Part shown: piece after piece, positions 1-64,000 of the stretch
Numbering within the stretch: the stretch's first letter is position 1
Layout: the number at the start of each line of letters is the position of its first letter
Source of the DNA: Camelus ferus
Lineage: Eukaryota
NCBI RefSeq assembly: GCF_009834535.1
Contig: NC_045696.1
Span: 1,240,001-1,304,000, forward strand
DNA: 64,000 bases
Direction: 5' to 3'
Translations under genes and position numbers: made by a program
The notes under the pieces: model-generated
Database searches by the model: none
Told to the model about the DNA's origin: nothing
Seen by the model: the letters and a program-made list of their open reading frames with translations, nothing else

Positions 1-2394
1 GCCGAGAGCTAGAGGTCAGCCCTGGGCCCCAGACACGGGCCCCGGGAGTACTGTCCACTGAGCCATCGCCCAGTGTCCAGCCACAGATCACCCCTCCTGT
101 GAACCACAGAGCGAGTGCTGCAGAGTGGGCAGCTGTCCGACCCCACACTCGGCAGGTGGGGTGACCCGTCCAGCGGTGGGAAGAGAGGGTGGGGGCCCAG
201 CCTCTCCCTGGGTGTCCCAGATGCGTGGGCGAGGATCGTCTGCTTGTCCAGACCCCACCCCTGAAGCTGGGCTGGGAGTAGCGACGCCACATCCCGGGTC
301 CCGGGGAAGAGGTGCAGAGCCCCAGCCGGGGGGTCACTGAGTCAGAATCTGCCGTCCGACCGATCCCCGGGGATCCCTTTGTACTGAAAGCGTGAGGAGC
401 CGCTGGCCAGCTTTCCAGTTTTAAGCACACGAGTGATGGGGAACGTTTGGCCTGGAGTCTTGGGGATTCCCAGTAGAAGTCGGAACAGCAACACCCAGCG
501 TGAGTTTCTGACGGTGATACCTGGGCTGAGTCTCAAAGGAGTGTGTGCGAACCAGACTGTCTGAGGGTTTTCGAGACACAAGGGGATACTCAAACCCGTG
601 TGGGCCGGGGGCTCTCTGGGAGGTGACACTGGAGCTGAGGGTGTGAAGACAGGGCCGTGGGGACATCAGGGTAAAGAGCAGCATGTGCAAAGGCCCTGGG
701 GATGGGACGGGTTCAGTGCGGGGAGGCCAGGGCATCCGGCAGAGGAAGTGAGGCCCATGGAGGAGGAGATGGGCACTGGCGGTCAACCCTGGCTCCTGGC
801 TGGGACTCGGGACACTGCCTGTGCTGAGACGGGAGCTGCTGGCAGACTCCCGAGGCGACTTCCCCGGAGCTGACTTGGAACAGAGACTGGCCCCAGGTGC
901 TGTGCTGGGAACAGTCTGGGGGGCGGAGCAGGGGGGCAGGCAGAGGTCAGTGCAGGCATCCCTGGGGAAACATGCATCCAGGTGGCTGGTCTGGGACGGG
1001 TGCCGCGGAGGTGTAGACAAGCTCTCAGGACCAGCATCTGCAAACCTCCCTGCTCTGTCTTCACGGCGCTTCCCCCGCGTGCGTCAGCTCTTCCCACGTC
1101 TCCCTGCAGGATACACGTGGCTCTGCTTGGGGCCCCCAGACGGTCCAGCGGAGGCTGCTCCCCTCAAGGCCCTTTGTTCCTACGGCCCTGACGTCCCTGT
1201 GTGTGTGTGTGCGTGTGTTGGAGGGGCGGGGGATCAGGTCCCAGGGACTGAGAGGTGCCCTTGGGGCCGCCCCTCAGCCTCTCACAGCCGCGTTATCTGT
1301 TGACCCCCACCGCTGAATCAGACCCGGCAGGGACCTCCTGCCTGAGGGACCTGTCCCCGGGAGACTCAGCTCCTCTGAGGGAGGTGGGCCCCGGGTCTGA
1401 CCCGTCCCCACCCCGTCCCTGCACGTCGGAGGTGCTCCTTAAATACTTGTCCAAAACATACTGACAGAAACTTTGGAACTGGCTGTGAGGCCTCCATGCG
1501 GTGATGAAGAAAAAGGCAAAACCCGAAAGCTCTTCTCTGTACCAGGGAGACGTGGGCCAGGGTGAAGGGAAACCACTGAACCGGACAGAGATGCCTCAGA
1601 GAAGGCGGGAGAGCGGGGACGCTTCTGAGTCAAACAAGAGCCAATATGGGAACGTGTCAAGTCCTCCTGCAGGGACAAGCGCCCCAAAGGGACTTCTGGA
1701 AAGAAATGGAGGTTAGGAGCGATGATAAACCAGAGCAGAAGGAATCGTGACCAGATACAAGGACCTGAAATTCACAGTATGATCGGCGCATCCCCACCCT
1801 GCGTCTTATATGGAATGAGACGCGTCTGAGGAAACACGGTGCACATCTAGTCACTGCCTGCGTGTAGGTGGTCTCTGCCCGCGTGTGCATGGTCTCTGCC
1901 TATGTGTGTGCAGCTACTACCTGGGTGGGGGCACAGCCCTCCCCACTGGAGGGAACCTTCACTCAGGAGAACGGCCTCCCCCGGGGACGGGGCCCCCCAC
2001 TCAGTCGGACCTGCCCTTGTGCGCAGAAGGGGTCCTGGCCTGGCCCTGCTCTGACCCCCCGGGTGTCCTGTGGGGCTGGGCGGGGGCCAGAGTGGCCCAG
2101 CCCCAGGCTGGGACCAGCCCTTCTCCCCTCCCCCGGTGCCTGGGGAAGCGACATCACTCTAACTCCAGAGCCAAGTTGGGGGAACCGCTCCCTAGACCCT
2201 GGCTGGCCACCCCTCCCCCAGCCCAACTGTGGGTCTGCCCCGGTTGTCAGGGACCCGTTACCTGGACACGGAACGCCCCTTAGGGTTCTGAGTGGTCATT
2301 TGTGGCCCAGAGGACCCTGGCCTCAGAGGCAGAGCTGTGGGGCCCCGGCAGCCACGGGGGGCCTGCTCCTGCCCCCGGGCCAGCGTCCCCACTG

Positions 2395-3019
2395 ATGCTG
2401 GAGCTCCCGGGGGGCGCTGGGCGGCTGGTTTGGGAAAACCTGACCCTTCTGTTTCCCTGGGGGACCCTGGTGTGTGCGGCAGGGCTGGTCGTCCTGGGAT
2501 TGGTACCAGGAAGGGACAGAAGAGTCCAGGTGAGGGGTGTTCCCCGAGGGGCAGCGACGTCTGAGGACAAGGGCCTGGGACTACTGGACACACAACCCAG
2601 GCCGATGGGGCCGGCAGGCCACCCGGCGGGGAGGCCAGCCCTCCCACCTTAGTGACTTTGTGCCTGTCGGCTCTCAGCAGAAGCCTGAGCAGGTCACCTT
2701 CTCAAGAACCCATGGACGTCCTGGGAAAGGCCGGGAGGAGCCCGCCTCCCCAGCTCTCCCGCGTGACCCAGGGGACACCCAGCCTCCAAGCGGCAGAGAG
2801 CACCGGGGAGCAGCCTCGGCAGAGAGGGAGGGAGGACCGGCAGGAAAAGCCTCTGTCCCCCGAATTCGGGAGCTGCTGGCCCGGAAGGTCACCACATGGA
2901 AGCAGCGAGTCCAGCAGAAGGAGGGGGAGAAAGAAAGGCTGGCAGAGGCGAACGCCCAAGGGAGCAGGCGCTGCAGGACAAGGTCAGCTAGCTGGCGTCC
3001 CTGGCTGAACGCCTGCTGA
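2395..3019 (+). other. Candidate two-exon small gene or pseudogene (hydrophobic segment + coiled coil): exons 2395-2529 and 2678-3019
   Basis: ATG at 2395, phase-0 donor CAG|GTGAGG, in-frame acceptor CTCTCAG|CAG, stop at 3017-3019, ATTAAA at 3467-3472. Confidence 0.3.
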
Positions 3020-3921
3020 GGGCCACCCCCTGGCCTGGGACCCCGGGAGATGGCGGGGGGACAGCAGCGCTGGGGACCAACGCGGCGTGGGGGCAGCACA
3101 GGGCCTGGAGGTGGGGGGCCCCGGGCACTGGGCCCCCAGCAAGGAGGAGGGTCTCCCTGTGAGGACTCAGGGCTCCGGGGACACCTGCAGGGCTGGCTCA
3201 GCTCCCAGCGCCCGAGTCTGACCACCACGACCACTGCACCACGACCACTGCACCACGTCTGCACGTGTGTCTGGGGGGACACGTGCATCCAGCTCCCCCT
3301 CGTCTGCCCTGGTTGCACATCGACGCCACAGCGTCTCCTGGGAGTGGAGCGTTGTAGCCGCCGGGAGCAGCGCTCACACGGGCTTTGTTAGCGCCGTCCC
3401 GTTACTGCCCGCCTCCCCCGCTCGGACCCTGAGCAGTGTGGTCTACAGCGCTGTATTCTGCTCGAAATTAAATGTTTGCTGTGACCTACAGCATCCTCCA
3501 AGCTTGTCCTGGTAGAGATGTTGGAGACAAAGAGAACTCTCTGCGCATTAGGCTGCTGTTTACAAGGTAGCAGTAACTCCTGGATATTGACCCGAGTAAA
3601 TTTTGGTTGGTTTGAAAACCTAAGTTAAATAAATAAATAAAAATTTAAAAATTTAATGAAGGAAAAAAAAGAAGCTGATCAAGAAGAAAAATTTAAGCAA
3701 GCCAACCCCATTCAAACTACGTATTATTTCTATTAGCTTAGTCTCAATCTATAGTTTGTCCTAAATTCATAGGAGTAGTTCAGTACTAAATTTGAGATTT
3801 TGCAACTATTTCCTGTTTTGTCATTTCTTCTTCACCTTCCTTGTGTTGTTTAAGACAGTGTCTGTCATTTAGCATTTCTAAATATATGCAGTCAAAATAA
3901 AAACGTTTTCTTTTGATGCTA

Positions 3922-3940
3922 AACACACACACACACACAC
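3922..3940. repeat. Short (CA)n microsatellite
   Basis: Visible AC run of about 9 units. Confidence 0.9.
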
Positions 3941-5519
3941 AAGGCAGATACTAGACAATTTTAGCTGTTTCATAGACCTCAGAAATGTGAGAGAGTTGCA
4001 AATTCCTAAAAATGTTATAAAACAAAGGTGATCAAAGAGAAACAATTGTGGGCATATAATTTCATAGAGATACACGTGTCCTAAATCCGACATTCAGAAA
4101 GGAAGAGGTCCCTGAGGCTCAGCCCAGATGCCTCCTAGACAGCCTCCTGCAGGGCGTGCAGATGGAGAACGTGGGGTGAGGGCTGTGTCCTGGGCGGGGG
4201 CAGGAGGGAGGGGGGACCGAGGCTGGGGCTCCAGGGGCTGCAACAGGCACGCTGTCCCCACCCCCACCCAGGGCCTGGCGGGAGGAGGGGAGTGGGGTCC
4301 TCTGAGCCGGGGAGGGGGAGCCGCTCAGGGGTCTGCGTGGAGCCCTGGGTGCTGGCACAGGGGGTCGTCACAGAGACGGGGGAGGGGGACGGCGGGGCTG
4401 TGTTGGGTGGCTGCGGGGTCTGGAAGAGGACTGAGGAGACTCAGAACCTTCTAGTGACCCTGCTGCCCTTGGGCACTGATGTAACCGCAGTGACATCTCT
4501 GCAGGAGAGCCCTGGGGAGTCTCCGGGAGCAGGAGGGTGACCCCCGGGAAAGCAGCTTCTCTGAGGAGCCGACTGTGGAGTCGGACGTGTCTATCCGGAC
4601 TCCGTGTGGTTGCCCGACCTGAATCTTGCGGTCTCACCTCCCAGCTGCTCCCCCAGCAGGGACTCCCCGGGCAGGGGGGTGGGGCTGGGGTGCTGGGTGA
4701 GGATTCCCGAGTGTGACACACTTGCCCCTTGAGCAAAGCTGCTGGGAGGCTCCCCGTGGGGACATGAGGTGAACGCAGTTTCCTCCAGCAAGTGCGCATC
4801 GTGGAAGGGACTGACTCGCGGACGGAGGTGCCCACGAGCGTGGCCTGGACACTCCTTGCTGGGCCCTGCCCGGCTCTCCATCTGTCCCTGCAGCAGACTG
4901 GGGTGGGTGGGAATATTAGGGAGGGCTCCCTGGAGGAGGTGGCCCTGAGCCGAGCACTGAAGGCGGGGTAGGAGTGACCACAAGTGCTCTTCACCCACTA
5001 AGGGGCATAGGAGTTCCCTGGAGAACTTGCTACAACGCAGATCCTGACTCCCAGGTTCTCGGCTGGTCTGACCCTCACTGGTCCTGGTGGTGATGCCCAA
5101 GCTGGGAACAGGAGGAATTACAAGGATCCTCAGATGATCCCGGGGTGGGAGTGGGGGAGGTCAAAGGGGCAGGGACATGTCTGTCCAGGGCCCAGCCAGG
5201 GCACAGCCTGGAGGCGTCAAGGGCCTGGTGGAGCCGATGGGGGACTTGTGAGGCCAGCTGCGCCAGGTCTCCTCCCAGAAGCTCCCTCTGCCAGGAATAA
5301 TCTTGCTCTGAGCACGTGACCAGTTTCCGAGGAGCAGCATGGACCCGGGACCGGTGATCGTCCTCAGACGCCCCACCTGCGTCTGAACCCTGTTGTCAGC
5401 AGATGGCCTAGGTCCACCCGCTCAGCCCAGCCCCGGAGGTCCCCTCCTGACCTGTCCCTGACCTTGACCCCATATGTTCGACTTGTCCCCATGAGGTGTG
5501 TGGTTTGAGTGCTTAGGTT

Positions 5520-5597
5520 AAATTAAAAGTAGATACACACTCCATAGACAGAGTGTGGACCATCTCTGAAGATGAGGGAGTGAGAGAGGCAGCCACG
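5520..5597. mobile_element. Short ERV1-type LTR fragment
   Basis: GATACACACTCCATAGACAGAGTGTGGACCATCTC resembles a laurasiatherian LTR motif recalled from memory; not searched. Confidence 0.4.
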
Positions 5598-7875
5598 TCA
5601 TCTACTTTTACCTTCTGCCTTTCATGACCCACCATCTAACGTACACCTTCTAACTTCAACCTCCACTTCCCACCTTCCATCTTTTACCACCTGCATTTCA
5701 TCTTCCACCACTCACATTCCACCACGCACAATCCATGAACCACCATCTACCCTCAAGTTTTCACCTTCTACCATACTATTTCTACATTTCACCATTCACA
5801 TCCACCATCCATCTTCCAACACCTACATTTGACCATCCACCTAACTTCCACTATCTACCATTCACTCTCCACACTCCTGCAACCACCATCCACATTTACT
5901 TTTCACCATTGTTTATCAACCATCAATCATCATTCACCATCCAAAAGCCATCATCCACCACCTGATTCCACCTTCCACAATCTACCATTAACTATCAGCT
6001 TCACCATTTACCTTCCATCACCCACCCTCCACCACCAACATTCTACCTTACATATCTACCATCCACTACCCACCTTCACCATCCACAATCCACTTTCTAC
6101 CTTCCACCACTTACCACCCACCATCTACCTTCCACGTTCAACATTCTACATTCCACCACCCTCATTTCATCAATTATCACCCACCAGGCACTACCCAAAA
6201 GCCAGCAGCCAGCAGCCACCTTCCACCATTCACCATCCACATCCACTATCTCCAGTGGCTCATCCACCTTCTACTACCCACCCGAAACCTAACCTCAACC
6301 ATCCATTTTCCACTCTTTACTTTCCACCATTCAACACCCATCATCACCTATCATTATCTAGATTCTACCATCTACCATCCACATTCCTCCACCCGCTTTT
6401 CGCTTTCTACCTTCAACATATCCACATCCACCATCCACCTTCCATATTCCACCATCCACTTTTCATTACCCATATTCTATCTATCATCCACCAGTCCTTC
6501 TCCATCCTCCACCATCCACCATCCAACTTTCGCTATCAACTTTCTACCATCTACCATCCATTATCTACCTTCCACCATGTCATCCACCTTACACCGTTCA
6601 CCAACTGCATTCTCCTTTTACCATCCAACTTCCACCATCTTTCTTCAACCATCCAACATCTACCATTCACTATCCAGACTTCAGTGCTATGTACTATTTT
6701 CCAATATTTACATTCTCCTATCCACTATCCTTCTTCCACCATTCTTCATCCACCATCCATCTTTCACCTATTGCCATCCACCTTCCACCATCCACAGTCA
6801 CAATCCATCTAACTTTTTCCTTCAACTTTCCACTGACCAACATCCACCACACACATTCCACCATCCACAACTCAACGTCTACCATCTATGATTTATCATT
6901 TAACCTTCCATCACCACCTATTATTTTTCACCTTCCACCATCCTCTTTCCACTTTTATTGTCCACCTTCCACCATTTAACATCCACCTTTTTCATTCCAT
7001 TCTCCATCTTTCATTTTCCACCATCTACACTCCACCATCCATATCACCCTTATTACACCATCACTAACCCCATCCATTTTTACTACCCACCTACCATCTT
7101 TCTCTGTCCACCATCCACAATCCCCCATCCACCTTCAACCTTCCACTTGCCACCACCCACCTTCTATTGCCTACCATCCACCATTCACCTTCCTCCCTCC
7201 ACCATTTATTTTTCACCTTCCATCCACCACCCACCATCCACCTTCTACCACCCATGTTTTACCAACCATTACCCACTGTACACCACCCACCATTCAACGT
7301 TCCCTATATGCCACCCATTATCTCCTGTCCACCTGCTAGCATTCTCCTTGAGCATCCACTTTCAACCCTCTGCCCTCCACATCTCACCTGCAACTTTCAA
7401 CCTTGCATTGTTCACATTCCACCTTCCAAAACCCACATTTCACCATCCATCACATAGCTTCCACCATCTAGCACTTTCCACCTTGAACCATCAGAATCCA
7501 CCTGCCACCATTCTTCATCAAATATCCACCATCCACCATCCATCAAACACCATTTATCTTACACCATCCCCCATCAACCATCTTCCATTCACTTTCCACC
7601 ACACACCATCCACCATGTACCTGTTACATTCCATCCACCACCTATCTTCCACCATTCTTAACCATTTACCAGTGACCATCATCATCCATTATCCACTTCC
7701 CACCTTCTACCATTTCCTTTCACTTTCTACCATCCATCTTCCACCACTCACTTCAACCATCCTTCACCAACTCTCCACAATCCGCTGCCAACCTTCCACC
7801 ACCCATCCTCCACATTCTACTTCCCACCTTCCAGCATCTTTTATTCTTCTTCACCCATCCTTCATTTTCATTTCT
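5598..7875. repeat. 2.3-kb degenerate CCAT/CCAC/CCTT low-complexity tract
   Basis: The plus strand is almost G-free, with recurring CCATCCACCTTCCAC-like words. Confidence 0.95.
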
Positions 7876-10800
7876 CTTGTGGCCAACAGGCTTTAATTGT
7901 TAATAATATTTCCTGGATTAAGTTATTTTTTCAAGTACTCAAATTCACAATTATTCAAACAACATAAATATGTATCTATTGCACACAAAAGCAAAATTTT
8001 AGTGAAAATGCATCTGTTAACAAGATGAGGAGAGCTGTTCTTCTGACTAGGTGGCTCCCACGTGCAAGGATGGGGAGCAGCCTGCTTCCGTCTTGGCTGC
8101 GTTTCTAGTCTCTCCCTTTGAGACGCAAGTCCAGGACACTCTGTGGAGCACAGATGAGGCGGCGCGTTTCAGTAGCGTCCCTCGGCGTCTCACGGAGTCC
8201 CTGCGTAGCAGCCTCTGCACCGCAAGGTGATCCGTGATAAAGACTGTAAACTCTTCTGAAGTGCCTCATCAACTATCAGCTCAGTTATGCTTCATTTAAA
8301 TGTTTCGAAAGCAAAGAACTAGAAACGACTCACCTGTAAAAGGACTTGTCATCCTCTCACTCTCAGTTTCTGGGACATTTACTGGAGAGGCCTCATCTCA
8401 GCTTATCAAGGGACTGTCATGTATCCATGATTCTCCCTCACCTGGCAGTAACTTGTTTGGCCTGATAAATTCTGAGAGGGTTGGGAGCATTGAAATGTTT
8501 GTTTCATTGATTTTTTTCACCCATTTGACATTTTTCAATAAAACACTTTTATCGTACCATTACTTTTAAATCTGTTTTCATAAGACCTCGGAGTTGCAGA
8601 TTTATTTCACTCTACTGATGGTCAGTGTCCTCCATGTAACCTAACCCTCCTTGTCAAACCAGTGAACCAAATTAGATTTATTTTCTGTCAGACAAGGTCT
8701 GACTCACTTTTTCCAATTGAAATAAAAGTGTTAACATGTTTTCCCAGGGATTTTAAAAAAGAAAATTCTGAGAAATAAAATGATAGGATACAACTTATAA
8801 ATGACTGAAGGCAATGAAGTCATGATTTAAAACATATAGACTTAATATAATTAATTGACACACTTTATAATATCCCATTACAGAGAAAATGAGTCTACAT
8901 GCTGCTTTTCTAACTTAATTTGCAACAATTTGAATGAAATATGTAGGTAAATGCGCAGGTTATATACTGAGTGAGGAGAATGATAAAAGAGATTTGTGTA
9001 TATGTGTGTACTGGACTTTATTCCCAGAAGCTAAAGAGTAAATGAGAATTTTAAAGAAAATTTAAAAAGCCCTTCCTCATTAGTTCGGGTAAGCCTCATA
9101 ATCAAAGCTTCCTGTGTGTTCAATGAAAAAGAAAGCTCTATATCGCTGAAAACTAACCATTCTGATGGCTGGCACTCGGCAACGTGTGTTTGCAGCATTA
9201 ACAACATTCATCGATGTAAAATCAGAAATGAATAGAGAAGCAAGGAGACTTGTGAAACTGTGTAACTTAGTCAAATGCTGGCGGAGGGCGTAGCGGGGGT
9301 GCTCAACATCCCCGAGACGCTCATACGCACGGGGTCAGACACCACCCCCCGCTGCTGAGTTCCACTTTGGCTCTGCTCTGTTCTGTCTGAGACAAGCAGA
9401 TAAAAGGCCAAATGCATTTAACCTGGTAGAAGAAGTCAAATTCTCATGGATCAGTTTAACATCTTATTGGTTCCCTCATTAACTAAGGTTAAGTAAAATC
9501 TTTGACACCTGTTCATCATAAAAATAATGTATGCTTCTACTTCCACCCCAGTAGGACAAAAACCTGAACATATTCTCGCATCCCGTAGCCTTCTCTTCAC
9601 TCCAGCCTCTGCCACGTGGACATAACCCAGGCCTGAAACTCTGGATTATCAGCGCCATGCGTTCTTTCCCTTTTTGTTCAGCTCTTTAGAACTTCCACAG
9701 ACTTGCTGACATACTGATAATTTTTACGTCATAAACCTCTTGCAAGGGTTCTTGAAAAGCATCTCATCAAAACTTCCAAAGTAGGTCTCTTTGTGGCAAA
9801 GCTCTGAGGCACTGTGTGCCCATTTTAAATAGTAACTTGTTCTTATTAAATCAGCGCGTACTTGTTAGCTGTCTGCAGCGTGGCAGGGCTGCGCCCGGGG
9901 TGGGGAAAAGCCGTGAAAAGCGGATGTCTCTGACCTACGACGTTTACGTTCCGTGGGAGGACAGGTAAACACCAGTCACGTCAGAGCGCTGCGTGTCGGG
10001 GACGAACACCAGGCAGGGGGAGCGGGGCCAGAGAATGCAGCTGACGCATCAAGTTCTCATTTCCATGAAAATGCGTGTAAAATGACTCGAAGTCAATGAT
10101 TGCGACTTAAAAACTTTCTATTTCTCTTATTTTTTTAAACTTGGAAAATTCACGTCATTAAACTTTTTTTGTGTGTGCATTACCTGTTTTGTGTAAAAAA
10201 AAAAAAAACCCATGATCACTTAGAGCACTGTACATGGTATTTTTAAGTCTATGCTTAAGCACTGAAAATTCCTTATGAAAAAGTTTGAACAGGTCATTGC
10301 AGAGAGAGCAGTACGATAAATCCCTCTGTACCAGTTCCAGCGATGTGCTACCCTTGGCCACTGCTGTTTCGTCCAGACCGTTCCTCCATTTACAGAGCTT
10401 CGTTTTTTGTTTCTTGAGGAGGTCCCAGACTTACAGCACCATCTGCAGTGGCTCTGGCGCGCACGTCTTAGGTGCCCTGGGTGGGGGACAGGCTACATGG
10501 ACACCCCATTAGCCAGATGTCAGCACCCGAGTGTTTCAGCCTTTCTTTCATTTTCTTTCCCTTTATCCACTCCCGCCCCCCCCACCCCCCTGCCCGCCGG
10601 TCCTCCAGCTGCTCATTCATTCTATTGCTTAGCTCGTCTGTGGTGTTCACGCCTTCAAATTCTGCTTGGTTCTCCTGTCTCACCTCTTTTACGATGTTTA
10701 CTAAGTTCATTTTTAAACTCTTGGACTGTCTGTTCTTAAATGTTAGAATGCGCTCCGATGGGAGTCTCTCATCCGCACTACTGTTCTAATTTTCAAACAG

Positions 10801-11944
10801 CTGCACGCCTCACATGTCCTTTCTCCTCACAAGGTCATCTTCTCCTTATGAGGTCCGGCCACCAGGTGGCTGGTGTGGATGGCGAGGCAGGCGGGCGAGC
10901 TGGGGGTGGGGCAGCAGGTCTGTCACCAGAGTCCTTGGTCGCCCCGTGCCTACGGTGGGGAAGGGGTGCTCACAGCACAGGGCCTTTGCACGGCCCTGGT
11001 CTGCTCCTGAGGACTTGGTGCCAAGTGAGTGTTCAGCCGCGTGCCCTGCCCCGCGCACACGCGTGCACGTGTTTATGGTCAGTGTGATGGGTCCGAGGGC
11101 CGCGGCGCCCGCTTCACCGACGTGCTACAACGCGCGGCAGTCTTGCAGGCCCAGGAGTTCTTCTGGGGGCTCCTGCCCGCCGTCACCTCCGGAGCCAGCA
11201 CTGCGTCGGGCCTGAGGGTCTGACCAGAACAGGGGAAGCAATGGGACTGCTGTCACAGTCTGGCTCGGGCGAGGGCTCCTGTCACATGGGTGACAGTCTT
11301 CAGAAACCACAGGAACACGTCCCCGACTTTGTGCCACTCACAAGGGAACAGGTGTGTCTCCAGTGTGATCGGCACGTCCTGCGCCGCTTTCCAGGCACCG
11401 GGAGGACGCGGCCAATGACGGACCCCAGGAGTCAGGATCTCGTTTTTGGCATAATTGTGGGCTTACAAGAGGCGACTTTGCAGGACGGCCGGGCCCACCT
11501 GCTGGCTCCTCAGTCCTGGAACCCGGGGCCGTGGCGCCGGCCACGCCCCACGCGCCGGGCTCACTCAGGCTGCTCACGCCGCCTTCATAAAGACATGGCT
11601 AATCACGACGCTGATCAGCTCATCGGAACTGGTGTTAACACTTGTTGATTTAACGGTTTCTCAGGCAGCTGCCCCGTCCAGCCCTGTCCTCCCCGCCAGA
11701 GGCTCCGCGGCCCCCGGCCGTGCCACGAGAGTCCTCTCGCCTTTCCCCAGGGGGATGCGCGCGGGAGGCACCGAGGACGAACTCGAGAGGGAGGCGCCGC
11801 TCCCAGCCCTGCTCTGCAGCCGAATCTGTCTTGTGATGCAACATATTGTCACTTAAATCTCGCTTTTTTTTTGTGGGAAAAGAAATGAAAACGGAATCAA
11901 AACTGATGCAGAGAGCACGTGCGTTGTCTGTAGCAGTGCTGCTT

Positions 11945-11950
11945 TTTATT
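11945..11950 (-). terminator. Distal polyadenylation signal AATAAA
   Basis: Minus strand CAAATAAAAAGCAGC, followed ~40 nt later by the U-rich element GTTTTGATTCCGTTTTCATTTCTTTT. Confidence 0.7.
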
Positions 11951-12572
11951 TGAGTGAGTTTTTGACTTTTCAAAAGATTTTCCTATTTTCACTTAATTAT
12001 AGAAATATTCAGGAAAGACATTTTTTTTTAAAGGGGAAATAAAATTAAAATGGCCCGAAATCCCATCCTTCACCCATGGCGACCAGAGGGGTCCCGTCCA
12101 GACTGCTCCGCGTGCTCGTGCACCTGCTGACTGGAGCGCCCGCATGTCTTCACTACCACGGACCTGGACATGCTTGCAGCCAGCTTCACCGAGGACATCC
12201 TCCTCCAGTGCTGGTCCCAAACAAACTGCTCTCCCTCGTAACCCGGCGGCTGGGCTGCCTCCCCGCCCACCCGGCACCCAGACCGTCTGGTTCCAGCTCT
12301 GCTGCCCGGTTTCTTGTCCCTCTGGCCCTGGGGGCTGCTGCCAGCACCCCTCCGTGCAGACAGGACAGGAGCAGGGGCGGCCCCCACCTCTCACGTGGGA
12401 GTGGCTGGGGGTGTAGGGGGCCCGTCCCCAAGGGAGGTGCTCGGAGCCACACACCGAAGACAGGACAAGAGGCTGGCGCCTCCGCACACTTTCCTGGGTT
12501 ACGCTCTGCACCAAGGGGGGGAGGAGCGGGGAGGAGAGAGAACGTCGGCAGGCTGCAGCAGTGAGACATGGT

Positions 12573-12578
12573 TTTATT
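12573..12578 (-). terminator. Possible proximal polyadenylation signal AATAAA
   Basis: Minus strand CTCAATAAAACC; the downstream U/GU element is weak. Confidence 0.4.
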
Positions 12579-15500
12579 GAGGACATCTCCGGTCCTGTCT
12601 CCGTGACAGCGTCTCATGCTCGCTCTGGCCGCTCGCGGCACGGAGGAAGCTCATGCAGGTGGTCACGTCAGCACGCACACAGAGGACATGGGGAGGCGCC
12701 TCGGGGACAGGGCTCTTGGCTGAATTACATTCATACAGTGTCCGGATTCAGAAACAGAATTACAAGCATGTGACTCAAAGTCTGGAGAAGCAAACAGCTT
12801 TCGGGGCCGACTCCATGGATAGCCCCCACACAGGCTGCCTCTGGCCGTTGGTGGCTGTGTCCGGAAGGACGGCCCTGGTCCCTGACGAGTCACCAGCCCA
12901 CCCTGAGAGAATCCCTGGGGCTGAGGGCTCGTTCCTGCAAACAGCAGACGGGGCGGTGCAGACGCTGCCGGGAACAGGCGCTCAGTCAGGACCGAGTCAG
13001 ACCCTCCCCCTCCAGGCCGTGGGTGCGCAGAGCCCAGGGGGCCGTCACGGGACACGCCGGGGACAGGGACACACAGAACGGGACACACGTGATCGCAGCA
13101 CTCTGCCCTTCCCGTCTGTATCCTTTTGATAAAAAGAAACCTTCTGAGAGATTCACCAATTTCACAGAATTTAGAGCTAATTTTACTCCTCACGCTCAAT
13201 CAAGCTTATGGTTGGGAGAGACCTTGTATTTTGGTGTAAACTATTTTAGAAATGAAAAAACCCAGATGCTTCTTTTTGTTTTTGTTTGTTTTTGGAGGAA
13301 AAGGGCAGGTGGGCAGCCCCCCTCCCAGCGCTGCCTGGCTCCTCCCGCTCTGCCTGCCCCGAGGGGACGGGCCAGGCCCGTGTCAGACCACCAGGAAGGC
13401 CGTGATTGTAGAGTCTGGAGAGCAACAAGGTTATTTAAATAAAATAAATTCCACAGAAATTAATGCCTTGCGGGAATCTGGCGTGTACTCTTTAAGACAT
13501 AATTGCTTCTGATGTAACAAAAGCCTCCGAGACAGGCAAAGGTGAAAGGTCCAGCGAGGACTGAGTCGTGGCCGTGGGCTCCGGTGTCCCTGCCTGTGGG
13601 GGGGGGGGTCCCTGCCTGGGGGGATGGGGGCCCGGCCCTGGCGGGCGGGGGGAGGGCTGAGGAAAGCGGGCACAGCGGCCCCCACTCGGCCCCCAGGTGG
13701 GCCCTGGCCTGGGTCACAAAACGAGACTTCTCTCCAACGTGGGCCGTCCTGCCCACAGTCGGCTGCCCAGGGCGCCCGGGCACTGCAGGACGGCCAGTGT
13801 CTCCGCAGGATTCACAGCCCAGGTTTAGCCAACAAGGCAGGACGGAAACCCTCCCAACCCCTGCTGGTCAAAATGTCCTCAAAACTCGATTGTTCTCAAG
13901 AGATCAAGTTCTTGGTTGTGGCAGATTCTCTAAGCTCCCTCTAAAACCCAGAATAAGGACCCTGGGTACAAAGTAACACCCAGGCAGTCCTATACGGGGT
14001 GCATGGCGAGCACTGGGGGTGGGGTCAAGGCGGAGTCCCCTGATTTGCCTCACGGAGGGGTGACATTTCCTTCCCTTCCCTGCCCGCAGGGGCGCTGCTC
14101 CAGCTGCCCCGTCTGAGGCGTCGCTTCCTCCCGCCCAGCCCAGGGCCCGCCGGCATCCCCCACCCCAAGCCGCCCCGCGCCGCCCGGCCCCCAGCATCCT
14201 CCCGGGCCTGGTGCTCTCGGGGCATGAGCCCCCGCCAGGTCTGTCCTGGACAAGGCACAAGTCTGACCTGGGGAAGGCAGCCGCACACAGCTGGGGACCG
14301 CGAGGACCGCGAGGCATTCAGCCCCCGGGGGCGAGGGGGGGGCCACGCTCAGGTCAGAGGGAAAAGCCGGGCGCCCCGCGCATTCACGCGCGCGCAGCAG
14401 CGTCCACTGGACTTTGTGACCAAAATCCCCTTACGTTTTAAAAAGTCAGTCCATCCCTCTCCCCATCAGGAAAAATACCATTCACAGAGACAAGAGTGAA
14501 AGTGCAGGGGCCACAGGTGTTCTCTGAGTGCACGGGAGCCCACGGGGCGGGGCAGTCGGGGGGCGCCAGACCCCTTTCCCTTCATGGTGGAACCAAACTG
14601 GGCGCCCTGGGTGCTGAGGGCCCGAGCCCCTGCCGGGTGAGGGGCAGGAGGGGCAGGTGGCGTGAGCGGCCCTCATCCTGTAACCTGGACGCCCCGGCAG
14701 CGGGAACCCTGCCCTGCTCCCGCCCACGGGTGCACCACCTCAAGTCTGCGGGGGACACGGGGACACCAGAGGCACAGCGCTTGGGCTCAGACCCGCTCTG
14801 AGTGCACAGGGCCTGGGCACAACGACAGCGGTCATTTCCCTCCTGCCCATGGAGGGCATGGGACACCCGGGCACACAGCTTGGTGCCTGGACTTCGCTGT
14901 GGAGGGATCTGCCTCTCTTTGCCTGCGGCACCCACGACACCACCCCCAGAACCGGGAATTGGGGCTGAGTCGGCAAAGGGCAGGAGCCCAGGCCCAGGTC
15001 CTGGGAGGAAGCAGCGAGGCAGGGGAGCGAGTCTTCCAGCTCGGGGCGGGGGGGGGGGGGCACCGCTGCCCCGACCTCTGACCCCGCCCACCCTGGGGCC
15101 AGCCGGGTGCTGTGGGGTGCTGGGCAGCGCCCTGGGTGCCCCAGGCACCAGCAGCACCTGTCCCTGCCGTGACATCGACCTCAGCCCTGGTGGGACCCTC
15201 ACCACAGCGTGCAGCCTGGCCTGCTCTCAGCCTGAATCCGTCCGACACGTCACCCGCGTCTTCCACAAAGCTGGAAAGGATACTCTAAAACACAGCTTCA
15301 GTGGCTTTTCCAGGAATGAGTGTCCACTCACTTCACTCGTCCCCTCATGACGATCCTGGGGCGAAGGTCACATCTCCCTCTGCACTCAGAGGGAGATGCA
15401 GAGGGCTGCTCCCCGTGCCACCGCCCTGGGGTTCCTTCTAGTCCCGCAAAGGTAAACGCTGTTTAAAAAGCCTGAAGGAAGGGCCAGGGCGACTGGCCCT

Positions 15501-16030
15501 GTTTTGCCCACGATGTGGCCCTACGAGGGACACAGAAGCTTCTAGAGGAGGCTGAAGGCTGCAGGGCCGCCGGGAGCCGCTGCGCTGTGGGACTCGGGGG
15601 TGGGGGAGGGAGAGGGCCGCGGCCAGCGCCTGCGGGCGGGGCCTGGCGCCACTGTGGGACGGTTCCCTCAGGTTCCTACCCTCTCTGCTTCCTCGCCTCC
15701 TCCACATTGAAATGCTGTTTTGCAATGAAAATAACGTGGTGCAAGAGTGACCTGACCAATTACTCCTTATTTTATAAACCATGGTCCTAGTTCTGAATAA
15801 GTTAATTATTCAAGAATTTCACACAAAGTAATTTCTATTTTCCTAAACTTCAGGAAGCCCTACTCAGTAGAACTCAATTTCTAAATGTAAACTGAGATTG
15901 AAAGCAATCACTGGAGAATTCAGAAGGGGAGATGCCACCGTGGAGAGACGCCGGCGGGGCCCCGACGCCAGCCCCCCCCCACGCCCCACCCTCCCCGGTC
16001 CAGGTGTGAGGGTCCGGCCGCACTGCACCG

Positions 16031-16210
16031 TCAGGGTGTGAGTGAGAACTGGTCCTGCTCCGTGGGCTTCTCCACCCAGGCGCCCAGCCCGGCCTTGAGG
16101 AAGGCCCTGAACAGACAGGCCTTGGCCGCCTGGTACTCCTTGGCGACCAGCTTGGACTCGTGGTACACGCTGGGCTTAGAGATCTTGGCGCGCAGTAAGC
16201 TGGGGGGAAC
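16031..16210 (-). CDS. ADARB1: ADAR2 terminal coding exon 9
   Basis: [35 protein letters not shown]...[18 protein letters not shown] at 16031-16033. Confidence 0.98.
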
Positions 16211-17057
16211 CTGTGAAAAGATACAGACAAGTGCCGCTGTCAAAGCCCAGCAGCAGAAAACAAAGCTCAGCAAGATGTCCAAAAAGTGGCGCTTCAAACG
16301 GCTGGCTTCTGGGGGGCCCCCAGCGATGGCGCCCCCTGGGGGCCGCGGCAGGCAGAGCTCCAGCTGGACGCCCTCGGAGGGTCCGTGTCCGCCACCCGAG
16401 TGGCAGCTTCACGTTAAACAGGCAGGTGCGGAGCCGCGCGCCGCAGAGGGCCCGGGGCCCCACGCCGCCGGCCCGCTCTTCTGGGCAACACGCTCAGCGC
16501 TTTACAGACAGCGCCTCGTGTGGGGTCCCCTCATCACAGGGAGCACTCGAGGCCCCCCGCGGCACTGGCTGATGGTTTCTGGGAAGATCTTGAGAATAAA
16601 CAGGACAGCCACCAGCGGGGGACGCGCCCGCCACGGGGACACTGCGACCTCTGTGTACAGTAAAAGCTCCCGACCTGACTTACAAACCAACGGAGATGGG
16701 TAACATACGGACGCACCATGTACAGCTTTGCGTGGGGGAAAAGGGCTGCTGCTCCAAACAAAACAAGACAGAAGGGTTTAAAGACCTTCCTGGAGCTTTA
16801 ACTGAACCCCGAGCAGCACCCGGGCTGCGGGCCCGCATGTGGGACAGGACGTTCCTGGGAGGAGGAGCCGGGGTGGGGTGAGTCCCAGAGTCAGGCGGGA
16901 AGGACGGAGCCTGCTCTGATCTGCAGAGCCGGCCACGCTCTCGGCTCAGAGCCCTCGAGGACGGGCAGCCCCATCTGGGTGGTGGCGGGGACAGCAGGGG
17001 GGCAGTGAAGACAGGCAGGCGGGGAGCGGGGCGCGTGGCCGCGAGGGCGCTCAGTAC

Positions 17058-17236
17058 CTTGCCGTGCACACGCATCCAGCGACAGTACAACGCGTGCTTA
17101 CACAGGCGAGACGCGCGGCCCAGCTCGTCCTTCCCCGTGGTGGCGTTGATGACCTCGATGGCCGCGTCGCCCACCGTCCAGTTGACACTGAAGTTGGGCG
17201 CCTTCCCAGGCTGCCGCGCCTCCGCGTTGCTGATGC
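17058..17236 (-). CDS. ADARB1: ADAR2 coding exon 8
   Basis: CGTTCCAG|GCATCAGC ... GGCAAG|GTACTG; 179 nt; ISNAEARQPGKAPNFSVNW...RASRLCKHALYCRWMRVHGK. Confidence 0.98.
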
Positions 17237-19189
17237 CTGGAACGAGACAGGGGAGGTGACGCGGAGCCTCACGGGAGCCACACAAGAGACGTGTGGCACC
17301 AGCACGGGAGCCGCTCAGCGCTGCGGAGACCCAGCCCCAGGTGCGCCCTGCCCAGGCGCATCTCCTCCCAGCAGCAACCTGTCCGGAGCCGCCCAGTGCA
17401 CACCGGTCCGCAGGGAGGCGGCCAGGTTGCCCGAAACCTAAAACCGTGAGACTTCACGGCACTTCTGAGCTTACTGGGGGCTGAAGTCTCTAGAAGTGTG
17501 GGTGGCCCAGGTGCAGACGGGCCCCACCTCTGGGACTGATCCAGGGTCGCATAAAGCTGCGCTCCTTAGCGTGTCACACCCAGGTTTGGGGCTCCCGCCC
17601 GGCCCCTCCACGTGCTGTGTTCAAGACAGGCATCCGGCTCCTCCACCAGCGCACGGCGGCGCCCTCTCACCACGCCGCGCTCGCCCGCTAACTCAGCGGA
17701 GGCTCGCTGTGTGGCGCTGAGCGGAGAGGCGCTCGGGGGACGGGGCTGAGCACACACGACCACCGTGTGCACAGCCTGGTGATTCAACCTCGGGGACGAC
17801 ACGAGGCCACGCAAATTGCGGCTCCCAGACCTGGGCCAGGGCCGAGCCCCTTGCACTGACGGAGCTCCACCGGCTGCGCTCGCCCGGCCCGGTGCGCAGC
17901 CGGCGGGGTGTCCCCAGGGCCCGGGCCACTTCCAGTGCAAAGGCCTCTCTTCCTGAGGGCCGGGTGGCAGCTCGTCTGAAAGCAGCAAGAAAATTCACAT
18001 TTACAGGCCACAACGCTGGGACACGCAGTTAAGGGACGATAGGTGTTGAATGTGCAATCAGGGCCCTTTCCGTGGGGATGAGGGGGCGCCTGCTCCGCCC
18101 GGCCTCACCAGTGCCCTTCCCGCCCGGGTGCGTGTTGCACGGACACGCGGAGAGGCGGCGCCGCCTGTAACTGCACCCGACGGCTCCTTAGCGCCTGGGG
18201 TTTAACACTAGTCCCTGGACATGGCGGGACAGCTTCTCCTGTGGGAGGAGGGGCGGGGCGCTGGGCTCCCCTCAGGCTCGTGGGCTCTGCACCAGGTTTT
18301 GCAGTGGGTCGCAGTGACTCCAGGTTACAGGGCACCCAGTGATACCCCATCTACAGGAAGGCACAGATTCCTCCAACCACAAATCTGACCAGTTCCTACT
18401 GACCTTCTGTTTTGGCACCTGAATTCTACTGGCCACGGTGGCCACCTCTAAGGTCTTTTCTGAGCCCCTGGGGGGCGGCCCAGTGCCCACTGAGCAGCTC
18501 ACACAGTCCTCCTGCCGACGTGATGACGAACTTGAGAGTGGGGTCAGGTTCCACCCAGGGAGCCAGGCCCAGGCTGCTCGACGGGGCAAGGGTGGAAAAT
18601 GCCCACAGACAGAGCAGAGTGCAGGTCACCCTGCTGGTCCTGGGTCTGACCTATGGCTGACCCTCCCCAAGCTTCAGACCCACCTCTCCACCGCCTCTCA
18701 CACTGCACACCCCGCATCTGCCTGGGGTGACAGGACGGGAGGGGCCGGGGTCAGCTCCTATGGGAACAGCCCTCCCGGTCCCTGCCCTGCTGCTAAGCAG
18801 ACGCACTGCCGGGGCCTGTCCTGAAGCAGCAGCAGCAGGAACTTTCATCTCAGATCCTTCCTTGTCTCACTTCCCATTCGTCTGGCTGCTGCCCTAAGTT
18901 CACACATCCCAAGTGAAGCACCTGGAATTCTCGCCTCAGTCTCTGCCCAGCCTAGGACCGGGAGGCATGAAGCAAACCTCTGAGTAATAATCCTATAAAA
19001 CCTGCCAGCCTGGATGACCGGGTGCGTGACTGAGCCCACAGACTCCTGGGACTGAGAGCACAGGGAGACCAAGGCGCCCAGAGTCTGGAGGACAGGGGCC
19101 CTGGGGTGTCCAGCGTGGGCTGGTCAGAGCACATATATTACTTGGCGCTGTGGAAGGACCACCTGCAGGGCGAGAGGAGAGTGCCCAGC

Positions 19190-22100
19190 ACCCACATGGG
19201 ACACACAGACACAAGATACACACTTGCAGAGATGAAAACCACCACACAGCTGAGTGAAAACGCTCTTGATGGAATTAACCACAGAATAAAAACTGTGGAA
19301 TGAGTGAACTTAAAGATACAGTAACAAAAACTGTCTAAAATGAAATAGAGAGGAAAAAAGGAATTGGAAAAAAAAAAACCCCAGAAAATCAGAGAGCTGT
19401 TGGACAAATTTCAGCAGCCCAATATACATGCAACTGGAGTTCCTAAATGAGAGAAGAGAGAAGGGAGGGCAGAAAAAATATCTGCAGAAAAAATCTCAAA
19501 AAAATTTCCAAATTTGGTGAAATCAGTGAGTCCACAGGTCTGTGAACCTCTGTGAAGCCCAATACAAGGAATGTGCAAAAAGCCAAAGCACGTCGTAACA
19601 AATCGCTCCGCAGCAGCATCAAGAGAAAGCACGATGGCCAGGGAGAAGACACACCAGCCCCGAGGGACAAAGACACGGACCGCCGAAGATGTCTCACCGG
19701 AAGCGGTGCCGACAGGACGGCTGGGGAACAGCATCTCTAAAGTGCCAGGAAGTCCAGCAGTGCCCCGGAAATAGGGTTCAAAAATGAAAGCAAACTAAGT
19801 ATGTGTTCAGACATGCCAAAGCTGAAAGAATTCATCATTAGAAGCCACGCACTGCACGGAATGGGAGAGGAAGTCCTTCAGGCAGAGGGAGATGAGGGTC
19901 CACACAAAGGAGCGAGGAGTGCCAGAAGCGGTAAACCTCCCCCAAAGCTGACGACTGAAACAAAAGTAGCAGTGCGGGATGTCTAACATGCGTGAGAGCT
20001 AAACGGATGACAACAGCACGACAGGGGCAGGACAGAAACGGAAATGCGCTTTGTGAGGTTCTCACACTGAACACGAAATGGTCCAGCGTTGCTAGAAGGC
20101 AGATTGTGAGAAGCGGGAGGTGCAGACCACGAGCCCTAACATACCTGCTAAGGTAGCAAAACAAAAAGTCCCAGCTTTTGTTAGAAGGAGTTAGAGAGGC
20201 AAAACAGACTCAATTCATGCAAAAAGATGCACGAAAGAGAGGAAAAGGGAACAAAGAGTATATAGGACAAATAGAGAATACGTAGCAAGATGACAAATTC
20301 AGACCTAACCGTATCAATAACCACAACAAATGTAAATGGCCTAAGTACCACACTGAAAAGGCAGAGATGTTAACTGGGGTGGGAAAAAGCAAAATCCGAA
20401 TGCATGCTGCCTACAAGAAACATAATTTCAACATAAAATAGTATAAAATAGTTTTAAATAAAAGTATGGGCACAGATACTGTGCTGCCACAACTCAAAAT
20501 TACCAGAGATAAAGAAAGTCATTTTATAATGAAAAAGGACATCAATTTATTAAGAGGAACCAACAACCCTAAATTTGTACCTAATCACAGAGCTGCAAAA
20601 TAGCAAAAATTAAAAAAACTGGAAAGAGAAATAGACAAAAGCAGAATTACAGCCAAGAGATTCCTAGCACCCTCTCTCAAAAACTGACAGGCCGAGCAGA
20701 AGATCACCGTGGACACAGAAGATGCACACGACACAGTCGATCAACCTGATCTAACTGACAACTGACGGGACACTCTCCCCAGCAGCAGACACACGTCCTT
20801 CCCAAGTTTTCATGGGACACTTACAAAGATCACATCCTGGTCCTTAAATCAATTCTTAATAAATTTAAAAGGACTCAAGTCACAAAATGAAACTAATTTA
20901 GCACAGAAAGATCTCTGTAAAATGCCCTAGTATTTTGAAACTAAATAGCAGATTTCTAAATAACCCATGAGACAAAGTATTTTAAAATGAATGAAAATAA
21001 CAGCACAACGTATCAACATTTGTGAAATGCTGTGAAATCAGTAAAGAAAGGTCTCTAAACAATGACCTCAACTAGCACCTTAAAGACTAGAAAAAGAAGA
21101 GCAATCAAAACATAAAGCAGAAAAAAGGGAGTAATAAAGATTAGAGCAGAAATCGTTGAGAAAAATAGAAAACAGCAGAAAAAAATCAATGAAACTAAAA
21201 GTTGGTTCTTAAGAGAAAAAAATCAGTAAAATTGATAAACTTCTAGCTAGACTGATAGGGGAAAAAGAGAAGACACAAATCATGATATAGGAAATTAAAG
21301 AGGAGCTACCACTGCAGCCCCCACAGACATGAAGAGGACAGTACATGAATGTCATGAACACTTTTTTGCCAATAAATTCAACAACTTAGATGAAACAGAG
21401 AAGTTCCCTAAAAGACACAAATCACCAAAGCTCACTCAAGAACAAACAGATCACATGAATAGCCCTGTATCTATTATAGAAACTGAATTTGTAGATACTT
21501 TCTCACAAAAAATCCTTTAGGCTCAGATGGAAAAAACTGATATCAAATCTAAACAAATTTCTCTGGAAAACAGAAGAGGAAGAAATGATTCTCAGCTCAT
21601 TTTATGAAGCCAGCATTATCCTGATGCCAAAACCTGACAAAGAAATTTTTTGAAAACCTCCCCAAAACTAGAGACCAACATCCACACAGACCAGTGTACT
21701 ACAGAAGCAAAAATTCATAAAAACACCATAAAAACAAAATTTTAGCAAACTGAATCCAACAACGTATAAAAAGAGTAATACATATGACTGTTAGAGTTGC
21801 TCTAGGAAGGCAAGGTTGGTTTAATATTTAAAGAAATCAACGTCACATTAACTTAAAAAAAAAACAACTCCACAAACAATCATTTCAATAAAGTAGAAAA
21901 AAAGCATCTGGCAAAACCCAACATTAATTCCTGACTTATACCCCTTAGCAAGTTAGGACTAGAAGGAAATTGCCTTAAACTCATGAAAAGGAAAAGTGCG
22001 CAGGCAGCGTCACACTTCCGGGTGAGGCTGTGCGCTTGCCCCGAGGCTGCACGTGGGACAGGCTGGCGGCTCTGACCGCGTTGGCCCGGCCCTGCACTGC

Positions 22101-24000
22101 AGGCCGGCCCAGGCGCAGGAAGGAGAGAGAAGTCAAAGGCGCCCAGATGTGCAGGAAGAGAGAAAACATGAGCCACAGGCTCGCACAGAGAGCAGCTTCA
22201 GTCCAATCTGCAGAAAAGCTGCTGTAAGCGCTCTCTCGGTGTCCGTGCAGCGGACGACTGGAAGCTGAAGTACAGCCTTCAAAAGAGCATCAAAACTAGG
22301 AAGCACCTGGAGCTACATCTGACCAAAGACGTGTAAGGCGGGGGTGCTGTCAACCAGGGAGCACTGGCCCGTGAGGAAGCGCAGGAGCCGAGTAAACGCG
22401 GAGACGCTCGGCCTCCGTCACCTGAAGACTCAAAACCCCGAGATGCTGGTTCTCCCCCGGCTGACCTGCATGTTCAGCACCATCTCAATCGAATCCAAGC
22501 CGGCTTCTGTGAACAAACTGGTAAGCTGATTATAAAATTGTTATGAAGATGCAAAAAGGACCTCAGTGGCCAAGACAACTTTGAAGAACTACAGAGCTGG
22601 AGGATTAGCCCCACCTGATCTCCAAATGCACAATGAAACTGCAGTTACCATGGCGTGATACTGGCTTCAAGACAGACAAGAGGTGAATGGAAAGCACCAG
22701 CGTCCAACACCAGACCTAAACATATACATGCAAACTGGTCTTTTAAAATATAAACTGAAAAAGCCCTCATTTTTGACAAAGGTGCAAAGGCAGTTCAGTA
22801 AAGGAGGCACTTTTCAACAAATGGTGCTGGAACAATTATCTTGGATGTTACAAAATGAGCTTCACCCTCACATCTATACAAACTTTCACTTCAAGTGGCG
22901 TCTAGTCCGAAATGTAAAAACTGAAACTAAAATTTCTAAGAACACAACATAGGGAGAAATCTTTGTGGCACAGACTCAGGCAGACATTTCTTGGCTACAA
23001 TATCAAAAGCATGATCCAACAGAGAGAAACTGATGAACAGAATTTTATCAGAAATTTTATCCATATCAAAATATTATCTGGTCTCTGAAAGACCCTGCTG
23101 AGAGAGCAGAAAGATGAACGTTTCTAATCATGTCTGATAAAGGACTTGTATCCGGAGTATGTAAGTCGCTCTCAAAACTCAGTAGTAAGAAACGAGAAAA
23201 GTTTTGAACAATGTATCGGAGAAGTCACACAGATGGCACCAGCACACGAAGAGAAGCTCGCATCCGTCAGTCACGCGGGAAGTACAAGCCAGAACCAGTG
23301 GGACACCACAGCCACCAGCATGTCCCAAACCGCTGCCCACACCAAGCGCTGGCTGGGGTGGGAAGGCCCTGGCTCGCTCCGGCAGTGCTGGCGGGAGGGG
23401 AAATGGTACAACCGCCTTGGGAAAGTGTGACAGTGTTTAAAAAGCTCAACGCACACCCAAGCCATGACCCAGCCTTCCCACCCCCACCCCGCGTTTACAG
23501 GAGAGGTGCTCGCACACGGGCGTTCTCGGCAGCTTCGCCTGAGGCAGTAGAAGACTGGAAACTGCCAGATACCGTCAACAGCTGCTGGATGAACAGACTG
23601 GCTGATCCCACAGCTGAACGTGACGCAGCGATGACAAGGGCTAACGAACCACCGACAGACACAGCAAACATGGAGGAGTCGCAAAATAATGACATCATGC
23701 TGGATGGAATAAGCTAGACAAAAAAGCACACATCTCATGATTTTTGTAGAATCCTAGATTTTGTAAAATCCTAGAAAATGCAAACTAACCCATTTTGGCA
23801 GTACGCATGTGAGCGGCAGGCATGGGGAGGGCTGGAGAGAGCAGGGGCTGCGGGGGTGGGGGGGCTGGGACACCTGGAGCTGAGGGCGGGGTCGGCGTCT
23901 CCCCTGCGTGGTGGCAGGACCGATGCAGACGCGGGTCAGAACACAGGCCCTGTAAGTACAGTCTGTCGTATGTCGGGTGTGGCCTCAGTGAAGCTCTGAA
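19190..24000 (+). mobile_element. Old, degraded, near full-length LINE-1 (ORF1 remnant, ORF2, 3'UTR), antisense to ADARB1
   Basis: ORF1-like sequence at ~19230-19850; endonuclease start (NVNGL-like AATGTAAATGGCCTAA at ~20330); FYEASIILMPKPDK at ~21600; NKWCW-like at ~22820; many stops and frameshifts. Confidence 0.9.
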
Positions 24001-24559
24001 AAACACTACAGGGGCACGTAAGAAGGAAGAACACTGTTCTCAGTAAAAAGGTAATACTTGTTCATTGCGGAAAATTCCAAAACCTCACACACACCCTGGA
24101 GAAGAAAACGAAAGCGCCAGCAGGCCAGCAGGCGCTGCGATAGTTTCAGTGGTTGGCAAGCAGGCGGGATCAGTGTGACGCACCAACGATGAGCACGTGT
24201 TTGTCCGTCAGACATTCCGACTGGGTAGGTGTTGGTGGGGCCCTGGCTGCTGTCTTTAGAAAAGAGAAAAAGCTTATACGTAACTGTTAAAGGCGCCATA
24301 GACAGATTCCTCCCGTCGTCCCCCCCGATGGGAAGGAGCGCCAGCGTGCCCTCTGGAACGGCCTGAGACCGACCGGGCGCCTGTGAGGACCACACCTCAG
24401 CACCAGGGGCAAAGCTGCTCTCCACCTGGGATCCGGGGCGCGCTGCAAGTTCCATCTCCTGGCGTCTCATTTAGGCGTTGTGCGCCCACAGCCACAGGGG
24501 ACGCTGTCCTGTGGTTGTTATTTGTGTTTCTCTGTCCAGTGTTAGAAGAAGGAGAGGTC

Positions 24560-26750
24560 AGCTGCCCTTTCCTGGGAAGCTGACGCACAGCTGGGATCGC
24601 AGCTCCCTGGCAGGCTGACCAAGCCGTCTGCAGGCTCATCAGAAGGCTGTCCGTCCCTCGACAGCGTTTCCAGCATCTTCCCTGGGAGCGCCGCCTGCCA
24701 GAGCTTTGTCACCCCCTCGGGTCGGTGTCAGCAGTTTCCGTCTCCTTACTCAGCCTTTGCCGCTGTTGCTGAGGCTTCCCAACTCGTCAGCGTTAGAGGT
24801 ACACACGGGGTCGTCCTGACGTCCCAGCGCCCTCAGGGCGCCCCGGCCCTCCTTCGCGACCAAGCCCGACGGCAGCGCGTCGCTTCGTGGTTCTCTCACG
24901 CCAGCATCGATTTTAACCCGCTCCCCCGTTTCCCTGCCTCCCCCTCGCTCTCTGTCTCCTTCCTTCCCCGGCCGCTGTTCGCTTTGCCGCACCTTCCTCT
25001 CCCGGGCTCCGGGCCCAGAGGCTGGCTCACCTTCACTCCCTCACTGGCCGGGACCCTGCCGAGCGGACCAGCGGCTCCCCCTCGCCACGTCTGACTCGTG
25101 TCCGCTGCATGGCCAGCAGTTTAAGTTCCAGTTTCGTCTCTAATCTGAGAATTGTTAAGAGCCTAACCTCTAAGTGGTTGAGCCATTCGACTTTAAATTT
25201 TAACCCTTTGTAGCCAGCCTTCAGTTTCAGCGCCTTGTGGTCAGAGAAACCACCTTCACCATCGATGAGTCTGGACTGAGCACTGAGCCCCTCCAGGGAG
25301 CCCGCTCCCAGCGCCACTTCCGATGGAGTCTGTCCTGCCTCCCACCAGCTGCTCAGGTCACGCCGGTATCAGTCACGTCCTCCAGAGAAGCAGAACCAGA
25401 GCTCGGAGAGTGGCCACGAGGGACTGGCTCACACCAGCTATGATGGGGTTGAGAAGTCCCTGCCGCCCGCAGACTGGAGGCCCAGGACAGCGGCGGCACG
25501 GTCAGTCTGAGACCAGAGGCCCGAGAGCTGGGGTGGGCGGGGCAAGTCCCAGGCACGCCGTGGGAGACGGTGAGCTGAGATGCCCTGGCTCCAACCACGA
25601 AGCAAGAAAAGGGGCAAGTTCTTTGTTCCTCACTTCCTGTTCTGTTCTGTTCTGCCCTCCGTGGATTAAATGCTGCCACCCTTGCCGGGGAGGGCAGTGT
25701 GCTTTACTGAGTCCACCGACTCCAAAGCTAGCCCACCTGGAAACACCTGCCAGACACCCCAGAAGCCATGACAATCTGGACACCCTGTGGCCAGTCAAGG
25801 TGACACACAAATTCCCCTTCACAACACCTTACTTTTGTTTGCCTTTATTTGGACCTTCTTTCCTGAGCAGCCTTTTGAGTTTCCCAGAGTTTCCACGTCC
25901 CTTCACTTTTCTGTTGTTCACAAAGCTTTGTCATAAAGACCACTCAGCTTCCCAGGCTCTTCGCTGAAACACACTCGCGTTCTTCTGAAAACATGTTCCT
26001 TTTGGAGCTCTCCGACGCGGCTCCCGGTCGCGACCCGGCGCTGTCCCTGTCCCTGTCCCTGTCCAGGCTTGCTGCTGAGCTACCTCCTCTCCATCGTGTC
26101 CTGGATTTACGGAGCATTCTTCTCAGAGCCCGCATTTCTCTCTTACATGTCTATTCCATTTTGCTGGAGCATCCTCACCTTTTTCTTCCTCCAAAAATAT
26201 ACGCCGGAGAAAATGCTTCTCAATCTTTGAACATCTGAAAACTACTACTTCGTCGTAACGCTTGACTCACCCTTGCTTGATAAAAAAAAGCTGGGACCAA
26301 CGTGTTTTTCTCCTCAGAACAGGGAGGCCGTTTTGTCATTGTGCCGGCTTGCAAGGTCCCCGACGAGCGGCACATGAATCTGGTACTGACTGGAGTTAAT
26401 TTAGAAGATTTCGGCATCTTTCCTCTGCCCTCGGTGCCCAAACCAGAAGGATGCGCTGGGGATGGGGATTTTCATCATTAGTTCTGCTCAGTGCTCAGCG
26501 CATCCTTCAGTTTTAATACTAACGCCTTCCTTCAGGATCAGCGGTTTTTCTCCTGTTACTTTCTCCTCTCGATTTTCTGTTTCTGAGATGCTGCCAGGCG
26601 GGAGCCGGGCCTCCGCATCAACTGCCACAGCTCCCAGCTCTTCCCACGCCTCACACTTTTCTGCTCGGAGTTATCTGAGATGTATCTGACGCACCCTCCC
26701 CTCTCCCCGCACGAGGATGTAAGCTCCGTGGGGGGCTGTTTTGCTCTGCT
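24560..26750 (-). mobile_element. Highly decayed LINE-1 fragments (ORF1/ORF2 boundary region)
   Basis: T-rich, antisense L1-like sequence at ~26130-26600; boundaries uncertain. Confidence 0.45.
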
Positions 26751-27409
26751 CACCCCGCACCCCACCACCCAGAACAGCGCCCCCCACTCACTGGAATGTG
26801 CTAAGTGAACACTTTCTAGAGCTTCGAGTGAGCATCTGCCTTCCGCACTTGCCGGCGGCTCCACGCACTTTGGGGGGACTAGCATTTGCATCCCCCTCTG
26901 TTCTGAGCCGTTTTCTCTCAGTTGTTCCACTTCTCATATAAGGTCACGCTCGTTTATGTTTATTTTCCTCCGAAGTTTGACCATGCTCGTTCCCTTATGT
27001 CTGTGATCAATGCAAGTGGCTGGCGTGGCTGCTTCTGTTTCTTTCTGGGAAGTGGCTCCAGCTCCTGGGGAGCCTGGAAGAAAAGCCAGGACCCACGCCC
27101 CTCCTGGACCAAGAGCCCGAAGCCCAGTGCGGCCCCGCCTGGCTGTCCGAGGGAAGCGCGCCACGGCAGCCCTCCTGCGGGCCCGGCTGGCCGCTCCCCG
27201 TGCGACCCGGGGCACCGCTCGGTAGGGGACAAACACACGGCCCTCGAAGCTCCATGTCCTCACGTGACCAATTCTCTGCTGCCAGGACACCCTCACCTTC
27301 ACTCTGGGGTGTTTTCCTCGGCACAGTTTTGTCAGGGTGTCACCAGCACACCTGGCCGACCACCAGCACCTGCCCAGTGTGCGGCCAGTCCCCTCAGGCC
27401 AAGTCAATG

Positions 27410-29815
27410 GTTTCCTTTGTGCTGCGCAAAAGCTTTTAGGTTTAACTAGGTCCCATTTGTTTATTTTTGCTTTTATTTCTTTTGCCTTGGAGATACATCC
27501 AAGAACGTATTGCTACAATCTGTCAGAGTGTTCTGCCCATGTTTTCTTCTAGGAGTTTTATGGTTTCAGGTCTTACACTAGGTCGTTAAACCACTCTGAG
27601 CTTACTTCAGTGTGCGGTGCAAAGGAGTGCTGTGCCTCGCTGACGTGCACGCTGCTGCCCAGTCTTCCTGGCACCACTTGCTGAAGGGACTGTATTACCT
27701 CCACTGTGTATTCTCGCCTCCCTGGCACCGGTTAACTGACCGCAGGCGCATCAGTCCGTGTCTGGGCTCTCTATTCCGTTCCACTGGGCGATGAGCCGGT
27801 GTCTGCGCCAGCACCATGCTGCGCTGACCGCTGCAGCTCTGTAGCACGGTCTGAAGTCCGGGAGGATTCTATCTTCAGCTTTGTTCTTTTTTTCTCAGGA
27901 TTGCTTTGGCACTTTGGGGCATTTAGTGGTTCTATACGAATTTTAGGATTATTTGTTCAAGTTCTGTGAAAAACGGCATGAATAGTGGTAGGGATTGCAT
28001 TAAATCTGCAGACTGCTTTGGGTGCAATGGCCATTTTAACAATATTAATTCTTCCAAACCAAGGACACAGGATATCCTTCTATATTTTTGTATCGCCTTC
28101 AATTTCCTTCATCAGTGTTTTATAGTTTTCAGAGTTTAGGTCTTTTACCTCTTTGGTTAAGTTTATTACTAAGTATTTTATTCTGTTTGATGCAATTTTA
28201 AACAGAATTTTTTTTTTTTTTTTTTTTTACTTTCTCTCTCTGATGTTCATTGTTAGTGTACAAAACAGCAGGTTTCTGTGTGGTGATCACGTGTCCTGCA
28301 ACCTTGCTGAGTTCACTTACTATCTGACAGTATTTGGGAGGAGACTGTAGGACTCCCTGTATAGAGTGTTGTGACATCTACAGACAGTGGCAGTTTTACC
28401 TCATTCCTTCCAAGTTGGATGCCTTTTACTTCTTTTTCTTGTCTGATTGCTATGGCTACGACTTCCAATACTATGTTAAATAGGAGTGGTGAGAGTGGGC
28501 ATCCTTGTCTTGTTCCTGAATTTAGCAGGAAGGCATTCAGTTTTTCACCAGTGAGTACTATGCTGGTTGTGGGTTTGTTGTAAATGGCCTTTATTATGTT
28601 GAGGTATGTTCCCTCTACACCCACTTTAATGAGAGATTTTTTTTAATCATAAATGGATATTGAATTTTATCAAATTCTTTTTCTGTGTTTATTGAAATGA
28701 CTATATGGCTTCCATCTTTATTTCTGTTAATGTGGTGTATCACAATGATTGATTTTCATATGTTGTGTCATCCTTGTGACCCTGGGATGAATCTAACTTG
28801 ACCACAGTATATGATCCTTGTTATGTATTGTTGAGTCCAGCTTGCTAATATTTCATTAATGATTTTTGTATCTATTTTCATCAAAGATATTGGTCCTTAA
28901 TATTCTTTTTTGTAGTTTCTTTGTCTGGTTTTGGTATCAGGGTAACAGTGGCCTCATAGAATAAATTTGGGCGTATTCCACCCTCTTCAGGTTTTTTGAA
29001 TAGTTTGAGAAGGATTGGTATAAATTCTTCTTTATACGTTTGGTAGAATTCCCCGTGAAGCCATCTGGTCCTGGACTTCTGTTTGCTAGGAGTTTTTGTT
29101 TTTGTTTTTGTTTTTAATTACAAATCAATTTCACTTCTAGTGATTGGTCTTGTTCAAATTGTCTGTTTCTTCTTGACAGTCTTGGCAGGCTGTACATTTC
29201 TAGAAATTTGTCCACTTCTTCTAGGTTGTCCAATTTGATGGCATGTAACTGTTCACAGCGTTCTCTTATGATCGTTTGTATCTCTGTGGTATTGGTTATA
29301 GTTCTCCTCTTTCGTTTCTTATGTTGTTTATTTAAGGCCTCTCTCTCTTCTTCTTGGTGAGCCTGGCTGAAGGTTTATCATTTTTTTTTTTCCATCTGTA
29401 CAAAAGACCAGCTCTTGGTTTCGCTGGTCTTTTCTATTGTTTTTTTTTTTTTTAACCTCTATTTTATTTACTTCCTCTTCGATCTTTATTATTTACTTCC
29501 TTCTGCTGACTTTGGGCTTTGTTCTTCTTTTCCTAATCTTTTTAAATGGTAGGTTAGGTTGTTTCTTTGAGATTTTTTTGTTTCTTGAGGAAGGCCTGTA
29601 TTGCTGTGAACGTCCCTCTTAGAGCTGCTTTTGCAACATCCCACGTATTTTGGAAAGTTGTGTTTCCACTTTCATTTGTCTTGAGGTATTTTCTGATTTC
29701 CTCTTTGGTTCATTGCTGACCCACTGGCTTTTTAGTAGCTTGTTGTTTAGTCTCCATGTATTTGTTCTTTACCCGTTTTTATTCTAGTTTCACACCATTG
29801 TGGTTGAAAAATGCG
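27410..29815 (-). mobile_element. LINE-1 ORF2 segment (reverse transcriptase region), better preserved copy
   Basis: ORF 28313-28624 reads [16 protein letters not shown]...[20 protein letters not shown], the L1 RT signature; T-rich plus strand. Confidence 0.96.
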
Positions 29816-29837
29816 CTCAAGCTGGCTGTGTTCCCTT

Positions 29838-30010
29838 ATTTATTTTTCTATTGAGTTATCGCCAGTTTACAACGTTGTGTCAATTTCTGGTGCACAGCAC
29901 AGTGCTTCAGGCATACGTGAACATACATATGTTCATTTCCACGCTCTTTTTCACCGTAAGCCGCTGTAAGACACTGAATATATTTCTCTGTGCGGTGCAG
30001 TGTGAGCCTG
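29838..30010 (-). mobile_element. LINE-1 3'-end fragment
   Basis: TTGAGTTATCGCCAGTTTACAACGTTGTGTCAATTTCTGGTGCACAGCA resembles the antisense 3' terminus of cetartiodactyl L1s (recalled). Confidence 0.65.
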
Positions 30011-30029
30011 TCTGCATACACCGGCTGCT

Positions 30030-30925
30030 CCCTCCACGTGTGTTTCTTCTGCTCTTCACACTGGGGGCTCCGCCCCAAAGGAGGGGATGGCGGAAGCAGC
30101 GGGGCTCGTGCGCTCACAGTGGTCCAGAGCGCCGCCTGTGTGGGCGTCCGTGGCTCCGCTCGGGTGCAGCCCTCAGCCTCCTCTCTCCACTGCGTGGCCG
30201 CCCCAGACCTAGTGCTGTGCCGTGTGTGGAGCTGGCGGGGCTGGACTAAGGCGCCTGGCAAGGCCGTCGTGGGAGTCCAGGTGGCCGCGCTGCCGTCAGA
30301 AGTCTGGGCTGCTTTGGGGCACCGCTTGGGCTGAGCTCCAACAGCGGCCGCATCACCCTGCCTGGGCCCCACCCCGGGCCTCTGAGTCGCCTCTGCGTCC
30401 CTACATGGAGTCTCTTCCCCGGTCTTGGCCGCCCTGGGTCCAGTGCCAAGGTGTGGCGTGGAGCGAGCAGGGCCAGCGCGTTGGGCAGACCTCTCTCCAT
30501 CTGGGCGGGCTCAGCCAGCACCGCGTCCTCCTCACGAGTTTAGTCCAGGCTTCTCCCACCTTCTGTCTGTACCCCGGCTCTCCCAGCGGCCAGCCAGCCT
30601 TGCCTCCTGCACGTCGGACAAAGCCTGCGGCTCCACCCGCTGTCTCCCAGGGCAGGCATCTGCCCCTGCGCCCTCCCCTTTCCCAGGGAGCGACCTCCCC
30701 TTTCCTGGGAGCCCCCTCCCGTGAGTGCAGGCCCTGCCCCGGTGCTTTTCTTCCCATTCTGCCGATTCCGTGGGAACCTTCCTCGCAGCCTTGCCCTGGC
30801 TGTGCAGGAGTCCCGTGTCAGCGTCCGGCTGGCTCTCCGTGAGAATCTTCCCACAGGCGGATGGATTTTTGATGTGTCCGCGGCGGGAGGTGAGCTCCAC
30901 ACCATCTCCTCCTGCATCCTGATCT
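30030..30925 (-). mobile_element. GC-rich LINE-1 5'UTR remnant
   Basis: GTGAGAATCTTCCCACAGG...TTTTTGATGTG...GGAGGTGAGCTCCAC matches the antisense 5' terminus motif of laurasiatherian L1s (recalled). Confidence 0.55.
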
Positions 30926-33023
30926 CTCCCTGCCTGTTACTGTTTTGTGACGGTGTCGGCAGTAGAGCCAGCACTGAGAGGAGTCTGACCCCATGAGCCG
31001 GGGCAGCCTGGCTGTCCCCACAGCCCCGGGACAGTCAAGCACCTTGGTCCTACCTCTTGAGATCTCTCAGGGTGCCTGACAGCACACCGGCCAGTAGAGA
31101 AACTCAGACTCAAGGGCCAACGGAGTGAACGAGACGCAGAACTGTTCTGAGACTCGCAGGTGTCGGATCTGAAACTCAACGGAAAAGGAGGAGTGCGAAG
31201 GCGCTGAGGCTCTGCTTCCAAGTCCCCGGGAAGAGCCGCACCTGAGCGTCAGAGGCGGGGCTCATGCGGCGCCGCTGCCACCCGCAGGTCCCTCCTGGGC
31301 GTTTACTTTCTATGCTGAAATGCAAGTGAAATCCTTCTCGTTTTAACCTTGTCGGCATTTGCAAGAACAGCCCATCGCTACATCGTTCATGAACGTCTGT
31401 CTTGTCTGCTCTGGTTTCCAGGCAAACCAGCTGCTCTCCGCGCCACCCTCCGCGCCATCCTCCGCAGCACGTCGTGGCCCATTCTCGTCGCTCCCCGAGG
31501 ACGCAAAGCTCTCTCGCTGCTGTTACACACCACTCTGTCCCAGCATGGGAGTGGCCCGCGGTAAACTGAGAGGTGGAAAAAGAGCAACAACCCGCGTGAC
31601 TGGTTACACGCACACGTCTGCACTGCAAGAGGACCAGAGGGGCCCCAGGATGCTGGTTCCTCCCTGGACCAGTCACTCACTCCCTGTGGGACCTCGCTGT
31701 GAGAGAGAGAGTTCTGAGGGCTTTGCCGTGGGGCCCTGCACAGGGCAGTGGGCCCTCCCAAACCGTTATGACAGCGACACCCCCTCCAGATTTCTCTGGA
31801 CCAAATCTTTCATCTGGGTGGCACCTGTCGTGGTATCTGCCTCTGAGCTGGATTCCCCGGGAGGCCGGACCTCGCAGCTGCTCTGCGGGGCATCCTGCTG
31901 CCCTCCCTCTCAGGCCTTGCTCCCCTACCCCAAGGCGTCTTCTCCCAGCTCCCTGCAGTGCCAATGTGAGCTCTCTCAAAGGGACACAAAACACCACTGG
32001 TTCCAAATAAAGCATTTATCCGAAGTGAGCCATTTCAAACAGTTTGCATTCTGAAATAGACTTTGAGGCCAGTGACCTTGTCTCCCGGCTCAGCATTCGA
32101 GAAACACTTGCTCCCTGAGACCTGAGGCTGTCCCCGAGTTTCACTGGTCTGGGAGGGCTGTGCCGATACTCGGCCCAGCCCATCCTGGGCAGGTGAAGAA
32201 GCCGCACGGGGCTGCCGAAGAGGCGAGCTCCAAGCCAGGCCTGCGGCAGGGGGCGCGACCGCAAGGGCTGAGCATCCCGCTGGGGATCAGAAGTGATGTC
32301 AGGCAGGAAGACAGAAGAGCAGACTCTTTTGCTATTTATAACTTCATGTTTTTAACAAATCTGCACGGAGCAGCACCAAAGCAGTATTGTCCGCGTGTTT
32401 GTACAGATATGGATGCACCTCACGCACACGACGTGGGAAGAACACACCTGACCTCTGTCAGTGAGCCCTCCTCCCAGCACCTCAGAACACGCTTCCAGCA
32501 AAACGACCCTGTCTTTTCAGATCACGGTGACAGAGGCAACAATGCTCGGCACCGTTCAACCAGGCACCTGCCAACAGCTCTTCCTGAGCACCGCCCACGT
32601 GCCACGGACTCCACACGACGTTCCAGTGTCTATGAACATAAAAGACAAGCGACAGCTGAAATGAAACAGGGCAGTCTTCCTTCAGACACAGGCCAGAGAC
32701 TAAACAGGGAAGATTACTTTCTGACTCATGAGAAATTCATACACCAGCACACACCAGAATACACTTACTTCACGTCTACCAGCAGAACGCCAACGGACGT
32801 GCGCTACAGCTTCAACTGACACGCCATCGCATTTTATCAGTCTATTTTTTTTCTTAAAAGATAACGGATAAGGTTAGAGAGCTGTAAGATTTGCCCCATA
32901 ACAACCTTTGTTTTTCTTGGTTCTGGCAGAATTTATGTGCTTTAAGAGACATGCTTTCAAATAAAATTCCACACTGCTTTCCTCCAGTTAAAAATGTGCC
33001 AGTAGCGAGCACCACAGAACACG

Positions 33024-33024
<1 letters not shown>

Positions 33025-33072
<48 letters not shown>
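33025..33072. repeat. (CA)24 microsatellite, read as (UG)24 in the pre-mRNA
   Basis: Perfect 48-nt dinucleotide run ~90 nt downstream of the exon 7a donor in transcript orientation. Confidence 0.98.
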
Positions 33073-33076
<4 letters not shown>

Positions 33077-33164
33077 GAAAGAGGCATTCTAGTTTAGGGT
33101 TACGGGTTTAGTTCTGAGCTTAAAAAAAGTAAGTAAAGCGATATTTTCAAAAGGATAAAAATAC

Positions 33165-33257
33165 CTTAACTGTGTCCTTTTAAACAAGGGCGAACTGAGA
33201 GCTTAGGACCCTTGAATTCAAAAGCGCTCGCTCACTTTACTGCTAGCCTCTGACACT
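33165..33257 (-). other. ADARB1: 93-nt poison cassette exon (exon 7a type)
   Basis: Acceptor TTGTTTTTCTTCTAG|AGTG, donor TTAAG|GTATTT, exactly 93 nt, stops in all three frames; the ADAR2 frame reads ECQRLAVK* (TGA at 33232-33234). Size and position agree with the ADAR2 exon 7a as I recall it. Confidence 0.8.
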
Positions 33258-33723
33258 CTAGAAGAAAAACAACAAACAACCGGTAACACAGGGCACGGGG
33301 GAGGGGGGTGGTCGCCCGCTTGTCCCGGCACGCGCTGCAGCACCGGCCTCCTCCGGGCGGCCCGCTCACCGCCGTGGGCGCCTGTCCCGCGAGGCCCAGC
33401 CCAGCTTAAGCTAGGGCGGCTGATGCCTGCATAACCCTCGTGGCTGGCATCTGTGAGCCTCTACGGCTGAGACGTAAGGATGGGTGAACGGGCCGCACAG
33501 GGGTGCAGGACCTGGGCTGTAATTTCCCCATAAACGGCAAGGTTTTCAGTCGGCAAGAGACAGTAACCCCGAGGGACTCCCTTAAATGACCCATTGCCTC
33601 TGCCCTTCAGAACGGCCAGCCCCCACCACAGGGCAGCTGCCCCCGCCCAGAACTGTACTCCTAAGACTTCCACGCTGCAAACCAGGTCCGTGGGGAGAGG
33701 ACACAGGCCATGGAGATACTTGC

Positions 33724-33905
33724 CGCTGAGCAGAGGCTTGTTGAGGGTGTAGAGGGGGGGCAAGTCTTCTATGTTGGAGATGCGCTGGTACATGGCCCTG
33801 GAGAGGTGGTCCCCATGGTACAGGCTGCCCAGGATGATGCTGGACAAGTAGATCGGCTCCACGAAGACGCTGAGCAAGGAGCCCTGGACGCCCACCACGT
33901 TCCAC
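33724..33905 (-). CDS. ADARB1: ADAR2 coding exon 7, ending at a non-canonical GC donor
   Basis: CCCCCAG|GTGGAAC ... CTCAGCG|GCAAGT; 182 nt; [12 protein letters not shown]...[14 protein letters not shown]. Only the GC donor keeps frame with exon 8. Confidence 0.97.
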
Positions 33906-36900
33906 CTGGGGGCACAGGGACAGGAGCTCAGTGCGGGCGGCCTCGGGCTCACCACCCCACCGCGCTGACACCAACGTGCTGGGGGTTCTGTGCACGTGCC
34001 AGCCATTCAAAGAGGAAACGGGTGACTCAGCAGCTAAACATTTTATAAAGAAAAACCTGCTTAAAAGTCATCTAGAGCTGGGACGACCTTTGGTCCGTGT
34101 TTCTCTTGACGACACATTTACTGAAGATCACTTAGGGAAAGGTGTCAGTAAGCCACGCTTCTCGCAAGAAAAATCAACCAGAAAAGCAAATCTCTGTTTT
34201 ATTACGTTAGTAAAGACGGGAGCCCTAAAGGAGCCCCTGCGCATGGGAACTGATGCTTCCTGCTCCGAGAGGGGGTCAGCCCGCGCTCTGGCTCAAGCCA
34301 AATGGCTGGGACCACGGCCGCCTCCCCATCCCTGTCACAGGCCAGCGGCCAGCAAACCTTGGGACTTTCTCTCTGAACAGATCAGGGGCTGCTGGTGCCA
34401 CTGCCTCTGCTGATCCCGGGTCAGGTCACCTCCTGCCCACTTCGCCGCCCCTCCCAAGGGCAATCCAGTGACCACAGCCCCCGGCCCCAGGGGCCCAGCC
34501 CACGCAGGACAGGCCGCTCTGAGTGCGAAACCTCCCGATACTCCCCATCTTCCTCCCAAATGACACCATCCCAGTCCCTCCAGCCTGTCTGACCTGGCAT
34601 TCCTCAGCTCCCTGCCTCCTGCCACCACCCCTCCCCCAGGCTCCGGCCGCCGGGCTCCTTCTGCTCCCTCAGGACCTTGACCACCATCCCTTCACCCTGG
34701 AACACAGTCCCCAGACAGTCCCTGGCCTCAGCGCCCCCATCTCTGTCTGCAGCCATCACCTGAGCCAAACTGGTCCCCACATTGGTTGGCTAACTTCCCG
34801 CAAAACTTACCCCCCCCAAACCCGCCCAAGTACAGAAGCTCCACACCGGAGGGTCTCTGTTTAATTCACCGGAGCTGCACACTTGGTACACGCAGAGCAG
34901 CAAATACGTGCTGAACAGGCAGTAAGTCCTGACTCCGACAGCCCAGGCCTCCCACTCCCTAACAAGGAAATTAAAACCTGGTTTTCCTGCCCAGTGAGAA
35001 AGCAGGAGACAACTCAGCGCTTACAAAGTGCACGGGTCGCTTTCTCAAGTAAGTCAGAAGCTGAGAGCAGCCGCCCGGGGAACCTTCAGAGCCGTGATCT
35101 GGCAGAAGCCTGTGTTGTTACAAGCCATAGATGCCGAACACAGGCCTCGTCGCAGGAGCCAGGAGCCCGGCCGCTCTGCGGAGGCCCTGGGATGGAACCG
35201 CTGGGGCACGCCTCCCGCCAGCGAGCCCTGCGACGGTGAGGGCGAGACTCCCCCGGGAGAAAGACCCAGCAGGGCTGGGCAGTGATGGCGACAGGGCATG
35301 CTCAGGCAAAGCTGGAAGCCGGCACAGGGGGTGCTGCGCCCCTGCCTGGCCGACCCCACGACCCCGTGACCCACGAGCGGCCTCCTGCTCTCCCCCTTCC
35401 TTACACGTTACCTCTGGAGCACGGGGTTCAGAGCAGGTCCTGCTGCCTCACCCCCATCCGGCTTCCCTGCACTGACCCCAGCCTACCCCCAGCACAGCGG
35501 AAGCCCCTTTCCCCCTACAGCTCTGAACAGCCAAGCTGCAGCCCTGGGGGTGGGGGTGCACCCAGAGCCTGGAGGCTGGGACCCTCCCTCTCATGGCCCA
35601 GCAGAGCTGGTGGGTCCCTGCAGGCCCCTCCCATCGCTGCGCCCCATGCAGCTCCCGTGCCACATCTCAGCCACACTGCCCACTGGATGGACAGACGGCA
35701 CCTCCCTTCTCACCTGAGCCCACGGCCCCAGGTCAGCTGGCCTGGCGCCTGCCCATCGACCTTCCCTGGGGACTCTACACGCCCTCTCGGCAGGGACCGG
35801 GGCGCGGCGGGGGCGCCCTCCAGCCAGGGGCGGTGTGGTGTTGAATGACAGGCTTCTTTCAGCGATTCAAAGTTTACGCAAATGAGGAGGGAGAGGCTGG
35901 TCTCCAGGGAAACCAGCCACAGATCGCAGGCTGGGACTCAGCCCCGCCCCCACCCTTCCCTGGAGGGGAGGGGCTGGGTTGAGTTAATCACCAAGGGCCA
36001 AGGAACCGATCAATCTGCACGAAGACCCCTAGGGTCAGGGCTAGGAGCTGGGGGCTGGGACACCCCCTTCCCCCCGCACCCCCAGGACCCCCACCAACTG
36101 GCTGCTTCCTGGGTGGTTTCCCTGATAGATAACCAGCCAGTAAACCTAAAGCGGAGGTTTCCCCTGAGCTCTGGGAGCCATTCCACCAAGGTCCTCAACC
36201 CAGGGAGGGTCAAGGGACCCTCGGGGTGCAGCCCAGTCAGACCCTGGGCACCCAATGCCAGCACCCGGTGGCTGAGGCGCAGCCTCGTGGGTGAGCCCCG
36301 AAACTGGGGGTCTGCACTAACCCCGGGAGGTGTCAGACCTGAGCTGACCTGCAGGGCGCCAGCCGGCATGGGGTGCAGGGGGGGCCCCCTGGAGTCGAGG
36401 GGTGAGAGGAGGAGCGGCTGGGCGCTTGTCCCAACGCCGTCCCTGCCAGGAGCCGTCCCTGCGCCCTGTGCTCCCGCCCTGTTCACCTCTGCCTTCTCCT
36501 TGAGATGAGGCACCGTCCACACGGACCTCAAGGCTTCACATCACTGAGGCCTGACTTTCAAGCGTGGTGGGGGGGGCCCGCATTTCAAGGAGGCAGAACG
36601 GTCACATCCTGCCAGCAAGGGCCGTTGGCTGAGCTGCGGGAACTGTCTTTATACCCCCTGCTGGTTCTGTGTGTCAGAACCCTCTTCCCAGTGCGTGGCC
36701 TTCTATTCATAGTGCATCTGTGGGGTTTTTAGTGCATAAGTTTTAAAATCTCAATTCAGCCAAATTTATTCATGTTTTGCTTTATAACTTGGGTTTCTTG
36801 TGCCCTGTTTGAGAAACCGCCGAGGTGGAGGCTCCAAATGCTGCCGGGCACCCCTTTTCACACCCGGGTCCTCCTCTGTCTGGAAGATGCTTCCGTGCAC

Positions 36901-38429
36901 GGGCGGGAGGAGGGCTCAGTTCCCTGCGTGCACACGGTCCCCACGCTGACCATGCCACCTCTTCCGTGAGTCGCACACAGCACAGACCACAGCAGCGGCC
37001 CCGCGTTCCCTCCCTTCCGGGCGACAGAGCCTCCATCCTCCTCCAGACGGCTCCCCGAGCCTGCTCCGCAGGGAGACTTGACCCCTGCCCGGGCTCTAGA
37101 TGGTGAAACGTAGCTGCTCAGGGGCACAGAGCCAGCTGGCGGCCTGCCACCGGGCCCTCTGCTGCCAGGGACTCAGACCCCAGGCTGGCATCTGGCCACC
37201 TCTGGGCGCTGGGAAGGCTCTGAGGACAGGATGCAGGATGGACAGGGTGGGAAGCCGGAACCCGGCCTCCGGGCAACCAGAGACCCAGCGCAGCAGCTCT
37301 GGGTGACCTGCCTTTGCGTGTGCTCTCCCGTGAGAGAGGAGCACGCTTCCATTTGGTTCACGCTTCCTTTTAAGTAGCGGCAAACTCAGCATCAGCGGTT
37401 CTCCCTGCACCCGGCCGTCTCTTCCAGATCTGTCCCCCGTGACAGCAGCCTTCTGCTGCCACCGCCCGGACTTACACTGTTACTCTTCCACCTGAGTGTT
37501 GGGATAGATCTTCAAGTGCTATGAAAAATGATGAGACTTCAGTTACATTGCTTTACTTACAGACGTGGAAAAACCTGGCCAGACGAGTCCGAGTGCTACT
37601 GGAGCTGGTGTGCGCGTGCCTGTCTGCACTGCGGCTGGCCTGCCGCCTCGCCCCGCCCCGTCTGGCTGGGGGACACAGGCAGCAGCACCCCGCAGTATGA
37701 GCTGGGGCTCTTCCCCTGTTCTTCTGATCTCTAGACACAGACAAGCGGGGACAGCTGCCCGCCCCCAAAGTGCAGAGGACTCGGGGAGAGCCATTTCTCT
37801 ACACAGCCACCTCCTTTCTCTGAGTTTCTTCAACTTCTTTCTTTCCTGGAAGTGGGGGACTGGTTTAATACCTTTAATGCCTACAATTCCATTCAAATTT
37901 TCTGCTTTGCTTGAGTCAATTTTAAGAAAGCACACTTTTCTAAAACCTTTTAACTTCAGCTCAGTTTCAGGACCCGCGGGGAGGGAAGCTGTCCGTAGCG
38001 CCCCTCACAGCTGCTGGGGCGCCCGGCCACGCCGCCTCCCCTGCCCCCGCTGGGCCTGACGGCCGGGCCCGGGGCCCCATCGCGCTCCTGCAGCGGCTGC
38101 GCTGGCCTGGCTGCTGTGGTCGCTCATCTCCGCTGCACACGAAACGCCGTCTCCCCCCACCCCCCGCCGCTGTTCCCTTCTTCGCGCTCATGCGCGTTTG
38201 TTCCATTGCTCGCACTCTGTTGTTTACTCACGACCGTTCTCTCGCTCGCCTGGGATTTCTTCTCCGCAAGCGGCTGGGGGGCGTCGGACACGCAGGCCCC
38301 TGCCCGTGGTGCAGGCGGGCAGAGGTGCACAGCCCCGCGAGCTCTCCGAAGCCTCCGCACGCCCTGCCCCAGGCCCCGTGCCCGCTGCCCCGCCCTCGCG
38401 CCTGGCCTGCTGTCTGTCCCTGCAAGGTG

Positions 38430-39745
38430 GTCTGCATTTGCTAGACGTCTGCGCACGTGGAGTCACACAGCAAGCACTCCTTCCACTCTGGTTCCGCGCA
38501 CTCTGCACCACTGCTCTGCGACGTGTCCGTGTGGGCTCGGCTACATCGCTGTTCACTCTGTTTCTCGCCGGAGCAGTGTTCTGTCGCACGGACACACCCC
38601 GTTTACACACTGGGCTGCTTCCCGCTTTCAGAGACGCCGCTGGGAGTGCCCCTGGGTGAGTCTGCGTGACACGTGCTTCCACGTCCCTCGGGAAGCAGAG
38701 CGGCAGAACAGCTGGGCGTTGGGCAGGGGCACCTTTAACCTTCAAGAAACCATCAGACTGTCTTCCAAGGTGACTACGCTACTTACACCCCAGCAGGGCT
38801 GGGGCCGGCCTGCCTGCTGGCTCGCCACGCCGGCGTCTGTCCACAGGTCTGCTGGGCATCGCTTTAGTGAAGTGGCCGTTCAGATATTCCGCCCGTCCTT
38901 TAAACAGTTCTTCCTCCTCGTTGGGTTTTGAGGGTCTTTACATGTCCTGGGTCCAGGTCCTTTATCAGACACATGATTTGGAAACATTTTCTTCCAGTCA
39001 GTGACTTTATTTCTCATTCTTTTAATAGTGTTTTTCAACGAAGTAATTTTTAACTCGATGAGGTCCAGTTTACCGTTTTTTCCCTTTATGGAGAGTGCTT
39101 CTGGTGTTGTATCTGGGAAACTGCCCATCCCAGGTGCCAGGATTGTTTCCTGTTTCCTTCTGGAACTTTTGCACGTTTAGGTCTATGACATGTTTTGAGT
39201 TAATTTTTGCCTATGGTGCAAAACGTGAAGTTCATTTGGCTGTTTTCACGTTGGGGTCTCCAATTATCCCAGCACCATTTGTTAAAAAGACTATTCTTTC
39301 TTTACTGAATTGGTGTTGAGCCTTGATCAAAAAGTAGTTGTGACAATGAACAAGTGAAATTCAAAGCAGTACTGTTTACATTATTAATACCTCCGAAAAT
39401 TAAATACTTAGGTATGAATCTAACAAAACATACACAGGACCTATAGAAGGAAACTACAAAGCTGATGAGGGAGTCAAGCAACCAAATAAACGAGAGCTGC
39501 CTCGTATTCACGGACAGAAGACTCAACACTGTCACGGCGTCAGCTCTTCGCAGCCAGATCTATAGGCTCAGCACAGAACCCGCCAGAACCCCAGCAAGGT
39601 ATCTTGCGGATGTCGACAGCTGATCCTGAGGACGGGGCAGAAGGCCCAGAAGAGCCTCCAGCTCCCCGGAGGGGGACAAACAGCTGGAGAATGGGCACGA
39701 CCGGCTTCACAGCTCACCACGAAGCCGCAGTCTTTGTGACGTTGA
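38430..39745 (-). mobile_element. 5'-truncated LINE-1 with an inverted 5' segment (minus 38430-39340; plus 39345-39745)
   Basis: The minus part encodes ORF2 C-terminal motifs (LFNKWCWDNW; KLDLIELK...DWKKMFPNHVSDKG). The plus part encodes the preceding ORF2 stretch (IKYLGMNLTK...NYK). Confidence 0.8.
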
Positions 39746-39769
39746 GACTTATCAGGAAGGTGCACTTCA

Positions 39770-40110
39770 TCATCCAGACAACCAAAAATCTACTTCCCCT
39801 TGCATACGTTTGGTCTTCTGCTGGGGTTCTTGCCTCACAGCTCTTAGAACTCCTGGAACTTCCTAAGTGAAGGACCCGTGAAGGTGTCTTTTGCTGCCTG
39901 AACGAGGCGGATTTCATCACTCGCCTGCGGGTAGGGTCTGGTTGTCTGTGGAGCCACCGTGTGAGACCAGAGGCTGGCACTCTCAGCCGCACCCCACCGG
40001 CACCAGGGGAGGGGCTGGAGGTGGCGCTCTGACGCCAACGGCCGATGATTTTCACCCACGGGGCCTCTGTAATGAGGCTTCCGTGGAAACCCAGAAGCAC
40101 AGGCCCACAG
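39770..40110 (+). mobile_element. MER21-like LTR fragment
   Basis: ...CCTGGAACTTCCTAAGTGA...GGGGAGGGGCTGGAGGT...GTAATGAGGCTTCCGTGGAAACCC resembles the MER21 consensus (recalled). Confidence 0.55.
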
Positions 40111-40222
40111 AGGCCCGCCTGTATGCCCTCAAGGTGGCCCTGAAGCACCTGTCTCGAAGGTCGATCCTTCACAGAACCCGAGGAAGCACGGGGGCGGGGG
40201 CGGCGCACGGCCAGGGCCTTAC

Positions 40223-40391
40223 CGGGCCATCTTGTCGCTGCAGGACATGGTGAGCAGCCTCTCCCCCTGCAGCACCCCGTCCCACGTCTGGATGCCCGCG
40301 TTCGAGCGGACCGGGATCGTCCCCTCGCCGGACTCTATCTTTGTCCGTAGCTGCCCTCTGGCTTTCCGATTCGGATGTCTGTCTGCTGGTT
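40223..40391 (-). CDS. ADARB1: ADAR2 coding exon 6 with the base-flipping GEG loop and SCSDK motif
   Basis: CTTGCAG|AACCA ... GCCCG|GTAAGG; 169 nt; [13 protein letters not shown]...[12 protein letters not shown]. Confidence 0.98.
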
Positions 40392-41421
40392 CTGCAAGAG
40401 ACACATGGGGTGAGAGACTCCGCCACAGCCGCCGTCGCTCACCTCACTGAGAAGCACGTCTAACAACGCCCGCCAATCACACACCCCTGTGTGCACGCCT
40501 ACCCTGTGTGCACAGAAGACACGCGTTGCCATCTGAGAACACAAAACTGAACAGGACGATGCAACACACAGCAAGCCGGGAAAGGGGCCCCTCAGGGGCT
40601 GGGGAAGGACGGCTTCCATCTCACCCGAACGATTTGTGTCTATCACTGAAGGTGAGCTGAGCACACAGGACAAAATGCCAGCCGTTGCTCGCTCTGCGCG
40701 ATGGACGTGCGGGGATTTGCCGTGTTTCTTCCCCGTACAGTTAAGTTTCCAGCAATACGTCTATGGGGCGGCAGAAGTGAACCCACGGGACGCGTTCACA
40801 AACACCCAGAGCCATTATCTCTGGGTTACGCGAATACGGGGTGAGTTAAATTTCCCTTCTTATGTTTTAAAAATGTCTAGCCATTTGCTAAGTGGGTATG
40901 CATTGCTTTTATAATCAAGAAAAATAATGAAATCAGACGTTCTTTTTGGAATAAATAATGCTTGCGCTTGTGGGAAGGGCTGTGGGTGCAAACAGCCATC
41001 AAACAAAAGCCCCGACAGGAATGGGAGCAGAGCAGGGCGGAGGGCAGCGTGCTGGCCCCTCCCGGTCGGCCTGCTGCGGAAGGCCAGGCCCGCAGCCGCA
41101 CACGCACTCACAGCTCATCAGAGACAGAAGGGGGACACTTGCTCCCAGCTCAGAGACCTGCGTCGCCCACGTTTAAACAGTGAAAACAATTTTGGTCCAA
41201 TATTCTCGAGTCTAGCCTAACTTCCTAATTTATCAGAATCTGCATTCTCAGTCATTAACAGTTTCTAACTGAATTGCTGGCAAGAAAAACCTCCTGTTTT
41301 TATACATTCTGATCAGATCCACATTCAAGGTGGGCATCTCCACAAAGAAAGGGCACTGATGGTGGTCGCTCTGCCCGCATGGTCCTCTGGGGGAGCACCG
41401 GCCGCCAGAAGCCGAGCCCAC

Positions 41422-41570
41422 CTTCGAGAAGCGGCTCGTGCGGCGAGAAGATCCGGGCGTCGCCGCAGGGGGAGGTGCTGATGTACAGGTGGAACTGGAC
41501 GCTGTCCTTCAGCCTGAAGCCTCCACGCTCCGACCTCTGAAAGATGGATCTTTTTTGATCATCTTTGTTA
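41422..41570 (-). CDS. ADARB1: ADAR2 coding exon 5 with the zinc-ligand PCGDA motif
   Basis: CCTTTCAG|TAACAAA ... GAAG|GTGGGC; 149 nt; FHLYISTSPCGDARIFSPHE. Confidence 0.98.
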
Positions 41571-41957
41571 CTGAAAGGAAACAAGTTGCAAAAATAAACC
41601 TCAAAGCTGTTGACAACGAAAGTTTAGCCTAGCACAGCTCACAGTGACTTTCAGAGGCCAGTGTTAAAATGGGGGGTTTCAGCCTGAACTGGGCTCTTTA
41701 TTTTATATGTTAACAAGCAACACGGCTCCTGTCTGCTCACTGACAGGACGCGCCATCAGCACGCGAGCGACCGTTCCCTCTGCTCGTCCACGGCTGCCGG
41801 CCACGAAGATGACACAAAAGAAACGGCTCGTGGGGAAAAGCGGCTCCGGCACGGTGACCAGCACAGAACTGACACCCCCACTGGCAGCTCAGTTCCAGCC
41901 ATGCTCACGCCGCACAGAACACGAGCTCCGAACCCAGAGGCGACACCCGTGACTACG

Positions 41958-42090
41958 TGACATGCATGCACACGTGCATATGTGCATGCAGGTGTGTGTG
42001 TGAGTGCACGTGTGCATGTGTGCTGCCTGCGTGTGAGTACGTGTGTGTGCACATGTACACGCGTGCACACTTGTGTTACGTGTGTGCTGT
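41958..42090. repeat. Alternating purine-pyrimidine (GT/GC/AC) simple repeat
   Basis: CATGCATGCACACGTGCATATGTGCATGCA...GTGTGTGCACATGTACACGCGTGCACAC. Confidence 0.85.
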
Positions 42091-42271
42091 AATTTAGTCA
42101 ACCCTAGTCTGTAGCTTGAGCATCGTGAGGAAATCGTTACCTAAAACGTTACTATTTTGAGACTTTTTCCATGATTACAGAAACGATGAAAAGTTTGCAG
42201 TACATTCTGACAGAAGGAAAATGCATTTCTTGAGAAACAGCTTCCTGGACGCATTCACCTGCTACACTTAC

Positions 42272-42440
42272 TTTAAGTAAAGCTCCAGCTGCGTGTAGAG
42301 AAACCGAAGCAGGGCCCTCCGCGATATGATCTCCGCGTGGCAGTCATTCAGCGCCAGGCCCCGGTCGCTCATGTACTCGCCGTTAACACACTTCGTCCCT
42401 GTGGAGACACTTATCACCTTGGCATCCTTGACGTCCGTGC
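42272..42440 (-). CDS. ADARB1: ADAR2 coding exon 4 with the catalytic CHAE motif
   Basis: TTTCCAG|GCACG ... TTAAA|GTAAGT; 169 nt; [29 protein letters not shown]. Confidence 0.99.
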
Positions 42441-44281
42441 CTGGAAACAGGAGAGAAGTCATGCTTCGGGGGCCCGAGCCTCAGGGCAGGATGCGCACCC
42501 TCGCGGACTGGGGGTGCGGCGCAGGGGCAGGCGGCAGCATCCTCGCGCAGCCGCTGACCCCTCCCGGCCGCCACGACGGCCTCCCGCTGAGCACGTGCTC
42601 TGCCACATTTCTGGAAGCTACCCCTCCTGACTCTTTAGTGTAAAGATTCTAAACTTAAGAAAGGAGCCTCCTCTGAAACGCAAGCCTTTCTGTGCACAGT
42701 CCCCCCGGACACGGGTGGGGAGCTCCGTGGAGAGGTGGACAGGCTGGCCGTGACCGACCTCGAAACTACCAAGGCACCAAGGGGGCCGGAGGACGGGCCC
42801 AGGGTAACTCAGGTGTTGCTCAGGGGCCTCTCACCATTTAGCTGCACTGGGAGGCCCACCAGCACTGGGGGGCTTCCGGGGAGCGACCCCCCTGACAGTC
42901 AGGGGTCCACAGGCCACACACAGGCCCTGCGGCTACAGGGCGGTGACCGCGCAGCCCGCTGGGCAGGATTTCACTCAGCCCCAGCGTCCTCCCTCTGAGG
43001 CCCGTTCCCCTCCTGTCTCTGCGCATGAGGGAACTGTGGCATAGGGCGGTCACAGTCCATTCTGGGACTGGAACCAGGCCGCCTGACGCCACGCCAAGTA
43101 CTTCAGGTGTAAATCGTGGCTCTGAGCAGATGGTCCCAAGTGAGACACACCCTGCGGTGCATCGTGCCCCCCGACGTGAGGTGCCCCTTCTGAGGCTGTC
43201 AAACCCTAATGAAAACAGTCTGCTGGAGGGGCGCAGGCCCTCGCCCGGGAACGACAGTCCTGCCTGTGCAAGCGGTCACGGCGTAGGAGGCAGAGCGCAC
43301 AAGGGAACCCAGGCAGTGGACATCGGAACACAAACGGGCCCCACTGAGGCTCAGAGCGCCCCACCCCGCCCGTGACATGCTCTAGCTGTGCCGGAGCACA
43401 GATGGGCAGGGCGAGCACGCGGCGGCCGTGTCCCAGGGCCTCGGGGATGCACTGAGTGTCACAGAGCCACTCCCGTCACAGTCAGACAGGTGAGCGCACC
43501 TCAGGGAAAGGACAAGGCAGCCACCTACATGGAGAGCTGGGCCCCTGGCCAGCGGGTGTAGACAGAGCAGCCACTCCTGGAGCCCGCCCTCTAGCCTCTT
43601 GGGCGGCTTCCTGTGCGCGGCCGTCCAGGCTCGGCCAGCGGGGCCGAGTGGATGCTCCAGGAAGAGAGGCCCCGCGTGACGGCCCAGACTCAGCCCCCAC
43701 GGTGATGGGGGGCCTGCCCGCCCCAGGATCCAGGCACCCGCCATGGCTGTGGGTCCCGTTCGTTGGACCGACCCACGGGGCACTGCTCAGACAGCTGGCT
43801 CCTGGGAAGTGGGGCGGGGACGCAGGAGGGTTCCTTTGCTGCTGGGATCTTTGGGCAAGCGTTAACAGGGCTTCTGCCATCCCAAAGCATGTTTTCCCGA
43901 TTTTCTGCTCTTGCTAGAGGGCCCTCCCTTCCCCACCCAAGCCACCCGGGAGCCGTTCTGGCAGCGTCAGCATCACTGGCAAACCCGCCATGTCCTACTC
44001 TCAAATGAGGCAAGAGCCAAGGGGCCTCCTGCAGTTTTCCAGAGCAGATCAAGACCACTCCCAGAAGATCGCAGGACTCATATTAACACACAGTGCTTTC
44101 TCCAAGTGGGAAAGCTTAGGTTAGAGAGACGAACTTTGAGGAAAACACGTAAGAGCACGCGGCGGGCACTCCGAAGGAGGGCAGATGCGCTGCCCGCCGG
44201 GTCCCAGGGCTGTTCCAGGCTGAGGCGATTCCCCTGCTGAGCGTGAGGGCAGGCGCGCAGACGCACCACCAGCACAGTTAC

Positions 44282-44396
44282 CTGTCGTCATGACGATTCC
44301 AGCAAGGACTTTCCTGCGTGCGTGAGGGGAGGAGAAGTTGTCCGTCAGGTCCCCAAACTTATCCAGAACCAGGCGGGCCACGGCGTCGGCTAACAC
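44282..44396 (-). CDS. ADARB1: ADAR2 coding exon 3 (VLADAVARLVLDKFGDLTDNFSSPHARRKVLAGIVMTT)
   Basis: CCTCAG|GTGTTA ... ACAG|GTAACT; 115 nt; start of the deaminase domain. Confidence 0.98.
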
Positions 44397-47300
44397 CTGA
44401 GGACCAAGCAGGGGGTTAGCGCTCCCTTCAGGGCCACGTTCCCTGGCCTGACACCGGAAACCACGCAGGAGCGTCGGGCAAACAAGCATGTGTGTGTGTG
44501 TGTGGGGGGGTGAGGATGTGTATGAGGGTGTGGGTGGGTGTGAGGGGGTGTGGGGTTGTGCCCGTGTTTCTCCTCCCAAACACTCCTTGCAAACAGACAC
44601 CTGAGGGGTGGGCGAGGGTCCCTGCAGAGGGGCCAGTCCAGAGCCCGGGCCATGGGAGCCAGGCCCCGTGCAGGGGAAGCGCCCTCACACCAGCCCGGCC
44701 CTTGGCGACAGCGCCTTCCTGGTCACCTGCCTCCAGCCCCCTGCTGCTCTGAGTCGGGGCGAGAGCCCTGGGGCCACACTCCCTGAGCAACGGGGCTTCA
44801 GGAGGACGTGACACCACAGGAGGTGCTGCCCGGCCAGCTCAGGGCTGGCCCGACGGGGAGCTTGTCTTCCCAGTGACACCACAGGCAGAGAAAGGGGCGG
44901 CCAGAAGAGTGATCACATTAGTCACCAGGCTCACAGCACCTGCCTCCCAAAGGGGCCCTTTCCATGTGTCCCAGTTATTTCAACATCTAAAACTAGTTAC
45001 CTGGCTCGGTCCTCGGAACCAGCACTGTCAGAGCCTGCAGGGCACCTGTCACTTAGATCCAGTGACGTGGGACGTGTGCGCAGAGGCCACACATGTAAAG
45101 GGAGAGTGTAACGGGGCGTCTGGAGCAGCTCAGCTGGCGCCCTGCGGTATGGGCAGAGCTGCTCAGAAGCACACGTGTCTGTCAGCCTCGGACGCGCCCA
45201 CTGCACGGCCTCCGACTCACCTTGGGTATGAGGGCCCAGGGCGCGCGGGGAGGTGATGTCCGAGGGGAGGTGTGTGAGGACCCGCGCCCGCCCTCCCACA
45301 CTGGTCTGGAGAATTTAACGGCCAAACCAAGGGCCCCCTGTGGGGCCTTTAATAAAACCAAGAGAAAAGTCACTCGTCCTAAATGGTGCCTTTTTGGGAA
45401 GAACACAGCTGTCAGGGTGTCCTTCCCCATCACCGCACCAGCAGGTACCAGCGAGCCCCAGCAGTCGGGATGTGGACAGAGACCCGGGGACGGGGCCCGG
45501 GGACCTCACTCTGCACCCAGTGTGAGCCGGGAAGGCGGTGAGCGCGCAGGCAGAGGACGGGCATGTGGCAGCACGATGGTGAGGGTACCGGAGAGGGGAC
45601 GCAGCCTTCCAGTCGACAGAGAAGTAGAAACAGCAAGAGGTGAAGGGAAAGCAGAGGAAACAGGTGTCTGCTCCACACAAGCTTAGACGTGGCTCCGAAT
45701 TCCCAGGGAAGAGCAGCCGAGCTCAGCCCGAGTCGGACCCTCCGCTGGGGTGGAGCCTGCGCTGATGGGCACCCACGGCGTCGGACCACCCTCCCACCCC
45801 GAGGGGGCCGGGCAGGCTCTCCCTGCGGACTTTGGGGCGCAGGGAGCAGCACAAGTCAAACCCGCGCCACCCACAGCCCCTCCCGGCCCGACACGGGTGG
45901 CGGGGGCCCTGGCTCGAGGCTGCACCCTGCATGACGGAGCACCGGGCCACGTCAATCAAATCAAATTCACTGACCCAGTGCTCTGCGCTCACCATGCGGG
46001 CAACATCGTCTGATTTTTAAACCTGCTAAAGCCGCAGTGAACACTAGAAAGGCAAACATCCTAAGACCAGGGACAGGCAAACCACGTCCTCCAAGGGCCC
46101 CCCAGGAAGACAGGAGGACCTTTCACTCACTCTAGGTTGCACCTTTGGAAATCCCCAGTGGGGAGGCAGTGGAGCCCAGAAATAAAGCTGCAAGGCCGGA
46201 TCCTTTGAAGGCCGCCCATGAGTCCTCCAGGGAAAACGTAACCTCACCCCGAGCTACCACGGGGACCCTGGGGGACCTGGGGGCCACTGTGAGCAGAGGG
46301 GGGTGGGGTTCCCTGGACTGCTGAGCTCCAGAAACTGCAGTGCAGCCTGTGGAGCAGGGGCACGTGGCGCTGGGCAGGGAGGAGGCAGCCCTTGCTGGCC
46401 CACACCCTCCCGGTCAGCTGGATTTCAGAAGAGCCCTCCCCAGCCAGCTCCACTCGGCCCCAGGGAAGGAGCCCAGGCGCTGCTCCACAGGGAAGTCACA
46501 GCCAGGCCTGGGAGTGGCCGCCAGCACACATGCGTGCACACGTGTGAGCGCACGCACACATGCACGCACACACACAGACCAGCGCGGCGGTCCCCACCCA
46601 AGACGTGGGGTTCGTGACACTTGGTGTGACTCCAATTGTCTTGCAGACAACTGCTGATGTGAGGGAAGACTCGTCACATCGGACGTTATTCTGAACTCAG
46701 GTTGAAATATGTGGCAAATGGTAAACCCGAGAATAACAAATCACTTGGGAACGAGCGCCACCCGTTTGTAAAATTACAAACGGACTAAGAGTTTCTGGGG
46801 GTAATGTCAACAAGAGGTTAACGGGGGAAGCGGTTATTTGGTTCATAAAAAATCAGTAATATACTTTGAGTATGTTACTTTATACTGATGCTGCATTTGG
46901 CTGCTTTAGGCAAAATAAAATCAATTTCCTTCTGTTCAAACTGAGAACTGTGGGCCATCTGAGGTGACCCCTGCACACAAAGGCCCGAGAGGTTCTGGGC
47001 CCTCCTGAGGGAGGCGGCCCTCCTGCCGGCCGGGCGTCCCATGTACTTTCCGACCAGGCCAGTGTGTATCTCATCTTCAGACTGAGCTATTACTCAGGAA
47101 GGAATGGAGGGTCAGACTGTCTCCCTGAAGGCAGAGTCCTTCAATAGACCAGAATAATTCTGGATTTCAGGGGAAGAGAAGCAACAAGCCGTGGGAGAGT
47201 TCTGGGGTGCTGAAAAGCTCTCTCCTTCCCTCTCCCTCCGAGCCCACCCTGGACAGCCACACCCGCTCCAGGGACCCGCTGGGACCTGCCGTGGGGGCTC

Positions 47301-47748
47301 CAGGTGTGGGCGCCGGGGTGCTCGTGGAGGGCCCTGGTGCCCCTAGCCTTTCTGACACGTGCTCCCCACTGCTGTGGCCCAGCCTCTGCCTGGACAGCCT
47401 CCGGAGCCTCAGTCCTGCTGGGCTCAGTCCCTGACCCAGAGTTGGGTTTCAGCCGCTGCCTGGCCAGCCTCACCCAGCCTGCACCTGGGACTTCACACGA
47501 GGCCCCAAGGGAGGGCACCGCTGAGCTGGGCAAGGTGCCAGGGCCCTGACCGCCCCTCCGGGCCGGGCTGTACCCTGCAGCCTTGGGCGGGCTTCCCAGC
47601 GACCACAGGAGCGGCGCGCTCAAGGAGAGGCCACCGGGCAGCTGGACTTACCAGGAAGCACCTGTGCTGAGGACACAGGAGGAAGGAGGTCAGATCCTGT
47701 CTAAAAGCATTATTGAGACACGCCAGGTTTGCGAGCGGCTTTCCTCAC

Positions 47749-48689
47749 CTGTGGTAAATGTAACTGAAGGCCTTCGCTGGGGATGGGCTGGCGAGACGGG
47801 GTCTGGTCCAAGTGCAAGTTAAAGACAGTCGCCAGGGCAGACTGCGCGGCCCGGGCCTTGGCCAGCTTTTTGTTCCTCCCCGAGCCCTCGAAGAACTGAC
47901 CGTCCACCACCACGGACATGACAAAGTTCTTGGCGTGGCTCTCCCCGCTCTCCGACAGGAAGTCGTACTTCAGTCCCGGGCGCAGCTCGTTCAAGATCAT
48001 CACGGGGTTCTTCCCGCTCGGGGGTGGGAAGGGCGGGGGTATGGGCAGCGGGGGCTGGGCCAGGCCGGCGGGCACGGGGGACGCGGACAGGCTGAGGTCC
48101 CCGCTGGAGCTGAAGGAGTCGTCGCCGTTGGAGCCCAGGTAGAAGGGCGCGTCCGACCTGTCCGGGGTCTCGAAGCCGTTGAAGAGGGCGTCGGGGAAGT
48201 CGGCCTGGTCGGACGTGAAGTCCGTGTTGGCAGACAGGGTCCGGCCCATGGCCAGGTGGGCCTCGGAGGCGTTGGGGAACTGCACAAAGGACCGCAGCGC
48301 CTTCTCGGCCGCGTGCAGCTTGGCCTTCTTCTTGGTGGGGCCGGAGCCCTCGAACACCTGTCCGTTGACCTCGACGGACATGACGAACAGGGGCGCGTGC
48401 ACGGGCCCCGTCTGCGACAGCAGCGTGTACTGCAGGCCGGGCTTGATCTCGTTGAGCTGCATCAGCGCGTTCTTGGGCAGCGCCGGCCCTGGCGCCCTCC
48501 TCCGCTTCTTCAGGCGGAACTTGGCGTGGCCGTTGCTGCCCTCCTCCAGGGGCCGCTTCCTGCCGCCGCCCCCGCCGCCCCCGCCGCCCCCGTTGGAGAG
48601 AGGGGCACCCTCGCCCGGCCCCGGGGCGCTGCCGTCCGCGGGGGGCGCGCCGTCCAGACCGCAGTTTTCCTTAACATCTGTGCTCGAAC
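47749..48689 (-). CDS. ADARB1: ADAR2 coding exon 2: N-terminal basic/NLS region, dsRBD1 and dsRBD2
   Basis: Acceptor CACCGCAG|GTTCG, donor CCACAG|GTGAGG, 941 nt. Encodes [10 protein letters not shown]...[16 protein letters not shown] and [10 protein letters not shown]...[16 protein letters not shown] (KKxAK motifs). Confidence 0.99.
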
Positions 48690-48738
48690 CTGCGGTGCCC
48701 AGAAAGAGTAACTTACAACGCCTTCGTTGCAGGATCTT
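48690..48738 (-). promoter_or_regulatory. ADARB1: Editing-created proximal 3' splice acceptor (AA to AI; edited A at 48737) plus the 47-nt cassette 48690-48736
   Basis: TTTTGCATTTACAA|GATCCTGCAACGAAGGCGTTGTAAGTTACTCTTTCTGGGCACCGCAG|: exactly 47 nt between the AA and the normal acceptor, the established ADAR2 self-editing arrangement. Confidence 0.95.
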
Positions 48739-50170
48739 GTAAATGCAAAATTTATAGATTCCTTCATCTGTCTTTGTAACTGGTCAAGTGATGTGTGCTC
48801 ATGCACTCCCCCCGGCGGCCACTCCCCCCAGAAGCCAGCTAAGCTGAAAGGAGGAAGCTGATGTCTTGCTAAACAGTGCCTAACGCTGGCTCTGTTGAGT
48901 GTCGCCAACTGCTTTTGCATTAAAAGATGGATTTTTAAATGATCTTTTTCTATGAGAATATTCAGAAGCATCTAGAGACTTTATGCCAGTTTATCAAAAT
49001 GTGGGATAATAAATTGATCCCGAAACCCTGCATTAGTAAGTCTAGCATCAGTGCTGATACACGTGCGCTTTCCTTTCGCATTTCCCTCCTTTGCGAAGCC
49101 CTTTTCTCTCAGACTGTACTCACACGGGGCTTTCCACTACAGCACGCCCCAGAAAAGAAACAACATCTAAAACATGCATTCACAAGCTAATGTCTTTCTC
49201 TGGTTTAAAATATTCAATCAGCATGTGCAGTTATTTGATTTAGTTCATGGATCAATCTTAGAAAACTGCTTATGTGATTATGTAAAGTGTTCTGGCCTTT
49301 TAGAAGCTACTTTTGAAGGATCTAGCTTCACTTCTAGTGAAGTGAACTTTCTCACTTAGGATTTTTTCATTATGTATGGGGGTTGACTCACCTCCGAATA
49401 GTTAATACACTCCACGATAGAAAAAATACAGAAGACACGAAAACTGGAGTGTTTAGGACTTCCTAACTTTCTGACTACAGCTGGCAATTTTGTCTTTTGA
49501 AGGGTATTTGTTTTTTACAATCAATAAAGATAATTTCAGAACTCTGAAAGTTCATGGCAAAATAAGTATGATTTTAATTTCAAAAACTTAACTCCTTTAA
49601 GTTTATCAAACTTTTAAAAAAAGGAACGAATTCCTTGCCTCTGGTTAGTCCGCGTGGGGGGCCGTCTGCCCGTGAGCGCGGGGGCACGGATCCCGGACCT
49701 CACAATGTTGCTGATGTGAAAGTATTTAAAGACCTGGCTTTCAAAAATCCGCAGTAAATCTTTAATCAACCAAAATATTTTTTACAATTGTAGACTAATT
49801 TACAAGTTACCACCACCATGTGGTGGCTCTAGGGTCTACTTCTACTGCAGAAATAAAAGAAGATTCTCTCTCATCAAGTGAAGGAAACTGGAACACTTTG
49901 GTGAAAATGCTCGTCAGCTGTACCCAGGGGAGGGCGGGCTTAACGCGACAGGAAGCCTGTCAGGGCCATCAGCTGCCCAGGCCCAGGGCTGGTTAAAGTG
50001 CCCTGGCTTCCAGGGCTGTCGCTGCTCAGCTGAGAGGCACAGAAAAACCCTGGGCCAAGCACCCACCATGGGAAAGCTGAGTCCACGCTGCATCAGAGAC
50101 TAGGAGACTGACAAGCTTTCTCTGCGGACTTCGTTCCTCCCCAGCCCTCCTGACACACACACCACTTCTC

Positions 50171-50259
50171 CCAGTTGACAAAGCTGATGGAATGGACACT
50201 AAATTTTCATTTATAACATCCTCCAGCAAAAGCTCAATAGGTTACTCCTTTCGGTGCTC
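50171..50259 (-). promoter_or_regulatory. ADARB1: Editing-complementary sequence (ECS) pairing with ~48695-48783
   Basis: The plus strand here (CCAGTTGACAAAG...TAAATTTTCATTTATAACATCCT...GGTTACTCCTTTC) mirrors the minus strand at the acceptor (CCAGTTACAAAG...TAAATTTTGCATTTACAAGATCCT...AGTTACTCTTTC), forming an imperfect inverted repeat with a ~1.39-kb loop. Confidence 0.93.
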
Positions 50260-50794
50260 AAAGGAAACAAAAAGTTAAAAAGGGCAGAGCAAGACAGAAT
50301 TTAGATTAGCAAACAAGCAGGAACACCACGCACTAGACGAGAGCTCATGTCCCGATGTCGCTGAAACATCGGCAGCGGAAAGCGCATCGCTGTAAGTATG
50401 TTCTGACGTGCATTTAATCAAATGTTTGTAATCCCTGAAACACATGCTTTCCTTTAAGTAAAAATAATCAGCACTGACTGACAAAGGATCTTGAGATTAT
50501 AGAGAAATACACTTTCTATTATGCACAGTTCACATGAATTCCAAGTTCTTATTTGCTCCAGAAGCTCACATTCTACCTTATTTAAATGCTTCTATGCCAA
50601 GGAAGATAAAATACAGAACTGGACAAAGACACCCCACCATCACAGCTCTTCTTAAGCAGGAGCCTTCTCCTCACAGACCACGCTAATTTACTTCACAGAT
50701 GCGGATATTAACCACGACAAAATATTTCATTGCTTTCAAAATGAGAAGATACAGGCCAGGCATTTCAGCTGCAGCCCTGGAACCAGCAGCTTAC

Positions 50795-50933
50795 CTTTCC
50801 AGAAACCTCATGCGGAAGGATTCTCTACCGAGGTCACTTACCAGCAGGTCGCCCTGGAGATGGTTACACCATCTGCACACCGTGAAGCTTCCACCCAGAC
50901 CATGACCCCCACCACGGACAGCAGCCCACAGGC
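50795..50933 (-). other. Candidate cassette exon in intron 1 with two donors (92 nt ending 50842; 139 nt ending 50795)
   Basis: Acceptor CTCCTCCTTTCTGTCAG|GCC; donors CTG|GTAAGT and AAG|GTAAGC. No transcript evidence is available. Confidence 0.5.
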
Positions 50934-52013
50934 CTGACAGAAAGGAGGAGCAGTGCTGGGTGAACTGGGACTGGTGGGGGGGCTGGTCCTGAAGAGCCCA
51001 AGAGGAGCTCTGCCCCTGGGGGGGCGCCCAGCACATGCTGGCAGGGGCGCGGCCTCAGGCCCGAAGCTGCACCTGCTCAAGGCTCCCAGCGCCGTGTCCC
51101 AGGGATGGGCTCCGGCCGGAGGGCGCAGTACGGTGCGGGCCCCTGACAAAGGCCCAGCAGCTGCAGCACATGGCTCGCGGCGGCCCGCCAGGCGGCACGC
51201 TCTCCCGGGGAAGTGGGCTATGTGTGCAGATCAGCGCCTGCAGGGCCTCCGCTGCTGTGTTTGGGGTGAGGCCACAGGGAAAGGGACTGAGCTGCGTCCT
51301 GGTCCCCGAGGACACGCTCAGTAAAATGTCACCTGTCCTTCACACCCGCACGCTCTTCCCGGGGACAGCCCAGCACGCACGTGCACAATCAGAGCCCTGG
51401 TGCCCCTGCCGTGCTGCCCCCACCAAACGCCCCCGCCCCTGAGGCAGCACCGACTCCTTCCCTGACTGCTCTGCCATCCAGGCCTAGAGGCGGAGCAGGG
51501 GAGCCCGTCCACGGAACTTTCCACAGAGAGCTATGTCGAGGGGAAGCTGAGGCCCTCTGTCCGCTCTGCCCCAGGGGGGACAGGGAGTTTCAGGCCACAC
51601 CAGCCCTAAGGCTCATTAAGTCTTCAGAAACTTAAGATCTGCAGACTCACGTGGGCCCTTTCCCTCAAAACGCAGGGACAACCCAGCGTATTTGAAGGGA
51701 AATGCTTACGTACTGTTATCCCACATGCCCAACCTCACGGCCATGGTAGACACACATGGGAGAAAGCCGGCTGCTACTGTGGGGACCGCGCGTGACTTAG
51801 CGGGAGGCACGCGCATCGTGGCCCCGGCCGATGACAAGGGCGAGTACCCCCGACAAGCGGCCGTGAGGGAACGCCCACAGCAGACACCAGCCCGAAGCGG
51901 ACACACACCACTGTAAGCAGCCTGTGTCACACTGGCCCTGCTAAACACGCTCACACACTGAGACTTGCCCAGGAGACCAGCGCTCGGGACCACGTGGCGG
52001 GCCGAGGTCTTAC

Positions 52014-52041
52014 TCATGTTCTCTCCATCTTCCAGGTCCAT
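52014..52041 (-). CDS. ADARB1: ADAR2 coding exon 1 (MDLEDGENM + A); whole exon 52014-52088
   Basis: Minus strand: TCTTTCAG|ACAGAAAC...CTTGCCATGGAC (strong Kozak)...AACATGA|GTAAGA; phase 1 donor. Confidence 0.95.
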
Positions 52042-54139
52042 GGCAAGGAGCTTCTGAGGGCTTCTTGACTGGCGGAGGCTGTTTCTGTCTGAAAGACAGC
52101 AAGAACACAGCACTGAGCCCTGAGTGACACGAGGTAGGTCCCCTTCCGTGGAAAGCTGCTCAGACAAGGGCGGGTGGGTCCGGCCTCCGGACTGGGCGAC
52201 TGGTAGCTCCTCCCCCTTGTGCGTGGTCAGGACCCGGGGTCCTGGCCAGGCCCCTGCTGCAGCAGGGAGGACTTCAGGGCGCTGCAGAGAGCGGCCTGCT
52301 CCCCAGGGGTGGCGGCCGTGCAGAGCTCCGAGCCAGGGGAAGGCGATGCCCTGTGCATCTCAGAAAGACGCCCCAGGACGGAGCCCAGACCGCCAGCCAC
52401 TTGCCGACCTGGGTGCTGGGGAGACTGGGGTGGGTTATAAAGTAAAGCTACTGAGCAGGAAGAAACAGGTACCGTGGTCACTCTGCCTCTCAGCCTCAGC
52501 GGCGTCTCATGGACAAAACTAAAACGCATAGAATTTTTAAAATCTGATCCAACTTCTTAGCCACATACAACCTATTTTGTTGGCAGGAGAACCACAGGAA
52601 ACCCTCAGAGAACAATTATTCCAGTTATTTCATTATTAACAAATTAAAGAGTTTCCTCTTTCTAAATACTCCGGCCGTTCTTTGCAGGACCGCACTAGCA
52701 CGCGACCTGCGGTGCAGGACCCCATCAGACTGCCGAGTTCTGCAGGCACATGCTGCTCTGCACGCAAGCTAGGTTTATATTGTAAATCACTAAAAACCAG
52801 TGATTTATAATAAACGGTGACGAGAATGTGTTAAAACGTGCATGTATCTGAAACAGCTTTCTCACATAACGGACATCTAAGACACAGTTTTCATGACAAC
52901 CGTGTGTTAGTAACACTAATTCTCACTGTATAGTTGGCAGACTCGTTGCTAAAAGCTTAATGAGTTTCTATTTAGAATCCTTTATTCAGGGAAGTGTTCC
53001 AGACGTTTTAAAAGCATTAACATTTTGTACTTGTGAGTTACTCCAAGGTGTAGTTTCTGAAAATCTATTACACAAAGCACAGAACTGCTTACCAAGGGAC
53101 CTGAAGGGAATCAGACAGGCTCGGGGAGATTCAAGTGTTGTGCGGGGAACTGGCTGTACTAAGGGGTTGTTTTCAGTCCTTGCCGGCGTGGAGACAGCAC
53201 GTCTCTTCCAGGGACACACACTGGCAGGGACACACACAGAGACGCTCGCGGACGGGACGGTCCTTGGGTCTCGTCATCACAGACTGCAGGGCGGAGGAGC
53301 GGCCAAGGTGCCCCGGCTGGCACCTGCTGACGCCGGCTGACGGTGCGCGGGGCTCACGGAGCCACCCGTACTGGTGTGCTTTGGCGTCTCCATTATGGAA
53401 GGTGTCATGAAGCTCGCTTCCTCCAGGTCTGAACGGAGGTAGGACGTGGGCACAGTGCCAGGCCACCGCACGCCCTCGGGAAGACGCAGGTGCTTGAGGG
53501 GCCTCTCGGCTGGAGGGTCGGGGGGGGAACGTGGCATGTGGTGGTCAGCCTGAGCCTGGAGGAGAGGTCGGGTGGGAGGCGAAGACCAGAAGCGGGTGGC
53601 GTGGGGCAAGCGCAGAGGCTGTGTGAGACGGGCACTCACGACGCAGCTCCGGGAAACACAAAGTACTGGTTCTGGAAGCAGCCACACGAAACGGTCCGAA
53701 GCCCTCCGCTCGTACCGGCTGGAAGCCGGGCTTACAGGCGGCGAGAGGGGCTCGTGGCGGGGCTGGGGGCGGGGCACGGAGCGCATCCTTTCCCTGCCTG
53801 CTGGGTGCAGCTGAGAACCCCGATGTGGCAGGCACAGCGCACACGGGGAGGCGCTGAGCGGTGAAGGGACCGAGGCCGCGTGGCGGAGAGTCCCCTGCAG
53901 CCTCCCTCTGCATCGCCATCCCAGACTCGGAGCTGAAGAAGCCGGCTACCCGGAAACACCAACGGATGGACCAGAAAACCCTGACAGAAGTGCTCTCTCT
54001 GTCCCAGGGAGTCAGAAGGGACCTCCCAGCAGGCTAGGGAATCGGCAGACCCCATCTCCCACCCAGCACGGACGTGGGGGCCCTGGCTCTCACTCCCACG
54101 GGGCTGTGAGGACCTCTTCCCTCCCACTCACAAAGCACA

Positions 54140-55400
54140 GTCACGTGGGGAGCCCAGACTCCCCGCCTCCGCCTGCTGAGAAAGTCAGCCGAAACAGTGG
54201 GCTTAAGTAAGATTCAGACTCTAATAACATGTCCAGGTTTCCACCAAAAATCATCCATCATCCTGAGAGTCAGGAAGATCTTAAACCGAATGAAACAGGA
54301 AGACAGATGCCCACCTGGAGATGGCAGCTTCGCCTGAGTAAGGTTCCAGAGCAGGTGTCACAGAAAGAAGGGGCGAAGCCGGGCCCTGATGGCAACACTC
54401 ACTCTACAGCCTCGGTCGCCAAGGCGGGCGGCCCGGGGAGGGCAGACGAGCAGGCCACAACGGAGCAGCGCGGAGGACCGGAGACGGCCGACGGCGACAG
54501 AGGCGCGGGAGCAACGGACTAGGGAAGGGCGCTCTTGTCCACAAGCCGCTGGAGCAGCCGGGCATCAGATCTCACAGCCCGCGCAGAGATCCACTCGGAG
54601 GGGCCCGTGGCCTCACACGTTAGGCACAGAACCATGAGACTTTAACAAAGATCACGGGAGAAAACCCTGGGGAATCCAGGACTAGGCAGTTTGCAGACTA
54701 GACACCAAAAGATCAGCCCATAAGAGGAGAAACGATAAACTGGACCTCATGAAAATTGAAACCTTTGCTCTGCTAGTGACCCTGCTAAGAAGCTAGAGAC
54801 CGGGAGCAAACATCTGACAGCCACAAGCCGGACAGAGTACACAGGACATTCTCCAGCTCAACAGGAAACACACATCCCTCAGAAAGTAGGGGAAGGACAC
54901 TGAGAGACGCTTCCCCAAAGAACACACAGACGGAAACCAGCACGTGACACGATGCCAGGGCCACGGCCCGCAGGGGGCTGCGACCCACGACCACGTGAGG
55001 CCCCACCGCACACCTGGGAGAACGCCGCCGGGCCAGGGTGGCGACACCGAGCGCCGGCGAGGACGCACACTGGGTCACTCACACTGCTGGTGGGGCAGGG
55101 AACAGTCTGGTGGCTTCTCAGAACTAAAATGGGCACTCGTCCCCAAGGAATGAAGACGCACATTCATATAAAGAACGTGCGCAGGAACGTTACAGCCACT
55201 TTATCCATAACAGCTCCAAACTGGGCACCCACACGCCCTTCAGCAGGTGGCTGACCGACTGGACGCAAGAGAAAGGAACAAACTGCTGACAATGACCCGG
55301 ACGGATCTCCAGGGGAGGAGGCCGAGTGGGAAAGGCCAACCGCCCACGTATACGCGCCACAGCCCGTTCACAAGTGAACGTGGGTCTGAAGGCGAGGCTC
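54140..55400 (+). mobile_element. Decayed LINE-1 fragments
   Basis: GATAAACTGGACCTCATGAAAATTGAAACCTTTGCTCTGC (DKLDLMKI) at ~54735 and L1 3'UTR-like sequence at ~55140-55300. Confidence 0.65.
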
Positions 55401-55419
55401 CCCCTAGAGGAAGGCTCTA

Positions 55420-56160
55420 GCACTGGCACGTCCGAGCCCGCCCCCCGCGCCCAGGCCGGCCGCGCCCACGGGTGCAGACACGGGGGCCCACTGTGGGCTC
55501 CCCGGGGTGCAGACGGCACCGAGGTCGGCACCCTGAGCCCTGCACTGTTCAAGGGTCAACTGTGTGATGTTCCTGAAACGAGAAAACTAAGTGAGAACAG
55601 GTGAGTGGCGGCCGGGGCCTGGGGCGTGGCCACGAAGCCCAACGCGGGGCGGGGCCCCGGGGGCGGCGGGCGTCCTCGGTCCCGGCTGTGCCGACAGCCA
55701 CGCCCGGCGTGACAGGGAACGCGGCCTCCCCGTGTTACCCCTACGGCTACGGGCACTTGTCCTCTCTCACAGTAAAAAGGCCCGTCTCTGCGGGGCGGGA
55801 GGCGCCCGCGACGCGTGCCTGATCGGGGACGGTGCCGAGACGCCGGCAGCCTGCGGGTCCGGGCCCTGCCGGGACCGAGGCGGTGGGCCTGAGCGCCGCA
55901 GGGGCCCAGCTCTGCAGCGCCCGCCGCCGCAGGGCACGCCTTGCGCCCCGGCCCTAGCACAGTGACGTTCCGGGAGAGGACGCGGACACGCCTCCCAGCG
56001 GAAAACGAGCCGGCCGGCCGGCCGCGCAGAGCACGGCGGGCGCGGGGCGAACGCGAGGCGGGGCGCCCGCGGCGCCGGCAGTTGCCGCCTGGGCACCAGG
56101 GCTCCAAGCGGAGCGCGCAGCCGCCGCGAGCCCTTCGGAGCATTCGACGGGACCGGTTTT
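55420..56160. promoter_or_regulatory. CpG-island-like segment ~3.5 kb upstream of the start-codon exon
   Basis: Very dense CG dinucleotides and GC-box-like GGGGCGGG motifs, with an abrupt change to AT-richer sequence after ~56160. Confidence 0.5.
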
Positions 56161-57689
56161 CTCTCTCTCTGAAAAGCGCCTCATAACGGCCTGAACCACA
56201 AACACTGAAGAATTAAAACTCCTTCCAAAACCCCTCACAAAATTCCAGGGATGGTCAATGAAAGGAAAGCTTTATTTGACAGCAACATTCAAATAACTTC
56301 TTCATTTTCCAGGACTCCTCTAAGGCTTATAACAAGGGAGCTGAACCTGAGGCAGGGAGGCGTGAAAAGACCTTTAAACTCGGCACCAAACGGCTTGGGG
56401 TTTAGGTTTGCTTTGCTTCCAGTCGTAATTCCAGCTTTTCTTTCTAAAATAGAACCAGACAGCTGATAGTAAAGGTGATGTGGGAAAACCATCAGGTTTG
56501 AAGACTCTGAACTGAAGGAGCATTTAGGTGGGACTGGCCCCCAGCCTGGAAACGACGGCGCCTCCGCTGACACGAGGAGCAGTGGACGGAGCAGGACAGG
56601 TGCAGGCAGAAGCACACAGCTGGGGGGAGGTGGCGCCCCAGACCAGTGCGTGCAAACCCACTTTCTAACAAGTGGGACTGGACAGTGCATGGCCACACGC
56701 AAGAGGAGGAGGCAGGGCCCCCAGTGCCGCTCAGCTGGCGTCAGCGCCAGTCCCCCGCGGGTCAGCTCTGACTTCCAGGGGCACCCCGACTGGCAACGGG
56801 CCACTCCCTAGGCGGGCGGTGAGCCACCTGCTGTGCGACTCCCCACACGTTTGTAGACGCCCGTGCTGTAAGACGGGGTATAAACAGGTACACACGTTCT
56901 GTGGACAGTGTTCCTGTCAGCTTCCGACAGTGTCCTTGCCTCATCGCTTCCTCCCCTCCCCTCGGTGAGAACAAAGGATTCTGGAATAAAACAGGAAGAA
57001 CACAACTGATTCGTATTAAAGATGCATCAGGTCGTGAATTCTCTATTGTGCTGGTGGAAAACACTGTCTGTAAAAATTCACTGAAGTTTATAGATTAAAA
57101 ATGTTCAGATAAACAGCGAACCTGACAAAGTTACTAGCAATTATTACTGGTTTTAATCTATTCTACTTTCCAAAAAAGACGGTTTTTAGAGAAGTTTTAC
57201 ATGTTCTTCATGACTGTTACGTGTTTCAGTTTTAATAGCGACACACTGCAAATTTTTAAAGAGAGAAGTGTTGAAATGAAGATTATTTGTGTTGATTCTT
57301 CATGTAAATCAAGCAACTTGCGAAAGGCTAGATGACTTTTGCAGCTATAGCAAAAAAACGAATAACGATTTGATTATTTAACAAAGGTAAATGAAGTGTA
57401 AAATTCTAATATAATTTGAGGGAAAATAATCTGAAATTCAACAACTTAACCATGCATGTTTAGGGAATGCACTCATAGTTGCATTTTCCTTCCAAAATTA
57501 TCTAAACAACATAATATCACTAAAATATTCAAGGCATTCAATTTATAATACTTTGCAATGAATTACTTTCCTTTCTAGGAACCCGTCCAAGCATGTGACT
57601 TGGTCCCCCTCCAGAGACTCCGCACACACAGGACAAGACACGGCAGGCGGTACGGCAGTAAGGTCCGTGCGCTGCTTTTAGCAAACATG

Positions 57690-58100
57690 TTTTTTTCTAG
57701 TGAAATGCAACTTGGAGTAATTAAAATAAGTGTAGCAAGTGACAAAAACCCTCCTGGACCCAGTGAGCAACGACCGCAAGGTCGCAGACTACAAGATTAA
57801 TGCACCAAAGTCAACTGCTCTCCTCTCTACGAGCAACGAGCTGGAATCTGCCATAAACAACACAACAGCATTTACATAAACACCGCCCTCCCAAAATGAA
57901 GTTCTTGGGTATAAACTTAACAACAGACTCTATATGAGTTAAAGTGCAAAACTCTGATAACAAAATCCAAGAACTAAATAAATGGAGAGACAATCCCTGC
58001 ACGTTACTGGCGATACCGGCTCTTCCCAGCTTGACCTACAGACTAGGCTCCATCCCAGTCAAAACCCCAGCGAGGCATTCTGTGGGCGTCAGTGCCCTGA
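57690..58100 (+). mobile_element. LINE-1 ORF2 fragment
   Basis: KFLGINLT...ELNKWRDNPC-like sequence (ORF track 57944). Confidence 0.7.
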
Positions 58101-58915
58101 CACAGACCTCTCTTTCCCGCCGTGGCCGTCACGGCCCCCCCAGGGCGGTGCCTCCGCACAGGGACCTGCTCAGGGAGGGTCTGTCCTGACCTGGGGGGCG
58201 CTGTCTGTGACCGGCAGTCTGGGTTTCCTGGCGGCCAGCCTCCTGCCCCGGGCCGTGAGGGCGGGGGGCGCGGGCTCCTTTGCTCTGCAACCCCCGCTCC
58301 TGCCACACGCCTGTGAGGACAGGCGAACAGGTGACCCCAGGCTCGGCCACTGCAGCCAAAGCCAGAGCCACACACGCAGGGTCCCCCTCACTTTCCTAGA
58401 CGAGGTGCTGCTGGTTAACAGGTATCCTGGTCCGCAGCACCCCACCCCCCCTAGAGTCTTCACTCGGTGTTACAGCTGCTTCCCCAGAAATAAAGCACCC
58501 TGCGCCCCGAAACCCTCGCTGGCTGTCGGGCGGCGCCGTGGGCTCCTCTTTGCCGGAAGGAGAGGCGCTGGCCCTCATCAACGCCTCCTAACTTGTAATT
58601 CTTACTGAAACATGCCAACTGCGCCGTGCTTGTCCGAATGCAGAGGAGCTCCTGTTACCGTCCAGACCTCAGGGGACAGACGGCACAAGGTCCCGAGGGA
58701 ACCGGGCGGGCGCGGATCCAGCACCACAGTGTGGAGGGGCCGCAGCCAAGAGCCGGCCCCGCGCACGCCGGGCACCCTGGGGAAGAAGCGGCGGCAGCCC
58801 GCAGCGGACGCCAGAGCCCGAGTCCCGCGTCCCTCATACTGCCGCCCCCCAGCGCCTGGCAGCAGGCTTCCCTGGGACGGCCGGGAGAGCCTTCTCCTCC
58901 CCAGGGACGGCGGGT

Positions 58916-59712
58916 CCTCCTGCGTGCTCCCCCCCCCCTGTGTGCTCCCCGCCCCCTCCTGCGTGCTCCCCGCCCTCCTGCGTGCTCCCCGCCCTCCTGC
59001 GTGCTCCCAGCCCCTCCTGCGTGCTCCCCGCCCTCCTGCGTGCTCCCCGCCCTCCTGCGTGCTCCCAGCCCTCCTGCGTGCTCCCCGCCCTCCTGCGTGC
59101 TCCCCGCCCTCCTGCGTGCTCCCAGCCCCTCCTGTGTGCTCCCCTCCCTCCTGCGTGCTCCCCGCCCCCTCCTGCGTGCTCCCCGCCCTCCTGCGTGCTC
59201 CCCGCCCTCCTGCGTGCTCCCCGCCCTCCTGCGTGCTCCCAGCCCCTCCTGCGTGCTCCCCTCCCTCCTGCGTGCTCCCCGCCCTCCTGCGTGCTCCCCG
59301 CCCTCCTGCGTGCTCCCCGCCCTCCTGCGTGCTCCCAGCCCCTCCTGTGTGCTCCCCTCCCTCCTGCGTGCTCCCCGCCCCCCTGTGTGCTCCCCGCCCC
59401 CTCCTGCGTGCTCCCCGCCCTCCTGCGTGCTCCCCGCCCTCCTGCGTGCTCCCAGCCCCTCCTGTGTGCTCCCCTCCCTCCTGCGTGCTCCCCGCCCCCC
59501 TGCGTGCTCCCCGCCCCCTCCTGCGTGCTCCCCGCCCCCTCCTGCGTGCTCCCCGCCCTCCTGCGTGCTCCCCGCCCCCCTGTGTGCTCCCCGCCCCCTC
59601 CTGCGTGCTCCCCGCCCTCCTGCGTGCTCCCCGCCCTCCTGCGTGCTCCCCGCCCCCTCCTGCGTGCTCCCCGCCCCCTCCTGCGTGCTCCCCGCCCCCC
59701 TGCATGCTCCCC
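58916..59712. repeat. GC-rich minisatellite (VNTR), 19-21-nt unit CCCTCCTGCGTGCTCCCCG, about 40 copies
   Basis: Directly visible tandem array; it explains the overlapping long repetitive ORFs on both strands. Confidence 0.98.
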
Positions 59713-62700
59713 ACGCCGCCGCCCTTCCCTCCCCGGCCCTGAGCTCCTCTCCCACGTGGGGCACCCGCTGGTAGGACAGTGGTGGGCGGTCCCCCCGGAA
59801 CGTCGGGGCTACCTCATCACGTCTCGACTAACACCCCGGTCCCGATGTGGGCTCCTCTGAGACACGCCTACGCGTGACAAGTCACACCCTCACCTGCCGA
59901 GCCTGAGTGGGAGGCGCTCGCAAACGCAGCCGCGGTAACCCGGTCACTGACGTGAAGGGGTCTGCTGGGCTCGGCTGGCGATGAAGGCGGCTCCCTGCTC
60001 ACTCGGGGGTTACGCCCGCGCTGTCGGAGGTCCCTCTGCCCCCGGAGCCGCCTGGAGGACGAGGATGGCTGTAGCGTCGGCGGGGCGGGGCGCGGCTCTC
60101 AGGGCTCCGGCACCACAGCGCCGCGCCGGCAGGTCCGCGCGCTGGGGGCGCTGTGCTGGGCCTGCACACCGCAAGGTCTCGGGGCGTCACCTATGGCCCC
60201 TGCTCCAGCACGGAGCGGGCCACGCGTTCACAGTGTCCACGTCCCTTGTCACGGGTGGCTGTTTTGGTAAATCAGATCTCCAGGCTCACGTGCCACAAGA
60301 GAAAACGGGCCTTGATGGAAACACTGGACGGGCCCCCTCAGGGGCCAGCGAGGCCTGGCTGACCGCTGCGCCGCCTGCAGCCTCAGCCCCGTGGTGCTGC
60401 CAGAGACCGGCCGCTCGGCTCCCGGGAGCGCTAACACGGCCGGGAGAACGTGCTCGCCAGCCGACGGCCTCGCAGGCCACACGTCCCGGGTCTTCTGCTC
60501 GACCACCCAGGGGCCACGACAGCAGATGGGATAATGAACCACGGAGCTCAAGGCGTGGGGATGAACACCAAAGGGGCAAAGCTGCCCAGACTGAGCTCCT
60601 CTCTAGGGGGACGCCTACTGCAGCCAAATAGTGAGGCAGCAAACACAATTCCACCTCACTTATGATCAAAGCCCACAGACTACGAGTTGAAGTCACAGCC
60701 AGGGCAGCTTCCAGCAGACGAGAGCTCTAGATACATGAAAGCTAGAGCCTCTGCACAGACGCGATGATCAGTTGTGCTGAGCACCGAGAGAACTACGGAG
60801 CTGAGCTGCGGGGAACGCTGACCAAGCACTGCGGGGACAGCCCGGCGTGCGGGCGGCCGTGAAGGAGTGATGGGGCTGGGAGCACTAAGATTTGGGAGAA
60901 GCAAGTGAACAGAGCGATGCAGCAAAGCGTGAGTGATGAAAACACAAAAAGCAACTTCTCTGGGGCTAACACAGCCACGCTGCCCTGGACTCTGTGCCGG
61001 AGCCCCGGTCCTCAGCCCCCCGTCTGCGCTCTACTCCGCGTGAGGCTGGAGGTGACGGACGACAGAGGGCTGCACTGAAACTGCGTTCTTTGGGTGACTC
61101 TTAGCCAGCCTGCTGGACAAACCGCCAGCCACCCCGGCACGTCTGGGGGCCCTGGGTCCCCCTTGTCCCACTGGGCACCGGAAGGCGGAGGGGCAGGGCC
61201 AGTCACTCCTCTCCTCGTGGGCGCTCTCCTCCCGGGGGACCCGCAAGTGGCCCCAGGCAGGAGTCAGGCACCACTGGATTTCTGGCCATAATACCAAAAT
61301 CCGAGGCTGTAAACAGTCACTAAACTCCTAAATCTAAATTCAGTTCCAGGAATTGGAAGAAAATTATGCAGACTTGCTCACATTCAATGATTTTGCTACA
61401 AGGATTATCACCTTAGCTTTTCCATAGTTTATTCTGCATCTCCTAATTCTTACAATAAATACTGCTTCCATACTGAGAAAAAACTTTATTCCAAGCCCTC
61501 CTTCTACACGCAAACACCTTGCTGTGCGGACCCCGCAGCAGCCTGAGAAGGGGCAGACCGTTCCCTGAAACTGGCCACGGTGATCCGGCAGGCCCTGCCC
61601 CCGCCCAGTCCCCGCCGCAGTTACCGCCGAGCACAAGGGCCGCACACTTCTCACGGACGTCAGCGAATGCTGGAGCTGGTAGGTTTTAGCAGAACGTCAG
61701 ACCTCAGAGACAGAGCAACGAAGCAAAATAGGGACAGAATTAAATGCTCACAGGTAGAGGACACACTGAGGGACGCGGGACCGCTGAGAAGGTCTGGGAG
61801 CTCAGGGCACCTGGGGGCCCGACGGGGAGAGCCAGGCGGCCCTGGGCTAGTCCTGCCGGGGGGCCCCGACTCCCCACGAGTCTCCATAAACCAGCGTCAC
61901 TGGCACAAGGGCACCAAAGGGCACCAAAGACATCAAGCTCTCTGACACAGCTCTGCAAACTTGAGTCATTTATTGCCCTCAGTCATCACCATTACACACA
62001 CTCTTCTAAACGTGTGTATTTACACCGAGCAAATATGCGGAAACAAGTCTTGCCTGAGGTTAAACTGTAATTTATGAAGCCTACAGGAAAATTTTCTGAC
62101 GGTCCCATGCCCCTTCCTACGTTCTGCCCGACACCCACCTCGGACGAGGCTCTGGAGGACAAGACAGAACCCCCGGGACGGAGCCCACGGTTGGGGGAAC
62201 AGGAGCCCCCCCCGGGAAGCCCGGGCTGTAAACACGCACGCGCCGGGCAGAGCTCAAGATGCCGGGGAACGGGCAGGGCGCCCCCACCGCTGAGACCCTG
62301 CCTGCCACCCCACCTGCTGAACGAGCGTCTCTACCGCAGGGGTCCTGCCCCCGGAGCAGCGCCACACCCACACAGCAAGGACCCCAGAGCCCTGGACAGA
62401 GGCCTGGGTGGGGTGACTGGCGAAGATGCAGGCTCGTGTCCTAAGGGAAACAGGCTCCTCTGTACTCTCCCGCCTTCCTCTTGCTGGACTGGGGTGGGGC
62501 CACCCCCAGGGTGACTCCAGAGGCTTCTGTTAAAGAAGCGAAGCCGTGGAACAAAAGAAGCCTGGGTCCCTCAGGGACCGCAAGGGCCAGCTGTGTCCCA
62601 GAGCGCTGGGCTTGCTTCTTACACAGTCACGGCCCCCTCGACCACCCCGCCTGCCCCACGTGCTCACACGCACCCACGTGTGCGCACACGCCCCCTCCTC

Positions 62701-63562
62701 TCTCTTCTTCGCCACATCGCCTGCTCATCTCTGAGCAGTAACAGCCTTAGAAATGAACACAAACTGCAGACGCCAGAACAACAAAATAACACACCAGCTT
62801 GGCTGACTACAGTAAATTGAAAAAAGCTTCATAAAGTATTATTTTTTATAACCATACTCTGTCCTTTGAAATGGATAAACAGCACCAATGCATTTGAAAT
62901 ACAGCCCACATTTGCTCTGTTTAACATGGCTTAATTAAAATCCCATTTACTCGAAAATTATACTTTATTTTCTGGAATCAAAGGGAAAAAAGACAATAAT
63001 GTGAACTGTATTTTCAATATGACCAATAATAATGCACTAAGAATAGGCACTGCTAAGATGTGATCCAGTTTCCATAGCATTTCAAGCACAGTTTCACAAA
63101 TCTAACCCCACACGTTTGCTTTAGAATTTCAGCCGTCAGACTCGGGTGGCCCTGCCCTCCCCTGGAAGGCACCCCTGTGGAAGGAGCCCTCACCGGGGAG
63201 CTGACAGGACGCTGTCCGCACAAATGAAATGAAACGCACCCATGCGTCTGTCACAGTGGTGCCCGGGACACCTGGGCCTGCCATCCATGACCGCTGCTGG
63301 TCACCAGGGGTCAGCCACTCTCAGGACCTGAGCGCCTCTCCCACTCCGGCCAGAGACTGGCTCCTGACCTACACAGCACAGCAGCAGCGCATCACACGGA
63401 TCCACCCTCCTCGCCAAACGGCGCTTCATAGCCCACTCTAGAGCAAACCCCAAGCCTGAAAGCTGAAGCCGTCCCTCTGCCCCTGCCACCCTGTCACCCA
63501 CACCTGTCTCATGCACACCCAGATGCCTGGTGCTGGCACACAGAAGGCTTAATGGCCACCTG

Positions 63563-63906
63563 CTGGATAGATGGACGGATGGATGGTAGATGGGTGGGTG
63601 GATGAATGGATGATGCATGAGTAGGTGGGTGGGAATGGACAGACAGAGTGGGTAGGTGGAGGGACAGATGAATGGATGGATTGGTGGATGGATGAGTAGG
63701 TGAGGGGATGGGTCGGTGGATGGATGAATAGATAGGTGTATGGGTGGGTGGATAGATGAGTGGGTGGATGGACAGAGTGGGTAGGTAGATAGGTAGGTGG
63801 GTGGATGGGTGGATGGACAGACAGATGAATGGATGGACTGGTGGATGGATGGGGAGATGGGTGGATGAATGGATGCTGGGTGGGTGGATGGGTGGATGGA
63901 TGGATA
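63563..63906. repeat. (TGGA/TGGG/TAGA)n tetranucleotide simple repeat
   Basis: Directly visible GGATGGATGGGTGG run. Confidence 0.95.
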
Positions 63907-64000
63907 AGTGCCCTTCACCCCATACCCCCGCTGTCACATGCTCTGCACTTCACTAAAAGGCGCTCTCTCAGCAAGGAGGAACCAGGGAGGAAGCCTGGCA

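Follow-up and report, generated by a model that had tools for sequence, protein, structure and literature searches.

An exon-like element in intron 1 of the Camelus ferus ADARB1 gene, probably a pseudo-exon, whose reading frame is compensated by the ADAR2 self-editing cassette

Self-editing of ADAR2, the textbook case of an editing-created splice site, is interpreted purely as negative feedback. The ADARB1 (ADAR2) gene is a minus-strand gene whose 5' and central parts are carried by the window, the whole stretch of 64,000 nucleotides of Camelus ferus DNA analysed here. An earlier sequence-only reading of this DNA drew attention to a stretch of intron 1 that could be spliced in as an exon, and proposed that its inclusion would make self-editing a requirement for enzyme production, a hypothetical inverted feedback loop. 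The question raised by this locus is whether the element is an exon, and whether its frame relation to the self-editing cassette is more than a coincidence.

The identity of the gene is clear from its exons. The translation of exon 2 shows 100% identity over 314 residues to the Camelus dromedarius model P0020, and at least five coding exons follow exon 2 within the window. The last base of exon 1 is 52014, where the phase is 1 and the donor (TGA/GTAAGA) agrees with the consensus at 5/9 positions. The features of the gene and of its self-editing module are as follows.

52014..52041, minus strand: coding part of ADAR2 exon 1 (ATG at 52041-52039; the open reading frame reads ...LLAMDLEDGENMS and matches P0020)
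47749..48689, minus strand: ADAR2 exon 2, 941 nt (acceptor CAG/GT, donor CAG/GTGAGG)
~44396, 42440, 41620, 40422, 33905 and 17241-16015, minus strand: later coding exons, placed by sequence match to gene models
48690..48736, minus strand: 47-nt cassette, preceded by AA and used with the edited acceptor
48737, minus strand: adenosine of the -1 site (AA/G at 48738-48736), which editing would convert into an AI acceptor, paired in the predicted duplex
50132..50279, minus strand: sequence complementary to the editing site, forming the duplex's 5' arm, recognised by inverted repeat, by fold and by 80% identity to a distant vertebrate contig

Several details of the ADAR2 models can be recorded here. 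Residue 6 (52024-52026, minus strand) is glycine in this genome (MDLEDGENM) and glutamate in the dromedary model, as in all other mammalian models with an exon 1. A run of 10 consecutive glycines in exon 2 (48560-48600, minus strand), encoded by a GGC/GGG repeat, is the same in the dromedary model, while cetacean and ruminant models have 2 to 5. The dromedary model P0020 begins with an N-terminal extension of 134 residues, which maps to 52003-52290 (minus strand), continuous with and upstream of exon 1, with a second piece near 53400-53540 (minus strand; interval 53373-53540). This extension does not resemble the exon-0 R-domain form so much as an annotated upstream exon or read-through. The whale, porpoise and goat models (P0027, P0025 and P0043) omit exon 33905-33720 (minus strand), so that the downstream exons (17241-16015) are read frame-shifted and the proteins end in a long non-homologous C-terminus. 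The skipping may be a recurrent isoform or a recurrent annotation artefact; P0027, as an exon-skipping and frame-shifted isoform, was dropped as the basis for the canonical protein length.

The -1 site takes its identity from Rueter et al. 1999, as that work is described in the consulted part of PMC2694175. An inverted-repeat scan returned a 50-nt arm pair at 72% (48703-48752 with 50201-50250), and in a two-strand fold 50279-50132 paired with 48823-48670 through 114 pairs at -111.1 kcal/mol. Followed upstream from exon 2, the frame has no stop in the cassette or in the roughly 16 codons preceding it (48690-48783, minus strand). The peptide of this frame hardly differs between fish and mammals among genomic ORFs and gene models (P0001-P0023, P0044, P0046 and P0047), and such a vertebrate-wide open frame is a by-product of nucleotide-level conservation of the duplex. 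In two fish NCBI models, P0018 and P0019, the arginine-rich motif of exon 0 is fused in frame with an exon 2 extended upstream across the cassette; their read-through may reflect real transcripts or artefacts of model building.

The element itself lies in intron 1, more than 500 nt upstream of the 5' duplex arm. Both arms stay within the intron downstream of it, and the proposal that its inclusion need not remove the editing duplex is upheld by this geometry. Its features are the following.

50795..50933, minus strand: candidate 139-nt exon, stop-free in the exon 1 frame within an open reading frame at 50791..51054
50842..50933, minus strand: alternative 92-nt form, ending at the inner donor CTG/GTAAGT
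50934..50965, minus strand: candidate 3' splice-site region, with a branch-point-like TTCAC, a pyrimidine tract and CAG/G
50901..50903, minus strand: internal ATG in the context GTCATGG, in the ADAR2 frame only via the 92-nt form and the edited acceptor

One acceptor and two donors, defining exons of 92 and 139 nt, had been claimed for the element, and all three are present in the DNA. The candidate acceptor (...CTCCTCCTTTCTGTCAG/G, first exon base 50933) has 15/17 pyrimidines, and each donor agrees with the consensus at 8/9 positions: AAG/GTAAGC for the 139-nt form (last exon base 50795) and CTG/GTAAGT for the 92-nt form (last exon base 50842). A TTCAC read by eye about 28 nt upstream of the acceptor could be the branch point. 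Six verified ADAR2 exons were scored in the same way; at four of them the acceptor consistent with the exon boundary has 11-14/17 pyrimidines, at the remaining two the nearest candidate acceptors score 7-9, and the consensus is matched by the donors at 6-8/9 positions. The core signals of the element thus equal or exceed those of verified exons of the same gene, making it exon-like at least to the same degree. Among 24 sequencing runs listed, the RNA-labelled contig sets contained 75-86% of the words sampled from 47700-52300, a range that takes in the intron, and since these sets also contain intron 1 their content is uninformative on splicing.

The splice combinations below were translated by script, with the outcomes given.

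Exon 1 joined to exon 2: open, 323 codons
Exon 1, cassette and exon 2: stop at codon 85, as in the truncation already known
Exon 1, 139-nt form and exon 2: a stop within exon 2, at codon 62
Exon 1, 139-nt form, cassette and exon 2: open, 385 codons (+62)
Exon 1, 92-nt form and exon 2: stop at codon 100, inside exon 2
Exon 1, 92-nt form, cassette and exon 2: stop at codon 48

These translations agree with what had been read from the sequence alone. The 139-nt form is indeed free of stops in the exon 1 frame. The prediction that it would act as a poison exon when joined to the normal acceptor of exon 2 is sound as logic, the stop at codon 62 arising if the exon is included, and the predicted restoration of the frame with 62 extra residues through the edited acceptor is confirmed by 385 codons against 323. 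Translation likewise supports the statement that the GTCATGG start codon of the 92-nt form is in frame solely through the edited acceptor. From the ATG at 50903, the normal acceptor leads to a stop at codon 27 and the 139-nt donor to a stop at codon 22. A premature stop at codon 62 is far 5' of the later exon junctions, and a transcript that included the exon would consequently be a substrate for nonsense-mediated decay (NMD). The signals, the frames and the geometry of the locus are all directly observed.

Searches for the peptide of the element at several scales gave no relevant match. The 45-residue translation of the element, compared with longer proteins, returned 13 candidates, none at E<=1, and the 87-residue ORF across the element, compared with proteins of similar length, returned one candidate and nothing relevant. 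An exhaustive HMMER scan with the 87-residue ORF against 1.84 billion representatives gave 6 low-complexity hits; five of these report a matched stretch, which covers query residues 5-42, is essentially intronic and includes none of the exon part. Across three large protein searches the exon peptide was absent from homologous proteins. These negatives are weak with respect to isoforms, because insertion variants can cluster under a canonical representative.

A 61-residue query spanning the cassette matched 47 proteins. Among these matches the cassette is read through in fish models and in unannotated genomic ORFs. All 23 of the 23 mammalian ADAR2 models (from camel, cetaceans, ruminants and a lemur, with one entry of cetacean-type sequence) enter the exon 2 residues from exon 1 or another upstream piece, with both the cassette and the element absent. 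Taken at the level of annotation, these comparisons show that the reading of element plus cassette has been adopted by no gene model anywhere.

Conservation was examined at the nucleotide level as well. An exact 22-base cassette pattern had no matches in metagenome_contigs and genome_contigs, and scanning metagenome contigs at the protein level, with the exon 2 ORF as query, gave 6 loci. Three of these (L001, L002 and L003) were set against the window; L004-L006, which are partial and at 56-65% identity, were left out. L001, a contig from a distant vertebrate, is the only one of those compared that extends upstream of the cassette. It aligns over exon 2 and the cassette (48800-47744, 73%) and over the duplex arm (50260-50155, 80%), and gives no alignment at 50795-50933. 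Because L001 aligns at the module and is blank at the element, the element lies outside the deeply conserved editing module. Taken with the unmatched peptide and the cassette-free mammalian models, this tilts the indirect evidence against a coding exon in use.

The local properties of the element were also considered. The region is single copy both in the window and in the 2.09-Gb assembly, which rules out an origin as a repeat fragment, and Rfam gave no family match within the window. A stable local RNA structure around the element was rejected (fold z = +1.0), as was a CpG-island promoter (CpG observed/expected 0.27). Two short inverted repeats bracket the candidate acceptor or overlap it (50898-50914/50972-50988, 17 nt, 82%; 49957-49976/50921-50940, 20 nt, 75%), and since the fold is no more stable than that of shuffles they are probably due to chance. 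Exonic G-runs are commonly silencers. Their density is 2.9-4.4 per 100 nt in the element, 3.2 in the upstream flanking intron, 0.9 in exon 3, 1.8 in exon 4 and 2.1 in exon 2; the element is thus closer to the flanking intron than to exons 3 and 4, a weak indicator.

How often such an element would arise by chance was estimated with pairs consisting of an acceptor with at least 14 pyrimidines and a donor of at least 8/9, spaced 50-250 nt apart. The sense strand of the 64-kb window contains 65 such acceptors and 29 donors, forming 7 pairs from 5 acceptors, and two of the seven belong to a true exon, 42440-42272. At the same stringency a single pair occurs on the antisense strand. In 200 first-order Markov resamplings with 500-nt blocks, the mean was 2.4 pairs, at least one pair fell in the intron-1 interval in 11% of runs, and in 0.5% (1/200) such a pair had, in addition, a length of 1 mod 3 and no stop in the incoming frame. 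The Markov model undercounts real sites (44 acceptors against 65, and 22 donors against 29), and the whole 64 kb had been screened for oddities, so these statistics are suggestive rather than decisive; they suggest that the element is unusual, but not compelling. Since openness of the cassette is universal in vertebrates, the sole extra coincidence is a length of 1 mod 3 together with 46 stop-free codons.

The explanation that we consider probable is that the element is an unannotated pseudo-exon of intron 1, normally skipped or rarely included, whose frame compensation is coincidental. The core signals that a spliceosome needs are all present, and normal transcripts would skip the element or include it rarely. 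A rare inclusion with the normal acceptor would bring the stop at codon 62 and yield an NMD substrate, while inclusion with the edited acceptor would restore the frame. With the cassette open in all vertebrates, any stop-free upstream exon of 1 mod 3 compensates, and the compensation is for this reason best read as coincidence. Both the rarity of inclusion and the absence of selection on the compensation are what we infer from this pattern. The pseudo-exon is favoured by the lack of a peptide match, by the cassette-free mammalian models, by the blank alignment of L001 at the element and by the intron-like G-runs, and further by the unremarkable fold and the low CpG. It also accords with a human RT-PCR study using primers in exons 1 and 2, the consulted part of which reports no forms other than those that include or lack the 47 nt (PMC4030101), and with two reviews (PMC2694175 and PMC9479739) whose consulted sections describe no such exon besides mouse exon 1b. 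Against it stand the strength of the signals, the small number of pairs in the window, the 1/200 frequency in the Markov control and the single copy of the region, as well as the mouse exon 1b described in PMC2694175, the MATR3-repressed human exon of bioRxiv 10.1101/2023.12.07.570685 (both as given in the portions of these sources used here) and the weakness of protein searches for isoforms. The element is thus most likely a pseudo-exon that normal transcripts skip; at most it would be a minor poison exon of the kind reported as mouse exon 1b.

The main rival is a genuine regulated poison exon, one that depends on tissue or condition and lowers ADAR2 through NMD, with the frame compensation again incidental. 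In its favour are the strong acceptor and pair of strong donors, and the stop that the normal acceptor brings at codon 62. Precedents exist in mouse exon 1b (PMC2694175) and in the human MATR3 exon (bioRxiv 10.1101/2023.12.07.570685), and the pyrimidine-rich tract upstream of the element fits the motif that the consulted part of the latter reports 5' of MATR3-repressed exons, but no similarity is seen at the element in the one distant vertebrate contig, and we regard this possibility as rather unlikely. That the element is an editing-gated rescue exon, giving through the edited acceptor a full-length ADAR2 in which 62 extra residues follow residue 9, and thereby a positive feedback, is very unlikely, even though the frame arithmetic is exact and open over 385 codons, both duplex arms lie within the downstream intron, and a strong pair with the frame property occurred in only 0.5% of Markov runs. 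Most rodent-brain transcripts are reported to bear the 47 nt, going by the section of PMC2694175 consulted, so that transcripts containing the exon would there be mostly frame-restored. Against this, the mammalian proteins and models lack the peptide and none reads the cassette in frame, the 46-residue peptide has no homologue in the protein searches, the open cassette frame follows throughout vertebrates from conservation of the duplex, and the mechanism is not described in the literature searched. A positive-feedback branch lying above the classical negative loop, acting on some of the ADARB1 transcripts of camelids, and perhaps of further mammals, is accordingly highly improbable. Transcription could instead start in intron 1 and make the element an alternative first exon, running from the ATG at 50903 through the 92-nt donor to the edited acceptor. 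Positions -3 and +4 of this ATG are both G, and its frame crosses the cassette into exon 2 without a stop; however, a CpG observed/expected of 0.27 is unlike a CpG-island promoter, and the frame stops at codon 27 with the normal acceptor and at codon 22 with the 139-nt donor, making this origin extremely doubtful.

A rescue exon, if true, would make the edited acceptor the productive one and change the view of ADAR2 dosage control, and it would show frame restoration by editing occurring in nature. Such a natural rescue was not described in the literature searched on ADARB1 poison or cryptic exons, NMD and self-editing isoforms. At present the element is a well-formed exon-like sequence only, and it offers a specific and cheap target for camelid and mammalian RNA-seq.

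Four known features of the ADAR2 gene bear comparison with the element. The system of Rueter et al. 1999, in which self-editing at the -1 site leads to inclusion of the 47 nt (as related in the consulted parts of PMC2694175, PMC5852575 and PMC9479739), is the same here in its gene, its cassette (48736-48690), its duplex and its truncation (stop at codon 85). The difference is that the Rueter loop is a negative feedback, whereas the candidate exon would flip the sign, and on including transcripts only. Exon 0, which encodes the R-domain (Maas and Gommans 2009, PMC2626628), resembles the candidate in being an optional 5' exon that alters the N-terminus of ADAR2. As far as the consulted portion of that paper goes, it differs in lying about 18 kb upstream of exon 1, beyond the window, in being conserved from fish to human, in encoding a recognisable arginine-rich motif, and in extending the frame without editing, unlike the candidate.

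Other optional 5' sequences are known as well. Human exon 1a adds 28 residues ahead of the start codon (Slavov and Gardiner 2002, Gene 299:83, as cited in the part of PMC2694175 used here). The cryptic exon that MATR3 represses in human ADARB1 introduces a stop (bioRxiv 10.1101/2023.12.07.570685, in the part consulted), and, compared by description only, it is like the candidate in its premature stop and in the pyrimidine-rich sequence upstream of it. Mouse exon 1b is reported to lie between exons 1 and 2, and its inclusion to cause a frameshift and truncation (PMC2694175, citing Slavov and Gardiner 2002); its methionine has been proposed as an alternative start (PMC2694175). The candidate, again compared by description only, shares with it the character of an optional 5' exon, the truncating frameshift and the internal methionine. 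In the candidate, unlike the account of mouse exon 1b, the ATG is in frame only via the edited acceptor, and the consulted text of the review names no combination with the 47 nt. On the descriptions available in that review, nothing known comes closer than mouse exon 1b to the element in intron 1 of the Camelus ferus gene.
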